A DNA stretch of 64,000 bases from Albugo candida (GCA_040437565.1 JBDOQK010000001.1:186001-250000), one strand, 5' to 3'. Positions 1-64,000 are shown, numbered from the stretch's first letter. Program-made: numbers and translations. Notes: a model not told the origin generated them from the sequence alone.

Positions 1-430
1 TTGCGGGTTGAAAAATCGAATAAGAATCGATCGCGCCCGACTCACTTGTATTACGGATGTAATGGGGATATTGATTTTTTGTACAAAAAGGAGATCGAAG
101 ATGCGTGTGCGAAAGGTGTACTCAGCTCATTACACGTTTCATATTCTCAGCCAAGTTCTGAATCTCAGGTAGGTGACACGCGTCTGGGGCACACAGTCCC
201 CTTTTCTGAATCGTATCTACCTTTCCAATTAGGGTTTCTACGTGCAAGATGAATTGTTGGCGCAAAAAGCGTTCATTCGTAGTCATTTATTACATGACAA
301 GGGGCTTTTGTATGTCTGCGGGAGTCGAGTGTTAGGACAGTATATTCGTCAGACACTGGAAACGATTTTGGACACCAACGTTTTGGATGCGCTGATGCAT
401 CGCAATCAAGTCATTTTTGAGACGTGGTGA
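1..430 (+). CDS. 3' end of NADPH-dependent diflavin oxidoreductase (cytochrome P450 reductase/NOS/MTRR-like NAD-binding domain); exons <1-168 and 233-430
   Basis: Motifs LYYGC, YSQ, YVQD, LYVCG and terminal ETW. GT-AG intron 169-232 joins the two ORFs in frame (SESQ|GFYVQD). Confidence 0.8.
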
Positions 431-725
431 GCAGCTGAGAACAGATGAGGATGCGTCATTCTCTCTATCTGAGACGTGTGTGAGATGAGTGTCCAATCAG
501 GTGTAAAATGCCCTAAACATTTTTATTCTTTCATTATTTCTGTAAAAACGCGTATATTGCAATTCGACCTTTCTTACGCCTTCTCTTACAATAATTTCGT
601 CTCAAAGTCGCAAGCGTAAGCAGTTGTCCATAAAAGAATCAAGCAATCATAGCGACTTGGGTGACGAACTTTATTCATTTCTCTTTCCTCGTCAGTCAGT
701 TCAATTCACTTTAGAGCCAGATTTA

Positions 726-1595
726 ATGACGGTTTTACGTCCATGGGAGTCAACTTCGTCCTTTGAGATGGGGCCTACCTTCCCTTGTCGCTCCAACAAT
801 TCAGCCTGCAACGGATCTTCATTCCCTCAACTCACGCACTTGCCATCCGATACAAATACTGCAATAACAGCCTACAAGGTGCGAAGTCACAGTGTATCGA
901 TTCGGGAGAAACGTGCACTTACGCCATGTTGCGACCATTCCCTGGCACGATCGTGTCCCTCCTTTCGCCCTTGCGACTGTGACGATGATAAGGACAGTCT
1001 CACTGGTATCAAGAGATTTTTATCGCTTAATATTGATCGCAATTTTATGACATGGAAACAATCGGTGCGCGCTGCCGTTCCAAAAATCATACATGGAAGC
1101 TCTCATTCCTCGAAAGCAAGAAAAGGTGTCGTATACGCTGAAGACGGTACTATCGTGAAATGTCGATTTTGTGACATCCTCGATTCGAAACAAAAGACTG
1201 AGATTCTTTATCAAGATGCATTTTTGGCTGTATTCCGACCGCTCACACCATTGGCTGGAACACACATTTTAGTGGTCCCACGATGTCACATACGAAATGT
1301 GAAGGAACTCACCATCGCCCATCGATCCCTTTTACAGCGAATGCGCATCGTGGGCGAATACGTACTGGCCCATCAAACAACTCAGACTCAGGCTCAGACG
1401 ACCTCATCTGATCCCGAGATCAATAAGTTCGCATTTCACTTGCCTCCATTCAATAGTATCGACCACGTTCACATGCACGCCTTCCGTACACCGCGGAACG
1501 CATCAGTCAACTCATTCCATGCTTTGAAGTACTGCACAGAAACCTGGTGGTGTCAATCATACGAGAAAATAATGCAACAATTAGCATCCGCATGA
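726..1595 (+). CDS. HIT-family nucleotide hydrolase (HINT3-like) with N-terminal extension
   Basis: CRFC..., HILVVPRCHI and FHLPPFNSIDHVHMH (HxHxH triad). First in-frame ATG at 726; ORF open from 624, true start uncertain. Confidence 0.8.
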   Translation: MTVLRPWESTSSFEMGPTFPCRSNNSACNGSSFPQLTHLPSDTNTAITAYKVRSHSVSIREKRALTPCCDHSLARSCPSFRPCDCDDDKDSLTGIKRFLSLNIDRNFMTWKQSVRAAVPKIIHGSSHSSKARKGVVYAEDGTIVKCRFCDILDSKQKTEILYQDAFLAVFRPLTPLAGTHILVVPRCHIRNVKELTIAHRSLLQRMRIVGEYVLAHQTTQTQAQTTSSDPEINKFAFHLPPFNSIDHVHMHAFRTPRNASVNSFHALKYCTETWWCQSYEKIMQQLASA

Positions 1596-1623
1596 CAAGA
1601 GCTCTGTATTACGCACTTATCGT

Positions 1624-4600
1624 CTAAGTTTCAGGACATAGAACCGACGGGAACAACATTCCGATACGCGATTGTAAATGAGCTGCCAGATCATTATCAC
1701 CACGCTCTTGTGCGAGCTCCAACACGTTCTCATACACAGACAACGCTTCTTTTGTCTGTCGCCAATTCCAACGCTGAGGACCTCCATCAATGTTCTTTGG
1801 ACGGATCAATACATTGGTCATTGCTGTATCGCCTTCCAATTGACTCGCATTCTCGTCTGTGGACTCTACTATTTCGATATTGGACTTTTCAAATAGATCC
1901 AGCAATTTCAGCCCACGTTCCAGGTCCTTGTTCGCGTGTATACTTCGTGCCAACTGACATGTGTCATACACATTGATTTTGAAATCGTTCTGCTCAAACC
2001 ATTGCGCGATGGTATCGGCTTTTTCTGCATCTTGGGCTTGTAAAGCGAGATTCCACACACGTACGACCGGCATGTATTTGATTTCCAATTTGAGCTCTGT
2101 CAGTTCCTGCAAGGCAGCAAAAGCCTCATCCAATTCTTTTGCTGCTGCCAGCTTTAGGATGTGCCAATAATAACATTGGGCCAAAAGTTTGATTTGACGC
2201 TGAGTCACCTCGCCTTTTTTGTCTTTGAGTTTGGACATATATGTCTCTGGACTGGGAACATACTCCGATTTGATCACTTGAAAAAGCTGTTTGGACATTT
2301 CCACAGTTCCATGAGCCGAGGTTGCGGATAAAAGTCGACAACAAGCATACAGCGGATACACCGATCTTTCACTTTGTGTTTGTTGATAGAGATCAAGAAG
2401 CAGTTTTTGCTGATACTCATCGCCAAAGGTCAAAGTCTCAAGTGCGGAAATGAGCACTTTACTATTCGCTGGAATTCCGCGTTTCTTCATATCGGCGAAA
2501 ATGAGTTCGGAAGCTCGCGGTGTCGTCAGCATTGGACTCTCTTCCTTTTTTGAATCTCGACTTGTGTCGGTATTTCGTCGAAGATGAGATCGCTGGCCCA
2601 ACGCTTTCAGCTCATAATTCAAATCAATATAAAATGTGTTCTTCAAATCAAAGCCAACGTCCACTGCTCGATCCACAGCTGAGGAAAAGTCGTCCAAACG
2701 ATTGTTACTGATCAACATGATGGACAGCGCTCTCAACGCCACTCTGAAACTCGACCAGCTTAATGGGCGCTCACGTTTGACATTTTCCGTTTCCGATGCG
2801 TCCGAGATAGAATGATCTTTCCAATCCTTCCGCACAGCCAGAATCTGCTCATATAACTGTGATAACGCGTCGATATCATTGAATGCAGTAAACGCATCAG
2901 ACGCTACTTTCGTGTCGTAAATGACCGTCTCTGTGTCTTGTAAACGCCGATATATCAGATATTGCGTGTGAGTGGATTCATCGGGGTTTTGTTCGCGATA
3001 GAGTTTAGCGATACTTCTCAGAGCGAATCGATAGCTGGCATTGTAATGATTGCAATAAGTCAAAAAACGAGCGAGTTTCTCATCCTCCTTTGCATGTACC
3101 AACGCCTTCAACACCGTTTTAGCTTTTTGTGGGTCGATGTAAATAGCATTTTCTGAAAAGTGTATCGGGTCTTTAAAGTGCTCCATCGTCGCTCTCTCCA
3201 GAAAAGGCTCTGCGACCTCAGCGGCTTCGGCATACTTTTCCTCACGTATCAGCTTTAGAATTCTGTTGTCCGGCTCTGGAATACTATAAGAGCTTTTTTG
3301 GTTGTTTTGGGCGAGAGCAATAGTCTCCTCGTCAAGCACACTTTCGTTCCGTTGGATGATTTTGTATGTCAAAGAATCGAGGCTCACGGCTTCTTTCATT
3401 TCTTCCAACACACTCATTAGTTCATTTTGACGATTCAGGAACTCTAATGCCAAAAGGATACTGTTGTACGCGTTCGTATTGAGTTTGATGTCGAAATGTT
3501 TCCGATTTTCCAAAATTTTTGCCGCTTGTTCCGTGCAATTGTTATTGATACAAACTTGAAGTAAACTTCGCAACGTGCCGCTGTGTAAACTTTTGCGGGA
3601 TTTTGTGTAAAAGTCAAACGCTAATTGAGGTTCGCCAATGATACCCAAACTGGTAATGACTCGATCAAACACATTCTGGTACCACCATCCTTTTTCGGGG
3701 TCGATAGCGTTCAAGGTAGCAATGACGCGATCCTTATTTCCAGCTTTCGCATGAGTCATCATGATGATGGAATGTAATTCATGAGAGATCTGTACTCGGT
3801 TTTCGTCCATTTTGTTGAGAATCTCATCGGCTTTATCAAATTCTCCTTGATAAAGGTACCCTGCCACACCAAAACGGTATATCAGTTCCGGAATGGATGG
3901 GTTTTCACTCGTTGTATAGTATTGAAGCCCGCTTTCATACGCTTTGACCAATGCATTCCCATCACCTATCCGATTGTAAATACGNNNNNNNNNNNNNNNN
4001 NNNNNNNNNNNNNNNNNNNNNNNNNNNNNNNNNNNNNNNNNNNNNNNNNNNNNNNNNNNNNNNNNNNNNNNNNNNNNNNNNNNNTTTTTCGGGGTCGATA
4101 GCGTTCAAGGTAGCAATGACGCGATCCTTATTTCCAGCTTTCGCATGAGTCATCATGATGATGGAATGTAATTCATGAGAGATCTGTACTCGGTTTTCGT
4201 CCATTTTGTTGAGAATCTCATCGGCTTTATCAAATTCTCCTTGATAAAGGTACCCTGCCACACCAAAACGGTATATCAGTTCCGGAATGGATGGGTTTTC
4301 ACTCGTTGTATAGTATTGAAGCCCGCTTTCATACGCTTTGACCAATGCATTCCCATCACCTATCCGATTGTAAATACGAAACATAAGTCCGTATGTCTCA
4401 AAAGTGATTTCTCGTGGTGCAAACTTTTGCAGATATTTGAATACTTTTTTGAGGAAAGGTGTGTCGTAATTGCGATTCGCACGTGCGATGATCTCGTCGA
4501 GTTTTGCCGCATTTTCAGGATTGTTCGGTTCCTCTACCAGTTGATTTCGGATACTTTTCCATTCCAACTTGAGATTCGTAAAGTCCTGATTGTCGGAAGT

Positions 4601-4783
4601 CTCCTCTGATTCAGGATGAACGGATGTGAACGAGCGAGCTTTTATCAGTGGATACGATATAAATGCAGGAGATTGTGTGCCGAGGGTGTTACTAAGGTGA
4701 CATACTAGCCGTCTGCTTGAAGTCAGGGCGATAGAGCGTTTGGTGACGCGTCTAAGCGCGATCGAACGAACGTGTGTCCACAT
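1624..4783 (-). CDS. Pentatricopeptide-repeat-like alpha-helical repeat protein, probably mitochondrial (~921 aa once the gap duplication is removed)
   Basis: Arg/Ser-rich N-terminus MWTHVRSIALRRVTKRS; PPR-like units (NTNAYNSILLAL, DSLTYKII, TFETYGLMF). ORFs 3962-4783 and 1624-3951 join if the duplicate 3691-3984 = 4085-4378 across the gap is collapsed. Confidence 0.7.
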
Positions 4784-4932
4784 TGTCTTAATGATCGCGT
4801 AGTAGCCAAGCGTTTGCCNNNNNNNNNNNNNNNNNNNNNNNNNNNNNNNNNNNNNNNNNNNNNNNNNNNNNNNNNNNNNNNNNNNNNNNNNNNNNNNNNN
4901 NNNNNNNNNNNNNNNNNNGGGACATTATCAGT

Positions 4933-7564
4933 ATGAAGGTCGTCGCACTTGTCAGTGGCGGCAAAGACAGTTGTTTTGCAATGATGGAATGCGTCAAGTA
5001 CGGGCATGAAATAATTGGTCTTGCTCATCTGTTTCCACAAGAAAATGGGTCGAAAAGCACAGCGGAGATCGATTCATTTATGTTTCAATCGGTCGGCTCT
5101 AATTTGGTGGAAAGCATTGCATCGTGCATGGACGTACCTCTTTGGACCGCAGCAATTGCTGGAAAACCGAATACAACCGATCTGATGTACAATACAGCAG
5201 TTGATGGCGACGAAGTCGAGGATATGTATCAGTTGCTTTTGCAAGTCAAGGTACTTTTCCAGAATTGGTGGCTGAATTGTTTTGACCAAGATTGTGCAGA
5301 AAGAGGTTCCTGATTTGGAAGGTATATGCTCCGGAGCCATATTGTCTTCGTACCAACGTAATCGCGTCGAGAATGTGTGCGTTCATGACGCAAAATTTTA
5401 ATGTTTATGTGGACCACATTTCCAATTAATTGCAATATATTGCTGAATAGCTGTCATCGTCTACAGCTAACTTCATTGACGTATCTTTGGCAACAAGATC
5501 AGCAAGAGCTTCTTGAAAGGATGATTCAAAACCAGGTCCATGCAATTATTATCAAAGTGGCTGCCATTGGACTCGACCCAACACGACATCTCGGCAAATC
5601 TCTGCAGGAAATTCAACCAGAACTCTTGCGTTTGGTATGAATACTTACTGCCTATATTTGACGATTCTAAAAAACTGATAGAAAGAAAAGTATCAACTGA
5701 ATGTCTGTGGAGAAGGCGGTGAATATGAAACGCTTACACTTGACTGTCCATTGTTCAGAAAACGAATCGTCATGTAGGGTGCCGAACTTTCCCGTCTAGA
5801 AATTGACTGAGATTATGCGTGTCTTACTCCAGTAATTCCTCAAGAATTGTGATGCATTCAGACGATTTCTGCGCACCAGTTGCCTACCTTGTAATTGAAG
5901 AAAGCTCTTTGGAGGATAAATATTTGCTAAATCCGCTTCTAAAGCCCCCAATCAGCTCCAATGACCCAAAATCGCCCGACCAGATCCAAGATATCCGGCA
6001 ACTCGAGCCCGCACATTCAGACGACATTACTGCAGCCACCACATTCCGTGATCAGATTCATGTACGAGGTCTCGTATCACGTCTACCCATATCGTCGATC
6101 CAAGAGGACTTGAGCGATATTTTCAATCAATTGCGAGGTAAGAAATAGTTTGATCCCACTCGGATCACTTCTTTCCTTGTTGTAGATATATTGCAAGAGC
6201 GACAAGCTTGCCTCCAGGACATTTGTTTCATCCATTTGTACCTTCAAAATATGAATACGTTTGCAGCTGTAAACCACGAGTATTCGAATCACATTTTTAC
6301 TTGGCAACCTCCGTCCCGAAGTTGTGTGGAATGCAAAGATTTGACAGTGAAAGTCCTTTTGGACTGCTTTGCTGTANNNNNNNNNNNNNNNNNNNNNNNN
6401 NNNNNNNNNNNNNNNNNNNNNNNNNNNNNNNNNNNNNNNNNNNNNNNNNNNNNNNNNNNNNNNNNNNNNNNNNNNNTGAATACGTTTGCAGCTGTAAACC
6501 ACGAGTATTCGAATCACATTTTTACTTGGCAACCTCCGTCCCGAAGTTGTGTGGAATGCAAAGATTTGACAGTGAAAGTCCTTTTGGACTGCTTTGCTGT
6601 ACGTGGGAGTGGAGCTGCTCGCATCGATCCGACTCAGTCTGTGGTACAAGTCCTTCATGTAAGAAGTATCTCGGCTTGGGCTCCGTCCTGCATCGGGCCT
6701 TATAGTCAAGCCACTACGGTGCATCGATCGCTCATCTTATTAGCTGGTCAGATTCCTTTGAATCCGGCAACGATGCAGCTGATAGGTGGAAATTATCAAG
6801 AGCAAAGTCGACAATGCATTCAGAATGCAAATGCCGTCTTACGAGCTCTAGATTCAAATGTGAAAAATGTAATTTCTGCAATTGTGTATGTGGTACCGAA
6901 TCTACAAAACGATTCAGACTATGTACCAACATTCCCCCCATTGCAAGGAAATGTGTTGCAATGTGAGCTCAGGAGCGAACATTCAGATTTTCAAACACCG
7001 GTTTTATTGATTTATGTGAGCAAATTACCACGCGAGAGTTTGGTTGAAGTGGAGCTGACAGCACTCACTCGCACCGCATTTAATACCCTTTGTCCAAATA
7101 CTTTGCAATTGGAGGAAAAGTGCAATCCGTACACGTTTTGGTATCAGATTGTAACAATTTCTCGTGCTGTTTGCCTGATACTTGCGGCCGTCAAGTGCAC
7201 CGAACGAGTTGCAAAGGATATAGATTATGTGGTTTCATCATTGATCGAAAAGATCGATGATGCGATATTGCAAGCGCAATTGTTTTGGAATCAAGTACTC
7301 CACCTTCGCATATTCTACCAAAGACATAATACTATTGATCAGACAAAACTCGTCTCAGGTAGGCGATCTCATTCATTCATTGATGGCATTGACTTTTGTT
7401 CAATAGCGCTACGTATAAGCTGCGAGAAGAAAGGGCTTACGGTACCGGCGATCTCTCTCATTCCTGTTAGTGGGATTCAAAACAAAGCATTCCTAGCGAT
7501 ACAAGTGACAGCTTTGGATATAGACATATTAGATACGAAAATGTGGCTAATGGACCGAGTATAG
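4933..7564 (+). CDS. DPH6: Diphthine-ammonia ligase with C-terminal RidA/YjgF-like domains; multi-exon
   Basis: MKVVALVSGGKDS (PP-loop), DSFMFQSVG, GAILSSYQRNRVENV, CGEGGEYETLTLDCPLF, WAPSCIGPYSQA, AGQIPLNP. First intron 5251-5299; more short GT-AG introns follow. In-frame 225-nt gap artefact around 6377. Confidence 0.9.
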
Positions 7565-7643
7565 TGTGGTACAAGTACTATCGGACACCTCACATTAGGT
7601 AGCATTGTGCCTTAACCAATCAATCTCAACTCAAAGAAACGCC

Positions 7644-8156
7644 ATGCGAATTCATACTTGCTACTTTTGCTCGAGTCCAGTGTATCCTGGACACGGGATA
7701 ACATTTGTCCGCAATGATAGTAAGGTATTCCGCTTTTGCCGCTCAAAATGCCATAAGAATTTCAATCGCAAACGTAATCCTCGGAAAGTGAAATGGACGA
7801 AATCATTCCGTAAAGCTGCTGGGAAGGAAATGGCATTAGATACTACATACGACTTTGAAAAACAACGCAACCGGGTAGTGAAATACGACCGCGATCTAAT
7901 GAATGCGACTATCCACGCGATGCAGCGCGTGCAAGACATCAAACAAAGAAGAGATCAAGACTTTCACAAGAATCGAATGAAGACAGGAAAAGTTAATGAA
8001 CGAGTGCGCGATTTGCGCGAATTGGAGCAAAACATCTCATTAATACAGCCAGCGGTCGCCTCCAAAGTAAATGTGCAAGTCAACTTGAACAACGCGAAGG
8101 AACGGAATGCGGCACAACAGGAAAGTAAACAGTCTTCGATGCTTGTTGATCAATAA
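7644..8156 (+). CDS. RLP24: Ribosome biogenesis protein RLP24 (eL24-like)
   Basis: [40 protein letters not shown]...[10 protein letters not shown], the RLP24/RSL24D1 signature. Confidence 0.95.
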
Positions 8157-8394
8157 AATGCATTTTGCTTTTGATGAGTTTATAACATCGTGCACATGTT
8201 ATGTCACTATTTCTGCTTACTGATTAACGTCACAGAACACTCGCACCTTGACACTTGATCAATTATCCTATCAAATCGCGTAAATAGCTTCTTTCCACAG
8301 CGACTCCTTATTCGTCAAAATACGATTCTCAATTTCCATCGAATAGAATTCAAATTGGTGCGCTGTACAAATATCAAATATCGATTGGCTGATA

Positions 8395-9856
8395 ATGTGC
8401 AAAATGCTCCGAAAACTCTGCAGTCCAAAGTTCTCGACGTGCGCCGCGAATGCGACTGTATCACAGGCAGTCCATCGCTTTCCCTCTTATGTAATCAATG
8501 CGCCAGCAACGGAAGTAACAACACTGCCAAGTGGACTTCGTGTTGCGTCTGAAGGCTCTCATGGAGAGACAGCTACTGTCGGAGTTTGGATAGGAGCAGG
8601 CTCGCGATACGAAACAGAGAAAAATAATGGTGCAGCACATTTTTTGGAGCATATGGCTTTTAAAGGGACGTGTAGACGCACACAGAAACAGCTCGAAATG
8701 GAGATTGAAAATATGGGTGGCCATCTGAATGCATACACAAGTCGAGAGCAGACAGTGTATTATGCTAAAGTGTTCAAGAAAGATATTCCACGTGCGTTAG
8801 ATATACTTAGTGACATATTACAAAATTCGCGACTCGATGAGATCGCTATTGAACGAGAGAGAGATGTTATCCTTCGGGAAATGGAAGAAGTCAACAAACA
8901 ACATGAGGAGGTGGTTTTTGATCGTCTTCATGAAACAGCGTACATGGGAAATGGGCTGGGTCGAACCATTTTGGGCCCGCAGGAAAATGTATGTATGATT
9001 TCTGTACCGTAAACATGCTTTTGATCCTCTATTGTAGATTCGTTCCTTGAGCAAACAAGATCTGAGAGATTACATCGCCACCCATTACACAGCAGATAGA
9101 ATGGTGATCGCTGGCGCTGGAGCAATTGATCATCAAGAGTTGGTTCAATTGGCTGAAAAATCTTTTGGCAATCTTCCGACGACTCCTAGCAATTCTCAAG
9201 CCATCAAACTTGACCCTGCTCGATTCATTGGATCGGATATCCGTGTTCCAAATGATTCCGAGTCCTTGGTTCACGTGGCTTTGGCATTTGAGGGATTCAG
9301 CTGGACCAGCGAGTATGCGTTCCCTTTACTTATTATGCAGACTCTTATCGGCAGCTGGGATCGCACTGATGGCGCAGGACTCAACTCTTCATCCAAACTT
9401 GGTCAAGCGGTTGCCGAACACGAACTCGTTCATTCCTACAGCGCATTCAACACGTGCTATCATGATACTGGTCTTTTTGGTGTGTATGCTGTGGCCGATC
9501 CACATAAATTAAATGATTTCATGTGGTACACGCTAGAATCACTGGTACGATTAGTACACAAAACGACGGAAGAAGAAGTGGAACGAGCCAAAATTCAATT
9601 AAAGGCCAGTATGTTGATGCAATTGGATGGCTCATCACCAATATGCGAGGATATTGGGCGGCAATTGCTGACGTACGGTCGACGTCTTACCCCAGCTGAG
9701 ATCTTCATGCGGATCGATACGGTTGATGCAACATCGGTTCGTCGAACTGCTACACAAGTGATCAATGACAAAGCACACGCGCTAGCTGCTGTTGGTCCCG
9801 TGCAAGAGTTACCAGATTATGCGTTTATACGAAAGAGATCTTATTGGGTAAAATAA
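8395..9856 (+). CDS. PMPCB: Mitochondrial processing peptidase beta subunit (M16); exons 8395-8988 and 9038-9856
   Basis: HFLEH zinc motif, [27 protein letters not shown], presequence-like N-terminus. 49-nt GT-AG intron 8989-9037 restores the frame. Confidence 0.93.
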
Positions 9857-10154
9857 ATACAAATGTCACAAATTGAGAGGAGCGTATTCTACAGAGATTT
9901 ATAGAATCGAATATTTTGATATGAAAAACAGGCAGCGACCCTATTCCTTCCAATTTCAGCCAATACGACACCTCCGTTTAATTCTGTCACTCAATACCAT
10001 TACTTTATAGCGATAATGCGTAAAAATCGGTCAATCGAACCCTCTTTTTCAAGAGTTCAGCATTCAATGACACAAAATACGAGCGAGTTTGATCGTAGTC
10101 TCTAAAAAAAAAGTCGAGCGACCAGAGTCTGTGGCTTTTGAAACAGTTTGTACC

Positions 10155-13100
10155 ATGAATATATCGAGAGGGAATGATTTTGATACCCCAAAGTACGTCA
10201 CACCGTCTCCTGCACGTCCATTTGTGGAATTACCTCCCGATACGTATGTATCCGGCCAATTCTCATCTTCGAATGTTATGTCGACATCGGCGAATGCGCC
10301 ATTACAGGATTTTTGTGTCGGTGTAGAATACGATAGCTTGAATGCTGTCATTGAATCCATCCAGCGCTCTAATTTCATACAATTTCAAGGTCAGCGTCGA
10401 TTACAAGTACAAAGTCTTGATTCTGATACAACNNNNNNNNNNNNNNNNNNNNNNNNNNNNNNNNNNNNNNNNNNNNNNNNNNNNNNNNNNNNNNNNNNNN
10501 NNNNNNNNNNNNNNNNNNNNNNNNNNNNNNNNGGCCAATTCTCATCTTCGAATGTTATGTCGACATCGGCGAATGCGCCATTACAGGATTTTTGTGTCGG
10601 TGTAGAATACGATAGCTTGAATGCTGTCATTGAATCCATCCAGCGCTCTAATTTCATACAATTTCAAGGTCAGCGTCGATTACAAGTACAAAGTCTTGAT
10701 TCTGATACAACCCCATCTGCCCGTTTGGTCTGTGAATATCATCCTTGGTGTAACTTTTACATTCTCTTAAATCAAATTCCCACTACACCACGGTACCGAA
10801 TATGCGAATTAGACCTTCGTCATCATCCGCAATGTGATAGCTTGTTACACGATCCGTTTACATCAATTTCAACTGAATGTGCTCCGAATGTATCCTTTGC
10901 GTCACGAATGGTGACGCCAGCGCATTTCCACGCTGCTACCAATGAAAATGAGAAAGAGTCAGAGGCTAATTACAAAAGTACAATTGCGGAAGGGTCCGTT
11001 GCTCGACAGCAGCCACAAGAACAACAGCACATCTCACCGGTTGGTACGACGCTCATTCGCGAGGATCGAAGCGATTCCGAGCACACATTTGTGAATTCAT
11101 TAGAGACCCATGCTGAAGCCTTTAAGAACTCGCTTGCGAGTCCATATCCGTCACAAGCGACCAACTCCAATGTGATGTACGCAGAAGGAAGGGAGATGCA
11201 GGAACAAGCTCATAATCAAAAGTTTAATAAGGCACGACCATTAATTGTGCAGGAAACCCCATCAGGCTCTTTTGGAAATCCGCGAGCGGGATTTGGCGCA
11301 CTTGCAAATTATATGGCAACACCTGTTGCACCACGAACTCCACTTACGGTCATTCGACAAGGTGATAATCTCAGTTCGTACACATTGAGTACCGATATGC
11401 GTTGGGATACCGCGAAAGAGGCAGCTCGAGCCATTTACACTTTTGCATCTCAGGTCCAAAATAAACGAACAAGAATGGATAAGAAATCGAGTGGTGGACG
11501 TAATAAGAAATATGTCTGTGTATGTGCTCATTGTGATTGGTGTGTGCGTTTACTTAAAGTTCTGAAGACGGAACAATGGAAAATCTCATCCATGCAGCTG
11601 CAACATTCGGTCGACTGTGAGGCTGTGTTTCCCAATGCAAATGCCTCTGCGTATTCCTCACAGCTCGCTGGACAAACACCGTCCAGTATTCCGCTAACGC
11701 CTGGAGTTGGAGCTAGTCAAAGTCACGGTATCTCTGCGATCACCACCAGTGATAATCCATACTCCAAATCATTCGGTACGCTCTTGCAAGGTCTTTTGGA
11801 TCGGTACCCGGATAGCGCTGTTGCGATCAAAAATAACGATCAGCAAAACACATTAGCGAATATGTGTATCGTGCCAAGTTGGGCTCGAAATGCGCTACCT
11901 TTCCTCCAGAATGTATATGGCGTGGAAGTGATCGCGTGTAGCGCACCTAAAAGTTTGGAGAAATGCTCAAGTCGATTTGATGGTCAATACTTTATCGCAC
12001 TCATTGGGAAAGATGGAAATTTAGAACCAAGACTTATCGCTTTTGGGTTTGTGGAGTCAATGTCTGAAGAAAATATGCATTGGTTTACGCAAGAATTGGA
12101 ATCTGCTGGATTTCTCATGAATGGGGCTACGGTGTTTGTCGGATACGGCGATCAAAGTATGGCCAGTGGGCTCCAACGCATCTTCCCCCAAGTGAGGCTT
12201 CAATACTGCACTGATAGTTTACTGGCAGCGATAGAAAGCAGCATTATCCCATCTTTACCTTCCGAAATGACAATCACTCTTCGAGAGCAAATTATTGGAG
12301 CACGTACTGCCAGTAATGTGGCGATTTTCCAAGAGTACTTGAACAATATCGCTTCCATCAGCAGCAGCGCAGCCTCCTTCTTACAGCAATTGAATCCAGC
12401 TCATTGGGCGTTATTCGCGAATTTGGGTATCCGTACATACAATTGGACTTCCAACTGTTTCTCCGAGTACCTTCAGCATCATTCTATCAATCATCAGAGC
12501 GCAGCAATGATGGAGAAGCCTTCGTTCCTAACACGTGAAATGCTTCCATTATTGGACACTTATGAGATGATCAAACGCTTTATGTCGGACGCATGCGATC
12601 GCCATATTGGACGCTTTCCAGTTCTGCAGCAGATACAGCAAGAGCAGAACGAATTTATGAACACTGTGGCCATGAAAGTGCCTGAAGACCGCATGAATCC
12701 TCACATTATGGCTCGATCTTTACAGCTTACGCCGAATGGAACCTTATTGGTCGAAAATGAAATATTACAATCAACAGGTTATCAAATTCAAAGTGTCGAC
12801 ACGGATGTTGCGTTTGTGTATTCGCAAAGCGAACACGAGAGGCCAAATCGCGTTAATTTAAGGGATCTCACCTGTTCCTGTGCGTACACATTTCAATTGG
12901 GATTACCATGTCGACATATTGTGGCTACTGCACGTGCAATGCGTGTGATGCCGTCCATTCGTCAAGCCGTAGAGCATATTTACACTATGGGATCGTATCG
13001 TTCCGCGTGTCTGTCTCAAAATCACTCTGTGACGGACAATTCCGTACGTAATACGAATAAATTGGACGATCGAGATATATGCGATCGCGAGGATTCCGAC

Positions 13101-13337
13101 TCGGAAACGGATAGTCTCGAGAATGCGGGAAACAGCAAATGCAGTGAGAAGAAAAAGACGAGAAAGAGAACTCTAGCAGACACTGGAGGTACGGGTGAAT
13201 TGGAGGGAACACGCTCAACTAAGGCCTTTAAAAGTGAAGAATATGATGTGGTAGAAGATCAGTGTCAATTCGGCGAATGTGATGAAGTGGTACATAATGA
13301 GACTCAGCAGGAAGACAGCGACAGTGTGCGTCTTTGA
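10155..13337 (+). CDS. Mutator/MuDR transposase-derived protein: two MuDR-type zinc-finger modules, degenerate MULE core, SWIM finger (~967 aa without the 279-nt gap artefact)
   Basis: VCEYHPWCNF...HHPQC and VCVCAHCDWC...HSVDC modules; GKDGNLEPRLIAFGFVESMSEENMHWF MULE block; SWIM CSCAYTFQLGLPCRH. Uninterrupted ORF, no TIRs seen. Confidence 0.8.
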   Translation: MNISRGNDFDTPKYVTPSPARPFVELPPDTYVSGQFSSSNVMSTSANAPLQDFCVGVEYDSLNAVIESIQRSNFIQFQGQRRLQVQSLDSDTXXXXXXXXXXXXXXXXXXXXXXXXXXXXXXXXXXGQFSSSNVMSTSANAPLQDFCVGVEYDSLNAVIESIQRSNFIQFQGQRRLQVQSLDSDTTPSARLVCEYHPWCNFYILLNQIPTTPRYRICELDLRHHPQCDSLLHDPFTSISTECAPNVSFASRMVTPAHFHAATNENEKESEANYKSTIAEGSVARQQPQEQQHISPVGTTLIREDRSDSEHTFVNSLETHAEAFKNSLASPYPSQATNSNVMYAEGREMQEQAHNQKFNKARPLIVQETPSGSFGNPRAGFGALANYMATPVAPRTPLTVIRQGDNLSSYTLSTDMRWDTAKEAARAIYTFASQVQNKRTRMDKKSSGGRNKKYVCVCAHCDWCVRLLKVLKTEQWKISSMQLQHSVDCEAVFPNANASAYSSQLAGQTPSSIPLTPGVGASQSHGISAITTSDNPYSKSFGTLLQGLLDRYPDSAVAIKNNDQQNTLANMCIVPSWARNALPFLQNVYGVEVIACSAPKSLEKCSSRFDGQYFIALIGKDGNLEPRLIAFGFVESMSEENMHWFTQELESAGFLMNGATVFVGYGDQSMASGLQRIFPQVRLQYCTDSLLAAIESSIIPSLPSEMTITLREQIIGARTASNVAIFQEYLNNIASISSSAASFLQQLNPAHWALFANLGIRTYNWTSNCFSEYLQHHSINHQSAAMMEKPSFLTREMLPLLDTYEMIKRFMSDACDRHIGRFPVLQQIQQEQNEFMNTVAMKVPEDRMNPHIMARSLQLTPNGTLLVENEILQSTGYQIQSVDTDVAFVYSQSEHERPNRVNLRDLTCSCAYTFQLGLPCRHIVATARAMRVMPSIRQAVEHIYTMGSYRSACLSQNHSVTDNSVRNTNKLDDRDICDREDSDSETDSLENAGNSKCSEKKKTRKRTLADTGGTGELEGTRSTKAFKSEEYDVVEDQCQFGECDEVVHNETQQEDSDSVRL

Positions 13338-13479
13338 GCGCTTCTTTGCATTCGCAATTGGATATCAAATTCGCATTTTTGTCTCTTTATTTATGTGAAA
13401 TTGCAAATAAGTCTGTTCCATGTTGTGTTTATTCAGACAATAGCTTTGTCACATCGATATTGTCTATCCGCATCAGAAT

Positions 13480-15171
13480 ATGTATACTGAGTCTGGAATC
13501 AGACTGCTGGATGCGACCTATGATTCCTCTTTGGACGACGAAGAGACAACGACATTCACTCCATTGCATACGACAGGTATCCGTTCAGTAACATCACACT
13601 TTCTACAACGAGAGCATAAACTATTACATCAGCGCAACAACCGTAGCTCAAATGTAAAATTCCATCCGTACAAGCCATCCCATCTCTCCTCTGAATCAAA
13701 TCAATCTCCCCATCCTCTTTTCACTCCCTGCTCTTCTGAATCGCTTGTGCTTGAACATCCCCCACAAACCACTATACACTCGAAGTATACACCCCAAACA
13801 CTGCTTCACACACTTCGCGGTCATGAAAACAGCGTCTACAGCATCCAGTGGAATGTCCGCTTTCCGCACTTGCTTCTATCTGCATCTATGGACCGCACTG
13901 TCCGCGTTTGGTCCATTCCTGCACTCAATCAGCGTACTCAGGACACAGGCTTTCTATCTCGCGTTCATACAGGCGGCGTTCGAGTCGCAAAATGGACTTT
14001 ATCCGGCACACATTACGTCTCAGGAGGTTATGACAAACAGCTCGTCTACGTGGACGTCAATGCGGAATCCGTTGTGACATGTATCAGCAGTACGCAACCA
14101 ATTCGATCGATAGCCATTCATCCGGAGAATCAGAATATTATACTTACTGGTCANNNNNNNNNNNNNNNNNNNNNNNNNNNNNNNNNNNNNNNNNNNNNNN
14201 NNNNNNNNNNNNNNNNNNNNNNNNNNNNNNNNNNNNNNNNNNNNNNNNNNNNNCCGCACTTGCTTCTATCTGCATCTATGGACCGCACTGTCCGCGTTTG
14301 GTCCATTCCTGCACTCAATCAGCGTACTCAGGACACAGGCTTTCTATCTCGCGTTCATACAGGCGGCGTTCGAGTCGCAAAATGGACTTTATCCGGCACA
14401 CATTACGTCTCAGGAGGTTATGACAAACAGCTCGTCTACGTGGACGTCAATGCGGAATCCGTTGTGACATGTATCAGCAGTACGCAACCAATTCGATCGA
14501 TAGCCATTCATCCGGAGAATCAGAATATTATACTTACTGGTCAACCGAATCAGATCGTCGCTTACGATTTGCGCTCAAAAGCAACACACGCGCCTTCGAC
14601 TTTTCGGAAGAATTTTGAGCAGGTACACGATCTCCTGTTTCTTCCGCCTGTGCCAAACGCAGCATTTGGTGGCTACGATCTCCGCTTTGTATCGAGCGCT
14701 TCGACCAAAGGCAGAAATGTCAGCAATGAGACATTGCTCGTGTGGGACTTTCGATCATCTGCGGTACTGTATGATCGACTGGAATCCGATGGATTTGAAT
14801 TTCCTTCGCTACGAGCACATCCGTCCAATACATTCTTTGTGGCCCAATCGAGTCTCCATCAAGCGATTTTATTCTCCTGTAAAGCCCCATACAAACGATT
14901 CAAGCACAAAACATTCGGAAAGCGTCAAAGCTGTCATCTCGTAGAAGGGTATTCCATTCATTCAAGCTTTCATCCAGATGGAAATTTCTACGCTTCTGGC
15001 GATGCACTCGGTCGTATTTTCTACTATCATGCGCGCTCGGGCGCTTTTGTATGCAAAACTCGCGTGGGATCGAATTGTGCGTGTCTTTGCGTTGAATACC
15101 ATCCATCACAGAAGAAGCCTTCTTTACTAGCCGCTGCGACGTACAATGGCTCCATCCATTTATTTCAATAA
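13480..15171 (+). CDS. WD40-repeat protein (WDR25-like, ~433 aa after removing the 390-nt gap artefact)
   Basis: LRGHENSVYSIQW...LLLSASMDRTVRVW, SGGYDK, HLVEGYS..SFHPDG, CVEYHP repeats. Confidence 0.85.
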   Translation: MYTESGIRLLDATYDSSLDDEETTTFTPLHTTGIRSVTSHFLQREHKLLHQRNNRSSNVKFHPYKPSHLSSESNQSPHPLFTPCSSESLVLEHPPQTTIHSKYTPQTLLHTLRGHENSVYSIQWNVRFPHLLLSASMDRTVRVWSIPALNQRTQDTGFLSRVHTGGVRVAKWTLSGTHYVSGGYDKQLVYVDVNAESVVTCISSTQPIRSIAIHPENQNIILTGXXXXXXXXXXXXXXXXXXXXXXXXXXXXXXXXXXPHLLLSASMDRTVRVWSIPALNQRTQDTGFLSRVHTGGVRVAKWTLSGTHYVSGGYDKQLVYVDVNAESVVTCISSTQPIRSIAIHPENQNIILTGQPNQIVAYDLRSKATHAPSTFRKNFEQVHDLLFLPPVPNAAFGGYDLRFVSSASTKGRNVSNETLLVWDFRSSAVLYDRLESDGFEFPSLRAHPSNTFFVAQSSLHQAILFSCKAPYKRFKHKTFGKRQSCHLVEGYSIHSSFHPDGNFYASGDALGRIFYYHARSGAFVCKTRVGSNCACLCVEYHPSQKKPSLLAAATYNGSIHLFQ

Positions 15172-15174
15172 AAA

Positions 15175-17172
15175 TCACAATCGTCGCTGAACTATCGCCA
15201 ATTTCTTCTCAATTTTCTGCCGCTGTTTCGCGTTGCGATGGATACACATTTTCGCAAAGTGCAAGTGTTTTTCTGCATCAATCCAGCGTTCTGTTGGAAT
15301 GAGCACACAGTCCACGTAGACGATATGCGTTTCTGGATTGCGTGGCACCAATTGCAAAGACTTTTTAAACGCCGTCACTGCTGCTTCGTACTCTTGTGTC
15401 ATCGCCAAAGCCCGGCCATATGTGCAGTATAAAATGCTTTGAGTATGTGTCTCATGGGCTGGAATACATTCCAATGCCGATTCCACCAACGAAAGAGTCT
15501 TCGTGGGATCGTGCCGTAATTCCAAAAGCGCGCGGAAATTCCATACGGATCCATTCTCATTATCCAATTCCAATGCTTTCTCTAAAGTTCGGCGTGCCTC
15601 ATCGATATTATTATTCCGCTCTTCATTTTTGGCTAATTGCATTAGCAATGGAACGCTGTTGTCGACATGTTGTGCGGCTCGAGTGAGCACCGCGCGGGCA
15701 TTTTGAACATTTCCGAGCTTGTTCTCGACTCGAGCCAAAGCCCTCCATGCTTCCAAATGCGTTGGTTCCTTCGCAGTCGTTTCTTCAAAGATCTGTTTCG
15801 CGTGAGTCAATTCACCATATTGCTCTTCGAAGGAACCCCACGCAAACAGTAGCGTGCCCACTTCCTTGACAATCGGAATGGATTGTTCAAAGAGTTCTCT
15901 TCCGGCTTGGACATTTCCCCCTTGGGCTTGTAAGATGGCAAACGACATAATGCTCGGAACGTGATCGGGATGAAGATTCAAAGCATCTCTATAGAGCGAT
16001 TCTGCTTGTGTCATATCGCCTGCCTCTTCTTCCATTTTCGCAAATGCATTGAAAAAAGCTGCATGAATAAAATCACCAGAGTCAACGAGTTGACTGAACG
16101 TACGTCGACCTTCCCATTGATCTCCGGCTTTGAATTGTGCCATAGCGGAAAGTAAAATAAGATATTTGTGTGTAGGAAATTGCATCATTCCCTGTTCCAA
16201 GACACTCAGAGCTCGACGATAAAATCCCATTTCATATTCGGCTTTGGCCCACGCCTGATGAAAACAAAGGTGAGTGCGTCGTTAAGCATACGATAGAGCT
16301 TTGTTTGCTTACATGCCACACTTGCCCGCCCACGTCGTCTAATTGGGTCGCGTGATGGAATAATTCTCTTGCTTCCTTCATATTTTTGCATTTTCCTTGG
16401 AAAATTCCGTAAGCTTGAAAGGCATTGACGTCCTTGGGATACTCGCGAATCAATTCATTGAAAATCTTCTTTGCTTTGTGGTTGTACCCTTGCTTCATTT
16501 CGAGGAGCGCCAGGCCCAAAAGTGCATGTGAATTTTTGGGATCTGTGGCAATAATTACATGGAACAAGCGTTTGGATTCATGATAGTTGTTACATTCCAT
16601 CTCCATAGTCGCCCAAGATACCCATAATCGCAAATCATATCGAATTTTGGATGCCTTCTTAAAAATCACGCGAGCCAAGTCATAATTCGCACTTTTCCAT
16701 TCCTTATAGGAAACGACAGGTTTATGAGTTAGAGAAGGGATTCATACTATACAGGTTATATAATAAAAGAGTAACTCACCATAACCGCCCATTTGTTCCA
16801 CATTCCCAACTCTTTTGGATATTTTGCTTGAAGCACTTTACGAAAGAATTGACGCGCAGAAGGTATGTCCTCACGAACGAGTTCCGCGAGTGATGGTGTC
16901 GCGTTTGACCACGAGCGTTCCAGCATTTCAAAATCTTCAATTTCAGGCTCCCAGCTACTTTCTACAGCGTCTTTAAGTGGATAATTGCTTTCATCAATGA
17001 AATCAGTGGGTCTCCGGGCTCTCGCCGTCGATATCCACGCAAAATGATACGGCTTTTTCAACGAACGCAATACGAGAGGTCGATCATTGTAGCGAATAAA
17101 ACCTCGTGTAGTTAGTGTGGTAGATGCCCGAGGAAGCGAGTGAACGAGGACGTAGCGTATTACGTTAATCAT
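15175..17172 (-). CDS. HAT/TPR repeat protein (HCF107/Mbb1-like architecture), three exons, with transit-peptide-like N-terminus
   Basis: Repeated HAT consensus (LWVSWATME, AWGSFEEQYG, AWRALARVE, ARELF) across ORFs 16756-17172, 16232-16678 and 15175-16230, separated by short introns. Confidence 0.75.
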
Positions 17173-17315
17173 TACACACTTGATCGCTTTTAAAATGAAA
17201 TTCTCGAATCGTTCCTAATAGCCTTCATAACTTAATATCGTTACGCTACTTTATTGTACAGTTGAAGGCCGACACATGCATGCGCATTGCGCCAAAACTT
17301 GCTGCTTTTTCGACT

Positions 17316-19464
<2,149 letters not shown>

Positions 19465-19892
19465 GGTTCAACTACAACCGATTTCGTTTTTTGCCGTCCC
19501 TTCTCGGTGTCGGTATTTTTTCGATACTTTTTTTGTTTTTATCGGTAAGAAACGCTATTTTCCTTTCCTTGTGTAATTTACGTCGAGATGGTGTGTAAAA
19601 AAAGTCAAATAAACATCCCGACCGGCCGAGACTGTTCACACCAGGTAGCTCTATAAACATATCAAAACGACCTGATGAAGCGCCGTTGCTTGAACTATAG
19701 AAATTTAGTTCCAGACAGGATTGCAAGAAAAACGTAAAATACTTTACGGGCATTATTTCCCGCGTTATGCTCGTACGGTATATTCTAGTCAAATTGCTCA
19801 ACCCGTCGTCATTGCAAGTCAAATGTCTCATAAAGTATTCAAAATCCTAAATTTTCTAAGTGCTACTGGGAAGCTGCGTGATATTCGTTTTA

Positions 19893-21077
19893 CTAAATAA
19901 TTGGCACCGCCCACGCTCCATGACTCTCCATGTTGTAGATATTTGTCCCACGCTCGGCGTAAAAGAATCCACTCTCGCCCCAGTTCATTCCATCAGAGTT
20001 GCGTACAATCCAATACTTCAACCCTTCGTCCGTTGTACCCCATCCGACCAAACTGACAACGTGTGTGGTCCCTGGATACTTTTTGGAATCACGTAAGATG
20101 TATCCTCCTCTGTAATTCACGTATTCTTTCGAGTGAGAATACATACTTGCAACAATCGGTCCTCGATGGTAAATTTCATTCATCGCTTCAATCTCAAATT
20201 CTTCCGGTGTTGTTGCGTTCAACGTACCAAACTCTGAAATATGATACTTCCTTGCGTTCTTCAAAACGCGACAAACACCGTCTGATGAACACGTTCGACA
20301 TTGTGTTTCCTCACAGCTTTCTCCGACAGCGAACCAAGACGGATGGGATGCGATGTATGGATTGCAAGTGACGTCAACAATTCCATTTTCGTATATCCAT
20401 TTGTGCGCATATCGTGGATCTCCTCCACTGCAAGATCCAAATGATCGCATTCCGCAATCCAGTAACACTTGCGGTGATAGCACAACCTCTGGTCCAGCGT
20501 GGCCATACTTCTTGTAGTGCGCAATCCGAATCCGGTCCGATAAAGAGCTGACAGTGGCAAACGCCCAACATGAGCCACACGGTCGCGGAAGCATCTGATT
20601 CATGACGGCAGTCGTCAGACTGAGCCCGGTTCCGCTGTAATTTCTCCAGTCCCAATTCTTTGGAAAGTCATTGATTGACCGTGGACCCGGAAGCGACTCC
20701 AATCGTACTTCTGGGTCGGGTCCACCTAAGAACCATTTTACTTTTCCAGACGGTCTCTCTTTGTTACGGACGAGACCCGCATCCGTACACGAAGCCAAAA
20801 TATCGTCTTCCTGGCGCACCCGATGAAGAAAATCTCCTTTTGTGAAATCGACTGTTGGATCACGTTCAACCGATATAAAACACGAAGCGACGAGACATCC
20901 CACAACCATGGAAACGAAAATCGTGCTCAGTAATTGGACGCGCTGAGTGTCCATTGTCAAATATCTCAGATTGGTGCGTCGCTTGGTTGTGGAATCTGTG
21001 AGGCTTGGTCGCTGGTGCAGCAGCGGAAGTTGCGTTCCAAGTTCACTACGTCTTGATCCAGTTGCACTTGAAGCCAT
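19893..21077 (-). CDS. Papain-family (C1A) cysteine protease, cathepsin X/Z-like, with N-terminal membrane anchor
   Basis: PKNWDWRN, NQMLPRPCGSCWAF (catalytic Cys), HVVSLVGWG (His), YWIVRNS (Asn); hydrophobic segment LLSTIFVSMVVGCLVASCFISV. Confidence 0.9.
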   Translation of the reverse strand: MASSATGSRRSELGTQLPLLHQRPSLTDSTTKRRTNLRYLTMDTQRVQLLSTIFVSMVVGCLVASCFISVERDPTVDFTKGDFLHRVRQEDDILASCTDAGLVRNKERPSGKVKWFLGGPDPEVRLESLPGPRSINDFPKNWDWRNYSGTGLSLTTAVMNQMLPRPCGSCWAFATVSSLSDRIRIAHYKKYGHAGPEVVLSPQVLLDCGMRSFGSCSGGDPRYAHKWIYENGIVDVTCNPYIASHPSWFAVGESCEETQCRTCSSDGVCRVLKNARKYHISEFGTLNATTPEEFEIEAMNEIYHRGPIVASMYSHSKEYVNYRGGYILRDSKKYPGTTHVVSLVGWGTTDEGLKYWIVRNSDGMNWGESGFFYAERGTNIYNMESHGAWAVPII

Positions 21078-23617
21078 TCTGTGAGTTTCGTTGCAAAAAA
21101 TTTACTGCTATTGTCTCTCCAAAAAAGAATTCGACAAGAGCGGAGAGTAGACGTAGACACGTGCATCTTAGCACAAACGCTTGTATTTGGTTGGTTTGAT
21201 TTTTGCCGACATGATCCAATCTGCTGTCGAGATTTTTGCACGCGTTTGTACCGATCGCCCATAATTGGATAAAATCAAATAGCCTTCTTCCAAAGGGTAA
21301 TTTATAGATTTCCTCAAACACCGAGGACTTCCAGAGGACAAAATTGCCAGAATCTTAAATAACCGTTAAAAAACATAAGGTAATGCGACGCTTCTCTCCC
21401 ACAAGCGACAAATCGAGAGGCTTTATTGTCCCACACCGACGATCTTTCGAAAGATCGAATTGCCTTCTCTCAGAATGGATAATGTGAAAATTCACAGCTG
21501 TTTGAACTCGAGCAAGGTGTTTATGATTCGGGGCTGATTGTCGGCTGATGAGGGGGGCTAAGTACGCAGTGTAGCGATTTCGCGATAACTTTGTTTGCTG
21601 GCGTCAACCAATGCTGTGAAGGAAGTATCAAACGTGAGAAGCTGAATCATATTTGTTGTCTGGGAGAACTGATAAGTTCGAGTAGCGCCGCGATGTCAAT
21701 TTAGAATGTAAAAAAGGTGATAAATTACATAAAAGGCCGTCGTCAGTCGAACATATGTTAAGTGCGCTCGCAGCGACCGCTATGATTAAGTCTAGGCTTA
21801 TTTATCAGAAAAAAAGATGTTAGAAAGTAGAAAACTACTGCTATCATATCTTGATNNNNNNNNNNNNNNNNNNNNNNNNNNNNNNNNNNNNNNNNNNNNN
21901 NNNNNNNNNNNNNNNNNNNNNNNNNNNNNNNNNNNNNNNNNNNNNNNNNNNNNNNTTATCAGAAAAAAAGATGTTAGAAAGTAGAAAACTACTGCTATCA
22001 TATCTTGATTGTCTTTTCGGACAACTCGGTGTCCACCCAACGTAGCCGCTAACACCGACCAAATGCTCAAATTTAAGCTGGTCTAACGCGAACAATAAAC
22101 TTCAGTTGAGATCTAATTATCCGATCTACGTCCTGCATCAAAGGTTCATTGAATCCACAAACGTTCCAGAAGCTTTAATACAGGATGCATTTTGACCAAC
22201 TGATAATATCTCACACAGCTGCTTATCAGTACTCTATTAGCCAGCTACGGGTCCTTGATGCAGGAAACAGGCTGCACTACTTTCTTGCATAGGAAAAACA
22301 GAATTTCAGATCAATACGACTGTTTTCTTATGACTGATCAGCATGTACAGGTGGCCTTGAGTTGATAACATTCTCTGTCGAAAACGCACGAGTTTATACA
22401 TTTTCATTGTCGTGAGACCCCATTAGGGCGACAATTACGATTGACTATGCCTCGCAACAACGTTGTTATCTTGTTGAGATTTTAGACCAAAAAGGTGCAT
22501 GGAAATGGAAGAAGAATAATCCATCCGCTCAGAGGCTCCTTCAAAAGCGAGCTGTATCCAAAGAGGCTCTGATGCACAGGATATGATAGTCTTCGGGATA
22601 TGATACATGCGCAACATGTCGCAAACTTCGATGTAATCTCCTGAGTCAATATATTTCTACCGTGTTGCTCCTTCATTTCCCCTTTTGTCTAATCTCTACT
22701 TTGTGCGCTACAGGTCATTGCGTACTTGGCAAGCACTACGATTTTCTATCGACCCAAGAAAGAATGGTACTAGTTGAGGCATACGATGAGACCCTAGATA
22801 ATTCATCCATCGTGATTCATGAGGTAGAAGGCTATTGCAAATTAACAAAGAATTTCCGTTGCAGTATTAAACACGTCTCTGTAGCGCGACATGCTGAAGC
22901 AACTACTGTCCGCGTAAAATAGTAAGTAATGTACGACTGTTACTTCCGTTTTGCATATTGCTAATGAGCGGAGCTAGCAGAAGCCCTGGGTCGATTCTTG
23001 GTCTCCATTTAATAGTACGAATACGTTAGCATCACATATTTCTGGATCGTGAGTGACACGATAACGATGACCTGTTTCGTGTTTTTATGCTGAAAGCTTG
23101 ATCCATGTTATTATTGCCGTCCTGAACGATCAAATATACCCTGTTTCAACGTGCTGGGTACCACGACTGCACTTTAGATACCACAAACATAAAAAAAAAA
23201 ACGTTTCTGTGACACAACATGTTCAAATTGCTTGATATTTTTGTGAAGAATCTTCGAATGCAAGGGGTTTCGATCATTTAGATGAAGGAATTATAATTCA
23301 GTCTCACTGATCTGCTAGAACTTTCTCTTCTCATCGCCTAGCTTGATATGTACCGTTTCTATCCCTGGCATACCATCCACGTCGTGATTATGCCCCTAGA
23401 TCGGATTCCCGCTGTGTCTCAAACTCAGCGAGAATACATCGCTTTTCAACAGTGCTGCGTTAAAAGGAACCTGGATTCCACCTTTCGAATGAGGTAGGTA
23501 TAAACATTCAGACCTGATCAGTTGAACGTGTGCTGAATCTCGCTCATACTTCCGACTCAAAACAAATCGATTGAGCATCGAGTGCCAGCGTCGAAGTAGA
23601 TGTTGCGGAATGCTAAA

Positions 23618-25888
23618 TTGAATACAGCACCCCTGAGTTATGATTACGAGTTATGATTGGTGGGAGACAGTACCTTTATTTAAATAATATGACAAACCGT
23701 TCGAAACACGAAAGCTGGCAAATTTCGTCATACCATAACTCTTCCGTTTACCAACCATGAGTCAATTTGAATACATCGTCGATACTACTTACGCGTTTTT
23801 AGAGGAGGCTAGATTAGCAGTAAACCGTCAATGCCAAGATGAGGGCTTCATATATACTTGCAAAAGAGCAATGAGAGTTGGACACCGTTTAGACGGTGAA
23901 ATGAAAGCAAAGCTATATGTCTTAAATGCTCTTGTGCGGAAAATGCGACTTCCATGTCGCAGAAACGTAAACGCGTACGCGGAAACCGTGGAATAGGCTG
24001 CCAGTCTGCTCGGATAATTCGCCGAATGCTAGGACACGGGGACTTGGTTCACTGGGTTGTTGAGGCCAATCAACTTGAGCATAATCACGAGTCTTTCGTA
24101 GATGCTGCCGTACTGTACATCCACAAGGCTGTGCCCTCAAAATCTATTAGCGGAAACAAATTTTGAGTTATTTCGGTCGGGTCTGGCGCCTGCGCGTATC
24201 GTCGCACAAACGCGCAATATCAATCTCACCGTGACACCTCGTGATGTATCCAATATTCGTGACTCGGAACGTAGACATTTGTTACGTGGTAGAACACCGC
24301 TGGCTGCCCTTCTTGATGGTATTGAATCTGCAAGTCTTCTGCGCCGTATCATACATAGCTTGACGCCGAACGGTGACCGAATCACCTTTTCATTATTTCT
24401 CCATCGGCGAAAAAACTGTGTTGGGAAATTCAGTACTGAGAAGATCCGGTTCCTGAACTCTACTTACAAAACTAACCGTTTTGGACTTCCTCTTTGCACG
24501 TTACATATTCACGGCTGGAGAAAGATCCGAGGACTACCTTTGGGCAATATGGCTTATGAAATAAATCTTCGTGAACTTCTTGGTGTCTCCAGTGACTTTT
24601 GTCACCGATAAGGAATTAGCTCTCATGAATGCGCTTGACGATGCGTTTCCTGCAGCTAACAATCTCTGACACATCAGCACAAATATCCTCGCCAGGCAGC
24701 CTAGGACGTTTGAGTTTATGAAGGCATTTAAGGAGTTTACGGGCCAATGGAATGCGTAGGTACTGTCATCAACAGCTCAGATTTAACAACCCCGGCTTGC
24801 TGAGATGCGAGAGGCCTTCCCACGTCAAGTCATGAAATACATTGGAGAGACTTGGCTTGCGCACAAAGAAAAATTTGCGTCTGCTTTTTTGCGCGGCAAA
24901 GTGCATTTTGGTCATAGAACGACTTCACGAGTAGAGAGCGCGCACTCTGCGTTGAAAAAGTGAATAGCTGTATGAACAGGCGACCTTTTGACGGTATAAT
25001 CGTCTTGCCTACTGGCGTGAGATGGCCAAATTGCAACCATCAGACTGAAACCACATGAGAATGTGCAATCGCCAATATGCAGTTTGGACAGGTCTTTGCC
25101 GGGAGAATGGGGAAGGTTTCGTTGGCAGCGCTGAAATCAGCCTTCAAACAATACAGAGATATGGATGATGAAGGACACTGTCAAGGCATGTTTGTCTCGA
25201 ATTTCGGCCATCCTTGCAAGCACGTCTTCCGACCAAGAGCAGCCGCAACACCGGGCCATGCCCTCTCTCGCAAATATCTTGACACACATTGGTGGCTGGT
25301 TCGAGCTTCTCGAGTAACAATAGGGTAATACGACGTGGGTTTGACATATCACAAAAGTGTGATCCTCAAACACCTAGTTACCGTCCCGGATGAAAACGTC
25401 CTAAGTTCATTAAATCCACGCCGTCGCGGACGTCCTTCAGGATTGACGCAGCGCAATTTATCGCAGTTTGAGGTGGTGGAGGCGTCTCTTCGACCGCAAC
25501 GACGATGCGGTAACTGTAGACGAACAGGACACAACAGAAGAAGATGCAATTAACCTCTTAATAACGACGATGCGGCTCGCACAGCACATGCTGAGATTCA
25601 TCTTGATGCTTTGGATACTATCGATGATTAAAAACACTTTGGTTTGCGTCCTATTATGGAGTTTATTGCTCGTTTAAGCCAATCTTAATATCGTAAAACC
25701 GATTGCTGGAACAACTTTCCTTCGTTGCGACCCATTTCAAATTCCATACGTGCAAGTTTGCCAGCTTTCGCGTTTCGAAGGGTCTATCATATATTCAGAC
25801 AAGGGAACTCTCTTCAGCCAGTCATAACTCGTAATCATAACTTAGGGGTCCTGTATTCAAGAGGGCTGGGGGCTGGTTAGCGGTTCCC
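23618..25888 (+). mobile_element. Decayed MULE DNA transposon, family A, copy 1
   Basis: TIRs ~23618-23727 and ~25753-25888 (ends GCGGTTCCC; left end truncated). Frameshifted transposase: STYKTNRFGLPL, TTSRVESAHSALK, zinc knuckle RCGNCRRTGHNRRRC. Confidence 0.88.
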
Positions 25889-50800: not shown

Positions 50801-53800
50801 TGTCAACTCACAGAGCTCAAGTATCAAAAATTTTATACCGACTGGTACATATACAGAAATACCCAAACCATTTTCCATGTCCGCCTACACGTAGTCATCA
50901 GGCACGTCGCTAAGTTGAGCTGGAGCACCCCAAAGAGTTGCCAGCGCCAGTACATTTATACGGTAGACATGTTCATGACCGCCGCAAAGGTAAGAAAAGA
51001 ATCGACCCCAATCTTTTGTTCGTTTACAAAGCAACAAGACGACCTTTATAAAGCTCAATTTGACCTTTCGGCATCAGTTTTGGTGTAGAAAACGCACTTG
51101 CTGTGCAACGTCTTGCTGTCCCGAGGCTTCTTAATGACTTCGAAACCTCATCGGCGAATCATCCGAGAATATCTTCCACCAATGCTTTAGTCCATTCCAG
51201 CACCTTGGAACTCTTCATCGCTTCACAATAGCTTCGTAGATCACGTTCGACAATATGGTTCATTAAGGTCTGAGATGTCGCCTTCTGCTTTCCAGCAGGT
51301 TCTGTTGATCTTTAAGGCGAGCATGTCGCGTGCCTAGATCTACGCCAGGTCTTCTTCTTCTTCCTTTTTTCGTGAGCCATATACTCCACGGGAATCTCAG
51401 CCAAGGCCAAACTCGTGTCATCTCTTTCTGGCATCTCTTCGACAGTGATATGACCAGATGTTAACTCACGCTGAAACTGACAGTTCCGATCTTCAGTCAG
51501 AGTCTCCACATTCTTGCTATGTTGAGTCACAGTCAACACCCTGTGTTTCTTCAAAAACACACGATATCCCTACATTATTTCGCTCTTGCCAGCAATGATT
51601 CCAATTTGCGGTCTCTGGCGCAGAGTAATTGAAAGCTATTATTTTTGTTTTTTTAATTATTTAGGTATAAAATTAATTTCAATAATTGCGCGGGTCCCTG
51701 TACACATACGTAACGAACCAAAAGTTGAAATAGAGATTGAGTCCGAGATCATCTTAGCAAAACTTCAAACGGCAATGACTTTTTTGTGTTAGCGTGGCTT
51801 GGGCTTCTGTTGAAGATGTACGCCACATACTCCAGGCCACTCCCTAGAAATAAAGCGGCAATTTACTTGCAAAAATCATGCATCGGGTCATATTCAAATT
51901 GGTCCTGTGCTTGCGTTCAGCTTTCCCATTCGATGTCTAATTATTTGGTTCAGAGACTTGTCGCGCGACTCCACTTCTCTTTCAAAATAAGTTGACATTT
52001 TGATACTCACCGCCACCGTCCGTGCGCAAAATTTGAACGCGACAGTCGAACATTTTCAAGGAAAAGCAGAGAATGCTCGAACTTCTTGACAGCTGCATGT
52101 TGGTCCTAGCAAGGAACACGTGGCAATGATTCTACTTGTGGTCGAAAAAAATTATCAAGTACCTATTTCTAAATGGATCATTCGGGGTAATCGAACCCTT
52201 CAAGTCGCTCCATATCAACACTCCAATTCTGTCGATAGGTTAATTCTTTCCCGAGTTCTTGCGTGACTGGGCGTTTCTTGCCTGCTCTCCCTGCGCGAAA
52301 GGCAAACCTTTCTCACGTGTGTTATCACTCAATTTGATGCCAGATCTCCATTCCGCTCAATAGTGTCGTACGACAAGTGAGACGTATAACGGTGAAACTG
52401 CATCAGCGTACCGACTTGAACTTCCATCTTTGAATAGGTAGTCATCCCTTCGTTGGTAACTGCCATGATCCCATCAATTGGCTCTTCACCAAAAGTCTTT
52501 GGCTTAGTTTGCACTTCAATCACGTGACTGATCATCTGGACGTCAAAATCCACCATATCAGTATTGGAATCCAACAGCGACCGACGACAGTTTCAATACA
52601 TGAGCTTGAAACCCTTGTTCTCCAGCTTTCCATATGAGATAATATTTCTCATGACTGACGGTGCGAGGTGGACGTCAGTCAAGTACACTATGCATGCTGT
52701 ACCAGCTACCGTAATCTGGAGAAGCACGTACTCCACCTTCGTCACACGTAGTGATTGCCCATCTGGCAGCATGCACTCGCTGTGACAATCGCGGGAATTT
52801 TCAAGCATTCGCTCATCATACACAAGGTGTCAACTAAACCCACTGTCCAAAATCCGTCGATCCTTTACAATCTCTTTGTCATTGACTGCAGCGGGAGTCA
52901 TTTGTACGCCACGTTCATTGCCTTTACCACCGGACGTGTTCTTATTTCCATTACAGTTGTAGCACGTCCGAGTCTCATTTCTTGGCTTCAAATTACCACC
53001 AGTTATCACAACGTCCTTCCCAGCAGCCTTGGCGCCACGCACATCGGTTTCAAACGCCTGTGCAAAATGCGCCGACCCCTCGGCGTGTCTCAAGTAAACA
53101 GTACTGTTATTAGTAGTACTTAGGCATGAGTACATGACGGAGATCAGTAGAGGCGTACTGGAGAACATTATCGAGAAACAGCGCTTCTGCGCCACCCGTC
53201 GCGTCACTGATTGCGACGAGATACAACTAATGTTCAGGTCACGACCGCTTTTAGTCCTTCCTGGTAGTAAGTTGGATGATGTTTGTTTCAAATGTCTGGT
53301 GTAGTCTTTTCATGACGTGTTGCAGCGTCAGCTGTTGTTGCCACCATGTCTGAAGCTGTTCATGGTAAAAAAAAACTCCGCAGTACCACACAATAATGCC
53401 CCAGGAGGTCATCCTTGACTTTTGGACAAACAAACCACAAGCCATCTGAGCCAGCACGTATTGGCGAATGAAACGATGACCAGATTCCAGAAAAATCTAA
53501 ACCTAGCCCTTCGTAGAGCTCTTTACTATCGAGCGATCGAGCGATCGTATTGACAGCTTCCTCTGTCGAGCATCCGGTACACTACACTGAAACATCTGAG
53601 GTGGCATGTAGTTGGGTGGAGCAGATACACGATGCGGCACCTGCTTTTGAGGCATAGCTTGATTCTAACTCATGGTGGCATGTTCTTGATGATGTCGCTA
53701 CAGTGAGCTCTGGAATTGCGGTGCCCTAGGAAAAAGAGCTCGCACAAGTGGAGTGATATGCAGAATCGAATTCGTCTCCATGCGAGATGATCCAAAAGTT

Positions 53801-54175
53801 TTTCCAAACGCGGACTGAAACACATCAGTTTCTTGAGCCTTTCGCGCGCTCGTCCTCTTCTCTCTTGAGCTGCGATACCCGAGGCTACTGGATACATCTC
53901 TCACCCCACGCGCAGCTGCCGCTGCAGTCTCGGCAGTTGGAGAGACAGCGACCTGTTTGCGGTCGCCCAATGCCATTTGCGCGCCCTCGGCACGCGTGGG
54001 AATGATAGGCGTCCTTGGGCTCATAACCTTTTAAACTCTTTCTTGACATATGCGTATCCTGTCCGCATAAATATTACAATATCGCGCACTATTTCAACAG
54101 CACGGTCGCTAAATGACGTCACAGCGGTGAATAGTCGGCTGTGGCCGATATCGTCTAACATTGCGTGCACTACAT
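47834..54175 (-). mobile_element. Decayed Ty1/Copia LTR retrotransposon
   Basis: Diverged LTRs 47834-48002 and ~54029-54175; PBS GGTTATGAGCCC; PPT GAGAAGGAG at 48003-48011. Order gag (TCYNC), protease (ILDSG), integrase, RT (YKGRLVA, YGLKQAG, YVNV), RNase H (SGADFASD). 48402-49699 is duplicated across a gap. Confidence 0.9.
54017..54028 (-). promoter_or_regulatory. Copia-type primer-binding site
   Basis: GGTTATGAGCCC directly inside the 5' LTR; resembles the Drosophila copia PBS GGTTATGGGCCC. Confidence 0.75.
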
Positions 54176-54458
54176 ATCTGTCTCTGCGACTGCCAAGATA
54201 TAGTCTATAAGTACACGCTTACGATGATAGAAACATTCTCATACTTCCCAGCAATCATCTTCTGTGCTATCCCTACTTCAGGGGTGTGATTTTATTGTAT
54301 AGTTTTTCCGCTGCATTTATTCATATGAATCAGAGTTCACGATTTATGATTGATCTATTAATTCATGAGGCTGAATAACGATTCCCGTGACTATATTGTA
54401 TTTATTCCGTTGCATTTATTCAGACCAAACAGAGGTCACGATTTCCATTAATTCATTT

Positions 54459-57400
54459 ATTTTACGAAACCGATGACGTCATGTAGAAAGCAGGCAAAGA
54501 ATTCAGTAAATGAGTCATAAGGCTTAAATTGGCATATGGTTGGGAACTAAGGACCTAATTGAATTTTAATTCTCATTTTAGCAGCTCAGACACTACATCT
54601 GGTAGCGTTGCACTCAATCATACATGTCCAAACATCTTGTTTAGACGTATGTTCTCAACTCTGAACCTAATTCTCACTCGGCCCCATTATGACCCGAACC
54701 CGATCCTGATCCTAACCCTGATCCTGACCCTGAACTCGCCTGACGTGAACCTCAATTTGCCTAACTTGAACCTCACCGGGACCAGATTCCGACGCCGATC
54801 GATCAATTATCTAAAGTTTGGGCGCAGAAGGCATGAGCATGCCTTCAAACCCGGAGCTCATGCAAAGCATGCTTGCGATGATGGCGCAACAACAAAAGAT
54901 GACGCGAAAAATGGCCGGGACGATAACGCTAAAGGACTTCCGACTTGACGCAGTAAAGGCGCCTAGTTGTAGTGGACAGAATATATTTCAAGAGTAGTTT
55001 ACTTTGTTGAATAAGTGCAACAGTTTTTAAAAGTGAGGCGCGTCGAGTGAAATATCGCGACGATGGCAGCCACTATTATTCTGACTATCGGACGCATGCT
55101 CATCGGCACAGCGGCAGAATGGTATGTCTAGTCGCGCAACAGAGTTAATATTTTCGATGAATTATTCTTTCATATTGAACAAAGTTTGTACCCGCAGACC
55201 TACAGATCCGGCTTCGTGACCAACTTCGGAATCTCACTCAAGCGCAGTGTAGAGATCTTAGAGACTTTGTGAATCGCTTCCGAAAGATGGTGATTCAAGT
55301 GCGTTTCATGAGTGACATCAACTCTATCTTCTACTTCACTTCACGAGAGAGGCATCGGACACGTGCCGAATATGAGTATCGCCGTTGCTCGTCTCCTAGT
55401 CAGACAATAAATGTCGCAAACGACTTCGAGCGTTCACATTTTGGCTAAGGGAGTGCAAGGCGTGCGCAACAACTTCGTCAACCAGAGAGGATTACTCATC
55501 AACACTTCGAGAAACCCCAACACTAGCCAATGGAAATTGACAATGTGCAAGTAGTGTCACAAGAAGAGTGCTTTCAACGCAAATTGTGTTGCTATTGCAA
55601 GAAGCAGGACATCGACACGCAGAGTCCCCGACAAGGCCACGAATTCGAACAGTATCGAGGCCGAGTGCGCGTGTGAGCATGATCGAAAGTGTTCCAGATA
55701 GAAGCGAAGAAGCTGACGAAGCTATCGTGTTTGTTCAATTTACGGCCAATGCGGTGCAAGTCAATTTGGTCAATAAGCAGTCATATCTGCTGCGAAAGCC
55801 CGGTAAGATTGATGCAACACCAGTTACACTCGTGCTGAATTATGGGGCATCGACAAATGTGATTCACCCTGGACTGGCTTCCAGGGTTATAAGAACGCAA
55901 CGAGGCCATCTGAAGCGGTTTGATGGGTCCCTTATCTCGCCGGCTGAGCTAGCGACGGATGAGGCGATAGTACACACAAGTGAAGGTGGGTTTTTGAACA
56001 TGACTTTCACGGAGAGCAATCTGGATGCCGATCAGGATGTGATTTTTGATCTTCCGTGTTTTCGAGAATACGCCCCGCAATTCGACTGGAACTCAGGCCA
56101 ATTTGTGGTCCCGACGCAGGCCACACCATCAGGGAATAGAAAGTATCAGCGTTGGTAGATCAGAACCTAAGCGATGTTGTGTCCGGGCCATGCGTTCAAG
56201 CGCGCAAATTATATGTGCGCAGAAATGAATACGCAGAGCTGCTTCTGGTCAAGGTTTCTTGGATTAAAGTGGACGACCATGTCCCGGTTTGACTTTGCGA
56301 CCCTACTAACGAGTACGCCGTTATTTTTCCAGCGAATCTCCCAGACTAACTATCACCGTCACGTGCGGAGTAGTTCGACGTGGAAATGGAGTCAGATGCG
56401 ATTCCGAGTTCAAGGTCGCCGTTTTGTCTGTCTAAGACCGAGAAAGAAGCACTTGAAACACTCGTTGCGGACAACCTAAGGAAAGTCTGGGTCGAAGTGT
56501 CAAATTCGCCATGGGTGTCAAACATATTTGCAATTCCAAAGAAAGAGCACGTAACGGGACAAGCTCCAACCCGGTAGAGTTTCTTCAGTCGGAAACAGCT
56601 TGTAGACAATTCACTGGTCATCGATCCCCTATACGTGAATAGCCAAACCAAGATTCCTAAAACTCCGTTTCCTCTCATAGAGGAGCTCTTGGATAGGATG
56701 GCAGGATGTGCAGTGTTCACGGTGATTGAATTGGCACAAGGCTACCACAAGATGCTCGTTAACAATTCAAGTCGCCAGTACACAGCATTTCGAACGCATA
56801 AGGAGACATGCCAGTCATGCGCCGCACCAATGCGACTGCCGGGAATGACAGCTGTGTGGTCACGCCTTACGCGCGTGTTGCTTGACATGTTTGGATTTGT
56901 GGCTGTCTACCTTGATGACATTTGTTTTTTCTCAAAGACGAACGAGTAACACACAACACATTTTTGCGGGGGGTCGAAGTGCTTCGCCATTAAGAGATAT
57001 ATTCGCACTGAAGAAAATGCTCCTTTGGAAAGGACAGTGTCGAGTTCGCTGGCCACACAGTTTCCGGAATTGAATTAAGCGTCGACAAGGGTAAGGCATC
57101 ACCAATTGAGAAAATGGTCCCAACAACCAAGCGATAGAAGTTATTGAGCTTTCTAGATCTCTCCGGGTATTACGGCGCTTTATATGCGACTTTGCCAAGA
57201 TTGCACTTCCCTTAAGTCAACTTGTAAAAGAGGACGTCTCTTAAGAGTGATCGGTTGATTAGGATGAATCATTTCGACGATTAAAAGTCGCGCTACAACA
57301 AGCACTTGTGCTTCAGCTACCGGACTTCGCTAACAACTTTATCGTCACAACGGACGCGTCAGGATTATGCATGGGTGGCGTCCTATTTCAGCTTACAAAT

Positions 57401-60400
57401 CAAGAGAATCATCCTATCGCGTTTCGCTCCAAAAAGTTTGGAATTCACGAAAAGGGGTGGCCGATACACGATCAAGAATTACTTGCGATTAAGACGGCTC
57501 TCAAAAATGGCGCCATTATCTCCATGGTCTATCGTCTGATGTCTATACACACAACAATGCGTGCCATTAGATGCTTCATCATCCAAACATCACGCCAATA
57601 ATAGCGCGTATGCTGACCTTTTTCTCCCAGTTTGATTTTACGCTGCAACACACCAAAGATACTTCCAAAGTTATCGCTGTCGCGTCCGGGCGTCGTCAGT
57701 CCAACAACCGGGATGCACCGCAGTCAAGTAACTCAAATTCATGACATCGGACCATTATGCGCTCGCCGGACGTCAATCTTAGACGTCGTGGTCTGCACGT
57801 GGCGGTTCTATACTTTCTTCCACGACACGATAAGGACCTTCTCCTTGATTTGCGGGAGTTTTCGGGGGTGGATAGAGTGCACCAGGTGGTTGTACCTCAA
57901 CTGCGCCAGCGACAAATTCACGATCAATTCCATCACATCGATTTCATTATGTCAAGCATCCAACTCTCGTCTATCACCAAGGCGCTTATGAGCGGCTACA
58001 GCAAGGACCGCGAGTACAAGGAGGCGTTGAACTCGAATCACGACAAGAAGGTTCTGCGGAATCAATTACTGTATGTCAAGACGAACTACACAGTCAAACG
58101 GCTGCAAGTTCCGGCAGACGATAGACTCACCGCCGCCATTATCCGTTAACATCAAGATGAAAACACTGCAGCACATCCTGGTGTCCGTTGCACATAACTT
58201 AAGGTGGCGCAACGGTACTACTGGCCAAACTTGGAAAAAGACGTGCGAGAGTACGCATAAAGCTGCAGTACAGCTCAAGAAAAATGGCAATACCACAATC
58301 CTAGTTCCTAAAGAGTGCTGGGAAGTAGTTTCGATGGACTTTGTAACCGGCCTACGGGTGTTGAGAGGATTCGATGATATCTGGGCAGTGGTCGATAAAC
58401 TGTCGAACCGCCCAAGATATGCTGCTACAAACACGAAAACCGATGCTCCAAACGTCGCAAAACTATTTGTTGACGTCTTCATGCGTCATCACGGATTAGC
58501 GAAGGTCATCATCACTGATCGAGATCCAAAGTTCACTTTTAACTTTTGGAAGTCGCTGATGGCCGCTATGGAAATCAAGCTTTCAATGACAACAGCACAC
58601 CACGCGCAGACTGACAGCAAAACTGAGCGACAAACTTTAAACTTGAAGGATGCACTACGCTGCATGGTGTCGTATCATGGCGACGACTGTTCAACTCATC
58701 TCGGGACTATCGAGTTTGCTCAGGCAACTCCGGTGAGCAAGTCAACACAGCTATCACCTGTTGAGATTGATACAGGGCGACAGGTGTGCAATACTATTTC
58801 CGGAGGTTTCAGTGGCACCGGAAAAATGCTTCCTGTAGCCGGGTACAAAAAAACAATTTGCAGACAAGAGGCAAAAGATCATTAAACTTGCGCAACCCAA
58901 CTTGTTCAAGGCTCAAAGAAAAGCAAAAGGACTACTACGACAAGAAGCGCAAAAATGTGACATTTAAAGCTGGCGACATGGTTATGCTCGATGCCAGACA
59001 TTTCAAGCGACGCCAACCACAAACTGGACACGAAATGACAAAGATGAAGCTGTTGGCGAAGAAGATCCGACCATTGTAGATCAAAGAGATGATCAACAAC
59101 AACGTGTCCAAGCTGGTGCTGTCACGGCAAGTTGCGCTCCAGTTTAAATATCGAATTGTTAAGCCATTTCGTCCCGATCCCGATGAATATTAGCAGTCGC
59201 CCGATCGCAAAAGCAGTGCCGGCAATTCTCGAGGACGAAACCGGTAGCGAGTTGTACATTGTAGAAGTGCTGGTCAAGAAACGTGTCTACAACAAACGAC
59301 CTGATGTCTCGTTGTGGGGCATGGACTTCCAGAGAAGGAGTGTACCAGGGAAAAGNNNNNNNNNNNNNNNNNNNNNNNNNNNNNNNNNNNNNNNNNNNNN
59401 NNNNNNNNNNNNNNNNNNNNNNNNNNNNNNNNNNNNNNNNNNNNNNNNNNNNNNNGTACAGCTCAAGAAAAATGGCAATACCACAATCCTAGTTCCTAAA
59501 GAGTGCTGGGAAGTAGTTTCGATGGACTTTGTAACCGGCCTACGGGTGTTGAGAGGATTCGATGATATCTGGGCAGTGGTCGATAAACTGTCGAACCGCC
59601 CAAGATATGCTGCTACAAACACGAAAACCGATGCTCCAAACGTCGCAAAACTATTTGTTGACGTCTTCATGCGTCATCACGGATTAGCGAAGGTCATCAT
59701 CACTGATCGAGATCCAAAGTTCACTTTTAACTTTTGGAAGTCGCTGATGGCCGCTATGGAAATCAAGCTTTCAATGACAACAGCACACCACGCGCAGACT
59801 GACAGCAAAACTGAGCGACAAACTTTAAACTTGAAGGATGCACTACGCTGCATGGTGTCGTATCATGGCGACGACTGTTCAACTCATCTCGGGACTATCG
59901 AGTTTGCTCAGGCAACTCCGGTGAGCAAGTCAACACAGCTATCACCTGTTGAGATTGATACAGGGCGACAGGTGTGCAATACTATTTCCGGAGGTTTCAG
60001 TGGCACCGGAAAAATGCTTCCTGTAGCCGGGTACAAAAAAACAATTTGCAGACAAGAGGCAAAAGATCATTAAACTTGCGCAACCCAACTTGTTCAAGGC
60101 TCAAAGAAAAGCAAAAGGACTACTACGACAAGAAGCGCAAAAATGTGACATTTAAAGCTGGCGACATGGTTATGCTCGATGCCAGACATTTCAAGCGACG
60201 CCAACCACAAACTGGACACGAAATGACAAAGATGAAGCTGTTGGCGAAGAAGATCCGACCATTGTAGATCAAAGAGATGATCAACAACAACGTGTCCAAG
60301 CTGGTGCTGTCACGGCAAGTTGCGCTCCAGTTTAAATATCGAATTGTTAAGCCATTTCGTCCCGATCCCGATGAATATTAGCAGTCGCCCGATCGCAAAA

Positions 60401-60801
60401 GCAGTGCCGGCAATTCTCGAGGACGAAACCGGTAGCGAGTTGTACATTGTAGAAGTGCTGGTCAAGAAACGTGTCTACAACAAACGACCTGATGTCTCGT
60501 TGTGGGGCATGGACTTCCAGAGAAGGAGTGTACCAGGGAAAAGAAAAAGAACATTTGGCATGTGACGTATTGGAGGGACCTGGGACAAGACTTCAATATT
60601 CGCCATCGCGAATTTCGATTGGGAGGATGTAGGGCATGACGGCATGCGAGAGACGATACATGTTTACGCAAGCGATGACGTCATGTAGAACCCAGGCAAA
60701 GAATTCAGTACAGGAGTCATCAGGCTTAGATTAGCACATGGTTGTGAACTAAGAAGACCTTCTTAAACTTTGCTTTTCGTTTTACCAGCTCAGACACTAA
60801 A
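54459..60801 (+). mobile_element. Decayed Ty3/Gypsy LTR retrotransposon with chromodomain (chromovirus)
   Basis: LTRs ~54459-54597 (5'-truncated, ends CTACA) and 60628-60801 (starts TGTAG); PBS-like TGGTAGCG at 54600; PPT GGGAGGA. Order gag (MEIDNV), protease (LNYGASTN), RT (ELAQGYHKM, YLDD), RNase H (TTDASG), integrase (SMDFVTGL, ITDRDPKF), chromodomain (LYIVEVLVKKR). 58268-59355 is duplicated across a gap. Confidence 0.93.
54690..54775 (+). repeat. Degenerate hexamer array (CCTGAT/CCCGAA/CCTAAC) in the Gypsy 5' leader
   Basis: gacccgaacccgatcctgatcctaaccctgatcctgaccctgaac. Confidence 0.6.
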
Positions 60802-63800
60802 CTTTGGCTTTGCTCCCGTATTGGAAGCTAAGTTGCCAAGAAGAGCTTTCTTGTTAGCGGTGCGGTCCTCATATAGACCACTAAATACAAATATGATATT
60901 TGTCGTTTCGTTTGCACGTTTAGCATACTTCAATCTTTGCTTCTTATTTTGGTACATCCTGCCTAAAACCCAATTTTTTTAGATGGATTCAACAAATGCA
61001 GCACAGTGGAGGAAATAATTCCATAGTAAAGTCTCCCACGCATTGAAGGCGGCAATCGCGGGCAACATTGCTTTTCGATTATCCACTGAATGACTTTGAC
61101 AGCTACTGCGTCACTATGCAAGCGCTTCACTACCAACACATTCGACGGTCATCTCAACTCTCGTCATGGGGTCTGATATTTATTGATCTGAAGATTCAGC
61201 CTTCCGATGAGTATTCTAGATTAAAGCGTGCGATTGATTGAGTTATCGCAATCGTACTGTGACGCAAACCCTTGTAAAAACCATGCGGTTGAAGCTTGGC
61301 CATCTCGTCATAATGACCACCTCAGAAAACTTGCATTGACTTTTGTCTGCTTTTACTCGATTGGAGCATATGAGACGAAACCTGCCCTTTTCTCTTCACA
61401 ATGACAAGTCTTTTACAGCTAGCACTATATAGATGTGACGCAGATTGTTTTGATTCTATCTTCCCCTATAAGTTGACAAGGTCACATCGAAAGGCCGTGC
61501 AAAACTTACCAACCGTCGTTCTGGCTGCCATACAATGACACCCTGAACATGTCCTTCGCCTGCACACAAAAGCTCACGCTTTTTCATTCGTGATACGCGC
61601 GCCTTTTTTCTGTGGGTCTATATCATGAGCTCAAGCATAAACACCGTCGATGTACCTCGCGAAAGCATGAACGCGTACCAAAATATTCTCTGAAATGTAT
61701 ACAGATAATGTAAATACGAAACATCAATAGCGATATAAGGGGGGGTTATGCGTTGATTTGTAGCTGGTCTGATTGCAGAACTGCGGCAATAAGCCTAGCA
61801 CTGGAAAATATGTAAAGGGTTTGTACTTCCAAAGTGTCGCGCTTTTAAATTTCCGCAGGATTTAAGCATCTAAGTGCTTTCCTGTTTTAAAAATAAGGGG
61901 GAGTGCCTGCGACCGTATCTCATAAAATGCTGATTGTATTACAGTTAGACCTTCGACGTTGCTGTCCGAGCGCACAACCTCTGTTCAGAATTGTGTGGTC
62001 ATTAGTTTTATTCAATCTTGTTTTAAGAGCAGCAAGAGGTATGCGCAGGAAGGACCGCATTTTTTGTTGCACTTGATATATTAACTGATGCAGAAGTTTT
62101 ACCTCATGTCAAATAAAAGACTTTCGTTTGGTAAGTTCATAGTATTGGTTTCGGTTTCGGGTCGACCGCGGAAGAAACCGGCGTCGGTCACCCACTCTCA
62201 GTTAGTGCATAAAAGCATAGGGTTAGCATGGCTGGTTGTGAGAGCACACGGCCAGTAAGCAAGAAAGGATAAATATAATCACTTTTACTTCTACTTCGAC
62301 TTCTGTCCTATTTCTTCTGCATTCTAACATACAAGCGGCTCAGCTCGAATGGCGTTTACCACCGATGCTAAAAGTATATACGGTAGTAGTCCAAAATTTG
62401 ACGCTATGGTCACTTTTGATTGCCTCGAGTCGCTTACGCTTATATGTTTCGTATTGATTCAATATAATATAGAGACCAAGATCGATGATAATATAGAAAA
62501 TGCTTAAAGATTTTACGAAAGAATCAAAAGTGCTGAAGAGACTCAGTGATATACACGTCGCCTCGCGAGGCGCCAAGCTAACGCTTTATAAGCTTCTGTA
62601 TCAATGTTGTTTATTTGCTTTGAAGTATCAACAAATTCTGGTTGTTGATAGCGTCTATGTACTTGTATTCGTAAAAGATGAGCGAATAAATCACCTTTAA
62701 AAGAGACAAGTTAATCATGGTTGGAGCTTCGAAATCAATGAGTCGTGTACAAATTTGTGGGCGATAACAGTAATTTTAGAAGACTACCGGAAGTACAGGA
62801 CGTGATCATTCAGCAATATAAAGTGATTATAGAGCCGCAGGCAACTTGCCAGAATGAAATTATATTAGTTCTATTCGTCGCATGTGCACCTTCCTTCGGT
62901 ATCTCTGTACGCCCAAGGTTCTTGGCATGTGAAGAACTATGTGTTGGAAACGGTGAGAAAGCTGAAGGAGCAAGTGAATCTCGAGGAGCTTCGATGAGCA
63001 CGGAAGAGGCGGCTGTCAGATTTCGGAAGATAGCTTTAGGAATAGTTGCACGTTAGCTACAAAATTCAGGTAGAGCCAGAATAAAAGGAAGCTCGGTAAA
63101 GGTGGAGAGTAAGGCATAGAAGAAAAAAAATAGTAGGTAAGGACAAACAAATACACAGAATCGATTTCGCCATCAACAACGCACCCAACATTTACAGCAC
63201 TATGGGCATATGAACATGCTAGTTTTTATTTTATTTCCCGGCAACTCTCAGAATGGTTCGATACCGAAATACTTCTCGCGTGCTGTAGCATTCACATTTG
63301 CGATGCATCGTATCGAATATGCTAATAACACAAAAATTGTGACACATGGAAATAAAATGCTATTTATCCCCAACTTCAATTCGCGCTTTGTGACGATAAC
63401 CATAGAGACAGAATATTTTACAAAACAGCGGATTACATGATTCATTGCCTCTGCATGATCCTAATCCCTTTCTTGCACCTCAGCCCAGTATCAGAGGGTG
63501 ATATATTGTTGCTTGTTTTTATTAAATTTATCGCATAGAGCACACGCACTCTGTAATTGTCTTTTGTATGCGGGATCCAAAGCAAAACATTTCCAGACGC
63601 AATTTGTTAGGAGAGTATGTAAGGGAAATGAAACGGCTGAAAGGTTGATTTGCTGATTTTCCTATGAATAAAACTCAGTAGCTTTTCCTCTAGGAGTATC
63701 AAAAAAAATTCCAAAGGCATTTGATGCTGTAGAAAAGCTGTCATTTTTTAGGGAACTGCTGCGGACACACTCATTTTTTGCTACGGGCACACCCCTAAAG

Positions 63801-64000
63801 ACAAAAATTACATACCCCACCCCCTACATTCGTTCCGCTAATATAGTAGATTAAGAAGTCTATCTTTCCTCTTACACCTCCAGTCTCCCAACCACTCCTT
63901 CAACCACTACATCCACCACTCCTGGTGCCATGTTCTCAGCTGCTAGCACCACCAATCCCTAATTCACTACCCAGCCCACTAATCAGCCCACTCCCCAGTG

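Follow-up and report, generated by a model that had tools for sequence, protein, structure and literature searches.

We conclude that an ORF in a stretch of Albugo candida DNA (the window, 64 kb in all) is probably a host gene derived from a MULE transposase captured in an early oomycete, with a DNA-binding regulator rather than a transposon as its probable product. In the gene product, two homologous zinc fingers of the WRKY-GCM1 type, along with what is left of a degenerate third, precede a MULE/IS256-like RNase H core, and the SWIM finger is intact. Exaptation from a MULE transposase, as put forward in the original prediction, is supported by the retained fingers and SWIM, a DDE triad that is not intact, membership in a single clade, the lack of TIRs and an excess of synonymous changes. 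The suggestion that the exaptation was specific to this lineage has to be abandoned: the family is oomycete-wide, and because of this the domestication appears ancient.

The locus is organized as follows.

8395..9856: MPP-beta gene, 5' neighbour of the ORF
10155..13337, plus strand: whole ORF as printed, 1060 codons including a stop-free run of N (the real gene has 967 codons)
10433..10711, no strand: assembly artefact within the ORF, made up of 100 N (10433..10532) and a 179-bp duplicated contig end
13480..15171: WDR25-like WD40 gene, 3' neighbour of the ORF

The first ATG of the ORF is at 10155, the stop-to-stop frame is 10071..13337, and the flanking spacers measure 298 bp upstream and 142 bp downstream. 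The printed 1060 codons are inflated because of the 100-N scaffold gap and the duplicated contig end, positions 10533..10711 being an exact repeat of 10254..10432 (179 bp). Gap and duplicate together insert 279 nt without shifting the frame, which makes 93 false codons (1060 - 93 = 967). Duplicated flanks of the same sort are found at nine of the 13 gaps in the window, and protein P0002, which is 98% identical, spans the artefact site with one copy of the duplicated segment. With the false codons removed, the predicted stop-free ORF of about 967 codons between the MPP-beta and WD40 genes was confirmed. Its codon use correlates with that of the neighbouring genes (r 0.83; GC3 0.41).

In a second strain (run X17) the frame is likewise open, with nine synonymous changes, six non-synonymous changes and one in-frame 3-bp deletion. 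From these 15 changes in a single strain, pN/pS comes to about 0.19 (binomial p 0.0015), and within the species purifying selection acts on the gene. In one low-depth contig (4.9) of run X12, a TTTT run past position 10754 is longer by one T, which, if real, would be a frameshift. Of two runs presumed to be RNA, X4 covers the gene and spacer with a single 8206-nt contig and X19 yielded four short, identical contigs, of which three fall within the ORF and one within the WD40 gene; contigs of this kind cannot show transcription. The inflation of the printed ORF would suit a neutral relic or an annotation artefact devoid of function. We nevertheless regard such an origin as very improbable, since the 967-codon frame is open in two strains and, at 77% identity, in A. 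laibachii, zinc ligands and motifs are invariant across oomycete orders, and pN/pS is low.

Inspection of the flanks and of the rest of the window revealed no sign of an element still flanked by its ends or present in further copies. Eleven inverted pairs of at least 14 nt were recovered, none of which has one arm in each flanking spacer; the claim that the ORF lacks TIRs is thus upheld, and a TSD therefore cannot be defined. A tblastn search with four family members (E 0.01) matched only the ORF, so there is no second family copy in the 64-kb window. One decayed MULE relic is located near 43367 on the minus strand (ISVDGTF...VISDRD, with stops); this relic was not matched in the same search and is not close kin of the gene. 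All later MULEs had been described as full of stops, which is true of this relic, but it was the only one located. No MULE was matched by Pfam in 19 long stop-to-stop frames taken from the window beyond 19 kb. The same scan matched a papain-family protease, a bromodomain and, weakly, rve integrase (two matches).

The N-terminal half of the protein carries the finger modules (residue numbers of domains, ligands and triad positions are those of P0001 throughout).

10590..10847, plus strand: finger module 1, residues 20-105, a helix and a four-stranded sheet
10977..11237, plus strand: degenerate middle-finger remnant, residues 149-235, without Cys ligands and predicted to be disordered
11385..11627, plus strand: finger module 3, residues 285-365, with the invariant pattern GGxNKKYxC...C...WKIS.M.L.H...C

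Two tandem MuDR-type modules had been claimed; both are present, and they are homologues of one another (hhalign 98.8%, E 6e-17). The ligands of module 1 are C67, C73, H97/H98 and C101, spaced C-x5-C-x23-H-x3-C; those of module 3 are C329, C334, H358 and C362, spaced C-x4-C-x23-H-x3-C. In the AF2 model each module forms a helix and four strands (pLDDT 71-89 in the case of module 1), so that by predicted fold both have the four-stranded sheet and C..C..H..H/C zinc ligands of the WRKY-GCM1 type. Module 3 superposes on the AFT2-DNA structure 4lmg_B with VIA Z 8.2 and rmsd 2.8 over 76 aligned residues (Foldseek probability 1.00). The comparison of module 1 with the RRS1 WRKY domain, which is weak by itself, gave VIA Z 5.8 and rmsd 3.4 over 67 aligned residues. 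Pythium, Phytophthora, Peronospora and Saprolegniales have an intact middle finger; the HMM match to its Albugo remnant is circular, Albugo rows having been part of the training alignment. Counted by lineage, fingers number one in the nearest transposase-like relatives, two in Albugo and Saprolegniales, and three from Pythium to Peronospora.

No part of the protein is better conserved than module 3, the finger next to the core. In the two Albugo species, A. candida and A. laibachii, 80 of its 81 residues are identical (99%), compared with 84% in the core and 43% in the C-terminal tail; between Albugo and Pythium, finger 3 is 52% identical (42/81) and the core 24%. A family alignment shows that zinc ligands and motifs are invariant and common to several oomycete orders. 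Because finger 3 outpaces both core and tail in identity, we infer that DNA binding is likely the conserved function.

The core and C-terminal features are listed below; the triad and CxxH assignments are from the column table of the core alignment.

11733..12767, plus strand: MULE/IS256-like RNase H core with a helical insertion, residues 401-745
11925..11927, plus strand: triad position D1, E465
12141..12143, plus strand: triad position D2, G537
12207..12218, plus strand: CxxH motif, reading C559-T-D-S562
12465..12467, plus strand: triad position E, E645
12849..12932, plus strand: SWIM zinc finger (CxC...CxH), residues 773-800, Pfam SWIM
13023..13334, plus strand: acidic, poorly conserved C-terminal tail with a KKKTRKR basic patch, residues 831-934

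Homology of the core to MULE/IS256 transposases is indicated by sequence and predicted structure together. Pfam MULE scored 23.9 bits on the window protein (E 5.7e-5), which is under the gathering score of 27.6, and it matches 20 of the 24 family members. The RNase H fold, for which structure prediction had been proposed as a check, was recovered: the modelled core matches the ISCth4 transposase (Foldseek E 1.5e-3, probability 1.00; VIA Z 10.9 with 231 residues aligned to 6xgx_B), pLDDT being 70-89 in the domains and only 57 in the model as a whole. When the whole protein was compared with PDB chains by sequence, nothing beyond chance-level DsbA-like rows (E 0.05 or weaker) was obtained. A homodimer model of core plus SWIM (two copies of residues 401-830) had a score of 0.00. 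A profile search retrieved 3464 proteins at E up to 1e-3, DDE-intact MULE-like proteins among them.

The core alignment (L-INS-i) contains 59 proteins, of which 47 are non-family rows. D-D-E together with CxxH is read in 27 of these 47, while the window gene reads E-G-E and CxxS in the same columns; it thus has neither the intact DDE (E465-G537-E645 instead) nor the C/DxxH of an active MULE/Mutator transposase. According to alignment A1, D2 is absent from 22 of 24 family members, and the histidine of CxxH is replaced by serine in all 24. The original prediction held that every catalytic position had been replaced. This is correct for D2 and for the change of CxxH to CxxS, and the triad is indeed broken. 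However, the glutamate counted as lost in TSNCFSE is E645, which falls in the column of the catalytic E when DDE-intact relatives are aligned, and D1, where YGVEVIAC had been read in place of xxxDGT, is E465 in the alignment with the same relatives, a conservative D-to-E change and not an unrelated residue. As aligned, then, the triad is broken, yet less completely than was held. Acidic residues at two of its three positions, E465 and E645, may allow residual metal binding.

Those two residues, the well-predicted RNase H fold and the existence of a second Albugo paralogue (P0004/P0005, copy B) that reads D-D-E in both Albugo species are what a domesticated nuclease or recombinase would call for, that is, a protein that still cuts or joins DNA, alone or with the DDE-retaining paralogue. 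Such an activity seems improbable to us: D2 is a glycine, the neighbouring D540 is Q in A. laibachii, Pythium, Phytophthora and Peronospora have K or H in the D1 column, and the losses of D2 (in 22 of 24 family members) and of the CxxH histidine (in all 24) point the same way.

The SWIM finger was described as intact, and it is: Pfam SWIM scored 21.3 bits against a cut-off of 19.6, the CxCxnCxH signature is present, and C793 and H795 are nearly invariant in the family. An HMM search with DBD_Tnp_Mut, MULE and SWIM had been recommended as a check of the domain assignments; it succeeded for SWIM, stayed below threshold for MULE, and gave no match of Pfam DBD_Tnp_Mut to the window protein. The tail has pLDDT under 50 and shares 43 of 101 residues with A. 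laibachii. Judged from its composition, it is possibly a nuclear-localisation and activation region.

Relatives of the gene were found in every oomycete order sampled. They form 23 clusters, from A. laibachii (77% identity), Saprolegnia, Thraustotheca, Lagenidium, Pythium, Phytophthora, Nothophytophthora and Peronospora; a contig count is available for 20 of them, 19 being on one contig and one on two. Among the 24 family members, Pfam SWIM matches 21; AFT and DBD_Tnp_Mut match weakly, in 16 (best E 0.0036) and six (best E 0.021), respectively. In a phylogenetic tree, the 24 family rows are a single clade (SH-aLRT 100, stem 0.67). Terminal branches from Pythium to Peronospora are 0.008-0.10 long, versus 0.3-1.5 in transposase-like relatives, and within Saprolegniales, Pythium, Phytophthora and Peronospora the branching order agrees with taxonomy. 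The Albugo clade is placed outside Saprolegniales plus Peronosporales (SH-aLRT 92), which is at odds with the accepted species tree; long-branch attraction or old paralogy could account for this. With 23 clusters in one clade, the picture is one of vertical inheritance at apparently low copy number, the discordant position of Albugo notwithstanding. In Nothophytophthora, P. megakarya and Lagenidium, the orthologues of the flanking WD40 and MPP-beta genes carry locus tags far from that of the family member. Look-alike clusters of P0028 and P0039 in Atlas are of the MULE, SWIM, FAR1 and ZSWIM kinds and come from Streptophyta, Oomycota and Bacillariophyta.

These data bear on whether the ORF could be a transposon after all, either autonomous or a recently inactivated non-TIR MULE whose frame is open by chance. 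Core and SWIM are homologous to those of MULEs, and passages of PMC6446971 describe non-TIR MULEs. The broken triad, the restriction of related clusters to one or two contigs each, the short-branched clade that tracks taxonomy, the excess of synonymous changes and the mere 298 and 142 bp that separate the ORF from neighbouring housekeeping genes all argue otherwise, and we give this reading hardly any weight.

Genome defence would be a different use of a domesticated gene, in which a catalytically dead protein competes for, or represses, the ends of related MULEs. The core-adjacent finger is common to the DDE-intact, single-finger proteins P0039, P0040, P0042 and P0044 and could recognise MULE ends, and a decayed MULE does lie in the same window. 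That relic is not close kin of the gene, though (no match in the tblastn search with four family members), and the family is little changed across many genera, where faster divergence would be expected of a protein tracking fast-evolving transposon ends. Defence against MULEs is thus unlikely, if somewhat less so than residual catalysis.

The protein is most likely a sequence-specific DNA-binding factor that acts as a transcriptional or chromatin regulator, by analogy with known MULE derivatives. An early oomycete would have captured a MULE transposase, whose descendant is no longer mobile. The tandem fingers would read DNA, the dead core and SWIM would form a scaffold through which the protein associates with itself or binds partners, and nuclear import and activation would fall to the acidic tail with its basic patch; these roles are proposed because of the analogy with plant FHY3/FAR1 and yeast Aft1/Aft2. 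A bolder scenario can be drawn, which we consider a long shot. The MULE would have been captured before the oomycete orders split, and its finger multiplied up to three times to give a lineage-specific master DNA-binding factor; duplication in Albugo would then have produced copy A (the window gene, E-G-E) and copy B (D-D-E), the pair being not plain transcription factors but a host-controlled system for cutting or rearranging DNA, with a dead targeting and a live catalytic subunit.

FHY3/FAR1 and MUSTANG of plants and Aft1/Aft2 of yeasts arose by domestication of MULE transposases. If a regulator is indeed what the gene encodes, an independent MULE domestication would be common to all sampled oomycetes. 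Important pathogens of crops and fish are found among the oomycetes, whose set of transcription factors has been charted poorly. A DNA-binding protein conserved in oomycetes and confined to them would count as a new regulator. The progression from one to two to three fingers offers a test case for the multiplication of transposase DNA-binding domains after capture, and the DDE-retaining Albugo paralogue a natural comparison of a dead copy with a possibly live one. A search of the open-access literature, at the level of abstracts and main texts, found no report of a MULE-derived oomycete host gene, and a paper on P. infestans transcription-factor specificity (PMC11267843) makes no mention of transposase, WRKY, FLYWCH or Mutator.

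The closest parallel in design is the plant FHY3/FAR1/FRS family, which shares with the window gene an N-terminal WRKY-GCM1-superfamily finger, a MULE core and SWIM; in either case these are host genes that have no TIRs and are conserved from species to species. FHY3 has one finger module, unlike the oomycete family with its two or three in tandem. The FAR1 domain that defines the FHY3/FAR1 family proper (PF03101) was detected in none of the 24 oomycete members at E up to 1, and the oomycete proteins form a clade of their own, confined to oomycetes, to which proteins with a single finger and an intact DDE are nearest. The function of FHY3 has been demonstrated, whereas the window gene is known from sequence and predicted structure. 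FHY3/FAR1/FRS proteins are MULE-derived transcription factors according to the available parts of PMC13306707 and PMC6446971.

Yeast Aft2 is the structural match of finger 3 given above. In Aft1/Aft2 the core was lost and the DNA-binding domain alone was kept, whereas the oomycete gene keeps the entire core and SWIM. Babu et al. 2006 (PMC1702500), in whose available text Phytophthora, oomycetes and stramenopiles do not occur, argued for a transposon-to-transcription-factor origin of Aft1(Rcs1)/Aft2 and of Candida Rbf1. Further independent MULE domestications include MUSTANG of angiosperms (PMC6446971, which, in its available part, treats Phytophthora MULEs as transposons), animal ZSWIM1/3 and the metazoan 'FHY3'-type transcription factors (surveyed in PMC10027918, in the portion available). 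ZSWIM1-3 clusters are among the Atlas look-alikes of P0028. MUSTANG and the metazoan genes belong to other lineages, and their N-terminal domains are unlike those of the window gene.

The best solved structural match of the core (model residues 406-790) is ISCth4 of the IS256 family (PDB 6xgx/6xg8/6xgw), an active bacterial DDE enzyme of 9-14% identity that has neither WRKY-type fingers nor SWIM; compared with it, D2 and the histidine of CxxH are missing from the window gene. Nearest among outside relatives are P0039, P0040, P0042, P0044, P0050 and P0053 (profile E 1e-72 to 1e-79). The DDE-intact MULE-like proteins of this kind (P0039 and others) have finger 3, core and SWIM in the same order as the window protein and read GxDG / CDR / CTRH / NFVE, that is, D-D-E plus CxxH, but they carry a single finger, are 530-650 aa long and sit on long terminal branches (0.4-1.3).

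The window gene (10155..13337, + strand) lies between an MPP-beta gene (8395..9856) and a WDR25-like WD40 gene (13480..15171), whose products share 99-100% identity with A. candida proteins at NCBI. As printed, its ORF has 1060 codons without internal stops and contains two features of the assembly:

10433..10532, scaffold gap inside the ORF, 100 N
10533..10711, exact repeat inside the ORF, a 179-base copy of 10254..10432 on the other side of the gap

Because gap and repeat add 279 bases, the frame being kept by chance, the real gene has 967 codons; the stop-free ORF of about this length in the original prediction was thus recovered once the artefact was removed. In P0002, the 98%-identical counterpart from another assembly, the 179-base stretch is present once only, without interruption. 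Downstream analyses were based on the window gene protein P0001 (window:10533-13334; 934 residues), which is without the first 33 residues only.

Nine of the 13 gaps in the window carry exact duplicated flanks of 54-1298 bp each, and look like overlapping contig ends joined by a spacer:

Gaps with duplicated flanks (100 N each)
3985-4084
6377-6476
10433-10532
14154-14253
21856-21955
30357-30456
31947-32046
49700-49799
59356-59455

Such duplicates also inflate the WD40 gene (563 aa in the window versus 433 aa in NCBI A. candida P0172). The duplicate in the window gene ends at 10711, the same place as a 3-bp indel of another strain, and the assembly break there may have been caused by a heterozygous indel. 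In the MPP-beta search, the sole A. laibachii row, P0315, was 60% identical to the window protein (Phytophthora and Pythium rows, 73-74%); it probably represents a paralogue, the true A. laibachii orthologue having been absorbed into the 90% cluster that contains the A. candida protein. Two minus-strand frames, a papain-family cysteine protease (19896-21101; Peptidase_C1, E 4e-40) and a bromodomain (27543-28028; E 1e-17), look like ordinary host genes.

No inverted-repeat pair was found bridging the two spacers of the window gene (298 and 142 bp), in agreement with the reported absence of TIRs, and tblastn with four family members (oomycete relatives of the window gene) revealed nothing else in the 64-kb window. 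A decayed MULE at ca. 40400-43500 (- strand; ISVDGTF...VISDRD near 43367) contains stop codons, as had been claimed for all later MULEs, and is the one such relic located. It showed no similarity to the window gene in tblastn with family members, its longer frames had no Pfam match at E 0.01, and by these comparisons it belongs to another lineage. Weak rve integrase-core matches, both under cut-off, at 58031-58882 (+; E 4e-5) and 59093-60070 (+; E 6e-5) probably stem from the integrase of an LTR retroelement, duplicated or decayed and spanning an assembly gap whose flank is duplicated over 1088 bp.

Among the three Pfam domains that the original prediction named for an HMM search, SWIM passed in P0001 (residues 773-800; 21.3 bits, cut-off 19.6), confirming the intact finger, MULE scored under its cut-off of 27.6 (residues 486-560; 23.9 bits, E 5.7e-5), and DBD_Tnp_Mut gave no match. 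An AlphaFold2 model of P0001, built on A1, the alignment of 24 family members, had a mean pLDDT of only 57, with well-defined domains:

Regions of P0001 in the AlphaFold2 model
25-106, finger module 1, one helix and four strands, pLDDT 71-89
103-282, linker, disordered
285-360, finger module 3, one helix and four strands, pLDDT 71-89
394-830, core, pLDDT mostly 70-87
829-934, C-terminal tail, disordered

Structural alignments of the modelled domains
Core, 406-790, with IS256-family transposase ISCth4 (6xgx_B): Z 10.9, 231 aligned, rmsd 5.0
Core with Hermes transposase: Z 6.9, 229 aligned, rmsd 6.0
Core with P element transposase: Z 6.4, 219 aligned, rmsd 5.3
Finger 3, 284-364, with DNA-bound AFT2 (4lmg_B): Z 8.2, 76 aligned, rmsd 2.8
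Finger 1, 21-103, with RRS1 WRKY domain (5w3x_D): Z 5.8, 67 aligned, rmsd 3.4; weak taken alone

Structure prediction of the RNase H core, proposed at the outset, thus yielded ISCth4 as the best match, also in Foldseek (E 1.5e-3, probability 1.00).

Profile-profile comparison matched module 1 to module 3 (98.8%, E 6e-17), and the family's middle module to module 3 (96.3%, E 1.5e-9). By this measure the modules are true internal duplicates, and the two N-terminal fingers seen initially were upheld. Their ligand spacings (C-x5-C-x23-H-x3-C and C-x4-C-x23-H-x3-C) fit the WRKY-GCM1 superfamily. Model and profiles together show a predicted protein with two structured, mutually homologous WRKY-GCM1-type fingers and an intact SWIM. 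Albugo retains modules 1 and 3, the middle one having decayed (cysteines gone, disordered in the model); Pythium to Peronospora have three modules, and Saprolegniales modules 2 and 3, although their gene model may be truncated. In transposase-like relatives the finger is single, bar one exception with two. This variation between lineages suggests multiplication of the DNA-binding domain once the transposase had been captured.

A search of 1.84 billion representatives with the A1 profile returned 3464 proteins at E <=1e-3 and 103 at E <=1e-30. From 171 proteins, 59 were picked by hand, non-exhaustively (12 family members, 27 representatives of at least 500 residues from P0035-P0066, and 20 from further down the list), and their cores aligned with L-INS-i. 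Three columns read D-D-E in 27 of the 47 non-family rows, nearly all with the CxxH motif, and are therefore the catalytic ones.

Residues at the catalytic columns (D1; D2; E)
Albugo copy A (window gene, P0002, A. laibachii): E; G; E
Albugo copy B (P0004, P0005): D; D; E
Saprolegniales (P0006, P0007): D; P; S
Pythium and Lagenidium group (P0008-P0013): K; S or A; E
Phytophthora, Nothophytophthora, Peronospora (P0014-P0023): H; S or A; E
P0024 (truncated form): Q; S; N

The window gene has E465, G537 and E645 in these columns, and C559..S562 at the CxxH position. D2 is missing in 22 of the 24 A1 members, being retained in the two copy-B sequences only, and the CxxH histidine is replaced by S in all 24. 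D540, three residues past G537, does not qualify as a conserved D2 substitute, since A. laibachii has Q there. The claim of a dead DDE core therefore stands for D2 and CxxH; D1 underwent a conservative D to E change, and the glutamate said to be lost is present. The alignment shows a MULE core that is, to judge from these residues, catalytically compromised. Copy B (P0004, A. laibachii AlNc14C41G3498; P0005), located outside the window and 38-43% identical to the window gene, has D-D-E in both Albugo species, yet CxxS, and is the most intriguing loose end.

A word-indexed search revealed 23 related clusters, among them A. laibachii AlNc14C18G1895 (77% identity) and the second Albugo paralogue (AlNc14C41G3498, 41%; a Logan protein, 43%). 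Sequences from Thraustotheca, Saprolegnia, Lagenidium, Pythium, Phytophthora, Nothophytophthora and Peronospora were 24-29% identical over ca. 82% of the query. Contig counts, given for 20 clusters, were one in 19 cases and two in the other. A maximum likelihood tree of 51 rows (24 family, 21 near relatives, 6 distant MULE-like outgroup) was built by quick search under LG+C20 (PMSF), with SH-aLRT support only; fragments below 500 residues, near-identical P0002 and truncated P0020-P0024 were kept out. The family formed a single clade (support 100%) on a long stem (0.67), and terminal branches from Pythium to Peronospora were 0.008-0.10, versus 0.3-1.5 in transposase-like relatives. Within Saprolegniales, and likewise among Pythium, Lagenidium, Phytophthora and Peronospora, branching matched taxonomy. 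The Albugo A/B duplication predates the A. candida/A. laibachii split. The Albugo clade, together with four proteins from the representative library (P0028, P0029, P0030 and P0032), branched as the sister group of Saprolegniales and Peronosporales combined (support 92), which is not the accepted species order; long-branch attraction or old paralogy may account for this. These four proteins share the insertion of the Albugo clade after strand 1; their D1 residue is E, and their D2 residue G, A or N. As read from tree and contig counts, the sequences show vertical, low-copy inheritance.

Contigs of four public runs were compared over 10533..13700. In X17 (DNA, another strain), one contig spans the whole stretch; it differs by 15 substitutions, all within the ORF, and lacks 3 bp, in frame, at 10711. 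Nine changes were synonymous (612 sites) and six non-synonymous (2190 sites), giving, for this one strain, pN/pS of ca. 0.19 (one-sided binomial p 0.0015); three of the six replacements fall in the C-terminal tail. By these substitutions, the window gene is under purifying selection within the species. Pointing the other way, run X12 has, in a contig of 429 nt and depth 4.9, an extra T in the TTTT run after 10754; single low-depth contigs may be erroneous. Codon use correlates with that of the neighbours (r 0.83; GC3 0.41 versus 0.39-0.47).

Identity by region (A. candida versus A. laibachii; Albugo versus Pythium)
Finger 1 module: 70/84; 16/86
Linker: 134/177; 13/152
Finger 3 module: 80/81; 42/81
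Core: 289/345; 70/289
SWIM region: 75/85; 25/85
C-terminal tail: 43/101; 8/57

These identities point to the finger adjoining the core, finger 3, as the part under strongest constraint. The window gene is real and most probably an ancient, oomycete-wide domesticated MULE transposase. A search of the openly accessible literature, supplementary tables aside, found no published description of the oomycete family; in the sections seen, Babu et al. 2006 (PMC1702500) leaves oomycetes unmentioned, and Dupeyron et al. 2019 (PMC6446971) gives Phytophthora MULEs as transposons only.

The fingers would bind specific DNA. In finger 3, an invariant GGxNKKYxC strand directly precedes the first zinc-ligand cysteine, the place at which WRKY-type domains contact DNA. 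The dead core and SWIM may serve as a scaffold, the acidic tail may provide activation, and the KKKTRKR patch nuclear import. Although the window gene is not a member of the FHY3/FAR1 family (the Pfam FAR1 domain occurs in 0 of 24 family members), its protein would work in a manner like that of FHY3/FAR1.
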